A stretch of DNA of 64,000 nucleotides, from NCBI GenBank assembly GCA_963708075.1, contig OY970194.1, forward strand, positions 7,104,001 through 7,168,000, in the 5' to 3' direction. Below, one piece after another: positions 1 to 64,000 of this stretch. The DNA is from Sedimentisphaerales bacterium (lineage in GTDB: Bacteria; Planctomycetota; Phycisphaerae; Sedimentisphaerales; Anaerobacaceae). A program made the position numbers and the translations under genes. The notes below the pieces were generated by a model, which did no database searches, had not been told where the DNA came from, and was given only the letters and a program-made list of their open reading frames with translations. How positions within the stretch are numbered: position 1 is the stretch's first letter; every line of letters starts with the position of its first letter.

Positions 1-1608
<1,608 letters not shown>

Positions 1609-1611
1609 CTA

Positions 1612-2757
1612 AGTAGGTAGCCAAAAGTTTTCACAGGAACGATTCTCTTCGCGTGTATGATGGGGTACATGCGAAGAACGAAGAGCGCCTCAGAACGTGG
1701 TTTCGATCGATATGATAAACATCGTCTTACGCGGGCCTTACAGGGGGTCGCTGACATTCGCACCTACCGGCGTATCGGAGCGATCCTGTTGGTGGCCCAG
1801 GGTCGGACGGTTCCGGAAGCAGCGCAGATCACCGGGACCCGGCCGTGGAGCGTCTATCGCTGGGTGCGGGCCTATCTGCACACCCATTGTCCAGACCGCC
1901 TGCAGGACGCACCGCGTTCCGGACGGCCTCCGGTCGCCACGCCGATCACGGACGCCCGTCTGGTACGCGAGTTCCGCCGGGACCCGATGCGTTTGGGCTA
2001 TCGCGCCACGGGTTGGACGGTGTCCTTGCTGGCAGATCACCTCCAGCAAAGGTACGGGTGTGCAATCTCGCCTCGTACCCTGCGGCGGCGGATGCGGGAC
2101 TTGGATCTGCGGTGGAAACGTCCCCGGTATGTCTATGCGACCAAGGACCCGAACCGAGCCCAGAAAAAGGGGGCCTGGTTCGCCGCCTGAAACGGATGCC
2201 GGCGCTGGCGGTGCTGTTGTTTTCGGATGCGACCATCCTCCGCTGGTTTCCGCCCTTGCGCTATGTGTGGGCGTTTCGCGGCGAACAGGCGCAGGTCAAG
2301 ATCACGGGTCAAAACGACAAACGGGTTCTGTTCGGCACGATCAATCCACGAACCGGACACCGGGTGGTCCTGCGTCGGCCCCGCCAGCGGCAAGAGGACT
2401 TTCAAGCCTTCCTGCGGGAGTTGCGGCGACGGTATCCCGGACGCCCGATTTGGCTGTTGCTGGACAAGGCCTCTTTTCATCAGGCGATCAAAAGCCAACG
2501 ACTGGCCACCCACTTGGAGGTGACCCTCTTGTGGTTGCCGAAGCAGTGCCCGGAACTGAACTCTCAGGATCATCTCTGGAAGGAGTTGAAACGGTTGATT
2601 GCGGCCAATCGCCAGTTCCAAACGATTGATGATGAGGCGGCCTACGCGGAACAGTGGCTCTTGGGACTAACTGCGACCCAGGGCCTCCGCAAAGCCGGTG
2701 TCTTGTCGGCGGATTTCTGGCTCAAGGCTTTTGTGTGAAGACTTTTGGCTACCTACT
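1612..2757 (+). mobile_element. Complete IS630-family insertion sequence (1146 bp)
   Basis: 24-bp terminal inverted repeats AGTAGGTAGCCAAAAGTTTTCACA (1612-1635) and 2734-2757, with 1 mismatch. TA duplication at 1610-1611 and 2758-2759; reconstructed target CTAG. Two-ORF transposase inside. Confidence 0.95.
1657..2738 (+). CDS. IS630 transposase, with HTH ORF (1657-2190) and catalytic ORF (to 2738) joined by a probable -1 frameshift
   Basis: HTH part has 'DAPRSGRP' and 'GWTVSLLADHL'. Slippery AAAAAGGGGG at 2164-2173. Catalytic motifs FSDAT, LLLDKASFH and CPELNSQDHLW. Confidence 0.9.
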
Positions 2758-3725
2758 TAGTGTTGCTCTGGCTGGTCCTGGTAATCGCTCATGTCGTCTG
2801 CTCCGTCGGTGGGGCGGTGGCATTTGGCGGCTCTCATCCTGTTGCCGGTCCAAATGAATCGTTGGTCAGGGACTTGACCTTCTTTCTGAGCCGATTGCGG
2901 ACGCTGGACCACCTGCCCGAGTTGGAGCCGTCGCACACCGCCATGTCCAGCACTTGGGATCGCTCGGGTGGCAACTTTGATGGCTGGGATTTCAAACGTG
3001 TGGAAGACGGCCGAAACGTGTTGCTGGACGTGAACGGCCCCGGCTGCATCCACCGTATGTTCACCGGCTGGCTTGGCCAAGGCAAAGATATCCTGGGGCG
3101 ATCGGGTCCGGCCGGCACGCGACTGCAGATTCTCCTCGACCATGCCGAGCGCCCCGTTCTCGATCTGCCTGTGGAACGCTTCTTTGACGACCGCAACGGC
3201 CCGTTTCCATGCGACCTGGACCGAAGCTCTCGCAGCGCAGCCCGATAGGCCGCAATTCGGTCCGAAAGACATCCCGTGTCACATGGTGCTCGATCGCCAA
3301 GGTCCGGGCAAGTACGTCGGCGTCCTGCTGCACGTGCAGTGGCCCCATAAGGATTGGTGGGGCGAAGGGGACTGGCTGATCTGGACCGATGAGGACGGCT
3401 GGCCGCCAAGCTATCACGGCACGGGCAGCGAGGAGTACTTCAATTCCGGCTGGTGCAGCTTCGATCGCAAGGCGGTCTCGGGCTTCATCAAGACCCATCC
3501 GGGCGATGTGGCCCTGTACTCCTTTCACCTCAATGACGCCTTTCAGTTTCAGCATAATATCCGGGTGGCGGAAGAGACCTTCGGGATGGACGGGGCTGGC
3601 ATGATCGGCAATACTATCATTCATCGGGACCACCCGGTCTGGGGCAGCACGGCCTATTGGTACGCCCGGCCGCTTCAGTCGGCAGGCTCCAGTCCCAGGC
3701 AGATGACAAAGGAGAAAGGATCACC

Positions 3726-4937
3726 ATGAGTAGACTTCTGTCGTTCCGTCCGATCGTCCTGACGGCGGTGAGCTTATGTCTGACGCTCGGTGCGAGATCA
3801 GCCCTGGGCAACGAAAAGCCGGCCTCCGACGGTCGCATCGACGTGGCCACTATCTACTTCCCCGGTTATCATCGGGACATTCACTACGACGCCTGGTTCG
3901 GCGAGGGCTGGAACGAGTGGACGCTGCTTGCGGAGGCCCCCACGCGTTTCCCCGGCCAGCAATTCTTCAAGCCTCAGTGGGGCCCCTTTGACGAGGCCGA
4001 CCCGAAGTGGATGGAACGCCAGATCGCGCTGGCCGCCGATCACGGCATTACCGTCTTCATCTTCGATTGGTATTGGTATTCCGGCGTGAAGATCCTGCAT
4101 CGGCCGCTCGAAGAGGGCTTCCTGAAAGCCGACAACCGCGAGCGGCTCAAATACGCCCTCATGTGGGCCAATCACAATTGGGGCAACTATTTCCCCGTGC
4201 CGATCGACCGCCCGATGGACCGGCTTCTGCCCATCCGACACTCGGCCGCCGACTTCACGCGAGTGATGGACGAATGCATCAAGCTGCACTTTGGCCGGCC
4301 CAACTACTGGCGTGTGGGTGGCCGTCCCTATTTCTCGATCTTCGATCCGTGGGCCTTCATGCAGCAACTCGGTGGGCCGGAAAAGACGCGAGAGGTCTTG
4401 GACGCCGCACGCAAGCAGGTTGCGTCGGCCGGTCTGGGCCAGGTGCACTTCGCCGCATTCACCGGGGGCGCCGACGGCGTCCCGCAACTGCGCGAGGCAG
4501 GGTTTGACAGCACGACCTGCTACAACGTCACCGCCAGCGGCAAGGCCCGCTTGCCGCAGCAACCCCTGGATGACTATGCCGATCTGATGGCGCGACACGA
4601 GGCGTTCTGGAAGGAGATGGACGCAGGTATCCTGCCGCACGCGCCTACGGTGACGGTCGGCTGGGACCCGTCGCCGCGCTGGGTGAAGGACGCGCCATGG
4701 CCGCTTCCGGCGGACAAGGGCTACCCTTACAGCACGCTGGTAATCAACAACACGCCGGAACGCTTCGGTGAGCTATTCCAGAGGGCACTGAAACACGCCG
4801 AATCCGCCCGTCTGCGCCCGCCGGCCATCGTGATCAACGCATGGAACGAGTGGACCGAGGGCAGCGTGCTGCTGCCGGACGTGAAGTACGAGACGCGATT
4901 TCTGGAGGAGGTCAAGAACTCGCTCAGGCAGAAGTGA
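3726..4937 (+). CDS. Secreted GH99-like / WbsX-family glycoside hydrolase domain protein
   Basis: Signal peptide; motifs YFPGYH, FIFDWYWY, ALMWANH, GWDPSPR and INAWNEWTEG. ATGA overlap with the upstream stop. Confidence 0.85.
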   Translation: MSRLLSFRPIVLTAVSLCLTLGARSALGNEKPASDGRIDVATIYFPGYHRDIHYDAWFGEGWNEWTLLAEAPTRFPGQQFFKPQWGPFDEADPKWMERQIALAADHGITVFIFDWYWYSGVKILHRPLEEGFLKADNRERLKYALMWANHNWGNYFPVPIDRPMDRLLPIRHSAADFTRVMDECIKLHFGRPNYWRVGGRPYFSIFDPWAFMQQLGGPEKTREVLDAARKQVASAGLGQVHFAAFTGGADGVPQLREAGFDSTTCYNVTASGKARLPQQPLDDYADLMARHEAFWKEMDAGILPHAPTVTVGWDPSPRWVKDAPWPLPADKGYPYSTLVINNTPERFGELFQRALKHAESARLRPPAIVINAWNEWTEGSVLLPDVKYETRFLEEVKNSLRQK

Positions 4938-4955
4938 GGAGTCAACCGAGCGGCC

Positions 4956-6932
4956 ATGAAGCACCACAAAACCACACGAATCATAGTTCCGCTGGTTCTC
5001 TTCTGTGCCGGCACCGTGAGCTGGGCTGCAGGGGAAGTCTCTGAGCCCATGCAACTCCGCCTGCCCGCCGAGGCGCCTGCCTCGGTGCGCGAGGTTCAGG
5101 ATCGCATCTACCGCGCTACGCAAAAGCAGGCGTGTTATCTGCTCGACGCCGTGCACCCGTGGAAAGATGATGCCGCGCTTCGCCTGCTGACGGACAGCAA
5201 AAGCGGCGAGCATTGGATTCGGCCCAACACCGGCGTGATTGAGGGCTTCGCCTTCCTGCATCGCTTCGGTCGGTACGACGAAAAGGTCGTGGGCGTCTCC
5301 CGGCCCGAACTCCTGGACGGCACAATTGTGCCAATGATACGCTACCTCGTCGCCACGCACGTCACCGGTTCGCGTCCGACAAGCGACGGCAAGAAGTGGG
5401 GCGATGCATGGCAGTCGGCACATTGGACGCAGATGCTGGGGCGAGGCGCATGGTTTGTATGGCCCCAGTTGCCTGTGGATCTGCGCGAGGGCGTCCGGCG
5501 AGTGGCGGCCCACGAGGCCGACCGCATCGCGCGCTCCGAGCCACCGCACCAGTTGCGCTCCGACACCAAGGCCGAGGAGAACGCCTGGAATAGCCAGGTG
5601 CTCTCTGTGGCGATACTCCTGCTGCCCGACGATCCTCGCTGCGCCGGCTGGGAAAAGGCGTACCAGAGATGGGTAATGTCGTCCTTCCTCCGCCCCGCGG
5701 ACAAACGCAATGAAGCCGTGGTAGACGGCCGGCCGGTGCGCGAGCAGTTCACCGGCGCGAACATTTTTGATGATTTTACGCTGGAGAACCACAACTTCGT
5801 CCACCCCGACTACATGACGACTTTCAGCTTGTCGCTGGGCTGTGCGCCGGATTTCGCGATGACCGGCCGCCGGATCCCCGAGGCGCTGCTGTTCAACGTG
5901 GCGCCCATCTACGAGAATTTGAAATGGATGCTCTTGCCCGACGGCGGTTTCGTGTATCCGAACGGGCAGGACTGGGAGCTGTTCCGCAATCCCTCCTGGC
6001 TTGGCAAGCACGTGCTGATGGCGGTGTGGGCGCTCGACCCGGATGCCTGGATGTGGGTGCTTCACACGCTGGACACGTTGGAAAAAATGCAGGCGCGCTC
6101 GACCGACGGAGCGGTCTTCCATCCAGGCGAGTATTTCTTTGCCTCGACCCAGTCGGACCTGCTCCGCTCGCTGGCCAACGCCTGGCTGTCGCTGCAACTG
6201 GCGGGAGAGGTCCCCAACGCGCCGCGCGAACGCATTGGGGTGCGTCGCTGGGACTCGGCCCAGGTGATTTTGCATCGCACACCCGACGCGATTCACACGG
6301 TGAGTTGGGGCGCCAAGGTCATGGCTCAGTGCGTGCCCAGCCGCCTGGATCGCGTGGTCTCGCCACACGAGCGCAACGGCATTGGCCACGTGCGCCTGGC
6401 TGGGGCGCGCGACGCTCTTGCCTTGCGAGTGCAGAACGCTGAGATCCGCGAAACGCCGGACGGATTCGATGCCTCCCTGACGGTGGACCATGGAAACGAG
6501 ATCCGGGCCCAGCTCCGCTTCCGCTCGGAACCCGACGGCTCGTTCTTGATGGCGGAGAAGCTCATCGCTCTTACGAACGTCTCTACCGCCGAAATTGCCA
6601 CCGGCCTCGTCGGCATCCTCAACAATCCGCATTGGATTTATGAGCACGCCCGCCGTCGCGTGACGGCCGATGACCAACTCATAGAAGTCGCATCATGCAG
6701 TAGGCAGCAGTGGCACTGGGAGGCCACCCGACGAATTGTCGTGGACGACGTGATCGTGGTTCAGTCCGATCGGCCGCTGCGGGCTTCCTATCTGGCGGCA
6801 GACCGCGCCGAGCGCGGACGGGTAACAGACCAATTGATCCTGAATCATCTGCCCGGCAACCGGAGTTGGACTACAGGCGAAACCCTCTCCGACTACCAGG
6901 TCGTCGTGCGCTGCGTGAAATCCAGACAGTGA
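4956..6932 (+). CDS. Secreted conserved hypothetical protein, possibly with a polysaccharide lyase-like alpha/alpha barrel plus beta-sandwich
   Basis: 658-aa ORF with signal peptide, in operon context; motifs DTKAEENAWN and ENHNFVHPDY. The fold is inferred. Confidence 0.65.
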   Translation: MKHHKTTRIIVPLVLFCAGTVSWAAGEVSEPMQLRLPAEAPASVREVQDRIYRATQKQACYLLDAVHPWKDDAALRLLTDSKSGEHWIRPNTGVIEGFAFLHRFGRYDEKVVGVSRPELLDGTIVPMIRYLVATHVTGSRPTSDGKKWGDAWQSAHWTQMLGRGAWFVWPQLPVDLREGVRRVAAHEADRIARSEPPHQLRSDTKAEENAWNSQVLSVAILLLPDDPRCAGWEKAYQRWVMSSFLRPADKRNEAVVDGRPVREQFTGANIFDDFTLENHNFVHPDYMTTFSLSLGCAPDFAMTGRRIPEALLFNVAPIYENLKWMLLPDGGFVYPNGQDWELFRNPSWLGKHVLMAVWALDPDAWMWVLHTLDTLEKMQARSTDGAVFHPGEYFFASTQSDLLRSLANAWLSLQLAGEVPNAPRERIGVRRWDSAQVILHRTPDAIHTVSWGAKVMAQCVPSRLDRVVSPHERNGIGHVRLAGARDALALRVQNAEIRETPDGFDASLTVDHGNEIRAQLRFRSEPDGSFLMAEKLIALTNVSTAEIATGLVGILNNPHWIYEHARRRVTADDQLIEVASCSRQQWHWEATRRIVVDDVIVVQSDRPLRASYLAADRAERGRVTDQLILNHLPGNRSWTTGETLSDYQVVVRCVKSRQ

Positions 6933-6952
6933 AAACGATAGAGGAATCGAGT

Positions 6953-9496
6953 ATGGGCAGACAGGTGTTCCGTCCGGTCATCCTGGCGATGGTGAGCCTG
7001 TGTTTGGCGCTCTCTGTGAACTCGGCCCGAGGCGCTGTGCCGCCGCCTCCGCGGGACATTCAGGAGGTGCGGGCCGTGCTGGCCCAGGCGCCGCCGCCAC
7101 CGGCTGGCGAGCTGCGTCCGTTGAAGATTGTGCTGGCTGCAAACCGCAAAGATCACGGCCCGCACGAGCACGATTACCCGCGATGGATGGAGCGATGGAA
7201 AGTGCTCCTGGGCGGCAAGGAAGCAGGCACGGGACCGGTGAATCTGTATGGTCCGGCGGCCGATCTTTCGCAGGGCCCCCCGGCGGGCGCCGTGAATGTG
7301 AAGGTCGAGACCGCCAAGGACTGGCCGAGCGCAGAGCAATTCGCTCAAGCCGATCTCGTCGTTGTCTTCATAGGGACGGGTGGCTTTTGGAACGAGGCCA
7401 GATTGCGCGACGTGAAGGCCCTCCTGGATCGTGGCGGCGGATTCGTCGCCGTGCACTCGGCCATAATTGCCGAGCAGCCAACGGCCCGGCCGCTTGCCGA
7501 GTCGATTGGACTGGCCTGGGAGAGCGGCTATACTCTGTTCCGGCACGGGTCTATCGACCTGAAGGTCATTGCCCCCGAGCACCCGATCTGCAAGGGCCTG
7601 CCGCAGCAAATCCATTTTGAAGATGAGACGTACTGGCCGCTGGTGGGCGATGCCTCACGGATCGACCTACTGGCCACGGCCGACGAAAAGGCCAAGGACT
7701 CCGACCAGATGCGTCCCGAGCCAATGTTCTGGACCCTCACGGTCGGCAAGGGCCGAGTCTACAGTTGCGTCCTGGGGCACTACACCTGGACCTTTGACGA
7801 TCCCTATTTCCGCATCCTGCTCTTGCGCGGGATGGCCTGGGCGGCGGGCGAGTCCCCGTATCGCTTCGATCCGCTGGTGCTGTGCGGCGCCCGCACCTCG
7901 GAGCAGAAGCGCGCCGCCGCAGTGACGCTCCCCGACGCTGCGCCGGTCGCGCCGAATGCGAAGGACCCGAACCTGCTGTTGTGGCTGGATGCTTCGGACC
8001 GGGCGACGCTGACGGTCAACGATGACGGGCGCATCTCGGCGTGGTCGAATGTAGGGGCGAATAATCATTCGCCCTCACTGACCAGTTCCGCCGCGCAGCA
8101 GCCGCTTTATGTGGCCAAGGCGCTGGGCGGCAAAGCGGCCGCGCGATTCGATGGTGTTGACGATGTGCTCCGCGACACGACCTTTGGGCAATCGGCTCAG
8201 GCGTGGACGGTCGTGCTTGTTGTCACGCCGCGCTCGAACGCGGGGAACGGGCAGTTCCATGGGCTCCTGGCGACAAATCGGCCGGGGCAGAACGATTATG
8301 TGACTGGCCTGAACATCGACCTCGGTCCCGGCGAGACGCCGCAGTTTAGCGTACTCAACCTCGAAGGGCTCAAGGACTTGCCTGGCGCCACGAATCTCCG
8401 CACGGAGACGGCCCCGTTCGGCGAGGGCCAGATCATTATCTTGGGCACGGGCAATGGCCGCTCGCGGCTATGGATCAACGGAATTGAGGAAGAGGGCCGG
8501 GTGGCTAATGACGCTGTCACCGCGATGGACGAGCTTCGCCTCGGCGGGCGCTTCTACATGAATCAGGAACGCGGCTTCTTCCATGGTGACGTCTCGGAGG
8601 TCATGATCTACCAAACGTCGCTGACCGACCTCCAGCGTGCCGGCCTCTACGCATACCTGCTCCAGAAGTATGGCCCGGACATCAAGCCGCCGGCCGCTTA
8701 TACACTGGACGCCTGGGATTACCTGCCGGCTTATGATTGGGGCTCGACTCGTCGGCCCCTGGAGTCCATCGACGAGGCCGTTCGTTCTTCGCACAAAGAC
8801 GCGCGGGCCCGTACGACTCTCGAATCGCGGCTGATCGAAGTGCTGGCTGATCCATCTTCCACGCAGGCGGCCAAGGACTTTGTCTGCCGCCGTCTGGCGA
8901 TCATCGGCTCTGCGGCAAGCGTACCCGCTTTGGCCGAGCTTCTAAACGACGAGGCGCTCTCGAATATGGCCTGCTTCGCCCTGGAACGCATTCCCGATTC
9001 CGCGGTGGACGAGGCTCTGTGTCGGGCTCTGGACCGTGTGCCGGGCAAACTCCGAATCGGTGTGATCCATACGCTGGGCAATCGAAGCAGCCGGCTTGCA
9101 GTTGACCGTCTGGGCCGCCTGTTGGGTGATCAGGACGCAGCCACCCGCCAGGCGGCAGCCGGCGCCTTGGGCAAGATCAGCGATCCGGTAGCTATCGAGG
9201 CATTGACTGCGGCTTTGGACGCAGCGCCGACGGCTGGTCATCACTCCGCAGAGACGCAAAATCCGGCGTCTTTACAACTCGACGCTGCCACCCGGGCGGT
9301 TGTCGCGGATAGCTGTTTGAAATGTGCCGAGCAGTTGCATGCGGCGGGCAGGCGGGCCGAAGCCCTCACCATCTATGAAAAGCTCTGCAAGCAGGACGTG
9401 CCCCAGACCGTGCGGATCGCGGCCCTCCGAGGGGCAATTCTGCTGCGCGGGGCCGGTCGCGACGTCCCTGCTTCTCGAACAACGCACCAGCCATAA
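6953..9496 (+). CDS. ThuA-like domain + LamG/ConA-like domain + HEAT-repeat protein
   Basis: Signal peptide after a GAGGA RBS. ThuA motifs KDHGPHEHDY and GRVYSCVLGH; LamG 'LLWLDASD...FDGVDD...GDVSEVMIY'; HEAT repeats in the C-terminus. Confidence 0.8.
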   Translation: MGRQVFRPVILAMVSLCLALSVNSARGAVPPPPRDIQEVRAVLAQAPPPPAGELRPLKIVLAANRKDHGPHEHDYPRWMERWKVLLGGKEAGTGPVNLYGPAADLSQGPPAGAVNVKVETAKDWPSAEQFAQADLVVVFIGTGGFWNEARLRDVKALLDRGGGFVAVHSAIIAEQPTARPLAESIGLAWESGYTLFRHGSIDLKVIAPEHPICKGLPQQIHFEDETYWPLVGDASRIDLLATADEKAKDSDQMRPEPMFWTLTVGKGRVYSCVLGHYTWTFDDPYFRILLLRGMAWAAGESPYRFDPLVLCGARTSEQKRAAAVTLPDAAPVAPNAKDPNLLLWLDASDRATLTVNDDGRISAWSNVGANNHSPSLTSSAAQQPLYVAKALGGKAAARFDGVDDVLRDTTFGQSAQAWTVVLVVTPRSNAGNGQFHGLLATNRPGQNDYVTGLNIDLGPGETPQFSVLNLEGLKDLPGATNLRTETAPFGEGQIIILGTGNGRSRLWINGIEEEGRVANDAVTAMDELRLGGRFYMNQERGFFHGDVSEVMIYQTSLTDLQRAGLYAYLLQKYGPDIKPPAAYTLDAWDYLPAYDWGSTRRPLESIDEAVRSSHKDARARTTLESRLIEVLADPSSTQAAKDFVCRRLAIIGSAASVPALAELLNDEALSNMACFALERIPDSAVDEALCRALDRVPGKLRIGVIHTLGNRSSRLAVDRLGRLLGDQDAATRQAAAGALGKISDPVAIEALTAALDAAPTAGHHSAETQNPASLQLDAATRAVVADSCLKCAEQLHAAGRRAEALTIYEKLCKQDVPQTVRIAALRGAILLRGAGRDVPASRTTHQP

Positions 9497-9552
9497 TTCG
9501 CGTCGGCAGGTGACGAGGTTTGCCTTGCCGATTAACACATTGGGAGTTGAGC

Positions 9553-10875
9553 ATGCCACACGAATACAAAACGAATCGGCGGCAGTTTGTCAAATGGGCC
9601 TGCGGAGCCGGGGCGGCTGTGACGCTTCCCTGCTGGGTGCCCGCGTGCGCCCTGGGGCTTGGCGCAAGCACCGCGCCCAGCAATCGCATCCGTATGGCGG
9701 CGATTGGACTGGGCTTCGGCTGGCAGATGTTCCTGCGCGATGACGTGCAGTACGTGGCCGTCTGCGACGTGCAGCAGCAGCGGCGCGAGGCGGCGAAGGC
9801 GTATGTAGAGGCTAAACAGGGCAGTGGGACTTGCACCGCGTACAATGACTTCCGCGAGGTCCTGGCCCGTGACGACGTGGACGCAGTCTACATCGCCACG
9901 CCCGACCACTGGCATGCGCTGGTCACAATTGCTGCCGCCCGGGCCGGCAAGCACGTCTATTGCCAGAAGCCGCTCACCCGGACCATCGCGGAAGGCCGGG
10001 CGGTGGTCGATGCCGTTCATCGCCACGGGATCGTCTTCCAGCATGGCACGCAGCAACGGTACGATGCTCGTATGCTCTTCGGCTGCGAGTTGGTGCTCAA
10101 CGGGTACATCGGCCAACTCAAGCATGTGCGGATCGGCAGTCCGGCCGGGATAACTTGCCCGCCGCAACCGCCGCAGCCCGTCCCCGCCGGACTGGACTGG
10201 GAGATGTGGCTGGGGCCTGCTCCCTGGGCCCCGTTCACGCCGCTGCGGATTCAGTCGCATCCCTGGTATCACATCTCCGATTACAGCATGGGCTACATCG
10301 CCGGCTGGGGTGTGCACCATGCTGATAGCGCAATGCAGGGCTCCGGACTGGATGAGTATGCGGGGCCGGTCGAGATCGAGGCCCGCGGCATCTTCCCCCC
10401 CGAGGGCCTGTTCGACAATCCGTACCGCTGGCAGATGCACTATACCTTCCCCGGCGGCCTGAAGTGGCACTGGACGGATTGCTTCGGTGACGGTTTTGGC
10501 TCCCGGTCGGGCCCCGATTGGCCGCAACATCGCATGGGTATCACATTCGAAGGTACCGATGGCTGGGTGTTCATCTGGCGCGACAAGGTGGATGCCTATC
10601 CCAAGAAGCTTCTTCGCGTTCGGATCGGCCCCAACGACAAAGTCCGTCTACAGGAGAACCTGCCGGGTGACTTCGTCGATTGCGTCCGGCGAGGAAGGCG
10701 GACCTGTGCCCCGGTCGAAATCGCCCATCGCTCGACGACCCTCTGTTCCATTGGCGCCATCGGCATGTTGCTGGGTCGCAAGCTGACCTGGGACCCGAGC
10801 CGCGAAGAGTTCGTCGGTGACGAGCAGGCCAACCGCCTTCGCGCCCGGCACATGCGCGGGCCCTGGGAGGTTTGA
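9553..10875 (+). CDS. Tat-exported Gfo/Idh/MocA oxidoreductase
   Basis: NRRQFVK twin-arginine signal; IATPDHWH, YCQKP and DWEMWLGPAP motifs. Confidence 0.9.
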   Translation: MPHEYKTNRRQFVKWACGAGAAVTLPCWVPACALGLGASTAPSNRIRMAAIGLGFGWQMFLRDDVQYVAVCDVQQQRREAAKAYVEAKQGSGTCTAYNDFREVLARDDVDAVYIATPDHWHALVTIAAARAGKHVYCQKPLTRTIAEGRAVVDAVHRHGIVFQHGTQQRYDARMLFGCELVLNGYIGQLKHVRIGSPAGITCPPQPPQPVPAGLDWEMWLGPAPWAPFTPLRIQSHPWYHISDYSMGYIAGWGVHHADSAMQGSGLDEYAGPVEIEARGIFPPEGLFDNPYRWQMHYTFPGGLKWHWTDCFGDGFGSRSGPDWPQHRMGITFEGTDGWVFIWRDKVDAYPKKLLRVRIGPNDKVRLQENLPGDFVDCVRRGRRTCAPVEIAHRSTTLCSIGAIGMLLGRKLTWDPSREEFVGDEQANRLRARHMRGPWEV

Positions 10876-10965
10876 GGTCCACAGGACCATTTTCACAGTG
10901 ACTTGGCCGGAGGCTGTCGCCACTGCGAAGAGCAGGCTGGCAGTATTGGGCCTGAACGCCGGCCG

Positions 10966-13254
10966 TCATGGCAGCAGAGGTGCTGTTCCGGTGCCGCCGA
11001 GGGTAAGCTCTGCAACCGGCTCGTCGGGATCATTGCTGCCGATGGCCAGCTTCGCATATTCATAGCTTTGGGATGCGGCAGGCGTAAGACGCACAAGGAT
11101 TGTTCTGCCGGTCAAAGGAGAAACGGTGAAGGGAAGCGCCGGCGGTGACACGAGGCTATAGCCGGTCTTGTTCAGACCCACCAACTCAAGCGAGTGCACT
11201 TGCAGATCGGCAGTGCCGGTATTGTGGATGTCAAAGGCAAGGTCAGCATGAGAGCCGACGGCTGTCGGAGCAAACGCCAGGGCATCCGGGGCCAACTCAA
11301 TGTCGGGCTCCTGGGCAACGAACATGGCGGCGGGCAGCTCGAGCACCTGCCATTCGATGTGACTCTGCTGGCCGGGGAACTGGCGCTCAATGCGGAGGTT
11401 GTCGTCAGCCGTGAATTCCGCTGTCGAGAACGGCCGCGGGTAGAGGTCTCCGGTCCCGTTGCAGGTCTGGCCGTGGAAGAACATGGCTCTGCCGGTATCG
11501 ACAGGCTGTGCCAGGCGGCAGTCCGCGGACATCCAGCCGGCATCGTCGGAGAAATCGAGGCGGCCGTGCTGGGCCAACGCGGACGGACCAAAATCGACCA
11601 CGTGATACTCAATGTATCGCGTCCCGGTGGTCCCCGTGTACTGATAGAATTGGACGGTGTCCTTTGAGGCCAGGCGTCCGGCAACCGCCGAATAGGCCAG
11701 GCCGTTGACCGTCGACCGAGTCTGGTAGAGGAGAATGGAGGAATTGGGATTGACCGGCAGAATCTTGGCCGAGGCGGGCGCTGTCGCGGAGGCGCCGGTG
11801 AAATGCACGTTACCATGCTGGACGCCGGCAATTGCCGCCGGATCGAACTCGACGACGACCCAATTGTAATTGACCACGGAGTGTCCCGCGGCGGCCCTTT
11901 CTATGTGCACGGTTGTGGCCGAATTGACATAGGCGGTCAGGAGGGCCTCGTGGTAGTAGGTTCGAGCGGTGGAAGACGTGTCGGCGGTCACGAAGGCGAT
12001 GCATCGCGAAGGATCCACTCTGACCTCGGAGGCGGCGGCAGCGAGGACACGCCCTCCCGTTTGTGCTTGCGAGCCGCTCAGGGCGGCATCGACGGAACTC
12101 TGCTCATTGCCGAGCGATCCGCTGCCCCGATAAATCTGGAATTCCCGGCCGAGACACTCAATGACCTCCCAACTGACCCAGGTGGAATTCGCGGGCGAGG
12201 TTCGTTCGATTCTTATGGTGTCGGTATCCAGCAGGCGACCCCTGGCCATGACGACATTGGCATTCTCCTCTCCCGGCTGCCAACCGGTGCCGTAGCTGAA
12301 CAAGGCGAAGGCCCGGCCAGTATCGTTGACAGGCAGGACATCCACGTCGAAACGCGAGCCCTGAACTCTCGTTCGGCCGGATTGTACGCGATAGCCGGTA
12401 TGGTAGCCGGTCGGGCCATTCGTGGAGAAATCCACCGTGCCGTCGGTCCACTGGCCGCCGGCGGAGTTCCGGGCATAGAGTCGATAATAGTACTTCGTGG
12501 CGGCGTCCAGGTCCGTGAGGTCCAGGTAGAGGACCCCGGCCGCCTGCGGTCCAAGCTCTGTGAGATAGTCCCATCTCCTTGGGTCCGTACCGCCGTCATT
12601 CTCGCCCCAGTAGATGTGGACATTAGGGTCCTCGCCCCCTGTGTCAAGGATCTCGCCGCGGAGCCGGGCGGAGTTGCCTGTGACATACATTGCCGGCTTG
12701 TTGGTGATTTGGGGCCGCACTGTGGGTGTGAACGTGTAGTCGAGCGTGACGTTCAGGAATCCGCCCTGTGATGGGTAGAATTGTGACCTTGGATTGCCGT
12801 CTTTCACGAAGACGAATGTCGCCCGGTTGAACTGATTCTTCGTAGCGTTGTGATTCGTCAATTCGAACCGTATGTAATATGTGCCATCCGGCACTTGGAC
12901 GCCGCTACGGTCAGTCAGGTCCCATGTGATGGTGTGCTGTTGGTATGCCTTTGGCGTGGCGCCGGTGAAGCCGTCGAGGTTCGTTCCGTCGGCAGCGTTC
13001 CACTGCGTCAGATGACGATGCTCGATGACTCCCCATCGTCCGATCGTTTTGACGAAAGCGCCGGCGGCATTCTCGACCCAGACGGCCTGCACGTGCTGTG
13101 GTTCGAAGTTGAGCTCGCCTTTGGGCGAGGTCGTAGTGAACGTCACCACCAGTTTCCAGCCCGCGTAGAGGGGGGCCGCGCCGAGGCTGTGCCAGCCGAG
13201 CCACAGGATCGCTGCCCAGGCGAAGATGCTCTTCAGGGAATCACGTCGTCTCAC
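10966..13254 (-). CDS. Secreted multidomain protein: DUF2271 (predicted flavinylated) + FN3-like + four tandem beta-repeats + C-terminal Ig-like (ASH/choice-of-anchor D) domain
   Basis: Signal peptide; DUF2271 pattern AVWVE..G.FVKT...W...DGFTGAT...WDLTD..G..VPDGTY; 'LDAATKYYYRLYARNSAG'; C-terminal 'IHNTGTADL...IGSNDPDEP'. The start overlaps the protease stop by 14 bp. Confidence 0.8.
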   Translation of the reverse strand: MRRRDSLKSIFAWAAILWLGWHSLGAAPLYAGWKLVVTFTTTSPKGELNFEPQHVQAVWVENAAGAFVKTIGRWGVIEHRHLTQWNAADGTNLDGFTGATPKAYQQHTITWDLTDRSGVQVPDGTYYIRFELTNHNATKNQFNRATFVFVKDGNPRSQFYPSQGGFLNVTLDYTFTPTVRPQITNKPAMYVTGNSARLRGEILDTGGEDPNVHIYWGENDGGTDPRRWDYLTELGPQAAGVLYLDLTDLDAATKYYYRLYARNSAGGQWTDGTVDFSTNGPTGYHTGYRVQSGRTRVQGSRFDVDVLPVNDTGRAFALFSYGTGWQPGEENANVVMARGRLLDTDTIRIERTSPANSTWVSWEVIECLGREFQIYRGSGSLGNEQSSVDAALSGSQAQTGGRVLAAAASEVRVDPSRCIAFVTADTSSTARTYYHEALLTAYVNSATTVHIERAAAGHSVVNYNWVVVEFDPAAIAGVQHGNVHFTGASATAPASAKILPVNPNSSILLYQTRSTVNGLAYSAVAGRLASKDTVQFYQYTGTTGTRYIEYHVVDFGPSALAQHGRLDFSDDAGWMSADCRLAQPVDTGRAMFFHGQTCNGTGDLYPRPFSTAEFTADDNLRIERQFPGQQSHIEWQVLELPAAMFVAQEPDIELAPDALAFAPTAVGSHADLAFDIHNTGTADLQVHSLELVGLNKTGYSLVSPPALPFTVSPLTGRTILVRLTPAASQSYEYAKLAIGSNDPDEPVAELTLGGTGTAPLLP

Positions 13255-13780
13255 GGTTCAACTCCAGTTGTCTGTCATAAGAGGAGAAATCCTGAGGTGT
13301 CGCGCCATCGGCGGCCCTGTGCATCAGTTGGTCAGCCATCGCGCACGCAGTCCGGGTCACCTGTCCGAGAACAGCGCCAACTGCGGGCGAAAGCTGCATG
13401 CCATAGTCGATGACGGCCGGCTCGACGCCGAGTATCAGTACCCGTGGTCTCGATTTCGTAGGCAGCAACCGCAGGGCTGCTGCGATCCCCAGTTCGTGCA
13501 GCGAGACATGCTTAGGGACTTCGGCGTCGTTGACGTCGAAGCAATAGATCGACCCGGGCGAGCCGCCGGCAGCTACCGCGTCGATGGCCACGACCACGTC
13601 GACACTCTCGAACAACTCCAGCGCGTCGAGCAGGGCGGTGCCGACCTCCGCGAGGACGATGCCTTCGGGAGCCTGCCCGCTCAGCATCCGGATCGCGTGT
13701 ACGCCGACGCCGTCATCCATGAGCAGGACGTTCCCCAATCCCACGATTGCCGCACGAGCACGTTCCTGCCGCCGAACCAT
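13241..13780 (-). CDS. Hydrogenase maturation endopeptidase (HyaD/HybD family)
   Basis: GLGNVLLMDDGVG, IDAV, SLHE and GVEP motifs; start overlaps the large-subunit stop. Confidence 0.92.
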   Translation of the reverse strand: MVRRQERARAAIVGLGNVLLMDDGVGVHAIRMLSGQAPEGIVLAEVGTALLDALELFESVDVVVAIDAVAAGGSPGSIYCFDVNDAEVPKHVSLHELGIAAALRLLPTKSRPRVLILGVEPAVIDYGMQLSPAVGAVLGQVTRTACAMADQLMHRAADGATPQDFSSYDRQLELNRETT

Positions 13781-15219
13781 CACAAGCCACCCAGTTTCAG
13801 TACGTTGCTCTTGTGCTTCGGCTTCACCACGTGTGCCGCACAATCCAGGCACGGATCGAACGAGTGAATCACTCTCATCACCTCGATAGGCTGGTCGACA
13901 TTCTGCACCGGCGTGCCGAGTAGAGCCTCTTCCAGCGGGCCAAGGATACCCCTGTTGTCACGCGGGGATGCATTCCACGTCGTGGGACTGATCACCTGAT
14001 AATGCGAAATCCTGCCGTCGGAGATTCCGAGCCAGTGTCCCAGCGCCCTTCGCGGCGCTTCCGTCAAACCCATGCTCGCAGCCGCGTCCGGCACCGTCGG
14101 CGGCTGATAGACAGGACCTTCCGGAATGAGTTCGTCGAGCCACTCGCGTGCGGCCATCGCGATTTTCATCGCCTCTCTCGCCCGAGCCAGATGGCGGTCC
14201 ATGACCGAGATCCCGTTGCGATAGTCGCCATTGATCCACATGCGAGCGAGAGGTCCCACCTCATACGGCCTGCCCTCATAGCGCGGGGCCTTAAGCCAGG
14301 AATAAGCGTACGTCTTGGACGCCGGATCGACTGCCTTCGTTTGACCTGAAGCGGGATGGAGGCCGTCGGTGTTGTTTTTGAACCATGAATGCGTCACGTG
14401 CTCCGCAATGGAAGCGGCGTCAAGCGGCAGGGGAGTTGCAGAGCCCTCCACAACGTGGCCGCCGGCGAGCAGTTGATCGCCCCCGGCGTCATCCAGTTCA
14501 AATACGCCATACGCCAGGAGATTCCCATACCCGCGTCCCAAGCCGAGGTAGTCGCTGTATTGCGAGGCGAGCTGCTCGGCGTCCGGTATATACCGGTCCT
14601 GGATAAAGCCAATCAGCTCATTCAGGTAGGCCCTGTAATTCGCGATGCGCTCCGGCCGGGGATTGGCTGTGAACCCGCCGGCGATATAGGCCGGAGGATG
14701 GGGCAGGCGGCCGCCGAACAGGGCCCCCATCTCGTGACCTTTGCGCCGCATCTCAAGGGCCTTGAGATAGCCGGCCATGAGAGTGTCGGAAGCCTTCTGA
14801 TCGAAGCGTCTGTCCACGTTCCACTCCGCCTGCCAGGGAGGCATGGCGGGTCCCGCGATGAAGTCGGGCAGCGCCAGAAGGTAGAAATGCAGGATGTGGG
14901 ACTCGATGAAATTGGCGGCATTCACCAGGTTGCGCATGATCCGCGCATTCGCCGGCACGGCGACGCCGCAGGCCGCGTCGAGGGCTTTGACCGCCGCCAT
15001 GCCGTGCGCCACGGGACAAACACCGCAAATCCGCTGGGTGATATGCTGCGCATCTCTCGGGTCGCGGCCGACGAGAATATTCTCGATACCGCGGAACATG
15101 ACGCCGCCGGCCTGGACGTTGACCACCTGCTGAATGCCGTTGACGGTATCAAACTCGACCTCGACCAGCAGGTGACCCTCCACGCGGGTCACCGGGTCAA
15201 AAGAGGCTGTCACTTTCAT
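13780..15219 (-). CDS. [NiFe]-hydrogenase large subunit (group 1, resembling 1a/Hys-type but with Cys rather than Sec)
   Basis: DPVTRVEGH; L1 motif QRICGVCPVAH; L2 motif DPCLDCAAH followed by a 16-aa cleavable tail. Confidence 0.95.
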   Translation of the reverse strand: MKVTASFDPVTRVEGHLLVEVEFDTVNGIQQVVNVQAGGVMFRGIENILVGRDPRDAQHITQRICGVCPVAHGMAAVKALDAACGVAVPANARIMRNLVNAANFIESHILHFYLLALPDFIAGPAMPPWQAEWNVDRRFDQKASDTLMAGYLKALEMRRKGHEMGALFGGRLPHPPAYIAGGFTANPRPERIANYRAYLNELIGFIQDRYIPDAEQLASQYSDYLGLGRGYGNLLAYGVFELDDAGGDQLLAGGHVVEGSATPLPLDAASIAEHVTHSWFKNNTDGLHPASGQTKAVDPASKTYAYSWLKAPRYEGRPYEVGPLARMWINGDYRNGISVMDRHLARAREAMKIAMAAREWLDELIPEGPVYQPPTVPDAAASMGLTEAPRRALGHWLGISDGRISHYQVISPTTWNASPRDNRGILGPLEEALLGTPVQNVDQPIEVMRVIHSFDPCLDCAAHVVKPKHKSNVLKLGGL

Positions 15220-15232
15220 CGTTGCCGGATCC

Positions 15233-16123
15233 TTAAGTGTAGAAGTTTCCGCCGGGGAAGTCGGGTTCGGTACATCCCAGGCATACGCTGTTGGCGTCCA
15301 CACACCAGTTCACGCCGTTGTTCCATCTGCGCTTCCAGCAGTCGCTGAAGGCTGTTTTGCCGCGACAGCCGAGATCGAGCACGCAGCAGTTGTCCTGTCC
15401 GAAACTTGTTGCCATAGTGCTGTTCAGGCGTGGGCAGTTGTCGTGCAGCTTGGCGCCATAGAGGGCGACGGGACGGTCATATGCGTCCAGCTCGATCTTG
15501 TTGCCCAGAATCAGTTGCACGACCGCCCAGGTAATCCAGTCCGGGTGGGCCGGGCACCCCGGGATGTTGATGACGCTCTTTCCTGTGGCCTCTTTGACGC
15601 TGATGATATCCGTCGGATTCGAGCCGGAACGGGGAATGCCTCCGAATGAGGCGCAGGTACCGACGCACAGGATCGCCGCGGCATCCGCGGCCAGATCGAG
15701 AACGGCCTGCTGATACGTGACTCGCTGGCCGTCATAGGTCCACACTTGGCAGGCGCGTCCACCGAACGCCCTGGCGACGCCGCCCTCGAGTGCAAGGACA
15801 TATCCGCCACGCGCCTGGGCCTCGTTGAGCATCGTGACCGCCGTCTCGCCGGCGGAGGACATCACGACGGTGTGATAGGCGAGATTGATCGAGTGGACCA
15901 GAATATCGTCTGCCGTGGTTTGGCCGGCGTCCGCGGCCGCGTCGATGCGGTTCAGAAAGGAGATCGAGTCCCCCTGACATCCGCTGCCATGCAGCCACAG
16001 GACGGTGGGAGCCGCCTTGCCCGTCAGTGCGGCCTCCAGGCGTCCGAGTAGCAGGGGGGTAAGGTTGATCGCTCCGGCACAAGCGGCACAGTGTCTAAGA
16101 AAGGTTCGGCGAGTGAGATGCAT
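15233..16123 (-). CDS. [NiFe]-hydrogenase small subunit, Tat-exported, without a C-terminal membrane helix
   Basis: LTRRTFLR Tat motif; GCQGD, GTCASFGG, IPGCP, HDNCPR, CVLDLGC and SDC...WCVDANSVCLGC; ends at ...DFPGGNFYT. Confidence 0.95.
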   Translation of the reverse strand: MHLTRRTFLRHCAACAGAINLTPLLLGRLEAALTGKAAPTVLWLHGSGCQGDSISFLNRIDAAADAGQTTADDILVHSINLAYHTVVMSSAGETAVTMLNEAQARGGYVLALEGGVARAFGGRACQVWTYDGQRVTYQQAVLDLAADAAAILCVGTCASFGGIPRSGSNPTDIISVKEATGKSVINIPGCPAHPDWITWAVVQLILGNKIELDAYDRPVALYGAKLHDNCPRLNSTMATSFGQDNCCVLDLGCRGKTAFSDCWKRRWNNGVNWCVDANSVCLGCTEPDFPGGNFYT

Positions 16124-16186
16124 CACCTGGCTCCAACTCCACTGGGTGGAATGAAAACATATCAGCCCGGACACTACATGACTATT

Positions 16187-16215
16187 CTTATACCAAATCG
16201 ACCCCGGAGTGTCAA
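16187..16215 (-). promoter_or_regulatory. Putative sigma70 promoter of the hydrogenase operon
   Basis: Minus strand reads TTGACA-17 nt-TATAAG with an extended TGn, about 60 nt upstream of the small-subunit start. Confidence 0.65.
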
Positions 16216-16618
16216 TCGCACTCGCGACGAATCTCCGTGAATCCCCCGTGAATTCAGGGGAATTATGGCATTCGCCATCGGCAATAGCGGTATTGCGACA
16301 TCCAGTATAAAATGATTTGGATTCGAGAGTTGAAGGGGACCTATGGACAGATTTCCCGGAAACTCAAAGGGGATTGGACATCTTGCCGGACGGGATGCCG
16401 GGAGATAAAATGGTGTCTGTTCGCAACTATGTATACAGGATGAATTTCGAAGGAGAATCGGCATGAGGCGTGCCATACACAGGATCGCGGACCGGCTGCT
16501 GCGCATCCGCAGAGGCAGCCTTGCCTTGATCGCATCGGCCGCCGTGGTTTTACTTTGCCTGACGCTGTAAAGAGCATTCACCGCAAGAACAGGATACTGG
16601 AACACGAGAGGAGCACAC

Positions 16619-18152
16619 ATGATGGGTATGATCAGAACCTTCCTTCGGGGCGCCGCATTCGTTGGTATTTGTGCACTTTGCTGGAGTGCGTCGGTTCAGG
16701 CTCAGCCGGCGGCGAGCGAGACGCAGGTAGTTCCTGCGCCCGGGCAAGTGCCGCCATTGCCGCCACGACTGCCCGATGGAATCCCGGCATTCCCGGGGGC
16801 CTGGGGCGGCGGCATGTTTACCACCGGCGGCCGCGGCGGCAGGGTGATCGAGGTGACTAATCTGAACGACGGTGGTCCGGGCAGCCTGCGGGCGGCCACC
16901 CAGGAACAGGGTCCTCGTATCGTTGTTTTCCGCGTCGCCGGCATCATCCAACTGCAGTCGAACATCGACATTGACAATCCCAATATCACTATCGCGGGTC
17001 AGTCCGCGCCGGGCGACGGCATTTGTCTGGCTAACCAGTCACTGAACATCAACACGCGCAACGTCATCCTTCGTCATCTGCGCGTGCGGCGCGGCCGGCC
17101 CGAGGGAGGCCAGGGATCGGACAACATCGGTGGCAATCCCCAGGAGCAGATCATCGTCGACCATTGCAGCACCAGTTGGGGCATGGATGAGAACCTCTCG
17201 CTCTATCGCTATATGAAACCGCTGCCCGGCGGAGGTACCGTGAAACTGCCGGTCCAAAACCTGACCGTCCAGTGGTGCATTTCGAGCGAGGCGCTCAACG
17301 CCGGCAATCACGCTTTCGGCGGCACCTGGGGCGGGCGGGACTCCACGTTCCACCACAATCTCTTCGCCTGCAACACGGGACGCAATCCCTCCATCGGCAT
17401 GTCCGGCGAGTTCGACTACCGCAACAACGTGATCTTCAACTGGCGTCACCGCACCATGGACGGCGGCGATGAGAACCTCGCTGTTGAACGTGATCAACAA
17501 CTACTATAAGCCAGGTCCGGCAGTGAACGAGAACATGCGGAGCACGATCGCCCGGATCGAGGAACGCAACATGTATTCTCCCGGCCGGCAGTGGGAAGCC
17601 GGCAACTGGTACCCCAAGACGGCCGGTCGCGCCGGCAAGTGGTACGTCGCGGGCAACATCGTCGAGGGGTTCCCCGATGTCACCGCCGACAACTGGAAAG
17701 GTATGCAGGGTCCTGAGGAGATCGCCCGCGTCAACACTCCGTTCGAGGGCTGGCCGGTCAAGCAGGAAACCGCGACGGAGGCCTTCAACTCTGTGCTGAC
17801 CAGGGCCGGTGCGACTCTTCCCCGCCGCGACGCCGTCGATGTGCGCGTCACCGAAATGGTTCGTACCGGCAGGGTGACGGTCGGAAACGGTATCGTGAAC
17901 GATCCGAGAGAAGTGGGGGGCTATCCCGATTACTCCTTCTCGCCGGATGATGTACCGATCGATACCGACCACGACGGCATGCCCGACGAGTGGGAGAAGA
18001 AACACGAGCTGAATCCCGCCGACGCGTCGGACAGCAGCATCGACTCAGACCAGGACGGCTACACCAATGTTGAAGAGTATCTCAACAGGACCAATCCACA
18101 TGAGAAGATCGACTACAGGAACCTGGGAAACAACGTTGATACGATGAGTTGA
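16619..18152 (+). pseudogene. PL1-family pectate/RG-II lyase with a single-base frameshift (real mutation or sequencing error)
   Basis: PAFPGAWGGG..TTGGRGG, IAGQSAPGDG and IIVDHCSTSWGMDE in one frame; NNYYKPGP, DTDHDGMPDEWE and DGYTNVEEYLN in the next. An extra A at 17474-17475 separates them. Confidence 0.85.
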
Positions 18153-18199
18153 GGCGCAGGCCCTTGCGACTTGTGTCAGCCCGCATCCTCACCAGCGGC

Positions 18200-18237
18200 A
18201 AAGAAAAAGGGCCTGTACCCACGAGGAGTACAGGCCC
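18200..18237 (-). terminator. Intrinsic terminator for the 18266-19831 gene
   Basis: Perfect 10-bp stem GGGCCTGTAC/GTACAGGCCC (18209-18237), followed by a U-rich tract on the minus strand. Confidence 0.8.
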
Positions 18238-18265
18238 GAGATTACCTTTACATTTAGCCTCGCAT

Positions 18266-19831
18266 CTACTTGGTGCCGGGCAGTTCCGCCGGCGCGATCA
18301 GGTAGGCTACCGCGTTGATGAAGATCTTCTGACCTTCGGCGCTGAGGTTCATGACACCCCAATTGGTCTTCTGGCCCGAAACCTCCTGGGTACCGGCACC
18401 GAAGAACATGCGTGTGTCAACCGGGGTCTGGGTAGAAGTCCCATAGAACGGCTTGCCCGCGGGCCACTCGGCGATCAGCATGTTGCCATTGTCGGGCCGG
18501 ACAGCCAGAACCTTACCGTTGCCGGCGTCGGCCGTGTTGATGAAGCTTGCATACCCGCTGGCTGCATTCGGATCGAACCACCGAACCACATCGTTGGCGT
18601 CGAGTGCCACGCCCTCGAAAAGCGGATGATTCGGATCAATGGCCTTGAGGTCGTAGTAGGTCTTGCGAGCGTCCTGACTGGTGCTGTTGATCCACTTCCA
18701 CCGGTTGCTGGCGGCGATATACGAGCTCATCAGCATGACGGGGCTCTTCACGTTGTCCCATGCGGCGAGTTCCGCGGCGTCCGTAGCCATCCCGGCGCTG
18801 TTGCAGCCGCGAGCAAGGATGACCAGGTCGGCCGCATCGAGAACCGCCAGCTTGTTCGGATCGAGGGTCTCCCAGTAGCTGACCCAGCCGGTCCCGACGA
18901 GGGACCCCGGCATGTAGTCCACGTCATAGCCTGCTGCCGTGAGCAGATCCACAAAGCCCTGATCGCTCGGCACGTTAGCGTCTGTCGTCGAGGGGTACAT
19001 CGCCGAGACGAAGACAATGCTCTTGCCCTTGTTGACCATGAAATTGACGGCGTTCACGAACATTTTTTCGCCGTCTGCGGTCAGATTGTACATGCCGTCA
19101 GGAGCATAGTTCGGAGCGGTGTTCTTGCTGCCCGTACCGGCGACGAATAGCATACGGGGACCACCGGCAGTGAAGATGCCGGCTTCAAAGAATTTCTGCC
19201 CGGCTTCCCACGTCACAATGGAAACCAGACCGTCGCTGGCACGCGTGGCCAGTACCTTGCCATTGCCGGCATCCGTGACATCCTTGACCCAGTCCACGTT
19301 CCACTGAGCGCTCAGAGCCTCAACACAGCCATTGGGGTCGATGGTTACGCCAGCAAACACGGCATGCGCAGGATCAACCACCTTGAGCTTGGGCTCTTTG
19401 GCCAGCACCGTTCCGGTGCCGTTCAGCCATCCCCACTTGCCGCCGATGCGTGACATGTGTGCGCTCAGACTGATAAGAGGGGTGCTCACGGCGTTCCACA
19501 GGTTCGGCTCATTGTCGGCCGCCGTGGAGTAGGAACCGCTATCCGCGTTGCGGCTCAAGATGATCAGGTCCGCCGCTTCCAGTTCCGCGATCTTGTTGGG
19601 ATCCAGGGTGCGCCAGTACTGCTGGCCGTCAATGTACTCGTTTTGATTCTTGTAGATCACGTTGTGTCCCTGCACGGTCAGCAGGCCCACCCAGCCCTGG
19701 TCTCCGGGTGTGTTCGGCTCAACGGAGCCGTAGCCCTTGTTGTCCGAAACCCAGATAATATTGGCGGCCTGTACCACCGAGCCCAAGGCCAGAACCGAAA
19801 CCAGTGACAATAACACGAGTTCTCTACGCAT
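18266..19831 (-). CDS. Secreted hypothetical protein made of two tandem ~250-aa homologous domains
   Basis: GGAGG RBS; signal peptide MRRELVLL...VQA. The motifs DQG(W/F)V.LL, TLDPNK.A.L.AADL.IL.R, DAGNGKVLA.R and NL.A.G.K.F.NAV each occur twice. Confidence 0.85.
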   Translation of the reverse strand: MRRELVLLSLVSVLALGSVVQAANIIWVSDNKGYGSVEPNTPGDQGWVGLLTVQGHNVIYKNQNEYIDGQQYWRTLDPNKIAELEAADLIILSRNADSGSYSTAADNEPNLWNAVSTPLISLSAHMSRIGGKWGWLNGTGTVLAKEPKLKVVDPAHAVFAGVTIDPNGCVEALSAQWNVDWVKDVTDAGNGKVLATRASDGLVSIVTWEAGQKFFEAGIFTAGGPRMLFVAGTGSKNTAPNYAPDGMYNLTADGEKMFVNAVNFMVNKGKSIVFVSAMYPSTTDANVPSDQGFVDLLTAAGYDVDYMPGSLVGTGWVSYWETLDPNKLAVLDAADLVILARGCNSAGMATDAAELAAWDNVKSPVMLMSSYIAASNRWKWINSTSQDARKTYYDLKAIDPNHPLFEGVALDANDVVRWFDPNAASGYASFINTADAGNGKVLAVRPDNGNMLIAEWPAGKPFYGTSTQTPVDTRMFFGAGTQEVSGQKTNWGVMNLSAEGQKIFINAVAYLIAPAELPGTK

Positions 19832-20001
19832 GACTGACCTCCTTCCAAACAGGTGAAAACACTTTTGCTCTGAGGTTGTATCAGAGATCGCCCTCGTTCA
19901 GATCCGAGCGCAACCTCCTCCCTTCTTGATAGACCCAATATGAACGAGTCTACCAGCATGTACAACAAATGATAATAGTGGTGCCACAACAATCCATTAT
20001 C

Positions 20002-20030
20002 ATTATAGACAGTATGGTTCCGCGGGACAA
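20002..20030 (-). promoter_or_regulatory. Putative sigma70 promoter for the 18266-19831 gene
   Basis: Minus strand reads TTGTCC-17 nt-TATAAT. Confidence 0.55.
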
Positions 20031-20148
20031 CCCAGTATTGCGTTTTTCTCTCGCCATTTTGCGAACACGGCCGGTAAATGAACGATATCATGGCCGTCAT
20101 CGGTGTCACTTTAAGTGGCAATTCAATGCTGTTTCATCGGAAATCCTG

Positions 20149-20178
20149 TTGCACAGGAGGGCGTCAACGTGATATACT
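20149..20178 (+). promoter_or_regulatory. Putative sigma70 promoter for the 20284-22893 gene
   Basis: TTGCAC-18 nt-TATACT with an extended TGn. Confidence 0.55.
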
Positions 20179-20283
20179 TGAATCGGTGCCACACATCCCG
20201 AGGTTAGTCTGCGCTGTGGCGGCCTCAAAACCGCCATGAGTTGCTATCGGTCACTTGATACTCTGCTGCTATGGAGGTTGGTC

Positions 20284-22893
20284 ATGACACGAAGACCGTG
20301 GTCCTCTTCTATCATCATCGCAATCTGTCTTACCGGCGCGGCGAAGGCTGCAACCTTTTATGTGGACGCTTCGGCTGCCACCACGGGCAACGGCTCGCTG
20401 GCCTCTCCATTCAAGACCATCGGCGAAGCCATAGCCGCCTCCGCCATGGGCGACGAAATCAGGATCGCCGGCGGCACCTATGATAATGAACCGGCGAACA
20501 GGGCTCTCAAGAGCCAGCAGACTATCCGCGGCAGCTATGACAGTTCCTTCACCACTTCCGATCCCACAGTGACTCCGACCATCATCGATATGGCGAGCCT
20601 GACCTCCCAGGAGCAGAATCGCACTTTCCGGTGCCAGGCCGTCGCGTCCTTTACCATCGAGAACCTGGTCATCAAGAACTCGTCTACGGGTGAATCGGGC
20701 AACACGAGCAATGGCGGCGCGATGTATATTCAAAATGGGAGCACGGGCCTCATCCGTCGCGTCTCGTTCATCAATTGCACCTCGAAATTTGAAGGTGGCG
20801 CCGAGAACGGCCCGGCCCGCGACGGCGGCGCGCTGTGTATACGTGACGCTTCGACGGTCGTTATTGAAGACTGCGTCTTCGATGGCTGCACCGCCGTCGG
20901 CAACGGCGGCGCCATCACCATGCGTAATGCCGGGGCCGGCAATAACGTAAAGATTCGTCGCTGTTTGTTCACCCACTGCGGCTCCAGGAACGGCGCATCG
21001 GCCATCCACGATCAGGATGCGGTCAGCCAGATTGAGATCGTGAACTGCATCTTCGCCAATAACGGGGTGGATGTGGTCATCCCCAGCGGAACCGCCCCAA
21101 GCAACTATGAGATCAGAGTCACAGACAGGTCGGCCCTCGTCTACAACTGCACGTTCGTCGGCAGCAACAACCCGGACGGATTCATGTTTGACGTCAGGGA
21201 CAGCGGCAATCAAGCCGGGGTAAAGAACATCGTCAACTGCATCATCGCCAATAACACGATCGCGAGCGGTGGTTCCGACTTTGCCGTTTTCAAGTATGTA
21301 GATGATTACAATGATGTCATAACTCTCCAGAACAACCTGTTCTTCTCCAACTCGGGCCTGGATCCGCTCGACTATACCGGCGCCAACATCATCGGCGCCA
21401 ACGGCAACATCACGGGCGAGCCGCAATTCGTCGACGCGACGAACGGCGATTACCATCTGAAGGCGGGTTCGCCGGGCGAGGATGCCGGCCAGACGTTGGC
21501 GCTCGTCCCTGACGATTTCGCCAGCACGGCCCGTCCAGTCGGTTCGGCTTATGACATCGGCGCGATCGAAGGCCAAGCCGCCCCGGAGCCTCTTTCCTAC
21601 AAGGTGCCGAGGGTTATGGCCACAGCCTCCAGTTCGCTCAATGCCGACTCAGGCCCCGGGAAGACAGTTGATGGGTCCGGTCTCAATGCCTCGGACCAGC
21701 ATGATACGAAGGTCGCAAACATGTGGACGAGCGCCGTCGGTCAACAGCCGCCGGTCTGGATTCAATATGAGTTCGACACCGTCTACAAGCTGGATCAGAT
21801 GTGGGTCTGGAACTCGAATAGCGAGCTTGAGTGGCTTCTTGGCTGGGGCGTGAAGACCGCGACGATTGAGTACTCCACTGACGGCACTGCGTGGACTGCG
21901 TTGGCGAATGTCCCTCAATTTGCCCGGGCTCCCGGCACCGCCGACTACAGTCACAATACGACGGTGGACTTCGGCGGCGTCGCTGCCAAGTTCGTCAGGA
22001 TAACCTGCACCAGCAGTTGGGGGGGCGGGGGGCAATACGGTCTGAGCGAGGTTCGGTTCTTCTACATTCCCGTCTCGGCCCGAGACCCTAATCCGGGCAC
22101 CGAGGCCAAGGGTGTGGCCCTGGATACGACTCTGAGCTGGAAAGCGGGCCGCGAAGCGGCTTCCCACGAGATCCATCTCAGCACAGACATGCAGGCGGTG
22201 ATCGACAGCACGGCTCCCGTCGCCACGGTGAGCCAGGCGGCGTACACACCGGCGAACCTGCAACTGGATACCACTTACTACTGGAAGGTGGTCGAGGTCA
22301 ACCAGGCCGAAAGTCCCAGCGCCTGGGATGGCGAGGTCTGGAGATTCTCCACGTCGCCATATCTGGTCATCGATGACTTCGAGAGCTACACGAATGATTC
22401 GCCCAAGCGTGCCTTCCAGACATGGATCGACGGCTCAGGCTTCTCAGCCGATGAGTTCTTCCCGAAGGGCCACCCCGGCAACGGCTCCGGTGCCCTTGTG
22501 GGCTACGACCCGGCGGCCGGCCCCATCATGGAGCGCACGATCAGACACGGCGGCCGACAGTCCATGCCGGTTGCCTATGACGGGCCATCCGAAACCACGC
22601 GGACCTTTGAGCCGGTGCAGGACTGGACCCGCGGCGGTATCCAGGCGCTGGTGCTGTTCTTCCAGGGTGAACCGAACAACGTGTCCGGCGAGCTCTACGT
22701 GAAGATCAACGGGACCAAGGTGCCGTACAGTGGCAGCGCCGGTGATCTGACGCTGGCGGAGTGGAAGCAGTGGAACATCAATCTGCCATCAGCGGCGGGC
22801 CTCGGGGCCGTCAAAACCCTGACGATCGGGGTCTCCGCCGGCCAGGGCATCCTTTACATTGACGACATTCGCCTGTATCGTTCCGCTCCCTGA
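20284..22893 (+). CDS. Secreted beta-helix + discoidin (F5/8 type C) + FN3-like + conserved C-terminal 'IDDFESY...IDDIRLY' domain protein
   Basis: Signal peptide; 'FYVD...GNGS.ASPFKTI'; beta-helix ending 'YHLKAGSP..DAG...YDIGAIE'; 'ATASS...PVWIQYEFD...GLSEVRF'. Confidence 0.8.
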   Translation: MTRRPWSSSIIIAICLTGAAKAATFYVDASAATTGNGSLASPFKTIGEAIAASAMGDEIRIAGGTYDNEPANRALKSQQTIRGSYDSSFTTSDPTVTPTIIDMASLTSQEQNRTFRCQAVASFTIENLVIKNSSTGESGNTSNGGAMYIQNGSTGLIRRVSFINCTSKFEGGAENGPARDGGALCIRDASTVVIEDCVFDGCTAVGNGGAITMRNAGAGNNVKIRRCLFTHCGSRNGASAIHDQDAVSQIEIVNCIFANNGVDVVIPSGTAPSNYEIRVTDRSALVYNCTFVGSNNPDGFMFDVRDSGNQAGVKNIVNCIIANNTIASGGSDFAVFKYVDDYNDVITLQNNLFFSNSGLDPLDYTGANIIGANGNITGEPQFVDATNGDYHLKAGSPGEDAGQTLALVPDDFASTARPVGSAYDIGAIEGQAAPEPLSYKVPRVMATASSSLNADSGPGKTVDGSGLNASDQHDTKVANMWTSAVGQQPPVWIQYEFDTVYKLDQMWVWNSNSELEWLLGWGVKTATIEYSTDGTAWTALANVPQFARAPGTADYSHNTTVDFGGVAAKFVRITCTSSWGGGGQYGLSEVRFFYIPVSARDPNPGTEAKGVALDTTLSWKAGREAASHEIHLSTDMQAVIDSTAPVATVSQAAYTPANLQLDTTYYWKVVEVNQAESPSAWDGEVWRFSTSPYLVIDDFESYTNDSPKRAFQTWIDGSGFSADEFFPKGHPGNGSGALVGYDPAAGPIMERTIRHGGRQSMPVAYDGPSETTRTFEPVQDWTRGGIQALVLFFQGEPNNVSGELYVKINGTKVPYSGSAGDLTLAEWKQWNINLPSAAGLGAVKTLTIGVSAGQGILYIDDIRLYRSAP

Positions 22894-23017
22894 CCCGGAT
22901 TTCGTTCTGACGCCCAAGTAAGACAGACTATTGCATTTCAGGGAGAAAAGTGGTATCTAGCGTTTATATCGGTGATAACAGCAGGATCTGCGACATTATC
23001 TTGATCGGTGAGATATC

Positions 23018-23824
23018 ATGAGAACCGCGAGAGTGTCAAAGGCGTTCACGCTGATCGAGCTATTGGTCGTGATCGCAATCCTCGCGCTCCTCATGGCGAT
23101 TCTAATGCCGGCGTTGCAGCGCGTCCGCGAGCAGGCCAAGGAGGCGACCTGCCGGAGCAATCTGCATCAGTTTGCCTTGGCCCAGACGATGTACGCGGAT
23201 GACAGCGACGGAAGGTTTGTCTACGCCGGAACGTGCCTGATGGGCAAGAAAAGCGACGATAACAGTGATTACTGCCGTTGGCACGATCCGAACTGGCCCC
23301 ACACAGGTCCTTTCTGGCCGTACATTCCTGCAGAGAAGGTCAGGTTGTGTCCTTCCTTCGCTGTCCTCTCCAAGAGTGAAGGCGAGAAGCACCCGGGGCA
23401 TAAGCCGGGGATTCCTGTGATCCCGTACTACAGTTACTCCATGAACGGCCTGCTGGGCTCGGGCAAAGTAAGTGCCGGCGCGGGCGGCTTTCAGGACCCT
23501 GGCGCCCTCAGGATATCGGATGTCACCCGGCACCATGCCGAGGTCTTCATGTTCTCCGAGGAGAACATGTGGGCGCGAGGGGGTGATGAGAGCGTGCTCA
23601 ACGACAACGCCTTGATGCCCAACATGCGGGACTGGTTTGGGACATTCCACGGGACCAACGCCAGCAACCGCAATGGAGGTACGGTTAATGCCAGCTTTGT
23701 GGATGGCCACGTGCAGGAAGTGAAATCGGCTTTTGGAGAAGACCCGACGGACACGAGCCAGATGGAATATGGCCGATTCGAGAAGTATGGCTGGCCGCAC
23801 AGGAAGCCGCCTCTGACGCCCTGA
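23018..23824 (+). CDS. Prepilin-type N-terminal cleavage/methylation protein (DUF1559-like, H-X9-DG type)
   Basis: AFTLIELLVVIAILALLMAILMPAL, CRSNLHQ, SYSMN and a C-terminal H...NASFVDGHV. Confidence 0.9.
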   Translation: MRTARVSKAFTLIELLVVIAILALLMAILMPALQRVREQAKEATCRSNLHQFALAQTMYADDSDGRFVYAGTCLMGKKSDDNSDYCRWHDPNWPHTGPFWPYIPAEKVRLCPSFAVLSKSEGEKHPGHKPGIPVIPYYSYSMNGLLGSGKVSAGAGGFQDPGALRISDVTRHHAEVFMFSEENMWARGGDESVLNDNALMPNMRDWFGTFHGTNASNRNGGTVNASFVDGHVQEVKSAFGEDPTDTSQMEYGRFEKYGWPHRKPPLTP

Positions 23825-23827
23825 TCG

Positions 23828-25411
23828 ATGGATCGTATGAAGAAATCAGCAGCTCTTGTTCTCATCATCGCCGCACTTGGGCTATCGGCATCCGCTCAGG
23901 ATAAACGCATCGAGAAGTGGGGCTTTCACGAGCTGTCCCTGCCCGGACCGACCGTGGGCAATCCATTTATCGGCATCGAGTTCAGCGCGGTATTTCAGAA
24001 TGGAGACCGCCGATACGAGCCGGAGGGCTTCTACGATGGCAACGGGACCTTCAAAATCCGCTTCATGCCGGATCGCGAAGGGATATGGACGTACAGGACG
24101 AAAAGCAACCGGGAAGCGTTGGATGGAAAAGAAGGTCAATTCCTGTGCACGCCGCCCTCGCCGGGTAATCATGGCCCTGTGCGGGTGAGGAATCAATACC
24201 ATTTTCAGTATGAGGACGGCACGCCGTTCCGGCCATTCGGGACGACGATCTACGAGTGGCCGTTTCAACTCGAGGCCAAACAGCAGGCCACCATTGAAAC
24301 GCTCAAGCACGCCCCCTTCAACAAGGCGCGGTTCCTGATCATTCCGCCCTGGCGCGAGCAGTACAATGAAGGGCCGAGTGCGCTGGACTGTTTTCCATTC
24401 GAAGGCACCTCCAAAGAGAATTGGGATTTCTCCCGCTTCAACCCAGTCTTCTTCCAGCGCGTGGAGCGCTGCGTGACGCAACTGCGGGACATGGGCATCG
24501 AATCGGATCTGATCATCTTTCGGCCGTACGACAACGGCAAATGGGGATTCGACGCGATGGACGCGGAGACCAACGACCGGTACGTGCGATACGTAGTCGC
24601 CCGTTTTGCGGCCTATCGCAATGTCTGGTGGAGCCTGGCCAATGAGAACAGCTTCGTCCGGCATCTGACGGACGAGGATTGGGACCGACTCTTCCAGCTT
24701 GTCCAGGCCCGCGATCCGTACGGCCACCTGAGGTCCATCCACAACGCCGACCGGATTTACGATCACAACAAGCCGTGGGTCACGCATGTCAGCCTGCAAT
24801 ACTACATGGCGGTCCGCTTTCCCGGCGTGTCGCCGCTGCTTCGCGACATCTATCGCAAGCCGATCATCCACGACGAAATCAACTACGAGGGAAACATCGA
24901 AAGCCGCTGGGGGCAGTTGTCCGGCGAGGAAATGGTATACCGCTTCTGGGTAGCGATTGTCGGAGGTGCCTACGTCACGCACGGAGAGACAAACGCTGGT
25001 GAACCCTTCGGCGACGGCTGGATTTCCACCGGCGGCACGCTGAGCCGGGAGAGCCCGGCAAGGATCGCCTTTCTGCGAAAGATCGTCGAGCAGGGGCCGG
25101 CTCAGGGACTCGATCCGATTGAGCAGTACTGGCAACCCAACATCGCCGGGCAGAAGGGACAATACTACCTCATCTATTTCGGCAAGGACCCGGTCAGGGA
25201 ATGGGCCTTCCTCCTGCCGGACGATGAACTCCAGCCGGGCATGCGGTTTCAGGTCGATCTGATCGACACGTGGAATATGACGATCACGCCGGTGGAACAG
25301 GTCTTTGAGGTCGAGCGGATGGACCGGTACAGATTCGCCGATAAGAGCAGAGGAAAGGTCGCCTTGCCGGGAAGACCCTACATGGCTCTGAGAATACAGC
25401 GGGTCAATTGA
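23828..25411 (+). CDS. Secreted DUF5060-DUF4038-DUF5605 protein (apiosidase-like TIM-barrel glycosidase candidate)
   Basis: GNPF, GFYDGNG.FKIRFMP, NHGPVRV, NVWWSLANE, HLRSIHN, DEINYEG and IDTWNMT motifs. Confidence 0.8.
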   Translation: MDRMKKSAALVLIIAALGLSASAQDKRIEKWGFHELSLPGPTVGNPFIGIEFSAVFQNGDRRYEPEGFYDGNGTFKIRFMPDREGIWTYRTKSNREALDGKEGQFLCTPPSPGNHGPVRVRNQYHFQYEDGTPFRPFGTTIYEWPFQLEAKQQATIETLKHAPFNKARFLIIPPWREQYNEGPSALDCFPFEGTSKENWDFSRFNPVFFQRVERCVTQLRDMGIESDLIIFRPYDNGKWGFDAMDAETNDRYVRYVVARFAAYRNVWWSLANENSFVRHLTDEDWDRLFQLVQARDPYGHLRSIHNADRIYDHNKPWVTHVSLQYYMAVRFPGVSPLLRDIYRKPIIHDEINYEGNIESRWGQLSGEEMVYRFWVAIVGGAYVTHGETNAGEPFGDGWISTGGTLSRESPARIAFLRKIVEQGPAQGLDPIEQYWQPNIAGQKGQYYLIYFGKDPVREWAFLLPDDELQPGMRFQVDLIDTWNMTITPVEQVFEVERMDRYRFADKSRGKVALPGRPYMALRIQRVN

Positions 25412-25455
25412 AGCTCGTTTGTAGCCAGTAAGGCCGGGCTGGCCCCACCAGAACC

Positions 25456-26955
25456 CTACAGCAGTTGCCGTATCGCCCGAAGCCAACCCTGATACGCCAC
25501 GCGAGCCTTTTGCTGGTCTGCGTCTGAGCCGGGTGCGAACGACCTTCTACCCGCATTGAGTCTGGCGAGCTGGTCCATGCTCACGTAAATGCCTTGTTGG
25601 AGTCCCGCCATGTACGCGGCACCGAGGGCGGAGACATCCTGAATCTCGATATTGACCACGTCTGTTTGCAGCAGGTCCGCCAGGAACTGCATGACGAACC
25701 GATTCGTCGTGATACCGCCATCCACTCGCAGTTGCTGCAGGGGGATGCCGCTATCTTGTTCCATGGCGCCAATCACGTCCTTGATCTGGTAGGGGATGGA
25801 TTCCAGGGCGGCTCGCACAATGTGGTTCCTGTTGCAGCCGAAGGTCAGCCCCGTGATCGCCGCCTTAAGGTCCATCTGCCAGTGGGGGGCGCCGAAACCG
25901 CTGAACGCCGGGACTAAGTATACGCCGCTGCTGTCCGGCACGCTGCGGGCCATGGCCTCCGTCTCCCTGCTCTGGGCAAACAGGCCCAGATTGTCCCGCA
26001 GCCAGTTGATCGTCGCGCCGCAAGTGACAATGATGCCCTCCAGTGCGTAATCCACTCTGTCGGCCGTGCTCCAGCAAATCGTGGTAACCATCCCGGTCGT
26101 GGAGGCGATTCGCTTTGAGCCGGTGCTCAGCAGGATCGAGCATCCGGTCCCCAGTGTGGCTTTGGCCGTCCCCGCGGAGAAGCAGCCTTCGCCAAAAGCC
26201 GCCGCATGAGAATCGCCAATCATTGCACTGATCGGGATCGCTCGCGGAAGCAGGCCTTCGAAATCCGACGAGCCGTAGGAGAAGGATGAAGGTTTTGGGT
26301 CGGGGAGTCTGAGGCCCTGGAGGTTGAATTGTCTGAGCAAATCCCGGTCCCAGGCGAGGTGGTCAATATTAAAGAACAGCGTGCGCGAGGCATTGGTGTA
26401 GTCCGTGAAGAACCGCTGTCCCTTGGTCAGCTTGTGCAGGAGCCACGTATCCACGGTGCCGAACAGGGCTTGGCCGGCATTGACGGCCTCTCTTATCCGC
26501 AGATCGTTTTCATAGAGCCAAATCAGCTTTGTGCCGGAGAAATACGGGTCCATGATGAGACCGGTCCGCTTGATGACTTCTTGCTCGACGCATGAGCCTT
26601 TAAGGCGATTGCAGATCTCCACCGACCGCTTGCATTGCCACACGATTGCGTTGCACAAAGGTGTCCCGGCGGGCGTCCAGAGGCAAAACGTCTCTCTCTG
26701 GTTGGAGATGCCGCAGCATGATATCTGGGCCAGATCCGGCGACACCTCGACGCGAAACTGCTCCAGGCAGATCTTTACAGCGGCCAGGACATTCCGATAA
26801 ATCCCGAGCGGGTCCTGTTCCACAAATCCCGGGGCCGGAAAGGAGGATGTCAGTGGTTCAGTCCCTTTCGCGACCATTCGGCCCTCGCGGTCGAACACGA
26901 TGGCTTTCGTGCCGCTTGTACCCTGGTCTATGGCCAGGATGAAAGTGTTGCTCAT
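25456..26955 (-). CDS. FGGY/glycerol kinase-family sugar kinase, probable apulose kinase (AplK-like)
   Basis: LAIDQGTSGTKA, GISNQRET, DPYFSGTK, TDYTNASRT and LRVDGG motifs. The specific function is inferred from the neighbouring split transketolase. Confidence 0.85.
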   Translation of the reverse strand: MSNTFILAIDQGTSGTKAIVFDREGRMVAKGTEPLTSSFPAPGFVEQDPLGIYRNVLAAVKICLEQFRVEVSPDLAQISCCGISNQRETFCLWTPAGTPLCNAIVWQCKRSVEICNRLKGSCVEQEVIKRTGLIMDPYFSGTKLIWLYENDLRIREAVNAGQALFGTVDTWLLHKLTKGQRFFTDYTNASRTLFFNIDHLAWDRDLLRQFNLQGLRLPDPKPSSFSYGSSDFEGLLPRAIPISAMIGDSHAAAFGEGCFSAGTAKATLGTGCSILLSTGSKRIASTTGMVTTICWSTADRVDYALEGIIVTCGATINWLRDNLGLFAQSRETEAMARSVPDSSGVYLVPAFSGFGAPHWQMDLKAAITGLTFGCNRNHIVRAALESIPYQIKDVIGAMEQDSGIPLQQLRVDGGITTNRFVMQFLADLLQTDVVNIEIQDVSALGAAYMAGLQQGIYVSMDQLARLNAGRRSFAPGSDADQQKARVAYQGWLRAIRQLL

Positions 26956-26962
26956 GCTCGGC

Positions 26963-27928
26963 TCACCTCTTCGGCGAATCCAGCAGTGCCTTGGCGGTGT
27001 GCGCCAGGCCCCGGGCGGATATGCCGTAATGCGTGAATATCTCCAACTGGCTTCCTGTCACGGTGTCTTCATCCGGAAATCCGACGATCCTGAAAGGCAC
27101 GTGCAGGCCCGCCTGCATCAGGATCGCAGCGCACGCCTCGCCCAGACCACCTGCACAACTGTGCTCTTCCACGGTCACGATAGCCTGACATTCCTCGCCT
27201 GCGCGGATCACGGCCTGTGTATCCAGGGGTCTGATCGTGTGCATGCTGATCACGCGGGCTGAAATCCCTTCCTTCTCCAGGTCCCCGGCTGCTTGGAACG
27301 CCTGAATCACCGTCTCTCCTGTGGCAATGAAAGCCACGTCATGGCCCTCGTGCACGAGCAGGGCCTTGCCAACCTCAAAACGTGTCCCAGGCCTGTGCAG
27401 GTGAGGCATGGGACGCTTGCCGAAGCGGATGAATACAGGATGGGACATTCCGGCGGAGGCTTTGATGGCCTCGGCGGTCTCCAGGTTGTCGGCCGGTACG
27501 ATGATCGTGCAGTTGGGGATGGCCCGCAGGACTGCTATGTCGTGGATCGAATGATGCGTGGACCCCAATGCCCCGTAGCTTACGCCCGCACTGATGCCGA
27601 TCAGCTTGACCGGCTGATCCGAATAGCATACGTCGTTCTTGATCTGCTCCAGCGACCGGGCCGTGAGAAAGCTCGCAGGAGACACCGCGTAGACGATTTT
27701 TCCGGTGGAGGCTAATCCCGCGGCAACGCCCACCAGGTTCTGTTCCGCGATACCGACCTCGATGATCTGGTCCGGCAGGGCGGCGGCGAATGGCGCCAGC
27801 TTCCCCGATCCTCGCGAGTCACTGGTCACCACCAGGACATCCGGGTTGTCCTTCGCCAGAGTCAGCAGAGTCTCTGCGAAGACATCCAGGTTCGCCTTGC
27901 CCAACTCGAAACCGGCATCCGAACTCAT
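26963..27928 (-). CDS. Transketolase C-terminal subunit, probable apulose-4-phosphate transketolase B (AptB-like)
   Basis: VTSDSRGSGKL, EVGIAEQN, GVSYGALGSTHHS and TVEEH motifs. Confidence 0.88.
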   Translation of the reverse strand: MSSDAGFELGKANLDVFAETLLTLAKDNPDVLVVTSDSRGSGKLAPFAAALPDQIIEVGIAEQNLVGVAAGLASTGKIVYAVSPASFLTARSLEQIKNDVCYSDQPVKLIGISAGVSYGALGSTHHSIHDIAVLRAIPNCTIIVPADNLETAEAIKASAGMSHPVFIRFGKRPMPHLHRPGTRFEVGKALLVHEGHDVAFIATGETVIQAFQAAGDLEKEGISARVISMHTIRPLDTQAVIRAGEECQAIVTVEEHSCAGGLGEACAAILMQAGLHVPFRIVGFPDEDTVTGSQLEIFTHYGISARGLAHTAKALLDSPKR

Positions 27929-28761
27929 GCTTTCACTTCCCTCAGCATCGCTTCTAACTCCCGCTGTGCCTGCTCGTATTGTTGATCGTTGGGCACCTTA
28001 TGGTGCCATTCGGCCTGGTTCTCGATGAAACTGACGCCCTTGCCCTTCACGGTCTTCGCGATCACCATGCTTGGCTTGCCCGGCTCGAAGGGGACGCTGC
28101 CCAGGATGTTGGCCAGGGCGGTTACATCGTGACCCTCCACACCGCGAACAGCCCAGCCAAAGGCCTGAAACTTTGTCACGAGGCATTCGAGCCTGCACAC
28201 GTCCTCTGTGCGGCCGGAGATCTGCAGTTGGTTGCGGTCCACAATGGCCGTCAGATTGTCAAGGCGGTAGTGGGCCGCCGTCAACATGGATTCCCAGTTG
28301 GAGCCTTCCGCCAGTTCGCCGTCGCCGAGCAGCGTGTACACGCGATAGCCGGCGTTGTCCTTCCTGCCCCCCAGGGCCACGCCAACGCCGAAGGCCAGGC
28401 CATGACCCAGAGCCCCGGTGTTCTGCTCGATCCCACGGATCTTACGCGTCGGGTGGCCGACATAGGGCGACCGGTACCGGCACAAGGTTTCGAGGTCCGA
28501 TTCGGGGAAAAAGCCCTTGTCCGCCAGCACGACGTATAGGGCCTCCACGGAATGGCCCTTGCTTTGAACGTAACGGTCGCGGGCGGGGTCAGTGATGTTT
28601 TCCGGCGAGACATTCAGAACCCGGTTGTACAGGACGTTCAGAATATCGACGCACGACAGACTGCCGCCCGTATGCCCCGCCTTGGCCTTCTTGATGTATT
28701 TGAGCAGCCGGATTCGATACTGGATCGACTTGATTCTCAACTCTGCGTCTGTCATAGCCAT
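27925..28761 (-). CDS. Transketolase N-terminal subunit, probable AptA-like (start may be the ATG at 28755)
   Basis: GHTGGSLS, DRYVQSKGH, NTGALGHG, the ThDP-binding motif GDGELAEGSNWE, and TVKGKG. Confidence 0.88.
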   Translation of the reverse strand: MAMTDAELRIKSIQYRIRLLKYIKKAKAGHTGGSLSCVDILNVLYNRVLNVSPENITDPARDRYVQSKGHSVEALYVVLADKGFFPESDLETLCRYRSPYVGHPTRKIRGIEQNTGALGHGLAFGVGVALGGRKDNAGYRVYTLLGDGELAEGSNWESMLTAAHYRLDNLTAIVDRNQLQISGRTEDVCRLECLVTKFQAFGWAVRGVEGHDVTALANILGSVPFEPGKPSMVIAKTVKGKGVSFIENQAEWHHKVPNDQQYEQAQRELEAMLREVKA

Positions 28762-28914
28762 ATACTATACCACCAAGTACGTCGCAGCGCCAAACGTCGC
28801 GATCCCCGGATGTCCGGGTCCCCTTTGCAGTTGACAAAAGCGGGCACTTCACAGATAAAGCTATGGAGATGTGGCTGAGCCCCTGTGAGAGAACTGCGTA
28901 GGAGGCAGTCGCCT

Positions 28915-30405
28915 ATGGGTGCAGGACAGAAATCGACGCTTATCGAACGGCTCGACGCTTTGTATGAGTACGACCGCGAGCCTGTCACCGAGGACAAACT
29001 CCACGGCTGGAAGATCTTCTGGGCGACGTTTGCCGGGGAGCACATTGCCGGGACGGAATTCGTCATCGGCCCGCTGTTCGTCATGCACGGCTGCACGGCC
29101 GTCGACGTGCTGCTGGGACTGCTGATCGGCAATTTCCTGGCCGTCCTCAGTTGGGCCTTTATCTGTGCTCCCATCGCTGTCAAGACGCGCCTCACTCAAT
29201 ACTGGCAGCTCCGCAAACTCGGTGGCCCGTGGCTGACGGTGGCCTACAGCGCCGTCTTTGGTGTGATCCTGTGCGTGCTGGCCGGCGCGATGTTGCGCGT
29301 GTCGATGACCTCCATCGCATTGCCGTTCGAGAAGCTCTTTTCTCAGCCTGGGGCGGAGGCGGGCACGCTGCCCCAGTGGATGTGGGTCGCGATTGCCGTG
29401 GTGGTCGGCTCGGTGATCGCATGCCTGGCGGTGCTGGGATTCAAAGGCATGGCGATCTTCTCAAAGATGTCGGCGCCGTGGATGGTGGTTGTGTTTGTCA
29501 TCGCGGCCGTGGCGACGCTGCCGATGCTCGGCTGCCATTCGGCCGGCGATTTCTGGCGCGTGGCCAACGAGAAAATCTGGACCGGCAAGGTCGCCGAAGG
29601 CATGGGGCGGTTCACGATCTGGCACGTGATCGGCTTCGCGTGGCTGTGCAACATGCCGCAGCATTTCGGCATGGGCGACATGACCATTCTGCGGTTCGCA
29701 CGCAAGTGGCAGATGGGATTCTGCTCCTGTGCGGGCATGTACCTGGGGCACTATATCGCATGGGTCGCTTCGGGCATTCTGTGTGCGGCGGCGATCGACC
29801 AGGGAATCGCGACCGATCCGGGACCGATTGCCTACCTGGGAGCGGGACTGACCGGTGCGCTGTGCGTGGTCGTGGCCGGCTGGAACGTCGCCAGCCCGAC
29901 GCTGTACCGTGCGGGACTGGCCCTGCAGGTGGCCACGCCGAACTGGAGCCGTTGGCGCGTGACGACCATCGTCGGCGCGGGCATGATCGTCTTCGCGTGC
30001 ATGCCGGCGATCATCAAGCATCTCGACCTGTTGGTGACCACCAATGCACTCGTTCTACTCCCGCTGGGAGCGTTCATCTTCATCGACATTCGACTGTTCC
30101 CGAAGATCGGCTTGCAGTCCAACTATGCCGAGCGGACGGGCGCACTGATCAGTTGGCCGGCCGCGGCGGCGTGGATCCTTGCGACGTGTTTCTCCCTCGC
30201 GGCTTTTGTCTACAAGGGCTATGATCCGGTCTTTCCGATCTTCCTCGTGCTGCCCGAATGGATTGTCGCGGTGGTACTGTACATGGTCTTTGTCGCCGCT
30301 CAGCAGAGAATGGCCGGCGCGCGGGCCGGGCTTTCCCCTGTGACGACGGAGTTTCGCCCGGGTCAGGCCGGGCCGGTTCTCCACGGAAGGGAGAGATTGA
30401 CATGA
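28915..30405 (+). CDS. NCS1 / purine-cytosine permease-like membrane transporter
   Basis: About 12 hydrophobic segments; AGEHIAGTEFVIGPLFV, GNFLAVLSW and PTLYRAGLA motifs; GGAGG RBS. Confidence 0.8.
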   Translation: MGAGQKSTLIERLDALYEYDREPVTEDKLHGWKIFWATFAGEHIAGTEFVIGPLFVMHGCTAVDVLLGLLIGNFLAVLSWAFICAPIAVKTRLTQYWQLRKLGGPWLTVAYSAVFGVILCVLAGAMLRVSMTSIALPFEKLFSQPGAEAGTLPQWMWVAIAVVVGSVIACLAVLGFKGMAIFSKMSAPWMVVVFVIAAVATLPMLGCHSAGDFWRVANEKIWTGKVAEGMGRFTIWHVIGFAWLCNMPQHFGMGDMTILRFARKWQMGFCSCAGMYLGHYIAWVASGILCAAAIDQGIATDPGPIAYLGAGLTGALCVVVAGWNVASPTLYRAGLALQVATPNWSRWRVTTIVGAGMIVFACMPAIIKHLDLLVTTNALVLLPLGAFIFIDIRLFPKIGLQSNYAERTGALISWPAAAAWILATCFSLAAFVYKGYDPVFPIFLVLPEWIVAVVLYMVFVAAQQRMAGARAGLSPVTTEFRPGQAGPVLHGRERLT

Positions 30406-30584
30406 AGAGTGTTCTAAAGGCTATCTCGTTCGGCTCACTGGCGTTGATGTTGGCCGCTGCGGTTCTGGTCTTCGTCGGCCGCATGGAGCGGACCAGTTAC
30501 TTCATTGTGGCGCTGGTCGGAACGGCCGGCTGGTTCGCGTCCGTTCCATTCTGGATGAAGCGAGGCTTGCATCAATCCGAGTAA
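30402..30584 (+). CDS. Small two-helix membrane protein (60 aa), translationally coupled to the permease
   Basis: ATGA overlap; MKSVLKAISFGSLALMLAAAVLVFVG...LVGTAGWFASVPFWM. Confidence 0.75.
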   Translation: MKSVLKAISFGSLALMLAAAVLVFVGRMERTSYFIVALVGTAGWFASVPFWMKRGLHQSE

Positions 30585-30609
30585 CTTCAAGCGAGTGTGA
30601 GGAAGTGGC

Positions 30610-33345
30610 ATGGAAAGCGGTGACCTGCGCGTCGTGCGTCTACGCTGTGAATACCTGGTCAACCCCTTGGGAATCGACGAGACGAGGCCTCGTCTGAGCT
30701 GGAATATCGAGTCGGATCGGCGCGGGGTGCGTCAGACCGCCTGGCGAGTGAGGGTGGCCACCTCGGCCGAGTATCTGGCCCGGGGCGAGGCTGACCTGTG
30801 GGACAGTGGCCGCGTGGAAGACGACCGCACGGTGCATATCGAGTACGACGGGGTCCCGCTGGTTTCGCGCACGGCCTGTCACTGGCAGGTGCAGATCTGG
30901 GATGAGCAGGGGGGGACCGCTGTATCCGAGCGAGCGTTTTGGACCATAGGATTGTTGGAGCCGAGTGATTGGCAGGCACAGTGGATCGCCGCCGATCCTG
31001 ACTATCTCGCTCGTGCCGGACATGCCATCAAGCCGACCCGGACGGAACCTGGAACGCCGCCGTGGCTACGCAAAGCCTTCACAATCGATGGCCCGGTGCA
31101 GCGGGCGACGCTCTATGCCAGTGCCCGCGGCCTGCTCGACCTGCACCTGAATGGCAGGGCTGTGAGTTGGGATGTGTTTGCGCCGGAGTGGACCGACTAC
31201 CGCAAACGGATTCACTACCGCACGTACGATGTCACGGGTCTCGTCCGGCCGGGCGCGAACACGCTCGGCACTGTGTTGGGCGACGGCTGGTACAGCGGCT
31301 ACGTCGGTTGGCAGGAGACACGCGGGCGCTACGGGCTGCAAAACAGCCTCCTGGTCAAGTTAGAAATCGAGTTGGAGGATGGCACACGCCAGATTGTGGC
31401 CACGGACAATTCCTGGCGATGTGCGGCCGGGCCCATCCTGTGCTCGGATTTCATGATGGGCGAGACATACGATGCCCGCCATGAGTTGACAGGCTGGGAT
31501 GAGCGGCAGTACGACGACAGCGGATGGTCTCCCGTTCTCGCGGTGGACCCGCCGGGTGTCCCCTTGGTGGCCCAGCGGTCCGAGCCGGTGCGCGTTATCG
31601 AAACCATCGACCCGGTCTCCGTAAGCGAGATCAGGCCGGGTGTCTTCATCTATGACCTGGGACAGAACATCAGCGGCTGGGTGCGTCTGCGCGTCAGGGG
31701 ACCGGCGGGCACGAAGGTGATGCTACGCCATGGGGAGAGGCTCAGTCCCGACGGCACGCTCTACACGGAGAACCTGCGCCGAGCCAAGGCAACGGATGTG
31801 TACGTCTTGCGGGGTCAGGGCGAGGAAGTCTGGGAGCCGCGATTTACATTTCACGGATTCCAGTACGTTGAGTTGACCGGGCTGCCCGGTGTGCCCGGGG
31901 AAGGTGCCGTCACGGGGTGTGTCGTTCGCTCAGCTACAGCAGCGGCAGGTCGATTCGAGTGCTCCCACCCGGGGATTAACCGGTTATGGCGCAATGCTCT
32001 CTGGAGCCAGAAGGGCAACTTCCTCAGCGTGCCCACCGACTGTCCGCAGCGCGACGAGCGTTTGGGCTGGATGGGCGACGCCCAGGTGTTCCTGCGTACG
32101 GCCACGTACAACATGGACGTGGCTGCTTTCTTCACCAAGTGGATGATGGACGTGGAGGACGCCCAGACGCACGACGGCATCTTCCCGGATACGGCCCCGC
32201 GTCTGCGCGAAGACGAGGACTTTGTCGGCTTGGACGGTCTTGGCGGAGCGGCAGGATGGGCCGACGCCGGTGTGATCGTTCCCTGGACGGTCTGGCGCGT
32301 ATACAACGACCGGCGAATCATTGAGCGGCACTACAACGCCATGGTCGCGTGGTTGGACTATATCGAGCGAGCCAACCCGGACGGCGTACGCAGAAACGAG
32401 CTGGGCAACAACTATGGGGACTGGCTGTGCATCCCCTCCGACACGACCTTTCGCACGCAATCGCCGATGAAGACCCTGCTGGCCACGGCCTACTGGGCCG
32501 ACGATGCCGCGAAGTTGTCGCGTATGGCGCAGGAGATCGGACGCAAGCAAGATGCCGGGCGTTTTCTGGCCATGTTCGAGCACGTGCGACAGGCATTTCA
32601 GAAAGAGTATCTCTCAGACAATGGCCGGCTGACCGTCGAGACGCAGACCGCCTACCTGCTTGCGTTGGCGTTCGACCTGTTGCCTGTGGAGGTAAGGCCG
32701 CTCGCGGCGGAGCACTTGGTAGAGAACATCAAGAGCTTAGACTGGCACCTGAGCACGGGATTCATCGGCATCAGCCACCTGAATCCCACCTTGACGGCCA
32801 TGCGGCGGCCCGATGTGGCTTGGCGTCTGCTGCTCAATGAGGACTATCCATCGTGGCTCTACCCGGTACGTTACGGCGCGACAACGATCTGGGAGCGTTG
32901 GAACGGATGGACCGAAGAAGACGGCTTCTTCAATCCGCAGATGAATTCGTTCAACCATTATTCCCTCGGGTCCGTCGGTGAGTGGTTGTATCGTTGTGTC
33001 GCCGGCATCGAGCTCGACCCGCAGGTCAACGCCTTCAAGCGGTTCCTGATCCGGCCCTATCCCGGCGGCGGATTGAAATATGCTCAGGCTGCATACCAGT
33101 CCATACACGGCACCATAGAGAGTCGTTGGGAGCGGCAGGGCGACGCCTTCACGCTGAGTGTCACAATTCCGGCCAGCACCCGCGCACGGGTCTATGTGTC
33201 ATGCGACAAAGCCACGCCTGTTCTGGAGGGCGGAAAACCTGCAGAAGAGGTCCCTGGGATAGAGCGCATCGGAATCGAGGGGCCGTTTGCCGTGTACGAC
33301 GTTCCTGCGGGGCGATATAGCTTCACAAGCACATACTCCGGCTGA
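30610..33345 (+). CDS. GH78 alpha-L-rhamnosidase, without an evident signal peptide
   Basis: LRCEYLVNPLGID..PRLSW, DLGQNISGW, FTFHGFQY, PTDCPQRDERLGWMGD, GATTIWERW and MNSFNHY motifs. Confidence 0.93.
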   Translation: MESGDLRVVRLRCEYLVNPLGIDETRPRLSWNIESDRRGVRQTAWRVRVATSAEYLARGEADLWDSGRVEDDRTVHIEYDGVPLVSRTACHWQVQIWDEQGGTAVSERAFWTIGLLEPSDWQAQWIAADPDYLARAGHAIKPTRTEPGTPPWLRKAFTIDGPVQRATLYASARGLLDLHLNGRAVSWDVFAPEWTDYRKRIHYRTYDVTGLVRPGANTLGTVLGDGWYSGYVGWQETRGRYGLQNSLLVKLEIELEDGTRQIVATDNSWRCAAGPILCSDFMMGETYDARHELTGWDERQYDDSGWSPVLAVDPPGVPLVAQRSEPVRVIETIDPVSVSEIRPGVFIYDLGQNISGWVRLRVRGPAGTKVMLRHGERLSPDGTLYTENLRRAKATDVYVLRGQGEEVWEPRFTFHGFQYVELTGLPGVPGEGAVTGCVVRSATAAAGRFECSHPGINRLWRNALWSQKGNFLSVPTDCPQRDERLGWMGDAQVFLRTATYNMDVAAFFTKWMMDVEDAQTHDGIFPDTAPRLREDEDFVGLDGLGGAAGWADAGVIVPWTVWRVYNDRRIIERHYNAMVAWLDYIERANPDGVRRNELGNNYGDWLCIPSDTTFRTQSPMKTLLATAYWADDAAKLSRMAQEIGRKQDAGRFLAMFEHVRQAFQKEYLSDNGRLTVETQTAYLLALAFDLLPVEVRPLAAEHLVENIKSLDWHLSTGFIGISHLNPTLTAMRRPDVAWRLLLNEDYPSWLYPVRYGATTIWERWNGWTEEDGFFNPQMNSFNHYSLGSVGEWLYRCVAGIELDPQVNAFKRFLIRPYPGGGLKYAQAAYQSIHGTIESRWERQGDAFTLSVTIPASTRARVYVSCDKATPVLEGGKPAEEVPGIERIGIEGPFAVYDVPAGRYSFTSTYSG

Positions 33346-33366
33346 CGGTGCTGTGGACGATACCAT

Positions 33367-35532
33367 CTACTTGTCGAGGTTAGCTACTTGCTGTCTGAAC
33401 AGCGCCAGTTCCTCGTCATATAAGGGCAACATCTGCTGCCAGTGGAAATAGTAGGGCTTGTCGTCCTTCCAGCCCCGGATGGGAATTCGCCGATGCCCCG
33501 TCTGGAGTGTGTTCGCGTACCGGTAGGTCTGGGCCGTGCATTCCGCGAGCGTTCGATAGACCTTCAGACTTTTCTCCAGGTGCACCATCGCCTTCTGCAT
33601 ATCCTCCTTGTCCCGGCTGTAGCCGTAACGCAACACCAGTATCGCCGCGCGGACTTTCTCCGCATAAGTCTGGCTCACAAGCTGAATGCAGTGCATGTCA
33701 TTGCGCAGCCGCTCGAACTCCTCCCGATTCTTCGTTACCAGCGGCGCCGCTTTCTCAATCGCCTCCACCGCCTGGGCGGCAAACCGTGATGCGTCCTCGA
33801 TCACCGACAACGGCGTTTCGCCCTCGTGTTTCTGGCCGGCCCATTCCTTTCTCGCATACTCCTGCAGCCGCTCTCCCGGAGGCGCCTGCCACTCCCACAA
33901 ACCGTTAAAGGGGCCGTACGGTTCAGGATTCACCAATTGGTCCAGGAACATCCCCAGCGAGAAGGTTTGGCGATTGCCCTCGGTGATCCCGAATCGCCGC
34001 AGCAGCATCGGTGCGCAGTTGCCGGAATCGTTGTAGGCTGACAAAATCAGCTCGGCCGCCTGCTCATTGCCAAAAGTCTCCGTGAGCCGCTCCACCCAGT
34101 ATCGATGATCGGCCTTCGGATCGCGATCCGGCTGCCACAAGTAGCGTGCCCACGCCTCGAACCAGATCCAGTCCCGCCGGTACTGCTTCTCATGTGGATT
34201 GACGTTGTCCGGCGTATTCGGCCAATCCCAATATGCCAGCGGATACAGGTGCAACCCCTGAGCGCCCAGCCGGTCCCGGCAGGCCAGCACGCTCTTGCGA
34301 ATGAACTCCGTGGCGCCATATCGGAACGGCTCCAGGTTCGACAGCAGATGAACGTTGACCACGTGGGTAGAGCCCGATCGGCTCAGGTCCAGGTGCACCT
34401 GCTGTCCCTGGCCGCGCGGCTCATATGTGGTCAGCGACTCCCCGTTGTACTTGGCCATGGTATAGAGATTCTTGTAGTGCTTCAGCGCCGATTCCATCAA
34501 GGCCTTGGGGTCCGACACCGAGTGCGCCCGCACGACGATGGGCGGCTCTTCGGTCATTCCGAGCCGCTTCATCGCATCCTTCACGCCTTCGATCACCGTT
34601 TCATTCATCCACTTCTCCTGGTTCTCCTGGCCAACCAGGGCTTCCCCCAGGCAAACCAGCAGCCCGACGTTCGGATATGTCTCCATGAACTTCGCAATCG
34701 ACTTGCGGTTGTAGTCCGAAACCAACTCCGTCGGCGCGGCATGCTGTGTCTCAATCCCGTGATGCTCAGCAAAGGGCTTGGACACGAAGATGTTGTAGAA
34801 CATCTGGACCACCCAGATTCCTCGCTTACCCGCCTCCTCCGTCAGAAAGCGGTACATCTGGACGTTGCGCTGATACACTTCCTCGGACACTTCCAGGGCG
34901 TACGGATATTCCTCCAGCTTCACCAGTGACGCGAACGGATGTCCATTCCACAGGTACAGCGTGTTGAACCGATTCTCGACGAGGAAGTCAAGGTACTCGA
35001 TCCACTGGGCCTTATCATAGAAGAACGGGAAGTTCTCCGGCGTGTACGGATACTCGTAGGTGTCTCGGCCGGGCAGAATCGACGTCAACTGCATGGCGAC
35101 ACAAGGCCCGCGCAGGTGGAATGCGGGACCGTCCGTCACGTCCAATTCGGCCGGCAGTCTCCCGGCGGCGATCACACGCCGAGATAGCTCCAGGCATCCA
35201 TAGAGCGCCCCCGAATCTCCAAAACCCGTCACCTGATAAGAGCCATCTGCTTCGCGCAGCAACTGGAAGCCCTCCGCAGTGGTCAACCGATTCCGGATCT
35301 CCCGGGCCACAGTCACTGTAATAAGCGGCAAGACCGATTCAGACTCAGCCTTCATCATCGGTTCATAACCCACACGCTGGAGGGCACCGCTCAGACGTTC
35401 CGCCCCGAACTTCACCCTGGCCGATGCGTCGCTGTCCAGATGGATTCCAACCCGTCCGGAGGCGGCTATTGTTATATCGGGACCCATCCCCAACCACAGG
35501 ATCGTCAGCCATACAGAAAGTGCTTTTCTCAT
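33367..35532 (-). CDS. GH138-like alpha-D-galacturonidase, secreted
   Basis: YEYPYTPENFPFFYDK, LYLWNGHPFASLVKL, GLLVCLGEA, NVHLLSNLEPFRYG and RFGITEGNRQT resemble the Bacteroides GH138 RG-II enzyme as I recall it. Confidence 0.75.
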   Translation of the reverse strand: MRKALSVWLTILWLGMGPDITIAASGRVGIHLDSDASARVKFGAERLSGALQRVGYEPMMKAESESVLPLITVTVAREIRNRLTTAEGFQLLREADGSYQVTGFGDSGALYGCLELSRRVIAAGRLPAELDVTDGPAFHLRGPCVAMQLTSILPGRDTYEYPYTPENFPFFYDKAQWIEYLDFLVENRFNTLYLWNGHPFASLVKLEEYPYALEVSEEVYQRNVQMYRFLTEEAGKRGIWVVQMFYNIFVSKPFAEHHGIETQHAAPTELVSDYNRKSIAKFMETYPNVGLLVCLGEALVGQENQEKWMNETVIEGVKDAMKRLGMTEEPPIVVRAHSVSDPKALMESALKHYKNLYTMAKYNGESLTTYEPRGQGQQVHLDLSRSGSTHVVNVHLLSNLEPFRYGATEFIRKSVLACRDRLGAQGLHLYPLAYWDWPNTPDNVNPHEKQYRRDWIWFEAWARYLWQPDRDPKADHRYWVERLTETFGNEQAAELILSAYNDSGNCAPMLLRRFGITEGNRQTFSLGMFLDQLVNPEPYGPFNGLWEWQAPPGERLQEYARKEWAGQKHEGETPLSVIEDASRFAAQAVEAIEKAAPLVTKNREEFERLRNDMHCIQLVSQTYAEKVRAAILVLRYGYSRDKEDMQKAMVHLEKSLKVYRTLAECTAQTYRYANTLQTGHRRIPIRGWKDDKPYYFHWQQMLPLYDEELALFRQQVANLDK

Positions 35533-35551
35533 TCAGCAGCCCTTTTTCTTT

Positions 35552-35580
35552 GTTATAACACGACAGAGTGTGAGACTCAA
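35552..35580 (-). promoter_or_regulatory. Putative promoter of the GH138-like gene; the -10 lies within the palindrome TGTTATAACA
   Basis: Minus strand reads TTGAGT-17 nt-TATAAC with an extended TGn. Confidence 0.45.
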
Positions 35581-35633
35581 CAGAAGAGGACATAAAGGGT
35601 ATGCGGCGGGGAGGGGCATGGCTCTGTGACCCA

Positions 35634-35661
35634 TTGACGAGAATCCGAGGTGCGTTATGAT
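35634..35661 (+). promoter_or_regulatory. Putative sigma70 promoter of the GH137/DUF6298 operon
   Basis: TTGACG-16 nt-TATGAT. Confidence 0.55.
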
Positions 35662-35703
35662 GTGCATATGCCGGAAAGCCACGGGACCACAGGAGTTCTA
35701 TCG

Positions 35704-37329
35704 ATGAATCCGATTGGTTTCAGATTCCTTCTTGTCGCCTGTTCTATCATCAGTGCGGCCAGTGCGTCCGACATTCCGCCGGAGCGGATGCGGGCCATCT
35801 ATGAGGAGGTGAAGACGCCGTACAAGTACGGCATTGTCATTCCCGCGCCCGAGGGCAAGAAGGTGGATTGTCCGACGGTCTTCCGGCACGAGGACCGCTG
35901 GTACATGGTCTATGTCCAGCTCGAGAACGAACCTCAGGGGTACACGACGCAGGTGGCCGTGAGCGACGACCTGCTGCGCTGGCAGGCTAAGGGCACAATC
36001 CTTGCTCGCGGCGACGGGGACGCTTGGGACAAAGCCAACGCCGCCGGCGGCATCGCACTTGCCGATACGCGGTGGGGTGGCGACGGGACTCTCGGTACTC
36101 ACGAGGGACGCTACTGGGTGTCATACTTAGGGGGCGCGAAGCCCGGCTATGAGACGCCGCCGCTGTCTATCGGCATGGCCTCGACGCTCGATCCCACGTC
36201 TGTGACCGGGTGGGAGAGATTGCCTGCGCCGATTCTGCGGCCGGGCGACAAGGACGCGCGTCCCTTTGAGACCGACACGCTCTTCAAGAGTTTCATCTTT
36301 CGCGACGCCACGGCTGCACTTGGGGCGCCTTTCGTCATGTACTACAACGCTCGCCCGCCGCGCGGCGATGAGGCCATCGGCATCGCCGTCTCTCAGGATC
36401 TGCGAACATGGCGGCGCTACGGCGATGAGCCGGTCATCGTGAATCCGCGACCGCCGGGGTTGAAGCATGGCGTTATCAGCGGGGATCCGCAGGTTGTGCG
36501 CATAGGTGACCTGTGGGTCATGTTCTATTTCGGGGCGTTCTGGAAGCCCAAGGCCTTTGACACCTTCGCAGCTTCTCCCGACCTTGTTCACTGGACCCGC
36601 TGGGACGGACCTCACCTGATCGAGCCTTCCGAGCCCTGGGATAACGAGTTTGCCCACAAGCCGTGGGTTCTCAAGCACGGTGGCGTCGTTTATCATTTCT
36701 ACTGCGCGGTCGGCAATCAGGGACGGGCCATCGCGCTGGCCACTTCCCGCCCCATGAGAGAGGCCGGGACTGTCGGCCCGATGTCTGCAAGCGATCCGGA
36801 CGCGGACTACACTCGCGTTATCACGGGGCGTGCCGACAATATCGTGAAAGCCCTGGAAATTGCAGATGCCGACAAGAAGGCCAGGATCCGGGATATCATT
36901 GTGCAGCAGTATCGCGACCTGAATGTCATTCACACCCAGCGCGATAAAGAGATCGAGGCTGCAAAGACTGCGATGGATAAGGCATCCGCCGAGGCCCGTG
37001 TAAAGAGTATCCGGGAACAGGCGGATTCGCGCGTCAAGCAACTGCACCAGAGTTACCTCGCTAAGCTCTCGGCAGAACTGACGCCCGCGCAGGTGGACCA
37101 AGTCAAGGATGGCATGACGTATGGAACTCTCCCCGTGACCTACCGTGCGTACCTGGCGCAGGTCCCGGAGCTGACGGACGCCCAGAAGCAGCAGATCATG
37201 ACGTATCTGGTGGAGGCACGCGAACTGGCGATGGATGGGGGGACCTCCGAGGAAAAGCACGCGGTGTTTCGCAAATACAAGGGCAAGATCAACAACTACC
37301 TCTCTGCACAGGGGTACAAGCTGAAATAG
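35704..37329 (+). CDS. GH137-like beta-L-arabinofuranosidase (5-bladed propeller) fused to a C-terminal DUF3826 domain
   Basis: IYEEVKTPYKYG, VDCPTVFR, ISGDPQ, FAHKP and VYHFYCAV; then YTRVITGRAD.IV...VKDGMTYG...EARELAMD...FRKYKGKINNYL. Confidence 0.75.
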   Translation: MNPIGFRFLLVACSIISAASASDIPPERMRAIYEEVKTPYKYGIVIPAPEGKKVDCPTVFRHEDRWYMVYVQLENEPQGYTTQVAVSDDLLRWQAKGTILARGDGDAWDKANAAGGIALADTRWGGDGTLGTHEGRYWVSYLGGAKPGYETPPLSIGMASTLDPTSVTGWERLPAPILRPGDKDARPFETDTLFKSFIFRDATAALGAPFVMYYNARPPRGDEAIGIAVSQDLRTWRRYGDEPVIVNPRPPGLKHGVISGDPQVVRIGDLWVMFYFGAFWKPKAFDTFAASPDLVHWTRWDGPHLIEPSEPWDNEFAHKPWVLKHGGVVYHFYCAVGNQGRAIALATSRPMREAGTVGPMSASDPDADYTRVITGRADNIVKALEIADADKKARIRDIIVQQYRDLNVIHTQRDKEIEAAKTAMDKASAEARVKSIREQADSRVKQLHQSYLAKLSAELTPAQVDQVKDGMTYGTLPVTYRAYLAQVPELTDAQKQQIMTYLVEARELAMDGGTSEEKHAVFRKYKGKINNYLSAQGYKLK

Positions 37330-37336
37330 GTGGGCG

Positions 37337-40300
37337 ATGCGGAGTAGTCCTTATGGCTGGCGGTCTGTACATCCATTCCACATGGGTGTATTGGCTTGCC
37401 TTACCGGCCTGATCGGATTGGCGGACCTTCATGCGGCCTGGGACCCTCGGACCAGGCCGCCCGTGTCTCAGGGACGTGACCGGCGGTTGGTGTATTCGGC
37501 CGATGAGCGGGGCAATCGCATCCCGGATTTCTCCTATTGCGGGTACATGGCGGCGGAGCGGCCGATTCCCGATGTGCCGATTCGCGTCGTAGTCCCCGTG
37601 CTTCCGGGCGACGCCACACAGCGCATTCAAAAGGCCCTGGACTATGTGGCGTCCCTGCCGGCGGATGCCAATGGCATCCGCGGCGCGGTGCTGCTGCAAG
37701 AAGGTATGTACGATGTGTCCGGGAGCCTGAAGATCGCCGCCGGCGGCGTCGTCCTGCGAGGCAGCGGCATGGGGCAGGGGGGCACGGTGCTGCTCGGCAC
37801 GGGGCAATGCCGCGACACGCTCATCTGCATAAAGGGCAGAAATGACAGGAAGACCGGGGCTCCGGCGCGCGTCACCGATTCGTTTGTGCCGGTCAACGCA
37901 AGTACTGTGCGGGTGGATGCGTCACATTCATTTCGTCCAGGGGACCAGATTCTGGTGCACCGACCCAGCACGAAGGAATGGATCCAGACGCTGGGCACGG
38001 AGCACTTCGGTGGCGGCATCACGTACCTGGGATGGAAGCCCGGCAGCCGTGATTTGTATTGGGATCGGACAGTAGCGTCCGTCGAGGGTGACCGGATCAC
38101 TCTGGATGCTCCATTGACCACGGCCCTGGATGCGGCTTATGGGGGAGGCAGCGTCGCAGCCTACCAGTGGCCCGGGCGCATCACGCAGGTGGGAATTGAG
38201 AATCTCTGCTGTCGATCAACTTTTGATGAGGGTAATCCCAAGGACGAAGCTCACCGCTGGATGGCTGTGACCTTGGAAAACGTGAGTGACGCCTGGGTGC
38301 GACAGGTGGTGTTCGAGCACTTTGTCGGCTCTGCGGTCGCTGTTCTGGAAACCGCCAGGCGTGTCACCGTGGAAGACTGCAAGTCATTAGCCCCAGTGTC
38401 CGAGATTGGCGGCCAGCGACGCAATACCTTCTGGACGATGGGGCAGCAGATCCTCTTTCAGCGTTTGTACGCGGAACATGGCTATCATGATTTCGCTGTC
38501 GGTTTCTGTGCGGCCGGTCCGAACGCCTTTGTGCAGTGCGAGTCGAGCCGGCCCTTCAACTTCAGCGGCGGCATCGACAGTTGGGCCTCGGGCGTGCTGT
38601 TCGACATCGTGAATATCGACGGCCACGCTCTCAGCCTGTTCAACCGTTCGCAAGATGCCCAGGGCGCCGGCTGGAACGCCGCGAATAGCGTTCTGTGGCA
38701 GTGCTCTGCCTCGCGGATTGACTGCTACTCGCCGCCTGCCGCCTGCAACTGGGCCTTCGGTTCCTGGGCCGAGTTTGCGGGCAATGGGTACTGGGAGGAA
38801 TCGAACAGTCACATACAGCCTCGGAGCCTGTATTACGCTCAGCTCCAGGACCGTCTGGGCGAGCGGACTCGCTCTCGCGTGCATCTGCTGCCGGTGAGCA
38901 CCGAGGCCTCCAGCAGTCCCCGCCCGGAGCAGGCCGCGGCCCTGACGGCGCAGTCCCGTACTCCACCCCTGTTACTCTGCGACTGGATCGATCAGGCGGC
39001 CCAACGACAACTCATCCCTACGTCTCATGCGGATATCAAGACCATCGACCAGATCGGATACCAGGAGCGGCCTGTCTCCAGGCAAGCCAACCGGGGTATG
39101 CACATCGAGAACGGCTGGCTTGTCTACGGCAACGCTGTCGTGACGGGCAAACGGCAGGGCGTGCAGTGGTGGAGCGGAGGCGTCCGGCCGCTCGACGTCG
39201 CGAAGGCGGCACCCCATGTCACTCGTTTTGTGCCGGGCCGCAGCGGTACCGGACTGACAGATGATCTGGGCGAAGTGACCGACGGGATGCGGGAACGCGG
39301 GCAGGTGGCGCTGGAGCATAACTACGGGCTATGGTATGAGCGGCGACGCGACGATCACGAGCGTGTGCGCCGGATGGATGGCGACGTGTGGCCGCCATTC
39401 TATGAATTGCCTTTTGCGCGGAGCGGGCAGGGCACAGCCTTCGACGGACTGAGCCGATATGATTTGACGAAGTACAACCCCTGGTACTGGATGCGCCTGA
39501 GACAATTCGCCGATCTGGCGGACCAGAAGGGGCTGGTGCTCATCCACCAGAATTACTTCCAGCACAATATCATCGAGGCGGGGGCCCATTGGACGGATTT
39601 CCCCTGGCGTCCGGCGAACAACGTCAACGACACGGGATTTCCGGAGCCTCCGCCTTATGCCGGGGACAAACGGATCTTCCTGGCGGAGCAGTTCTATGGT
39701 GTCAACCATCCGGTTCGGCGGCCGCTGCATCGGGCATACATACGCCAGTGCCTGAACAACTTCGCGGATAACAGCGGCGTCATTCAATTCATCGGGGCTG
39801 AGTACACGGGGCCGCTGCACTTCGTGCAGTTCTGGATCGATACTATCGCCGAATGGGAACAGGAGACCGGCAAACATGCCATCGTGGGACTGAGTGTCAC
39901 CAGGGACGTGCAGGATGCCATCCTGGCTGACCCGGTCCGTTCATCCGTAGTGGACGTCGTGGATATCCGCGCCTGGCACTATCGCAGCGACGGGAGCCTG
40001 TACAGCCCTGCAGGCGGACAGAGTCTGGCGCCGCGTCAGCACGCCCGGCTGGTCCCGCCCGGCAAGACCTCGCTTGAGCACGTATACCGGGCGGTTCGCG
40101 AATATCGACAACGCTATCCGGACAAAGCCATCATGTTCTCCGCGGACTTGAGCGACAATCTGGCCTGGGCGGTGTTCATGGCGGGAGGATCATTGGCCGG
40201 GATTCCCAGGATAGCAGCGGGTGGACTCCTTGCATCTGCCACGTCCATGCGCCCCGTGGACTTGCCGGGCAACCCTGCCGAGCAGTGGGCCCTGGGCAAT

Positions 40301-40510
40301 GCGAAAAAGGAATTCATTGTCTATAGTCGTTTACCCAATCCCATAACGCTGGATGCGAATATGACAGCAGGCTTGGCGACGGCACGCTGGATTGATCCCA
40401 GAGATGGCTCGCTGCTGGGGGAACAGAGGCTTGATCCGGGTACCGGGAGTACAGAGCTGAAAAGCCCGACATCCGGCCCGGTGGTGGTGTGGCTGACACA
40501 GTCGCAGTGA
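37337..40510 (+). CDS. Beta-helix (pectate lyase-like) + DUF6298 domain protein
   Basis: GNRIPDFSYCGY, GVVLRGSG, KDEAHRW, HNYGLWYERRRDDHER and FQHNIIEAGAHW motifs. Confidence 0.75.
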   Translation: MRSSPYGWRSVHPFHMGVLACLTGLIGLADLHAAWDPRTRPPVSQGRDRRLVYSADERGNRIPDFSYCGYMAAERPIPDVPIRVVVPVLPGDATQRIQKALDYVASLPADANGIRGAVLLQEGMYDVSGSLKIAAGGVVLRGSGMGQGGTVLLGTGQCRDTLICIKGRNDRKTGAPARVTDSFVPVNASTVRVDASHSFRPGDQILVHRPSTKEWIQTLGTEHFGGGITYLGWKPGSRDLYWDRTVASVEGDRITLDAPLTTALDAAYGGGSVAAYQWPGRITQVGIENLCCRSTFDEGNPKDEAHRWMAVTLENVSDAWVRQVVFEHFVGSAVAVLETARRVTVEDCKSLAPVSEIGGQRRNTFWTMGQQILFQRLYAEHGYHDFAVGFCAAGPNAFVQCESSRPFNFSGGIDSWASGVLFDIVNIDGHALSLFNRSQDAQGAGWNAANSVLWQCSASRIDCYSPPAACNWAFGSWAEFAGNGYWEESNSHIQPRSLYYAQLQDRLGERTRSRVHLLPVSTEASSSPRPEQAAALTAQSRTPPLLLCDWIDQAAQRQLIPTSHADIKTIDQIGYQERPVSRQANRGMHIENGWLVYGNAVVTGKRQGVQWWSGGVRPLDVAKAAPHVTRFVPGRSGTGLTDDLGEVTDGMRERGQVALEHNYGLWYERRRDDHERVRRMDGDVWPPFYELPFARSGQGTAFDGLSRYDLTKYNPWYWMRLRQFADLADQKGLVLIHQNYFQHNIIEAGAHWTDFPWRPANNVNDTGFPEPPPYAGDKRIFLAEQFYGVNHPVRRPLHRAYIRQCLNNFADNSGVIQFIGAEYTGPLHFVQFWIDTIAEWEQETGKHAIVGLSVTRDVQDAILADPVRSSVVDVVDIRAWHYRSDGSLYSPAGGQSLAPRQHARLVPPGKTSLEHVYRAVREYRQRYPDKAIMFSADLSDNLAWAVFMAGGSLAGIPRIAAGGLLASATSMRPVDLPGNPAEQWALGNAKKEFIVYSRLPNPITLDANMTAGLATARWIDPRDGSLLGEQRLDPGTGSTELKSPTSGPVVVWLTQSQ

Positions 40511-40531
40511 TTACGAATGATGGAGGATGGC

Positions 40532-41449
40532 ATGCGAGCAGATTGGTCAATGAGCCGGCGTCACTTCATGGGTGCAACTGTGGCAGCGGGGCTGTTCTCT
40601 TCCGGGGCTGGGGCGTGGGTCGAGGAGGGGGCCGTACAACCTGCCGTCAAGCAGCGGTACAAAATTGGCGTATGCGACTGGATGATCCTCAAACGTCAGC
40701 AGCTTGGTGCGTTCAAATGGACGGCTCAGATCGCCGCTGATGGCGTGGAAGTGGATATGGGCAGCCTGGGCCAGCGTGAGACCTTCGACAACAAGCTCGT
40801 GGATCCGGCGGTGCGACAGCAGTTCCTGGATGAAGCACGCAGATTCAATCTGCAGATCTGCTCTCTCGCGATGTCCGGGTTTTATGCCCAGTCGTTTGCC
40901 GAGCGTCCCACTGTGCCCCGCATGTTACAGGACTGCATCGACACGATGAATCCGATGAATGTCAAAGTGGCGTTCCTACCCTTGGGGGTGCGAGGCGATC
41001 TGGTCAAATACCCGGAATTGCGTCCCGCCATTGTAGAGCGGCTCAAAGCGGTGGGGCCCAGAGCCGAAGAAGCCGGTGTGGTGATCGGTGTAGAGACCGC
41101 GCTGGATGCAGCCGGGGACGTCAAGCTTCTTGACGACATCGGCTCGCCGGCTGTTCGCATCTATTTCAACTTCGCCAATGCCCTGCAGAATGGTCGTGAT
41201 CTGTGCAAGGAGCTGCAAATCCTCGGCAAAGACCGCATCTGTCAAATTCATTGCACGGACGAGGACGGCGTATGGCTCCAGGACAATCCGCGCATCGATA
41301 TGCCCAAGGTCAAGCAGACGCTCGACGATATGGGCTGGGGCGGATGGCTCGTGATCGAGCGGTCCCGCAGCGCCAAGAACGCCCGTGACGTGGTGTGGAA
41401 CTTCGGCGCCAACACCCGGTACCTGAAATCCATCTTTGAGGCAAGGTGA
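40532..41449 (+). CDS. Tat-exported sugar phosphate isomerase/epimerase (xylose isomerase-like TIM barrel)
   Basis: SRRHFM Tat motif; CDWMILKRQ.LGAF, GVET, QIHCTD and WLVIERSR. Confidence 0.85.
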   Translation: MRADWSMSRRHFMGATVAAGLFSSGAGAWVEEGAVQPAVKQRYKIGVCDWMILKRQQLGAFKWTAQIAADGVEVDMGSLGQRETFDNKLVDPAVRQQFLDEARRFNLQICSLAMSGFYAQSFAERPTVPRMLQDCIDTMNPMNVKVAFLPLGVRGDLVKYPELRPAIVERLKAVGPRAEEAGVVIGVETALDAAGDVKLLDDIGSPAVRIYFNFANALQNGRDLCKELQILGKDRICQIHCTDEDGVWLQDNPRIDMPKVKQTLDDMGWGGWLVIERSRSAKNARDVVWNFGANTRYLKSIFEAR

Positions 41450-41488
41450 ATTCCACACCCTGCTGTGGAGACGCAAGACCCCGCGTCT

Positions 41489-44400
41489 CTACGGAACCCG
41501 GTACAGGCAGATGTCATCGAAGTACACCAGGCCTGACCTGCCTGTTTGCGGGCCGTCCTTGTTGCCAAAGCCGATGGCGATCTGGCTTACATCCGTCAGA
41601 TTTACACCCTGGTCTGAGAATCCCTTCAGGTCGATGGTCCACTGGGTCCAGGTGTCGATCTGGGTCGCCTTGGGATCGCTGTGGTACACGACCGCACGCC
41701 GTGCACCATTGTTCACAGCCACATACATCGACGCGGGATCGTTGCTCGGCATCTCGACGCCGATGGCCTCATTCGTCCACGTCGCCCCAGTCACCGAGCC
41801 GGTGACCTTGATGTCGGAGAACCGGGCTTTGCACACCGCACCGGCTTTGTGACTGGTCAGGGCCAGGCCCACATACGCGTCGGCGGGCATGGAAATATTC
41901 TGCGGGTTCCACGCCATCGCCTGCCAGGTGACGCCATCGCTGGAGTAGTAACCGTTGAAGTTGTTGGCGTTATCGCGCTCCAGTTTCACCCAGTAAGGCG
42001 CCACGACTGCGTTCTGCTCGGGCGTCGCCACGGATGAGTCGCTCGTGGCCTCGGCGCTGAGGGCGAGCCTGCCCTGGAATCGACAACCGTAGCTGGGGGT
42101 GATGTACACGGCGGCATAAGGCGCAGTGGGATCCAGACTGCGGCGGATCATCACGCCGGCCTTGGACCACTCGTTGGTGTTCTGCACGCTGAGCACCCGG
42201 GCCACGATCGTGCCCGGCCCGGAGAGCTGCTTGTACATGAAGCGGAACTCGTCCGCCGTGCCGCCGATATCCTCGCCCGTGGCGGTCATTGCGTAGGTTC
42301 CCGTTGGTTCCTCCACGAGGCTTGACGGGAAGCCCTGGAACCACAGCGAGAGCACCTTGACACCCTGCTCCGTCCAGTCGCGCGGGGCCGTCAAGGCCAT
42401 GGCCGCCTCCGAGATCCCGGCGCTATTGTCATAAAAACATGGCATGGACTGGCGGCCGCCGTGGACGATGCTTGTCTCGACGAAATGCTCGCCCGCGTCG
42501 AAGTCCGGGTCCGGATAACCCACGGTAGACCCATTTGCCGGATCGTCCCACCCATCTATCCATGTCGAATAGATCCTGTTGCTTCCTTCATCTTCGGGAT
42601 TGATGTCATTGTAGGACTCAAAATCATCGATGAGGAGGAAGTCCGCAATGGTGAATTGCCAGAGCCTGCCGCGGGTGATCGTGCCATCGGTGTTGTACTC
42701 ATCGACCCGCCAGTAGTACGGCCCACCGGCCCATTGCACGCCTTCCGGCGGCGTGTAGCTGGTGTCACTTTGACGGCCGCGATAGATGCCCGTCTTGTCC
42801 GATGCGTCGGAGTTGGCGACGGCGTCTCGATCCGTCCCGAAGTAGATATCATGCTGGGCTGCGTTTTCCCCGGGCAGCCAGCGAAGGGGCAGTGCGCCCT
42901 TCAAATCAGGCGTGGATCCGTTTGCCGGGCTTGGCTCCCAGGCCACGTCTGACTCGCCTCTCATGATCTGCTTGATGTCCTGCGCGTCCAGCACGATGTT
43001 GTAGATGCGAACATCATCGACCATGCCCTTCCATCCGGCGGTGGTGCCCTGATCCTTGCCGCCCTTGCCGATGATCAACTTGGTGCACCCTGTGATGGGA
43101 CCGCTGGCCACATTGGGATCGGTTCTGCCTGTCGGCGTGTCTTCTGCCCCATCGATGTAGAACTTGATCACATCTCCGTTTTTCCAGGTCATGGCGACAT
43201 GCTGCCACTGGGTGGTTTGCCTCTTGTTGGAACTCTCCAACTGGCCGCCCCACAGCTCCTTTTCATTCGGGTCCAGGTCCGGCAGCGTGGCGGTCACACC
43301 CAGCTTGAATACATTCGTGCCTCCGTAGCTCGCCCCGGCAGCGTCGTGGCGCATCGTCACCATCTGGTCGCTGCCATCGGGGTCCTCACAATTGATGAAT
43401 CCCCGATCCGTGCCAATCTGATCGGCTTTGATCCACATGCAGACGGTGATCGCGCTCAATCCGTTGAGATATTCGGCTGCGGTTTCATCGACGACATCGT
43501 CGCCATCGCCGCCGAAATACAGGGCCCCGCCGACGCGGCCGTCCGGCTTCAATGTAGCGCCCTGGACAGTCCCGAAGTGATCGTAGCCGGAATAATCCGT
43601 CACCGTGTTGCGGAGAATCTCATCGAATTTCCACCAGCAAAGAAGGTTGGGGTCGGTGATGGGCACCAGGGGGATCGTTTTGAAACTCCAAATCTCGCCC
43701 CTGTGGACATTCACGCCGTCGAATTCATCGACTCGCCAGTAGTACGTCGTGTCCTTTGCCAGGATAATAGGGGCATAGTTTGCGTCCGTCTGCGGGGCGC
43801 CCCCCGTGGCGGTGTTCACGTCGTCGAAATCGGCATCGAGGTATACGATGTGCGATTTTGCCTCGAATCCCGGGGTCCAGGTAAGGACGACATCCGGATA
43901 GATAAAATCGGCCTCATCGGCGGGGTACGGGCTCCGGGCGGTCCATGGCGGAATCGTGAAGCTCCACATGTCGCCTTTCCAGGGGCTGTCAGGATGAACA
44001 TCGTTGACCTCGTCGATCCGCCAGTAGTAAGTCGTGCCGGGGACGAGGCCGTCCGGATAAGGATTGCCGGGCGCACCTATAATGAACTGTGTCTCCTTCG
44101 TGTTGCCTTGGAGTGTTCCACCGGCGCTGTTGAGGATATCGTCGGCATTCTCGCCAAAGTAGACACTGTGCGAGACGGCGAAGTCCCCGGCGATCCAGCT
44201 CAGGGTAACCTGTCTGTTGGCGTAGAGGGCGCCGGTCGCCGGGAATGCACTATATGCCATGGGCATGGGGATCCTGGTGATGTGCAGGAACAAGAGCTTG
44301 CATTTGATTCCGCCGGGCGCCGGCTTGATCGTCAAACGACCGTCGGTCACAGTGACAGTCCCGTTGTACTCGTCGTACTTATCCAGACCGTCCGGGTCGG

Positions 44401-44785
44401 TGAAGATCAGGCCTTCCACGTCAATGGTGTCAATCTGGTCGGTGTACGCTGCGTCGCCGCACGCGACAAAGACCTTGTAACCCCCCGTGGGCAACTCGAT
44501 CTCCCAGGTCCGGGCTCCGCTCTCCTGCATCTGGACCACCGTGTCGTAGCGCCCGTCGAAGGACACGCCTCGCTTGCGGGCGGCGCCGGTGATGTCCATA
44601 TCCCAGCCATAGCTGAAGCCATTGCCTCGGTCTGCGAATATTTCGCCGAAGTCGGCAAGATAACCCTTTGGAATCGCTGCGGTGCTGGGCTGGAAGTTGA
44701 TCTTCACTTCCAGGCTCTGGGCCGCATTCGCCGCCAGGATGGGCAACATCACAAAGGAAACCACAAGAGCCAGCTCTCTACGCAT
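41489..44785 (-). CDS. Large secreted LamG/FN3 multidomain protein with a split conserved C-terminal domain
   Basis: Signal peptide MRREL...; KINFQP carbohydrate-binding-like domain; three 'YYWR(I/V)DE...G..W.F' repeats; LamG 'WWKFDE...DDVRIY'; IDDFESY...YFDDICLY. Confidence 0.85.
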   Translation of the reverse strand: MRRELALVVSFVMLPILAANAAQSLEVKINFQPSTAAIPKGYLADFGEIFADRGNGFSYGWDMDITGAARKRGVSFDGRYDTVVQMQESGARTWEIELPTGGYKVFVACGDAAYTDQIDTIDVEGLIFTDPDGLDKYDEYNGTVTVTDGRLTIKPAPGGIKCKLLFLHITRIPMPMAYSAFPATGALYANRQVTLSWIAGDFAVSHSVYFGENADDILNSAGGTLQGNTKETQFIIGAPGNPYPDGLVPGTTYYWRIDEVNDVHPDSPWKGDMWSFTIPPWTARSPYPADEADFIYPDVVLTWTPGFEAKSHIVYLDADFDDVNTATGGAPQTDANYAPIILAKDTTYYWRVDEFDGVNVHRGEIWSFKTIPLVPITDPNLLCWWKFDEILRNTVTDYSGYDHFGTVQGATLKPDGRVGGALYFGGDGDDVVDETAAEYLNGLSAITVCMWIKADQIGTDRGFINCEDPDGSDQMVTMRHDAAGASYGGTNVFKLGVTATLPDLDPNEKELWGGQLESSNKRQTTQWQHVAMTWKNGDVIKFYIDGAEDTPTGRTDPNVASGPITGCTKLIIGKGGKDQGTTAGWKGMVDDVRIYNIVLDAQDIKQIMRGESDVAWEPSPANGSTPDLKGALPLRWLPGENAAQHDIYFGTDRDAVANSDASDKTGIYRGRQSDTSYTPPEGVQWAGGPYYWRVDEYNTDGTITRGRLWQFTIADFLLIDDFESYNDINPEDEGSNRIYSTWIDGWDDPANGSTVGYPDPDFDAGEHFVETSIVHGGRQSMPCFYDNSAGISEAAMALTAPRDWTEQGVKVLSLWFQGFPSSLVEEPTGTYAMTATGEDIGGTADEFRFMYKQLSGPGTIVARVLSVQNTNEWSKAGVMIRRSLDPTAPYAAVYITPSYGCRFQGRLALSAEATSDSSVATPEQNAVVAPYWVKLERDNANNFNGYYSSDGVTWQAMAWNPQNISMPADAYVGLALTSHKAGAVCKARFSDIKVTGSVTGATWTNEAIGVEMPSNDPASMYVAVNNGARRAVVYHSDPKATQIDTWTQWTIDLKGFSDQGVNLTDVSQIAIGFGNKDGPQTGRSGLVYFDDICLYRVP

Positions 44786-44898
44786 GATCGTCCTCCTTCA
44801 CCGTGTGTCGGTACGCCTCTTGAACGTGCTATTCCTGGCGGAACAACACGTCGTTTTTCGATTGTAGAGGCATCCAAAAGCCGCAGATTATACCCCTA

Positions 44899-44928
44899 TT
44901 TATACCAGACTCGCCATCTTGCGGTCAA
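44899..44928 (-). promoter_or_regulatory. Putative sigma70 promoter for the 41489-44785 gene
   Basis: Minus strand reads TTGACC-18 nt-TATAAA with an extended TGn. Confidence 0.5.
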
Positions 44929-45087
44929 GGAGAAAAACAGTGTCCCGGCCGGGCGATCAGGGGTAAGATATCCCCGCCACAGCTCGTCAATTGTGACAAG
45001 TGGGCTGGTCCGGGACGACGGATGGAAAAAGACCGTGAACGACGATTATACTGTGGGTCTTTGGAGCGGTGTCGAGGGCACGTAGAA

Positions 45088-48000
45088 ATGTGGTTACGTT
45101 ACTTCCTGTTTCTGGCCGTCTGTTTCGCAGGCGCCAACGTCTATGGGGCCGGCAGAGGGTTGGCCGATACGTCGGCCAGTCCCCACGTCAAGCTGCGAAG
45201 CGTCGATATCGACGCCGTGCGATGGACTGACGGGTTCTGGGCCGAGCGATTCGACTGGTGTCGCAAGGTCGTCATTCCGAACATGTGGCGGCTGCTCGAA
45301 GACCCCAATATCAGCCACGCTTATGAGAACTTCCTCGTCGCTGCCGGCCGGAAAGAGGGCAGACATTGCGGACCCAAATGGCACGATGGCGACTTCTTCA
45401 AGTGGTTGGAGGCCGTGGCGTTTGTCTATGCGACGACCCACGACGAGGAACTGGATCGGCAGATGGATAGCATCATCGAGGTCATCGGCAAGGTCCAGCG
45501 CGAGGATGGATACATTCACACTCCGGCCATAATCGCCCAGCGGCAGCACTTACCCCAGGCCAATGAATTCCTGGATCGCCTGGACTTCGAGACCTACAAC
45601 ATGGGGCACCTGATGACCTGTGCCTGCACGCATTACCGCGCGACGGGAAAGACCGACCTGCTGGACATTGCGAAGAAAGCCGCGGAATTCCTCTATCGAA
45701 CCTGCAACGACTCCCCCGACACGCTTGCGGGCAACGCCATCTGCCCGTCTCATTACATGGGCGTGGTGGAGATGTACCGCACGACTGGCGATCCAAAGTA
45801 TCTTGAATTGGCCCGCAGCCTGATCGACATTCGCGATCGGGCCAAGGGGGGCACGGATGACAATCAGGACCGGATTCCTTTTCGCCAACAGACGCAGGCC
45901 GTCGGGCATGCCGTCAGGGCGAACTACCTTTATGCCGGCGCCGCCGACGTGTACGCGGAGACGGGCGACGCATCCCTGCTCAGTGCCCTGGAGAAGATCT
46001 GGCAGGATGTCGCTTTGCGGAAGATGTACGTGACCGGGGCCACGGGCGCGCTATACAACGGAGCTTCGCCGGATGGCTCGAAGGCCCAGTCCTCGATCCA
46101 ACCCGTGCATCAGGCCTACGGCCGCGCATATCAGTTGCCCAACATCACCGCACACAACGAGTCATGTGCCACGGTGGGTTTCGTCCTGTGGAACTGGCGC
46201 ATGCTGGCCGTCACGGGTCAGACGCGGTTCGCGGATCTGCTCGAGCTGGCGCTGTACAATGCTGTGCTGGCGAGCATCAGCCTCGATGGGAAGGAGTTCT
46301 TCTACACGAACCCGCTGGCGAGGGTGGACGACCTGCCGTTCGAGCTGCGCTGGTCGCGCAAACGTGAGCCGTATATAAGCTGTTTCTGTTGCCCGCCCAA
46401 CATCGTTCGCACGATTGCCGAGACGGCCGCCTACGCGTACAGCGTGTCCGACGAAGGCGTGTGGGTCAACCTCTACGGCAGCAACGTACTCGACACTCGC
46501 CTCCCCGGCGGTGGGGCGGTCAAGCTGCGACAACAGACTCAGTATCCGTGGGAGGGCACAATCCGGATCGCTCTGGACAGCGTGCCGCCAGCGGAGTTCT
46601 CGCTGTTTCTGCGGGTCCCCGGCTGGGCGGAAGATGCCCGCGCGAGCATCAATGGCAAGCCGATGGGCAAAGACCTGGAATCGGGACAGTATTTCGAGAT
46701 TCGTCGCTCGTGGTCGGCCGGGGACCAGATCGAGCTTGTCCTGCCCATGCCCGTGCAGTTGCTGGAGGCGCATCCCCTCGTCGAGGAAGCGCGCAACCAG
46801 GCCGCGGTGCGTCGCGGGCCGATTGTCTACTGCCTGGAATCGGTGGACCTGCCGGAGAATGTCAAGCTCGCCAACGTGGCCATCTCTCCTGACCACCAGT
46901 TTGCAGAGACGAACGACTTTGTATCTCTACCCGGGGCGGAGGTCATTCTGGAAGGAAAAGCTTGTGTTTCCGCCGGTGGTGGCTGGGACAACACTCTTTA
47001 TCGAAAGGTATCCTCCGAAGAACCGACGGCGATTGACCTGCGACTGATTCCTTATTACGCCTGGGGCAACCGGGGCGATTCCGAGATGAGCGTCTGGATG
47101 CCTCTGGCCGGTAGGGGCGAAACATCTTCCGCTCCCATGTTTGTCCTGGATGCAGGGATATTCAAGCATCACGTCGATTTCTTCAACAGCATGGAGCCCG
47201 AGAACATTGTCAACTACATCCCCAACCGGCAATCGTGGGCTTGGATGAAAGACAATGTACCATTCTTCGAGTGCCCCGACAAGAGCTTCGAGCAGGTGTA
47301 CTACTACCGGTGGTGGGCGTTCCGCAAGCATCTGAAGAAGACGCCGGATGGCTTCGTCTTCACGGAGTTCCTGGATAAGGTCGGTCACAGCGGCGAGCAC
47401 AATACGATAAGCTGCGCGCTGGGACATCACCTCTATGAAGGCACCTGGCTGCGCGACAGGCGGTACATCGACGAGTATGCCCGGTTCTGGTACGTGGGCC
47501 ACGAGGGTGGCCTGCAGCCGCACTTGCATAAATACAGCAACTGGGCGACGTGGGCGCTCTATCGCAAATACCTGGTCGACCACGACAGGGCTTTTCTAAC
47601 AAGCCTGCTGGACGCCTTCATTGCCGATTATCAAGGATGGGTACAGGAGCGGGGGGCGGCGAACGGCTTATTCTGGCAATATGACGTGCGTGACGGCATG
47701 GAGGAGTCGATCAGCGGCGCGAGAAAAATCCAGAACATCCGGCCTCCTTTGAACTGCTACATGTACGCGAACGCACTGGCGATATCGAAGGTGGCCCAAA
47801 TGGCGGGACGCGACGAGGTTGCCAGGGAATACGCGGGGAAGGCGTCAAGGCTGAAGTCCCTCGTGCATGGGCTGCTGTGGGATGACGAGGCGAAGTTCTT
47901 CAAAGTGCGGCGTCCGGATGGCGGGTTGGCCGACGTGCGCGAGGAGATCGGGTTTATCCCCTGGTATTTCGATTTGCCTGACCCGGGATGTGAGCAGGCG

Positions 48001-48600
48001 TGGCAGCAGCTTCTGGACCCGCAGGGATTTGCGGCCCCGATGGGCATCACGACGGCGGAGCGCAGGCACCCTCAATTCCGAAGTCACGGCGTGGGAACTT
48101 GCGAGTGGGACGGAGCCGTCTGGCCCTTTGCGACGAGCCAAACGCTCACAGGACTGGCCAACGTCCTTCACAAGGGAACGGGCGGGTTTGAAACCCGCCC
48201 CTACTTCGATGCCTTGCTTACGTACGCACGTTCGCATCAGTATCGGGGCAAGCCCTACATCGGCGAGTACCTCGATGAGCAGGACGGCACCTGGTTAAAG
48301 CCGGACTCAGATCGCAGCCGCTACTACAATCACTCGACGTTCTGCGACCTGGTGATCAGCGGTCTGGTGGGGCTCATGCCTCGCGAGGATGACACGGTTG
48401 TAATCGATCCCCTGGTCCCCGCCGATGCGTGGGACTGGTTCTGCCTTGACAACGTGTCCTATCACGGCCGGACGCTGACCATCCTGTGGGATCGGACCGG
48501 CGACAAATACCATAAGGGCGCCGGCCTGCGGGTCTTCGCTGATCGTGTGGAAATCGCCCGATCGGATGCATTGACCCGTGTTGCCGGCAAGCTCCCTTGA
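45088..48600 (+). CDS. GH127 (aceric acid hydrolase-like) fused to a GH142-like alpha/alpha-barrel glycosidase
   Basis: N-terminal part: HDGDFFK, AICPSHYMG, GHAVRANYLYAG, AHNESCA, ISCFCCPPN, IPYYAWGNRG. C-terminal part after about 47130: NVPFFECPD...YYYRWW, ISCALGHH, DGMEES, WDGAVWPF, YYNHSTFCDL. Confidence 0.8.
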   Translation: MWLRYFLFLAVCFAGANVYGAGRGLADTSASPHVKLRSVDIDAVRWTDGFWAERFDWCRKVVIPNMWRLLEDPNISHAYENFLVAAGRKEGRHCGPKWHDGDFFKWLEAVAFVYATTHDEELDRQMDSIIEVIGKVQREDGYIHTPAIIAQRQHLPQANEFLDRLDFETYNMGHLMTCACTHYRATGKTDLLDIAKKAAEFLYRTCNDSPDTLAGNAICPSHYMGVVEMYRTTGDPKYLELARSLIDIRDRAKGGTDDNQDRIPFRQQTQAVGHAVRANYLYAGAADVYAETGDASLLSALEKIWQDVALRKMYVTGATGALYNGASPDGSKAQSSIQPVHQAYGRAYQLPNITAHNESCATVGFVLWNWRMLAVTGQTRFADLLELALYNAVLASISLDGKEFFYTNPLARVDDLPFELRWSRKREPYISCFCCPPNIVRTIAETAAYAYSVSDEGVWVNLYGSNVLDTRLPGGGAVKLRQQTQYPWEGTIRIALDSVPPAEFSLFLRVPGWAEDARASINGKPMGKDLESGQYFEIRRSWSAGDQIELVLPMPVQLLEAHPLVEEARNQAAVRRGPIVYCLESVDLPENVKLANVAISPDHQFAETNDFVSLPGAEVILEGKACVSAGGGWDNTLYRKVSSEEPTAIDLRLIPYYAWGNRGDSEMSVWMPLAGRGETSSAPMFVLDAGIFKHHVDFFNSMEPENIVNYIPNRQSWAWMKDNVPFFECPDKSFEQVYYYRWWAFRKHLKKTPDGFVFTEFLDKVGHSGEHNTISCALGHHLYEGTWLRDRRYIDEYARFWYVGHEGGLQPHLHKYSNWATWALYRKYLVDHDRAFLTSLLDAFIADYQGWVQERGAANGLFWQYDVRDGMEESISGARKIQNIRPPLNCYMYANALAISKVAQMAGRDEVAREYAGKASRLKSLVHGLLWDDEAKFFKVRRPDGGLADVREEIGFIPWYFDLPDPGCEQAWQQLLDPQGFAAPMGITTAERRHPQFRSHGVGTCEWDGAVWPFATSQTLTGLANVLHKGTGGFETRPYFDALLTYARSHQYRGKPYIGEYLDEQDGTWLKPDSDRSRYYNHSTFCDLVISGLVGLMPREDDTVVIDPLVPADAWDWFCLDNVSYHGRTLTILWDRTGDKYHKGAGLRVFADRVEIARSDALTRVAGKLP

Positions 48601-48632
48601 CGCAGAGAGGAAATCCGGACTATGGTGTAGCC

Positions 48633-49562
48633 ATGAAGTCAGATTCACAGAGAATTGCCGCAGGTGCGGGCAGGCCCGCCGCAGAGCCGGTCGGTCTGAT
48701 CGGGCTTGGTCTGATGGGTGCGGCCCTGGCCGAGCGGCTGCACAGCGGCGGCCTCGACATCCGGGGATACGACATCGATCCCGGTCGGAATGATCTTCTC
48801 CGCCGGATTGGTGGTGAGCCCGCATCCAGCGCTGCGGCTATTGCCTCCGCCTGCGGCAGGATTCTCCTGAGCCTGCCGGACAGCGACGTTGTGGAGGCTG
48901 TGCTTGCCGATATGGGCCCGTCTCTGATCGCGGGGCGGATCATCATTGACACGTCCACGGGCGATCCGGAACGTGCCGTGGCGATAGGCCGGCGGCTGGC
49001 CGAGCGAGGGATCTGCTACCTGGACGCCACAATCTCCGGCAGCAGCCAGCAGGTTCGTGAGGGGCAGGCCGTGGTTCTGGCGGGCGGCCCGGCGGCCGCG
49101 TTCGAGCAGTGCAAGGACTTGTTCCGGCTGTTTGCCCGTCGCTGGTTTCATCTCGGGCCCTGCGGCAGTGGCTCGCAGATGAAACTCGTCAGCAATCTCG
49201 TGCTGGGCCTGAATCGTGCCGCGCTGGCGGAAGGGCTATGGCTGAGCGAGGCCCTGGGATTGGACGTGCAGATTGTGCTGACGGTGCTGCGCGAAAGCAT
49301 GGCGTATTCGCGGATCATGGACACGAAAGGCGAGAAAATGATCCGCGGCGATTTCGAGCCTCAGGCCCGATTGTCACAACACCACAAGGACGTTCGCCTG
49401 ATGCTCCAGGCCGCCGCCGGAGCGGGCACGGACTTGCCGTTGACCCGGGCCCACGCTCGCTTGCTGGAACTGGCCGAGAACGCCGGCTACGGGGCTCAGG
49501 ACAACAGCGCCATCATCCGCGCCTTCGAACACCTCGATACGGAGCGTGGGGGCAGACCCTAA
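48633..49562 (+). CDS. NAD(P)-dependent beta-hydroxyacid dehydrogenase (3-hydroxyisobutyrate/tartronate semialdehyde reductase family)
   Basis: GLIGLGLMG, IDTST, LDATISG, catalytic MKLVSN and HKDVRL motifs. Confidence 0.88.
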   Translation: MKSDSQRIAAGAGRPAAEPVGLIGLGLMGAALAERLHSGGLDIRGYDIDPGRNDLLRRIGGEPASSAAAIASACGRILLSLPDSDVVEAVLADMGPSLIAGRIIIDTSTGDPERAVAIGRRLAERGICYLDATISGSSQQVREGQAVVLAGGPAAAFEQCKDLFRLFARRWFHLGPCGSGSQMKLVSNLVLGLNRAALAEGLWLSEALGLDVQIVLTVLRESMAYSRIMDTKGEKMIRGDFEPQARLSQHHKDVRLMLQAAAGAGTDLPLTRAHARLLELAENAGYGAQDNSAIIRAFEHLDTERGGRP

Positions 49563-49585
49563 GCGGTCGGATGGAGAGCGAGGAC

Positions 49586-50857
49586 ATGACTCAAATCTCG
49601 ATTGATTCCTCTTCGTTGACCCTTTCGCGGAAGGCGAGGCTCATTGTCCTGTTCGCCGCCTTCAGCGGCCTGCTCTTCGACGGCATAGAGCTTGGCCTGA
49701 TGCCGATCGCGTCCCTCTCCGTCACGAAGAGTCTGCTTGGAGACCGTTTTACAGATGTCTTGGCGGGAGACTGGTTCGCGCGTTTCACGGCGAGCTTGAT
49801 GCTTGGCGCGGCAGTCGGCGGCATCGTGTTCGGAGCGTTGGGCGACCGCATCGGGCGCACGCGGGCCATGGGGGTGAGCATCCTCTTCTACTCCGTCTTT
49901 TCGGGAATGGGATGGCTGGTCGGCAGCCTGGAGCAAATGCTTGTGCTTCGCTTCTGTGTGGGGCTTGGCGTCGGCGGCATGTGGCCTAATGGCGTGGCGC
50001 TGGTCTCCGAATGCTGGCCGAACGTGTCGCGGCCCATCGTGGCGGGGATCATTGGCGCCGGCCTGAACACCGGTATTCTGCTGCTTTCTCAAATCGCTCG
50101 CATCTGGCACATCACGCCTGACTCGTGGCGGTGGCTCTTCGGCTGGAGCGCTGTGCCCGGCTTGCTCGGGGTCGTGGCGCTGTACTTCGTGCCGGAATCG
50201 CCGCGGTGGTTGTCCGCTCGCGCAGCAACAGTCAAACGGACGGTCACACCTCTGCGCGAGTTGTTTCGTCCGCCGTTGCTGCGGGTCACGCTTCTTGGCA
50301 TTGTCCTCGGCTCGATTCCCATGATCGGTGCCTGGGCGGCAAGCAAGTGGATGATTCCCTGGGCGGACAAGATCGGCGGGGCCGCACAGCCGGGGTACAA
50401 AGCGGTCACGCAAGGCTTCTGGGCACTGGGGGCCGTGCTTGGCAGCTTCTTCGGCGCCCAGCTTGCCGGCATGCTCGGCCGGCGGCTCTCATATTTTCTG
50501 ATCAGCCTGGGCTCTGCGGCGTTGACCAGCGGTCTTTTCCTTCTCACGGCTCCATTGGAGTCTGCCTTTCTGCCGATGGCTTTCGCGCAGGGCTTCATCG
50601 CAACGCTATTTTTCGGCTGGCTCCCGCTATATCTTCCCGAGCTGTTTCCGACGAAGGTGCGTGCCACGGGCAGCGGCATTGCGTACAATACCGGGCGATT
50701 CGCCACCGCCGGCGGGGTGTTCGCCGCGGGCACGTTGGTCGTCTGGTTTGGCGGTGACTTCGCTAAAGTGGGTGCGGTGATGGGCCTGATCTACGCCCTC
50801 GGCATGGTGGCCATCTGGTGGGCGCCGGAGACATCGAACAAGGACTTGCCGGACTGA
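49586..50857 (+). CDS. MFS transporter (organic acid/sugar acid type)
   Basis: GALGDRIGRTR motif A, LRFCVGLGVGG, PESPRW and ELFPTKVRATG. Confidence 0.9.
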   Translation: MTQISIDSSSLTLSRKARLIVLFAAFSGLLFDGIELGLMPIASLSVTKSLLGDRFTDVLAGDWFARFTASLMLGAAVGGIVFGALGDRIGRTRAMGVSILFYSVFSGMGWLVGSLEQMLVLRFCVGLGVGGMWPNGVALVSECWPNVSRPIVAGIIGAGLNTGILLLSQIARIWHITPDSWRWLFGWSAVPGLLGVVALYFVPESPRWLSARAATVKRTVTPLRELFRPPLLRVTLLGIVLGSIPMIGAWAASKWMIPWADKIGGAAQPGYKAVTQGFWALGAVLGSFFGAQLAGMLGRRLSYFLISLGSAALTSGLFLLTAPLESAFLPMAFAQGFIATLFFGWLPLYLPELFPTKVRATGSGIAYNTGRFATAGGVFAAGTLVVWFGGDFAKVGAVMGLIYALGMVAIWWAPETSNKDLPD

Positions 50858-50875
50858 TTGTGGAGGTACATCGAT

Positions 50876-52330
50876 ATGTGCAACAATCGCAATTTGTATT
50901 CGCGACGTCGGTTTCTCAAGACAACAGCGGCCGGTCTGGCAATGCTGACGCCGGCGGGGCGGGTGCTGGGAGCCAATGACGGAATCCGCGTGGCAGTGAT
51001 CGGTCTTGGTGGCAAGGGAGGCCAACACGCTCAGGTCTTCAGCAAGTTGGCAGGGGCGCGTTTGGTTGCGCTCTGCGATGTGGATCCGAAACGGCTGGCG
51101 GATCACGTCAAACGCTATGAGGGCGTGTTCTCCGCCACGGACCCGCGCAAGGTCCTGGAGAGGAAGGACGTCGACGCGGTTGTCATCGCGACGCCGGATC
51201 ACTGGCATGCGCTGCTCGCCATCTGGGCGTGCCAGGCCGGCAAGGACGTATACGTGGAAAAGCCGGTCTCCCACAACATCTGGGAAGGCGGTAAGATCAT
51301 CGAGGCGGCCAGGAAGTACAACCGCGTTGTCCAGGCGGGCACGCAGTATCGTTCCGACGAGGGACTCAAAGAAGCCGCCGCGTACATACGCCAGGGCAAT
51401 CTCGGCAAAGTACTCTGGGGACACGTCCTGTGGTACGAGCAACGCGGCAGTATCGGGAAAGTCGCCCCGTACACGCCGGATGGGCTCGACTATGATCTCT
51501 ATTGCGGGCCGGCGCCCGTGGAGCCTTTGCGTCGGGAGAAGCTGCATTATGACTGGCACTGGGTCTGGTCCACGGGCACGGGGGACCTGGGCAACAGCGG
51601 CATTCACGCGTTTGACGTCTGTCGCTGGTTCGCCGGCTACAACGACCTGCCTCCACGGGTCCTCTGCGCCGGCGGCCGCTTTGGAGTCGATGACGCCGGC
51701 CAGACGCCGAATACGCAGTTCACGATTCTGGCTTACGAGCCTGCTCCCATCTACATCGAGAACCGCAATTTGCCGATGCGCCCGGGCACGAAAGAAATGG
51801 ATCAGCTTCTGGGAATACGGGAGGGATTGATTCTGCAATGTGAAGGTGGATACTTTGCCGGCCTTCGCGGCGGCGGCTGGGCGTACGATAAGGACGGCAA
51901 GAAGATCCGGCAATTCAAAGGTGATGGTGGCGCGCAGCACGCGGCGAACTTCATTCAGGCCGTCCGGGATCGAAATGCCGAACGCCTGAATGCTCCGATC
52001 CGACAGGGGCATATCTCCTCCGGCGTCTGCCACCTGGGCAATCTCTCCTATCGTCTGGGATCGCCGGCAGTTGGCGAGGATATCTCGCAGGTTGGAGGCA
52101 GCTTCGCCAGGGCGCGCGAGACTATCGAGCGATTAGAGCAACACCTGCTCGTCAACAAGGTCGATCTTCAGAAGACGCCGATGTCCCTGGGGCCTTGGCT
52201 GACAATCGATCCGCAAACAGAGCAGATGACCGGGGCTGAGGCCCGCGGGCGAACAGTAAACGTGCAGGAGGCAGACCGGCTCGCTCACGGCTCCTACCGT
52301 CCGCCGTTCGTTGTGCCGGAACGCGTATAG
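50876..52330 (+). CDS. Tat-exported Gfo/Idh/MocA oxidoreductase
   Basis: SRRRFLK; IGLGGKG, IATPDHWH, YVEKP and HYDWHW motifs. Confidence 0.9.
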   Translation: MCNNRNLYSRRRFLKTTAAGLAMLTPAGRVLGANDGIRVAVIGLGGKGGQHAQVFSKLAGARLVALCDVDPKRLADHVKRYEGVFSATDPRKVLERKDVDAVVIATPDHWHALLAIWACQAGKDVYVEKPVSHNIWEGGKIIEAARKYNRVVQAGTQYRSDEGLKEAAAYIRQGNLGKVLWGHVLWYEQRGSIGKVAPYTPDGLDYDLYCGPAPVEPLRREKLHYDWHWVWSTGTGDLGNSGIHAFDVCRWFAGYNDLPPRVLCAGGRFGVDDAGQTPNTQFTILAYEPAPIYIENRNLPMRPGTKEMDQLLGIREGLILQCEGGYFAGLRGGGWAYDKDGKKIRQFKGDGGAQHAANFIQAVRDRNAERLNAPIRQGHISSGVCHLGNLSYRLGSPAVGEDISQVGGSFARARETIERLEQHLLVNKVDLQKTPMSLGPWLTIDPQTEQMTGAEARGRTVNVQEADRLAHGSYRPPFVVPERV

Positions 52331-52368
52331 AAAGCGTCGATTCACCGACGTTCTGGAGGTGACAACCT

Positions 52369-54486
52369 ATGCGAGGAAGAGGCAGTCAAACGGTAGTGGC
52401 CTTGCTGTGCGTCGTGATCGCGTCGGGCGTGACGGCGGCTGAGCGCCGTATCACGTTCGAGTCGCAGGCAAATGCGCTGCTGATTCGCGTGGATGACCAG
52501 CCGCTGGCGACGTATGTCTACCGCGATCCGGAAATCCTCCGTCCCTACTTCAAGGACATCTGTGGGCCGGGAGGCATCCAAGTGACCCGGCAGCATCCGC
52601 CGAGAGAAGGTGCTGACCCGGCTGACCATGCGACGATGCATCCTGGGCTTTGGCTGGCATTCGGGGATCTGGGCGGGGCGGATTTCTGGCGGAACAAGGC
52701 GACCGTTGAGCACGGCGGATTTGTCAAGACGCCACATGCCGAGGGGGACAGGGGCACGTTCACCGTGCGCAATCGTTACGTCGCAGGAGGGGCCGCCATT
52801 TGCGAAGAGATCTGCACGTATACGTTCCAGGTGCGGCGGGCCGGCTATCTGATCCTCTGGGACTCCGTGTTTCAGTCAGAGCGGTCCGGCTTATACTTCG
52901 GTGACCAGGAAGAAATGGGCTTGGGTGTGCGGGTGGCGACGTCCATCATGGTCAAGCCGCGGGAGAATCATCGACCTGGCCGCATCCTGGACGACCGCGG
53001 GCGACGCAATGAGAAAGGCATCTGGGGTGAACAAGCGGCGTGGTGCGACTACAGCGGCTGGGTGGGTGATACCTTCGCGGGGATCATGGTCATGCCGGAC
53101 CTGCGAAACACAGCAGCTTGCCGATGGCACATACGGGACTATGGCTTGATGGTCGCCAACCCATTTGCTCAATCCGCTTTCAAGAAAGGGCCCGCGAATA
53201 GAACCGATATTGTATCGGAGCAGCCGTTCCATCTGCGCTTCGGCATCCTCATCCACGGCGCTCACAGCGAGGACAGTTTTGACCCGGCGATTGCTTATCA
53301 GGATTATCGAAGAGCCGAGGCCGAGCTTGGCACCGCTGGCTCCTGGCAGGTTGGCGCGCCCATCGTCACCTACTGGTGCGGCCCGTCACTCACCGACGCT
53401 GTCGCGCAGCAGATGGCCGAAGGGGGCTTCAATCTCGTCTGGTGCGGCAGTGAAAAGGAACTCGACGTCGCGCACCGTCACGGCCTGCGTGGCCAGCTCA
53501 CTGACGGCCTGCTCACACCCGCATCGCTCGACGACCCCCAACGCCGGGAGCAACTTGATGCTCTCATCGCTCGCGTCAGCCGGCACCCGGCGCTATACGC
53601 CTACCATCTCATTGACGAGCCCAGTGCATCGCAGTTCCCCGCACTCGGCAGATTGGTCGCGTACTTGCGCCAGCGCGATCCGCTGCACCTGGCCTACATC
53701 AACCTGTTTCCAACGTACGCCACCAACGAACAACTCGGCACAAAGGGCGACGTGGTCACCGCCTACAGGGAGCACCTGCGTCTTTACACCGAGCAGGTGA
53801 AACCTTCGCTGATCAGCTACGATCACTATCAGTTCAGACTCAAGGGCGACAGTGACCAGTACTTCCTGAACCTGGCGATGATCCGGCGGGCGGCACAGGA
53901 GGCAGGTGTGCCTTTCCTCAACATTGTGCAAGCCTGCACCTGGGCACCGGACGTGATGCGCGTGCCGAATGCGGACGAGCTTCGCTACCTGGTCTATTCG
54001 ACACTGGCCTACGGTGCGCAGGGCATCAGCTACTATGTGTATGCCTGCGCGAACCACCACGGCAGTCTCGTCAGCCTGGACGGGACGCCCGGGCCGCTCT
54101 ACCACGCGCTCCAATCCTACAATCGCGAGTTCGCCGCCATCGCCCGGGAACTCCAGCCGCTGCGCTCGCTGGGCGTGTATCACACCTCCATGCGTGAGCC
54201 CGGCTGCGAGCCGCTGCCGGCAGACGCCTCCTTCCACCTCGATTCGTCACCGTCGCCCGGCTCGCCGCGAGGCTTTCTGCTCGGCTTCTTCGGGACCGAC
54301 GCGAGATCGACTCACGTAGTCGTGGTAAACCTGGACTACACTGGGCAGGGGAGTACATCGCTCATTGGCCCGCGCGAACTGGAGCTTTTCGACGCTGCCG
54401 GCGCTCAATGGACCTCTGCGGAAAAGGCTGCCATCGAACTGATCCTGCCGCCCGGCGGAGGAAAACTGGTGCGAATCCCTCGATAA
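52369..54486 (+). CDS. PmoA-like (DUF6807) beta-sandwich domain fused to a TIM-barrel glycosidase-like domain
   Basis: N-terminal part: RPYF...TRQHP..DHATMHPGLW, GDQEEMG, WCDYSG, WHIRDYG...ANPF. C-terminal part: AYHLIDEP, YINLFP, ISYDHY, LAYGAQGISYY. Confidence 0.7.
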   Translation: MRGRGSQTVVALLCVVIASGVTAAERRITFESQANALLIRVDDQPLATYVYRDPEILRPYFKDICGPGGIQVTRQHPPREGADPADHATMHPGLWLAFGDLGGADFWRNKATVEHGGFVKTPHAEGDRGTFTVRNRYVAGGAAICEEICTYTFQVRRAGYLILWDSVFQSERSGLYFGDQEEMGLGVRVATSIMVKPRENHRPGRILDDRGRRNEKGIWGEQAAWCDYSGWVGDTFAGIMVMPDLRNTAACRWHIRDYGLMVANPFAQSAFKKGPANRTDIVSEQPFHLRFGILIHGAHSEDSFDPAIAYQDYRRAEAELGTAGSWQVGAPIVTYWCGPSLTDAVAQQMAEGGFNLVWCGSEKELDVAHRHGLRGQLTDGLLTPASLDDPQRREQLDALIARVSRHPALYAYHLIDEPSASQFPALGRLVAYLRQRDPLHLAYINLFPTYATNEQLGTKGDVVTAYREHLRLYTEQVKPSLISYDHYQFRLKGDSDQYFLNLAMIRRAAQEAGVPFLNIVQACTWAPDVMRVPNADELRYLVYSTLAYGAQGISYYVYACANHHGSLVSLDGTPGPLYHALQSYNREFAAIARELQPLRSLGVYHTSMREPGCEPLPADASFHLDSSPSPGSPRGFLLGFFGTDARSTHVVVVNLDYTGQGSTSLIGPRELELFDAAGAQWTSAEKAAIELILPPGGGKLVRIPR

Positions 54487-54602
54487 AAGGAGAAAACCGG
54501 CCGATCCTGCGGGATGCCGCGCCTGCCGCGGTTTATCCCTGGTTCTGCCGAATAATTGCACTGCGCCCATTTAGGGATCAGGGATTCTCAACCCCGGAGG
54601 GC

Positions 54603-54806
54603 TCATCTCAGGCAGGCAGCAGGGGCATTCACTTCCATCGTGTCCACTCGCTGGCAGACGGGGCATCGGTAGTGTCCCTCGGCGACGAGAAACTGGTGTT
54701 CCCGCCAGCCCACTACGCGAAATCTCTGCGGCAAAATGTGGCCGGGAAATTGCGCCTCGGGCGGGCATCTCTGATGCATTTGATGACTTACCTGCCGGTC
54801 ATCCAT
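54603..54806 (-). CDS. Small orphan protein (67 aa), possible zinc ribbon
   Basis: GGAGGA RBS 6 nt before the ATG; near-consensus promoter upstream; HQRC...CPVC. Confidence 0.6.
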   Translation of the reverse strand: MDDRQVSHQMHQRCPPEAQFPGHILPQRFRVVGWREHQFLVAEGHYRCPVCQRVDTMEVNAPAACLR

Positions 54807-54845
54807 GATCGGTCCTCCCAATGTAGTCACCATTGACGAGAAAGA

Positions 54846-54874
54846 ATTATAGCGGGCAGCATCGAGCAAGTCAA
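54846..54874 (-). promoter_or_regulatory. Near-consensus sigma70 promoter
   Basis: Minus strand reads TTGACT-17 nt-TATAAT. Confidence 0.75.
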
Positions 54875-54981
54875 CCCCCGGGACGTTTTATCACTTCTAT
54901 TTTGTCACTGCTGATGAACGGCATCCCCCCGGGCCCATAGAAGGGCCCACCAGGTGATCGTTGGCGGGTCCCCCTGACAGA

Positions 54982-55012
54982 AACAGGGGCGTCCCCATCG
55001 AACGCCCCTGTT
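54982..55012 (-). terminator. Stem-loop, probable terminator of the 55065-55823 gene
   Basis: Perfect 11-bp stem AACAGGGGCGT/ACGCCCCTGTT with a 9-nt loop; the U-tract is weak. Confidence 0.6.
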
Positions 55013-55064
55013 GTTGACTACCGGAACTCTGCCGTCACTCGCTCGGGCATCAGCCCTTGCCCAA

Positions 55065-55823
55065 TCACAAACCCAGTTCGTTGTTCGCTTCGAGAATGTC
55101 CTTGAGGGTTTCCATGTCATCGGCATCACCGGCCGCCAAAGCGGCATTCACAGCCGCGATGACGCTGGCAGGCGAGAACTGATAGTTGATGTCCGGGTCG
55201 GAAGCGTTGAGCACTCCGGCGATCGCTTGCCTCAGCAGGATGATGGCTTTCTCGGCAAGAGTGGCGCCGCCGCCGGTTACCTCCGCTTCCAGGATGTCCA
55301 GCAGCGTGTATTCATCCAGATCATACAGGGCCCATTGCGCAAAGACCGACCCGACTGTCTGCGAGGGGCTGTAACCTGTCGGCGGCCAAGCCTCGGTGTG
55401 GTTCTTCCAGTACCCGACGCCCAGTCCCTGCCAGTCTGCGTCAGTGACTACAACGGTGACGCTCTCAGTGGCATCCCGGTCCGACTGATTGACATTATCA
55501 TGCCAGACCCTGAACGAGACTGTGTAGCTGCCCGCCGCCGCGGGGGTGAAGTCGAAGGTGGATGACCCCGAGATGGCGCCGGCAATCGGGATCTCTCCCT
55601 GGCCCACGCTGTCCACGTACCACTGGCACCGGTTCACATCTCTGTTGGTCGTCCAGGTAGCCGTAAGAGTCGTGGTCTGGCCAACCGTGATCGCGAGGTC
55701 GCCGGTGATATCGATGGTGGCTGAAAACGGGGGTTGCACCGCCGAGGCCGTGCCGGTCATCGCCGTGGCCAGTGCGACGGCGAGGATCAGTAAATAGCTT
55801 CTAATATGCGTACTTCTCATCAT
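55065..55823 (-). CDS. Secreted protein with a PKD/Ig-like domain and a C-terminal 'GYWKNH...LLRQA.A..LNA' domain
   Basis: GAGGAG RBS; signal peptide; FTPAAAGSYTV; GYWKNH. Confidence 0.75.
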   Translation of the reverse strand: MMRSTHIRSYLLILAVALATAMTGTASAVQPPFSATIDITGDLAITVGQTTTLTATWTTNRDVNRCQWYVDSVGQGEIPIAGAISGSSTFDFTPAAAGSYTVSFRVWHDNVNQSDRDATESVTVVVTDADWQGLGVGYWKNHTEAWPPTGYSPSQTVGSVFAQWALYDLDEYTLLDILEAEVTGGGATLAEKAIILLRQAIAGVLNASDPDINYQFSPASVIAAVNAALAAGDADDMETLKDILEANNELGL

Positions 55824-56466
55824 CTGTCTCCTCTTTTGTTGCATGTACTCGGATGTCTCTGTGCAGCACCCGTAGTCCCAGAGACATGCCGTTTGTGAAC
55901 CTTCCTGCCCGGCTCCAGCGGTGTCTGCCGGGAGCAGAGTTTATGGATGGCACACTCTCCGTCGGTGCGGTCATCACTCTCGATCACGATCCTCCTGCCT
56001 CCGTACGGGAGATGACTGCTCTCCATCTTTTCACTTCTCTGCCGCCTTCACCTCCTTTCAGCAGTTCCCTGACGGGTTATACATTTGTCTGTAGATTCAT
56101 CCGCAGCCCCTTGCTGCCTGCGGGATGAAGGTTTTCGTTCATAGAGTTGCAGATCCACACGCCGAGGATCCGAGGTTATACAAAGAGCACTGTGCATGCT
56201 CCTCCATGCAGGTGCCTGATTCTACCATCTCGTGGTTCCGATGTCTACCCAAAAGTGCCCAGTTTGCCTATTTTGCGGCAACTGAAGAAGTGGCCGGTAA
56301 TAGGGTGGCTTACCGTGTCGTGCCCGGGACCGCGTACGGCCAATTCCGACGCGGCCGGCTGAAATGGACCATGTATGCCGTGAAGTGATCGGCAGTCAGG
56401 GAGAGTTGAGAGGTTTATTCTGGGTTGCGGATGGGCGACGTCTCAGGGCTTCGTCGGCGGGTGCCC

Positions 56467-57066
56467 TCAAACGGTGGATGACATGGGGGCCGTTGCGCCG
56501 CGGACCGCCATGCGATAAATCGTGACACAGGTGGCCAGCATCATTCCGCTGAGAAAGCCGCCAATGTGGGCCACATACGCGGCTGGATACCCCCCAGCGA
56601 TTCCGGCGCCCAACGTTGCCAGGAACCATATCAGAATCAGCCAGGGTCCGAGCCTGCCGAGCCGATCGAAACAGAGCACCACGTATATTCCCAGGATGCC
56701 CATGATAGCACCGCTGGCGCCGATCACCGGCCGCCCGTCGTAAGCAATATGCACAAGCCCTGCACCGAGCCCCGTTGTGATGTATGCGAGAGCATAGGGC
56801 ACGTCGCCCAGGGCCGGGCATACATAACGACCGAAGATCCACAGCGTGATGAGGTTCCCGACGAGATGCGCCACGGTCATGTGGAGCCACATATGCCCGA
56901 ACAGCCCGGCCATCGAGAGTCTCTCCAAAACGAAGCCGGTGAGATAGCGAGCGCCGGGATCGAAAAACATCTGGACGGCAAACGCACAAGCTGCGGCCAG
57001 CATGATGACATAATTGCCGAGCGACGGAGCGACAGGACGCGGTGGTGCCACAGGGTGGGTCTGCAA
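56467..57066 (-). CDS. Rhomboid family intramembrane serine protease
   Basis: HMWLH...HLVGN, catalytic GASG and AHIGG. TTG start chosen from the GGAGGAG RBS. Confidence 0.9.
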   Translation of the reverse strand: MQTHPVAPPRPVAPSLGNYVIMLAAACAFAVQMFFDPGARYLTGFVLERLSMAGLFGHMWLHMTVAHLVGNLITLWIFGRYVCPALGDVPYALAYITTGLGAGLVHIAYDGRPVIGASGAIMGILGIYVVLCFDRLGRLGPWLILIWFLATLGAGIAGGYPAAYVAHIGGFLSGMMLATCVTIYRMAVRGATAPMSSTV

Positions 57067-57121
57067 GGACAAGCTCCTCCAGGGTAAGCTGCTTTCAACC
57101 GAGTACACACCCAACACACGT

Positions 57122-57150
57122 AGTATACCCGCCCGCGGCCGCGACGTCAA
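57122..57150 (-). promoter_or_regulatory. Putative sigma70 promoter of the rhomboid gene
   Basis: Minus strand reads TTGACG-17 nt-TATACT. Confidence 0.7.
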
Positions 57151-57461
57151 TGATAAAGTCCCATAGTCGCGTTGATGTTGCGGCAGCTAATGTTCGGCGG
57201 AAATCCAGGCCCGTGTGTACCGTGACTCCTCGCATTTTTGCAGGTTCTCGCCAATCTCCCCTCATGGCGAGACTTCAATGGCCCCAGGTTCCCCATTTTT
57301 CTCGTATTTCCAGACATTTGGAGATGGTTGAGTTAAGCGGGCTCCAATCGCTGCCGATAGACGGGGTAATGTCGAGTCATTCGCAAAGATTTTCTCACCC
57401 TTACACAAACGTGTTTCCGGGCGCAAAGAGAGATTGAATCGACTCATGGATAGTGACAGGT

Positions 57462-57971
57462 ATGGCTGAACAACGGCAGACAAAGAAGCTCGTTCTGGTG
57501 GTCGTTTTGGCGGTTGCGCTGGCATTCGTTCTGATCCCTCGGATGGGTGTCCTTTCCTTTGGGTCCGATAAGGGTGGCACGGCCGCAGGCTCAAATGGCA
57601 AAGCAGGACAGGCTGTGGCGGGGGAGGCCAAGAACATAGTGCCGGCCGGGAGCCTGGAGGTGAAATGGACGCGGCCGGATGCGATCGGGCCGGTCGTCAG
57701 TGACCCCATGCGCATGAATCTGCCCCAGAAGAAAACTGAAAAGGCCGGGACTGCCACGCCCGAGAAGGGCGAGCCAGAGTGGCGCGTCGCAGGCATCATT
57801 TATAGTACCCAGCAACCCTCCTCGATTATTGTCGATGGCCGCATCCTGCACGAGGGCGACATCATCCACGGCGCCACGGTGATCAAGATCACTGAAAGCC
57901 ACGCCGAGCTGAAGCAGGGCGACAAAACGTGGGAGATCAGTGCCGGCCAAACGAACAAACAACCCAAGTAA
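57462..57971 (+). CDS. PilP/GspC-like single-TM accessory protein
   Basis: N-terminal TM helix; 'DPM', 'VAGIIYS...SIIVDGRILHEGD.I.GATVIKI'; directly upstream of the secretin gene. Confidence 0.65.
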   Translation: MAEQRQTKKLVLVVVLAVALAFVLIPRMGVLSFGSDKGGTAAGSNGKAGQAVAGEAKNIVPAGSLEVKWTRPDAIGPVVSDPMRMNLPQKKTEKAGTATPEKGEPEWRVAGIIYSTQQPSSIIVDGRILHEGDIIHGATVIKITESHAELKQGDKTWEISAGQTNKQPK

Positions 57972-58019
57972 TTCTGGAAAAGAAGCGCAAGTCACAGTCA
58001 GTTCAAGGAGAAAGGAACT

Positions 58020-59570
58020 ATGAAATCGATACCCTGGCGTACAGTAGTGTGTGTGCTGATCCTGGCAATCGGCCTGGTGAGCCCCGCGGGGGCGCAAGAT
58101 CCCAACGCGCCGGCCGCCCCGGAACAGCGGATCACGGATTCCCAGCCGGCAGCGGAACAGCAGCAGGCGGTGGAGCTGCAGCAGGCAGCGGCGCTGCAAC
58201 AGCAGCAGCAGATGGCCGGCCCGGAGCTGCTACAGCGGATGAAGACCCGCGTCAGCGTGGATTTCCGTGAAGCCCCTATCGAGGACGTGATCAAGAGCCT
58301 GGCCCAGCAGGCGAACATCGACATCGTCAAGGGTCCCTCCGTGACGGGCAGCGTGACGGCCACCCTGACGGATGTGCCGCTGGAGGAAGCGATGGAGAGC
58401 ATCTTCACCGTGCACGGCTTCGGCTACACCACCAGCGAGTCCATCGTCCGGATCGTTCCGAAGAACGAGATGGCACAGTACATGATCAGGCTGCAGACGA
58501 AGGTCTACCACATCGACTACGCCGATTGCGAAGCGGTCAACAAAGCGATCAAGGATGTACTCTCGCCGCAGGGCAAGATCGCCATGAACAAGGAGACCGG
58601 GCACCTGTGCATCACCGATACCGACCAGAAGATCGAGATGATCGACAAGTTCATCGAGGAGATGGACCGCGAGACGCCCCAGATCCTCGTCGAGGCGAGA
58701 ATCTACGACGTGTCGTGCTCGGTCTTCCTGGATCTTGGCTTCGACTGGTCGGCAGGGACGATTACACTCTTCGACGGCGCGGGCAATGCCATCGATGCCG
58801 CGGGATCAAAGACGCAGCCGTTCGCAGCCGCCGGCTTCGCGAGCAGCGTCACCCAAGCCTCGAAGACGGCCGCTGGGCTGCGGCTGGGCGTACTCAACGA
58901 CCACATCAACTTGGACGTGATGTTCTCGGCCGCCAAGGATAATGTCAAGGCTCGGCTGCTGGCCAATCCCAAGGTCCTCGTCCTCAACGGCCGGCCGGCC
59001 GATATCAAGATTGTCTCAGAAATTCCGTACCAGGAGCTGACCCAGACCTCCGGCGGCGGCAACATCGGCACGACGAAATTCAAGGAAGTCGGCGTCCAGT
59101 TGCAGGTGACCCCGCAGCTCACGCGGGACGGCAAGGTCCGTCTCATGCTCAAACCTACATTCAGCGTCCAAACCGGCAACGTGCCGATCTTCATACCGCA
59201 AGGGAGCGGAACGCCGATCAGCAGCGCGCAGCCCGTCGTGGATAAGCGTGAGGCCCAGACCTTCGCCCTGATCCAGGACGGCCAGACCGTGGTCATCGGC
59301 GGCCTGCGCAAGCGCGACGTCGTGCAGGAGCTCTCCACCGTCCCGCTGCTGTCCGACATCCCGCTGCTCGGCGAACTGTTCAAGTTCCGCGGTGAGAAAG
59401 CGGTCAACAGCGAGTTGATCGTGTTCATCACGCCTCACATCATCACGGAGCCCGGCCTGGCGCCGTCCGACACACGGAAGCTCGAGGACATGAACAGCGA
59501 TCTGCGGGAGCCTGCGCCTGCGGCGCCGATCTTCGACTGCGGCACCAAGAGCGAAACACAAGAGCAATAG
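58020..59570 (+). CDS. Secretin (PilQ/GspD family)
   Basis: VSVDFREAPI N0 domain; PQILVEARI, LLANPKVLVLNG, VGVQLQVTP, GQTVVIGGL, VPLLSDIPLLGELFK and ELIVFITP. Confidence 0.95.
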   Translation: MKSIPWRTVVCVLILAIGLVSPAGAQDPNAPAAPEQRITDSQPAAEQQQAVELQQAAALQQQQQMAGPELLQRMKTRVSVDFREAPIEDVIKSLAQQANIDIVKGPSVTGSVTATLTDVPLEEAMESIFTVHGFGYTTSESIVRIVPKNEMAQYMIRLQTKVYHIDYADCEAVNKAIKDVLSPQGKIAMNKETGHLCITDTDQKIEMIDKFIEEMDRETPQILVEARIYDVSCSVFLDLGFDWSAGTITLFDGAGNAIDAAGSKTQPFAAAGFASSVTQASKTAAGLRLGVLNDHINLDVMFSAAKDNVKARLLANPKVLVLNGRPADIKIVSEIPYQELTQTSGGGNIGTTKFKEVGVQLQVTPQLTRDGKVRLMLKPTFSVQTGNVPIFIPQGSGTPISSAQPVVDKREAQTFALIQDGQTVVIGGLRKRDVVQELSTVPLLSDIPLLGELFKFRGEKAVNSELIVFITPHIITEPGLAPSDTRKLEDMNSDLREPAPAAPIFDCGTKSETQEQ

Positions 59571-59599
59571 CCGCGTTCGCCAGTACGAGAGACCCATTC

Positions 59600-59638
59600 C
59601 GGGTGGCCGCGCCGTCGGCGCTGCCACCCGCTTTTTTT
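59600..59638 (+). terminator. Intrinsic terminator after the secretin gene
   Basis: GC-rich stem CGGGTGGC...GCCACCCG followed by T7. Confidence 0.85.
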
Positions 59639-59678
59639 GCGCGGGTACAGGCCGGTTATGCGAAGGATCAAGGGGGAG

Positions 59679-59752
59679 GTTTCAGGTTTGAAGTTTCACG
59701 TGTGAAGTGGCGGCCACGCACGTCAAACTTCACACTTCAAGCTTGGCACTTC
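59679..59752. repeat. Two inverted arrays of degenerate 7-mer repeats
   Basis: GTTTCAG GTTTGAA GTTTCAC GTGTGAA, then a spacer, then TCAAACT TCACACT TCAAGCT TGGCACT. Confidence 0.75.
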
Positions 59753-59768
59753 TTCTACGCACGTGCGG

Positions 59769-60335
59769 TCACTGAGCTTTGACCTCGTAGAGGAGGGAGC
59801 ATTCGAGGACGCAGGACACAACGCCTCCCTTGTCCACTGCAGCGCTCGGCGTGAACGAATCGACAATCAGGACCGGGTAGTGCCGCTCCAGCTCATTGAT
59901 GAAGCGCAGCAGATCCGGGAACGCGCAGTCGAAGGATAGGACCATCTCGCGCTGGGCGATCCGCTTGATCTCGGCGGCGCCGACCTTATTGGTGGTGCGG
60001 ACGTGGCGGGCGGAGAAGTCCGCCAGGTGGTTCTTCTCGGAGAGGCTGCGCAGCTCGAAATCGAGTTGGCTGAGCTGCTCGGCGGTGAAGACATAGTTGG
60101 CGAATCGGCGTTCCATCTCCTCGCGTTCGGTCGTCAGTCGAGCCTGCTCCTTGGCGGAGCGGGCGTTCTTGAGCGAGGTGAACCACTCGGCGGCAGCATT
60201 GATCTCAGCCCGCGAGGCGTCCACGGCGCGGCCCCGGGGGGCCACCAGGCCGAAGTGGGCGGCAAGCAGGGCGGCCAGGCAGAAGACCCAGACGCCGATG
60301 AGTACAATGGGAACGCGGTAGTTGGCAATCTTCAC
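59769..60335 (-). CDS. PilO/GspM-like protein
   Basis: N-terminal TM helix and coiled coil; 'F.C.FPDLLRFINELER..P.LIVD'; follows the pilM/pilN-like genes. Confidence 0.7.
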   Translation of the reverse strand: MKIANYRVPIVLIGVWVFCLAALLAAHFGLVAPRGRAVDASRAEINAAAEWFTSLKNARSAKEQARLTTEREEMERRFANYVFTAEQLSQLDFELRSLSEKNHLADFSARHVRTTNKVGAAEIKRIAQREMVLSFDCAFPDLLRFINELERHYPVLIVDSFTPSAAVDKGGVVSCVLECSLLYEVKAQ

Positions 60336-60344
60336 GGTTACTCC

Positions 60345-60941
60345 CTACATCTTGAGCCGGCATTCGACCACGTAATACTGAACCGGCTGTCCGGCGACCA
60401 TCTCCTGCCGCTGCGAGATGATGCGGATACTGTCGGGTCCCGGCTGCAGGGTCAGGGCCACGCGCAGCGTCCGCACGAACTGCTCGACCGCCGCTCCGCC
60501 CGAAGGCGACACCACGCCGACCATCAGCGTATAGGTAAATCGCACCTTGTCGCCGAGGCCCTGCTCCTCGCGCTTGGCCATGATGTCGGGGATGACCAGG
60601 TCCGGCGGGGTATTCTGAGCCAGGGCGGCAATGATCGGGGACCACGTGGCGTGATGACTCAGGGCCTTTTTCACTTCGGCCATGGTCGCGTTGATCTCGA
60701 TCCGGCGTTTGTCTGCCACGTCGAGCGACTCGGCAACGTCGCGTAGCTCGTGAATCTCACCGGTGTAATAGTCGAGACTGCGTTTCTGGGTGGCCAGGAG
60801 TCCGCCGTCCCGGTAATACTGGACGCCGTCCAGCGTGGCGGCAACGGCCAGGACCATGAACGCCAGAGCGGACCCGGCGGCCCACAGCGGCCGGCTTTCC
60901 GGCGGTTTGCCCGTGCCTTTTAACAGGTCAATCGTGAACAT
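60345..60941 (-). CDS. PilN-like protein
   Basis: MFTIDLL N-terminus (INLL-like PilM-binding motif), TM helix, coiled coil, and 'WSPII..L..NTP..L.I'. Confidence 0.75.
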   Translation of the reverse strand: MFTIDLLKGTGKPPESRPLWAAGSALAFMVLAVAATLDGVQYYRDGGLLATQKRSLDYYTGEIHELRDVAESLDVADKRRIEINATMAEVKKALSHHATWSPIIAALAQNTPPDLVIPDIMAKREEQGLGDKVRFTYTLMVGVVSPSGGAAVEQFVRTLRVALTLQPGPDSIRIISQRQEMVAGQPVQYYVVECRLKM

Positions 60942-62010
60942 CGCGCAGGGTCCTCAATGCCAGGCCAATAGCGACGGCGAATGCCGGCCCATGCTCGGCG
61001 GCCGGGTTCTTGCGCACGGCCCGCGTGCACGGCAGGATCGCCAGCGGGTCCCACAGCTCGGTCTTGGCCGGCAGCAGGGAAATCAGGGCCTTGGCCACCG
61101 CCCCGCTGAGGGTGGACCCGCCGCACAGGTACACCCGGTCCACGGCCGGGCTGCTCTTACGCGTCCCGTAGTAGCGGAGCGTCTCGCTGACGCGGTCGGC
61201 CAGCCCCGTGCATGCCTGGCGGACTGCCGGCTGGAGCCTCGCCCAGGGGATCTTCGATTCCGATTCCGCGGTTCCCGCCAGCGCCGCCGCCACCGCCGGC
61301 TGGGGCGTCTCGATCATCTGCGAGACCCGCGTGAGAATGTGATCGTACGCATAACTGATGTCCCGAACGAACGGCAGACCGTCCTCGGAGACGATCGCCA
61401 CGTTCGTGTAGGTGTATCCGACGTTGAGGACCATGGAGGTCTCGCCCGCCTTTAGTTGCTTGCAGGCCTCCAGGCAGTTGAGCAGGGCCAGTCCGTCCAC
61501 GTCCATGAGGACGCAGGAGGTGTCGCCCCGTTCGCAGAGGCTTCTGCGCTGCTGAATGATCATGTTGCGTGCGGCGGCGAAGAATCCGCGGATACGCTGC
61601 CCATCGGGGGGCTTGCCCCCTTTTGTGGACGGGGCCTGAAGCACGTGGTAGGAAACGGTGGCCTCGCTGACTTCGAAGGGACAGACCTGGGTGGCCTCGA
61701 GCTCTACGGCCGAGGCCAGTTGATGGCGGGGCAGGGCGGGGAACTCGAAGGCGCGGACGGCGACCTCAGGTCCGGCCAGACTGCACGCGACCTGAGCCCG
61801 GCCGCGAAGCGCGTGCAGGCACCGCCACACGGCCATTACGGTCCTCTCATCCACCGACGCCCCGGATTGCCCGGCCGGCTCGATGACGCTCTCGGCCACG
61901 CCCGTAACGGTCACGCGACTACCGCGGCGGCGAGTTCTCGCCGCTTTGACCGACGTCGTGCCGATGTCCAGTCCGATCAGCTCGGACCCACGCGACGCCA
62001 CTCCGTTCAA
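60928..62010 (-). CDS. pilM: Type IV pilus assembly protein PilM
   Basis: IGLDIGTTSVK, VLNVG...TNV, VYLCGG and FAVAIGLALR. TTG start chosen from the GAAAGGA RBS. Confidence 0.88.
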   Translation of the reverse strand: MNGVASRGSELIGLDIGTTSVKAARTRRRGSRVTVTGVAESVIEPAGQSGASVDERTVMAVWRCLHALRGRAQVACSLAGPEVAVRAFEFPALPRHQLASAVELEATQVCPFEVSEATVSYHVLQAPSTKGGKPPDGQRIRGFFAAARNMIIQQRRSLCERGDTSCVLMDVDGLALLNCLEACKQLKAGETSMVLNVGYTYTNVAIVSEDGLPFVRDISYAYDHILTRVSQMIETPQPAVAAALAGTAESESKIPWARLQPAVRQACTGLADRVSETLRYYGTRKSSPAVDRVYLCGGSTLSGAVAKALISLLPAKTELWDPLAILPCTRAVRKNPAAEHGPAFAVAIGLALRTLRDVHD

Positions 62011-62041
62011 CGGCGTTATCCTTTCTTGCTCAACGTCCTTG

Positions 62042-63262
62042 TTAGCCTTCCCACCAGCGCGAAATGACGAAGCGCGCCAGGAGATCATCTATACTAACGT
62101 CCTTCAGCTTCGTGTCAAAATAGAAATTTCCACTGTTTTTCAGTTCGAAGCTGTCGGCGGTGATGCTTCCGAAGAAGTCGCCGGAATTGTACAGGTCCAG
62201 GTTGGCCTCGGGGGCATACAGGCAGGCGTACGTGTTGCTCTTGGTCTTGAGGTCGATGTAGTCGCAGGTGGGCAGCCCGTAAATCCTGAGAGTACGGGCA
62301 TCGAAGTTATCATTGCCGAACCCCGTGGCATTGCCGCTGCGGAGCTGGTCGCCAATGTAGACTTCCAGGCTGGCGCCTGGCTTGACGACGATCTCGACGC
62401 CTTGGCCGAGGGTCATGATCTCGGGCACGTAGATGACGGTCGGCTCGGGCTCCGCGTGGGTCGTGTCCGGGGCAATCGAGATCACCGACCCGTTGGGGAT
62501 GGTCAGACTGCCGCCGTACTGGTATCGTCCCTGAGGCAGGGTTATGGCGCCGACCAGCGGTGGTCCGGTCGTTATCAGGTCGGTCGGGATGGGCACAGGC
62601 GGCCAGACCATTGTGTCGGGGCTGGAGCCGACCTGCCCGGAGATGGTCACGTTCTGCTTGACCTCGACGACCTGGGAAGGAGTGCCGCCGGGTCCGCAGA
62701 ACACGTCGCCGTCCACGCGGACGTTGGTCCGAAAGATCATGGCGTCGGCATCGGTGGCATTGCTACGGATCTTCATGTCCTGAGTCGTGCCGGGGCCGAC
62801 GATCCCGAAGTACGTGCTGTTCTTGGCATCGACGGTGGTGTCCACGCCGATGCCTTCCGCATAGGAATCGAGTTCGAGGATGGCGTGGATGGTCCTGGAG
62901 GCCGTGCCACAGGTGCCCGTCGAGACGATCTCATGGTATCCGAAGTTGGCCGTGACCTGGTAGCTGTACGCGCCATTCGTGCTGGGTAAGGTCCCGCTGG
63001 CCGGCCCAACCGGACCGGTCCAGTTGGTCTGGTCCTGGTGCGTCCGGATGAGCTTTTCCTGCATTCGCATGAGAGCCTCGGCCAGGCCTGCATCCGCCGC
63101 GCACCGCGCCGTCACCTTCTCCACGTCGCGAACCGCCGTGATTCGCGCGCTGTAGCCGAGCTGGATCATCGACAGGCCCAGGATGGCGATAATCACCCCG
63201 ATCGTCGTCACCAGCACCAGCGTCACCCCACGCTGCCGCCGATTATTCATTGCCCGTTTCAT
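62042..63262 (-). CDS. PilX/GspK-like minor pilin with a C-terminal beta-solenoid domain
   Basis: RGVTLVLV cleavage site lacking Glu5; A..AADAG..EA; 'CLYAPEA...FFGSITA'. Confidence 0.75.
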   Translation of the reverse strand: MKRAMNNRRQRGVTLVLVTTIGVIIAILGLSMIQLGYSARITAVRDVEKVTARCAADAGLAEALMRMQEKLIRTHQDQTNWTGPVGPASGTLPSTNGAYSYQVTANFGYHEIVSTGTCGTASRTIHAILELDSYAEGIGVDTTVDAKNSTYFGIVGPGTTQDMKIRSNATDADAMIFRTNVRVDGDVFCGPGGTPSQVVEVKQNVTISGQVGSSPDTMVWPPVPIPTDLITTGPPLVGAITLPQGRYQYGGSLTIPNGSVISIAPDTTHAEPEPTVIYVPEIMTLGQGVEIVVKPGASLEVYIGDQLRSGNATGFGNDNFDARTLRIYGLPTCDYIDLKTKSNTYACLYAPEANLDLYNSGDFFGSITADSFELKNSGNFYFDTKLKDVSIDDLLARFVISRWWEG

Positions 63263-63323
63263 CCTTCCCTTCCTTTCTTGAGCAGGTTGTAGGCTATAGC
63301 CTGTGGAAGGTGCGCCTCCAGCC

Positions 63324-63875
63324 TCATGGATTGTACCTCGTGGCGGTCATGGTGACGGGCATTTGGGTATGACCGTCGTCGATGAGCAGGGCCATGTGCA
63401 CGCACGGCCCGGACCGCCAGAATCTGGCGATGGTCACGTTATGGGCCAGGACCTGCATGCTGTCGGGCGAGCCCGGCACGCCGAGTGCACCCGATCCCAC
63501 GAGCGGGCCCTGCTCCAGGACCAGATCCGTGCCGCTGAGCGCGAACCTTGCATAGCGGTTCAGCGCCGGCGTCGTCCCCATGTTCTCGATGTTCGTGTAC
63601 AGTTGCAGCGTGATCGAGGATTCGACGGCGTACATGGGGGTACACCAGTAGGCCGACGCCTGGCGCACGATCCGGTCGAACGTGATTCGCGTGACGTAGG
63701 CCTCCGTCACGACCTCCCCGTTCACCCGGTCGTACGTCTGGTTCCACTGCTTGTGGTTGCCGGCCAGAACCCCCGCGACGGCCAGGAACAGGATCGAGCT
63801 GGCCAGCATCGCCGTCATCAACTCCACCAAAGTGAGACCGCCGGCCACTCGCCTGACTCCTCTTCGACGCCTCAT
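63324..63875 (-). CDS. PilW/GspJ-like minor (pseudo)pilin
   Basis: G-LTLVELM prepilin cleavage motif after a basic leader. Confidence 0.8.
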   Translation of the reverse strand: MRRRRGVRRVAGGLTLVELMTAMLASSILFLAVAGVLAGNHKQWNQTYDRVNGEVVTEAYVTRITFDRIVRQASAYWCTPMYAVESSITLQLYTNIENMGTTPALNRYARFALSGTDLVLEQGPLVGSGALGVPGSPDSMQVLAHNVTIARFWRSGPCVHMALLIDDGHTQMPVTMTATRYNP

Positions 63876-63906
63876 CCTCGGCCTCCCTTTACACCGATCA
63901 AACGAG

Positions 63907-63947
63907 AAATTCGAAGTTCGAATCTCGAAATTCGAAACAAGCACGAA
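63907..63947. repeat. Degenerate 7-mer tandem repeat upstream of the minor pilin gene
   Basis: AAATTCG AAGTTCG AATCTCG AAATTCG AAACAAG. Confidence 0.7.
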
Positions 63948-64000
63948 GGGAGAATACCCCAATGACCCAAACGGACTCCTGCCCGGCTCCGCCGTTTGGG

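Follow-up and report, generated by a model that had tools for sequence, protein, structure and literature searches.

An exported, NiFeSe-related [NiFe]-hydrogenase linked to a putatively flavinylated DUF2271 protein in one order of Planctomycetota

The known electron acceptors of group 1 [NiFe]-hydrogenases are cytochromes of the b or c type, ferredoxin-like subunits, and quinones. What, then, would take the electrons of an exported hydrogenase whose steady genetic companion is a secreted DUF2271 protein? We addressed this question for an operon in a 64,000-nt window, the whole stretch of DNA analyzed, from a Sedimentisphaerales bacterium (Planctomycetota; Phycisphaerae; Anaerobacaceae; GCA_963708075.1, contig OY970194.1, 7,104,001-7,168,000 of the forward strand); all coordinates are positions in this window. 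The operon consists of four minus-strand open reading frames (ORFs) in the order small subunit, large subunit, protease, and DUF2271 partner, with the following features.

16097..16114, minus strand: twin-arginine motif TRRTFL (sequence; aligns with the 2wpn_A signal; tatC in genome)
15968..15979, minus strand: proximal-cluster motif CQGD, Asp (Asp53) for the second Cys of CxxC, a clade signature (alignment, tree)
15233..16126, minus strand: [NiFe]-hydrogenase small subunit, 297 aa from ATG, Tat signal, no membrane tail
15016..15033, minus strand: L1 motif RICGVC (sequence, alignment)
13840..13857, minus strand: L2 motif DPCLDC, with Asp459 at the Gly491 position of Desulfovibrio vulgaris NiFeSe hydrogenase (alignment)
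13780..15219, minus strand: [NiFe]-hydrogenase large subunit, 479 aa, nearest to NiFeSe HysA, with a 16-residue C-terminal extension (PF00374)
13241..13774, minus strand: hydrogenase maturation protease, start uncertain (TIGR00072)
12955..12966, minus strand: TGAT, aa 97-100, predicted ApbE flavinylation site (alignment)
12721..13179, minus strand: DUF2271 domain, aa 26-178 (PF10029)
12412..12723, minus strand: fibronectin type III (FN3) domain (AlphaFold model, structure search)
11335..12396, minus strand: four divergent beta-rich repeats of ~85 aa, found in one subclade only (sequence, model)
10984..11328, minus strand: ASH/choice-of-anchor-D Ig-like domain (NF012200, structure search)
10966..13254, minus strand: the secreted partner as a whole, 762 aa, Sec-type signal, DUF2271-FN3-four beta repeats-ASH/choice-of-anchor-D Ig, no membrane anchor (profiles, AlphaFold model)

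An earlier note on this DNA had described four close-set genes behind a single promoter, the last two overlapping by 14 bp; a Tat small subunit; a partner made of a DUF2271 domain with DGFTGAT at 12955-12975 and an FN3/repeat/Ig remainder; and the absence of cytochrome b, HybA/HybB, a multiheme cytochrome, and a C-terminal membrane helix. Apart from the promoter, our analysis bore out this description. Successive genes are separated by 13 nt and 5 nt, followed by the 14-nt overlap of protease and partner. No cytochrome b, HybA/B, or CxxCH motif was found within the operon, and the best C-terminal 19-residue hydropathy was 0.35 for the small subunit and 0.28 for the partner. A sigma-70 promoter scan returned no minus-strand site, and terminator matches were at chance level; from gene spacing, we infer that the four genes are co-transcribed. 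The contigs from sequencing runs are short, and none covers the whole operon. Neither a PepSY-like membrane protein nor DUF4198 occurred among the window neighbors scanned, nor did a cytochrome b gene among the neighboring genes scanned. Elsewhere, the source genome carries hypF, hypD, hypE-like, and hypB-like genes, tatC, and a paralogous hydrogenase (C1:1948403-1950776).

The partner's N-terminal domain matched PF10029 at 37 bits (cut-off, 27.3) and is the sole DUF2271 match in the source genome; some hydrogenase-linked homologs fall just under the cut-off (23-28 bits). DGFTGAT occupies aa 94-100, and we take the last Thr of TGAT to be the FMN-bearing residue. Although a [ST]GA[ST] motif arises by chance in 2.7% of domain shuffles, TGAT is invariant in all 14 linked homologs aligned (31-92% identity), where it is the domain's only invariant run of at least three residues, and it is present in 19/19 hydrogenase-linked DUF2271 domains. 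Structure searches with the AlphaFold model supported the FN3 domain (model residues 153-256, Z about 10-11) and the Ig domain (625-732, Z 13.5, rmsd 2.3 Å, 104 residues aligned); the four-repeat region matched unnamed, mostly phage Atlas clusters (0.91-0.93, low recognition), and whole-chain Foldseek searches gave only matches of TM about 0.1. For the DUF2271 model, in which the TGAT loop has low pLDDT, the structural matches (C2-like, FlgD, PorU C-terminal) are uninformative because the best Z is only 7.7 or below, and the DUF2271 profile, searched against PDB sequences, produced weak FlgD matches only.

The clade set comprises 20 loci with downstream DNA, from 16 GTDB genomes and 4 metagenome contigs (L102 was excluded because its partner sequence is the same as that of G255/L150). 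The gene following the hydrogenase encodes a DUF2271 protein in 19 of these 20 loci and in 0/77 sister loci. On the large-subunit tree, which excludes duplicates L228, L232, L221, and L222 and fragment L202, a 16-row clade with SH-aLRT 100 holds 15 DUF2271 loci, and the DUF2271 label requires 2 changes compared with 14.2 in shuffles; L255-L257, which came to light only after tree construction, were assigned to the clade by motifs. Viewed from the partner's side, the domain is hydrogenase linked in 10 of 11 other matching genomes of its own family (275 genomes searched) and in 4 of 6 of a second family (70 searched). DUF2271 is the sole partner domain retained across all linked loci: the pairing survives a swap of all sequence after it, with partners of 565 to 1664 aa carrying LVIVD, LamG, ASH, or dockerin-like domains.

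Such linkage could reflect a one-time accident inherited by the clade, with the functions of the genes unrelated. The linked genomes all come from a single order, so the link may have arisen only once. In three loci (L098, L100, and L101) the partner outlives the hydrogenase and stands beside remnants of it only, and in one locus (G156) the clade enzyme is intact (CQGDS, DPCLDC) but the next gene encodes a protein with CHRD, CBM96-like, and dockerin-like parts and neither a flavin nor a heme motif; this genome (80% complete) yielded no DUF2271 match. Speaking against a dedicated partnership, this DUF2271 subtype is also met with where no hydrogenase is nearby: as YhcH fusions (G743 and G682), and in 15 of 400 phylum genomes, none of them hydrogenase linked. 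However, genes upstream and downstream vary between loci while the pair stays constant, and the pair persists across two families, at 60% large-subunit and 31% domain identity, despite loss of the protease gene in 7/20 clade loci. An inherited accident thus appears very improbable.

We found apbE in 13/13 clade genomes checked. The source genome's copy adjoins rnf, and none lies in the window's hydrogenase cluster; because of this rnf association, we discarded the presence of apbE as independent support. Adjacency of apbE to the operon was seen in 1/20 clade loci (G676). This genome has three apbE genes; one, in the same orientation as the operon, lies 64 nt upstream of the small-subunit gene and is 35% identical to the source genome's rnf-associated copy.

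Alternatively, the partner may mainly serve as a scaffold in the envelope or at the surface, or be a flavoprotein with wiring of its own, co-regulated with the enzyme, the true acceptor being a c-type cytochrome encoded elsewhere; the distribution of hemes bears on this directly. Desulfovibrio HysAB sets a precedent, with cytochrome c3 encoded elsewhere as its acceptor. The source genome contains 27 ORFs with at least three CxxCH motifs, so that the "heme-free module" of the earlier note fits the operon but not the cell. Linked heme, in the small subunit or an adjacent gene, was found in 16/77 sister loci and is missing from 61/77; moreover, non-redox secreted genes fill the partner slot in several sister loci (with G156, the loci concerned are L021, L023, L051, L057, L227, and L229). 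This hydrogenase family can therefore work without an adjacent redox partner, and we rejected the idea that the absence of cytochromes is peculiar to the source operon, since it is a family-wide trait. Ig or dockerin-like tails, carried by 18/70 sister small subunits, would also suit a scaffold. Conversely, it is the flavinylation domain with its TGAT that is kept while structural domains are exchanged, and the extra apbE adjoining the G676 operon looks dedicated to it. Hemes occur in 9/70 sister small subunits versus 0/18 clade small subunits, and adjacent genes encode hemes in seven sister loci (L028, L034, L039, L053, L065, L069, and L231). Together, we consider a scaffold unlikely. The proposal that a flavoprotein takes the cytochrome's place draws support from these c-type hemes in the same slot of sister lineages, and their absence from the clade agrees with the interchange of flavins and cytochromes reported in PMC8238504; the family-wide lack of linked cytochromes weakens it. 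Overall, the earlier interpretation is partly supported: each refuting condition that we checked was decided in its favor, by the conserved linkage, the apbE genes, and the invariant motif, while it loses from that lack, the multiheme ORFs, and the rnf-linked apbE.

The hydrogenase itself has distinctive features. The small subunit matched TIGR00391 at 185.8 bits (cut-off, 179.5). When it is aligned to 2wpn_A and 4kl8_S, the ligand residues of all three FeS clusters are in place except that Asp stands for one Cys, predicting a 3Cys1Asp proximal, a 4Cys [4Fe4S] medial, and a 3Cys1His distal cluster. The proximal motif is CQGD where NiFeSe enzymes have CTGC, one cysteine short of the four in [NiFeSe] HysAB, while the medial cluster has WCV (Cys in place of Pro) when aligned to NiFeSe small subunits, as in HydDB group 1a. 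The proximal Asp is not exclusive to the clade, as L055, L070, L080, and L092 likewise have CxxD. In the large subunit, RICGVC and DPCLDC follow the group 1 motifs RxCGxC and DPCxxC and are invariant (14/14); the L2 residue is Cys (codon TGC, 13849-13851) in an open frame, not selenocysteine, and scores fall below the curated HysAB profiles (NF033181, 559.8 against 600; NF045518, 503.7 against 780; NF045520, 245.9 against 470). Asp occupies the Gly491-equivalent O2-channel position in 20/20 clade loci versus 0/75 others, making it a clade signature. The proximal and Gly491-position Asp residues had both been overlooked in the earlier note. The large-subunit extension is missing together with the protease gene in the 7/20 loci that lack the latter. 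An Arg at an otherwise invariant Gly of the window's large subunit (TEAPRRAL, nt 14049) is probably an assembly error or strain allele, because a near-identical contig has Gly there; we rejected it as a lineage trait.

We propose, with a probability of roughly 0.55, that a Tat-signal, NiFeSe-related (group 1a-like) hydrogenase uses an ApbE-flavinylated DUF2271 protein as its dedicated electron partner outside the cytoplasm. As read from their sequences, the two proteins each carry an export signal and lack a membrane anchor, in a genome with tat, hyp, and apbE genes. Given the strict linkage, hydrogenase and DUF2271 protein would very probably act jointly. By analogy with cytochrome c3 in Desulfovibrio, the FMN domain would probably dock near the distal cluster and accept electrons from H2 oxidation. 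These would then reach either a carrier in the periplasm or at the surface, for instance a multiheme cytochrome or a membrane FMN/NapH-like conduit, or an acceptor outside the cell, for instance Fe(III). The FN3, Ig, repeat, LVIVD, or LamG tail might hold the flavin domain within the envelope or at the surface of the cell, and the two Asp substitutions might perhaps tune the relay or protect the enzyme from O2. ApbE would, with high likelihood, attach FMN to the TGAT threonine, as it does in another DUF2271 protein, which is flavinylated by its ApbE and in which a Thr-to-Ala change abolished flavinylation (PMC8238504).

Electrons could also run the opposite way, with the flavin domain collecting them from partner cells, humics, Fe(0), or minerals in reduced form, while the secreted hydrogenase evolves H2 outside the cell in the manner of the methanogen enzyme MicH. 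Proton reduction on iron by an extracellular, Tat-secreted [NiFe] hydrogenase has been described (PMC7848899), NiFeSe-type enzymes are bidirectional (PMC11023054), H2 production has been reported for SG8-4 planctomycetes (PMC13502194), and the partner bears adhesin-like domains. Yet this direction presumes outer-membrane export, and the archaeal large subunits compared are only 33-35% identical. The potentials of covalent FMN, about -0.2 to -0.3 V, favor acceptance from H2, and we regard the reverse direction as improbable.

If the dedicated-partner reading is true, group 1 hydrogenases would have a new electron exit route in an extracytoplasmic partner with covalent flavin, ApbE flavinylation would be linked to H2 metabolism for the first time, and a DUF2271 subfamily would acquire a concrete function. 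Abundant sediment planctomycetes are usually regarded as plain fermenters; this reading would suggest H2-driven extracellular electron transfer among them. Moreover, the enzyme varies naturally at two positions (the proximal Asp and G491) that experiments on other hydrogenases have connected with O2 resistance. Being soluble, Sec-free, and sometimes protease independent, it lends itself readily to structural and electrochemical study. A broader and more doubtful view is that these enzymes form an unrecognized exported [NiFe]-hydrogenase subgroup of at least 106 small-subunit clusters (90% identity), with an Asp proximal cluster and an O2-channel Asp, which might sit at the cell surface and use a tethered covalent flavin to carry electrons, heme free, from H2 to extracellular partners, as the flavin branch of a cross-phylum surface-tagged family with Ig, dockerin-like, or heme tails.

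Among known systems, HysAB of D. vulgaris and Desulfomicrobium baculatum (HydDB group 1a; PDB 5JSU, 2WPN, and 1CC1) matched both subunits best in the PDB and in NCBIfam, and shares the short large subunit, the tail-less Tat small subunit, the medial-cluster Cys (WCV), and an operon without cytochrome b. The enzyme studied here differs from HysAB in carrying Cys for Sec and Asp both for the second proximal Cys and at the Gly491 position, in scoring under the curated cut-offs, and in having a DUF2271 gene attached. Membrane-bound group 1 enzymes (1b/1c/1d) have a cytochrome b or HybA/B and a small-subunit C-terminal helix, both missing in the source operon. The group 1h enzyme of Cupriavidus necator (PDB 5AA5) has a 3Cys1Asp proximal [4Fe4S] cluster in common with the clade, presumably with the Asp at the same CxxD position; a PDB search with a short segment did not bring up 5AA5. 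It is distant by sequence (small subunit, 95 versus 194 bits for NiFeSe; large subunit, 125 versus 405), 5AA5 ranking among the weakest matches and our enzyme showing no affinity to HofKG/HhySL, and group 1h is not known to use Tat export; the likeness is therefore convergent. In the C. necator enzyme, this Asp is required for O2 insensitivity (PMC11023054). MicH of Methanococcus maripaludis OS7, compared by description only, is likewise Tat exported without a membrane cytochrome and proposed to be extracellular; it is set apart as archaeal, with its own tat genes alongside and no flavin partner mentioned where it is described (PMC7848899).

The earlier note knew of no such hydrogenase-flavoprotein pairing, and our literature search found no published description; "hydrogenase" is absent at word start from the main text of PMC8238504, whose gene-cluster table (Supplementary file 1) could list such clusters. 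The ApbE-flavinylated DUF2271 proteins of that study (Meheust et al. 2021) have in common with ours PF10029 above cut-off, [S/T]GA[S/T], secretion, and apbE in the genome, once adjacent. As described there (PMC8238504), they lie mostly in PepSY-like/DUF4198/apbE clusters tied to iron, whereas ours is the leading domain of a multidomain protein of 565-1664 aa encoded next to a hydrogenase, in an operon without a membrane conduit. The flavin-for-cytochrome fumarate and urocanate reductases and alcohol oxidase systems use FMN_bind domains, unlike DUF2271, and include no hydrogenase case among those described; what they offer is the precedent of a covalent FMN domain where relatives use c-type hemes (PMC8238504).

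The window lies in a planctomycete genome, probably of the order Sedimentisphaerales, at G000:C1:7104001-7168000. The hydrogenase operon and its partner gene comprise the following features.

Window 16126-10966, minus strand: operon of four genes (ORF reading)
First gene, minus strand: hydrogenase small subunit, 297 aa, Tat motif TRRTFL (NCBIfam and Pfam)
Second gene, minus strand: hydrogenase large subunit, 479 aa (NCBIfam and Pfam)
Third gene, minus strand: maturation protease (NCBIfam and Pfam)
Fourth gene, 10966-13254, minus strand: secreted partner, 762 aa, DUF2271 and choice-of-anchor-D (NCBIfam and Pfam)

These ORFs and family matches agree with the four packed genes described in the earlier note. 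The genes lie 13 nt and 5 nt apart and then overlap by 14 nt, and because of this spacing they are probably co-transcribed; the single promoter that had been placed before them was not recovered, as a promoter scan found no promoter-like site on the operon's strand. The DUF2271 domain of the partner scores 37 bits in Pfam (cut-off, 27.3) and carries the expected DGFTGAT at amino acids 94 to 100. An AlphaFold model (mean pLDDT, 86.5) and structure search bear out the proposed stalk: an FN3 domain and an ASH-type Ig domain, separated by four divergent beta repeats. Likewise, a profile and hydropathy scan found neither a cytochrome gene in the operon nor a C-terminal membrane helix. A convergent gene for a Tat-exported Gfo/Idh/MocA oxidoreductase (window 9520-10875) stops 91 nt short of the partner gene and is not conserved there in relatives; window 16619-18152 holds a pectate-lyase-like gene, apparently broken into two overlapping ORFs (16619-17509 and 17469-18152) with a possible frameshift.

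Both subunits are nearest in sequence to periplasmic [NiFeSe] hydrogenases (HydDB group 1a in Table 1 of PMC5037454), but they score under the cut-offs of the curated [NiFeSe] families, and the enzyme has Cys in place of Sec. Its small subunit reads HGSGCQGDS where NiFeSe enzymes have GCTGCS, which predicts a 3Cys1Asp proximal cluster. CQGDS occurs in 106 of the 120 best small-subunit homologue clusters (100 of the 106 with a Tat motif). The large-subunit motif DPCLDC, which together with CQGD marks the clade, is present in 20/20 clade loci versus 0/75 others; CxxD also occurs in four loci outside the clade. In a match of query 1-30 to 2wpn_B 466-495, the Asp of DPCLDC falls opposite Gly491 of the D. 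vulgaris enzyme, and an alignment shows the Gly. G491A and G491S are reported to close off a hydrophilic channel and so lessen O2 damage (PMC7324405, PMC7497094), and a group 1h enzyme to require its proximal Asp for O2 insensitivity (PMC11023054); by analogy, the clade's two Asp residues may have the same O2-related role. In three other small subunits (L044, L056, and L062), Asp is the first proximal ligand (DxxC), not the second. The window large subunit has a Gly-to-Arg change at nt 14049, directly after the active-site Arg, at a position that is Gly in 13/13 aligned relatives and a near-identical contig. Maturation and export genes are present in the genome (hypF, hypD, hypE-like, hypB-like, and tatC), among them the hyp genes that the earlier note had proposed to locate. 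The genome also encodes a second, paralogous hydrogenase (G000:C1:1948403-1950776, L012; large subunit, 53%) that keeps the canonical CxxC, has a small-subunit tail rich in Gly and Arg, and lacks a gene for a redox partner; this type recurs in genomes G270, G259, and G233.

A large-subunit search returned 80 loci, with a DUF2271 gene downstream solely in the best match (L017). We added loci from the window's own family (276 genomes), a second family (70 genomes), and metagenomes. A tree of 105 large subunits, built by a quick method with no bootstrap, contained a 16-row clade (SH-aLRT, 100) in which 15 rows were DUF2271-linked and one, from genome G156, was a nested exception. With L255-L257, found later with both motifs, and the partial loci L099 and L150, the clade numbered 20 loci for which downstream DNA was available. 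The next gene was DUF2271 in 19 of these and in none of the 77 sister loci, some of which had short flanks, so the association proposed from one genome extends to others. Among 401 genomes sampled from the class, the clade was confined to this order; one small-subunit homologue was labelled Sumerlaeota.

The same linkage is seen from the partner. The DUF2271 profile matched 11/275 other genomes of the own family (10 hydrogenase-linked, 1 an ApbE-DUF2271 fusion) and 6/70 of the second (4 linked, 2 YhcH fusions); nine metagenomic DUF2271 loci had an intact hydrogenase upstream in five cases and remnants in three, and one was too short. Weaker matches in 15 of 400 other genomes of a phylum sample were never linked and were mostly ApbE fusions or neighbours, while a wider protein library gave 2481 matches, many with surface-type tails, and the flavinylation motif in 124 of 174 proteins examined. 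These unlinked matches, fusions, and broad spread indicate that DUF2271 is a general module, one subtype of which is tied to this hydrogenase. Judged by gene order, the hydrogenase-DUF2271 pair is real and conserved; accidental adjacency is very improbable. L098, L100, and L101 retain the DUF2271 gene minus its last Ig domain beside protease or small-subunit remnants, an apparent hydrogenase decay. Secreted DUF2271-YhcH/DUF386 fusions with HARTGAT occur in two genomes (L258:9365-10429 and L259:6723-7808) without a hydrogenase link.

The link persists in the 7/20 clade loci that lack the protease gene and large-subunit extension, and across partner tails of 565 to 1664 aa (FN3-repeat-Ig, FN3-Ig, Ig-LVIVD, and LVIVD-LamG). 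DUF2271 is the sole partner domain always retained in linked loci, and TGAT is its sole invariant run of at least three residues (14 sequences, 31-92% identity). Meheust et al. report a DUF2271 flavinylated by its ApbE at a [S/T]GA[S/T]-type motif (PMC8238504). As foreseen, apbE was present in 13/13 clade genomes checked, but presence by itself says little, because the main copy in the window genome adjoins rnf; more telling is a third apbE in G676, which precedes the small-subunit gene by 64 nt. The large subunits of L103, L104, L150-L153, and L133, and also L033, L050, and L067, stop at the final His without the extension and have no adjacent protease gene, so that proteolytic maturation has been lost repeatedly among Tat-exported enzymes.

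Among the 77 sister loci, hemes are fused to the small subunit in 9, a mono- or multiheme gene is adjacent in 7, and 61 have no linked heme; clade small subunits have none (0/18). A non-redox secreted gene fills the slot in several sister loci, a CHRD/CBM96-like/dockerin-like protein replaces DUF2271 in G156, and the window genome has 27 ORFs with at least three CxxCH. Thus, the claim that the partner stands "instead of a cytochrome" holds for the operon only. These observations would suit a partner that is a scaffold, with the cytochrome encoded elsewhere; set beside the constant DUF2271 domain and its invariant TGAT, we consider this unlikely.

Several related small subunits carry additions. 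One to four CxxCH are fused in L029, L030, L032, L045, L054, L080, L081, L227, and L229; in L227 a dockerin-like insert lies within the small subunit as well, and a gene for a secreted protein of Ig/FN3 type separates the two subunit genes. C-terminal extensions of at least 45 aa occur in 18/70 loci of related Tat enzymes from Desulfobacterota, Chloroflexota, and Planctomycetota (L026, L028, L031, L035, L036, L038, L040-L043, L048, L050, L058, L072, L074, L076, and L231), presumably as Ig/ASH domains, dockerin-like repeats, or secretion-type tails. The neighbours scanned included no cytochrome b, and these enzymes may belong to a broader group of hydrogenases tethered to the envelope or the cell surface. 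In L078 and L079 the large subunit precedes the small, followed in L079 by an MCP chemoreceptor.

Elsewhere in the genome, at G000:C1:4784634-4792979 (L014), genes for a 7-heme cytochrome c, a cytochrome b561 (PF01292), a permease-like protein, and a PMT-family glycosyltransferase are followed by an apbE that lacks a signal sequence; the locus is a candidate membrane conduit. Another locus (G000:C1:4364991-4365218, L242) encodes a large membrane protein with an FMN_bind domain (VTGAT), a NapH-like C-terminus, and an N-terminal region that we take to be spermidine-synthase-like.

We favor, at a probability of roughly 0.55, a reading in which the exported hydrogenase would oxidize H2, and its distal cluster would hand the electrons to an FMN carried by the DUF2271 domain; this domain, tethered by the partner's tail, would in turn deliver them to carriers in the envelope or to acceptors outside. 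Export signals, motifs, and linkage can be read from the sequence; we infer flavinylation, contact, electron direction, and location. The reverse direction, for which MicH-type H2 evolution offers a model (PMC7848899), seems quite improbable.

In agreement with the earlier note, a full-text literature search, at the level of titles and abstract starts and with most subscription papers outside it, found no system joining DUF2271 to a hydrogenase, and no description under flavinylation plus NiFe hydrogenase, Sedimentisphaerales/SG8-4 hydrogenases, or proximal Asp. "Hydrogenase" is absent as a word start from the main text of two flavinylation surveys, PMC8238504 among them. NiFeSe-annotated hydrogenases are reported in 30% of digester planctomycete genomes (PMC11929135). 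The two components, and the principle of substitution, have precedents; their pairing, and a clade with both Asp changes, are undescribed in the literature searched. By analogy, a slot with heme in some sister loci and a putative flavin in the clade resembles the exchange of flavin and cytochrome known from other enzymes outside the cytosol (PMC8238504).
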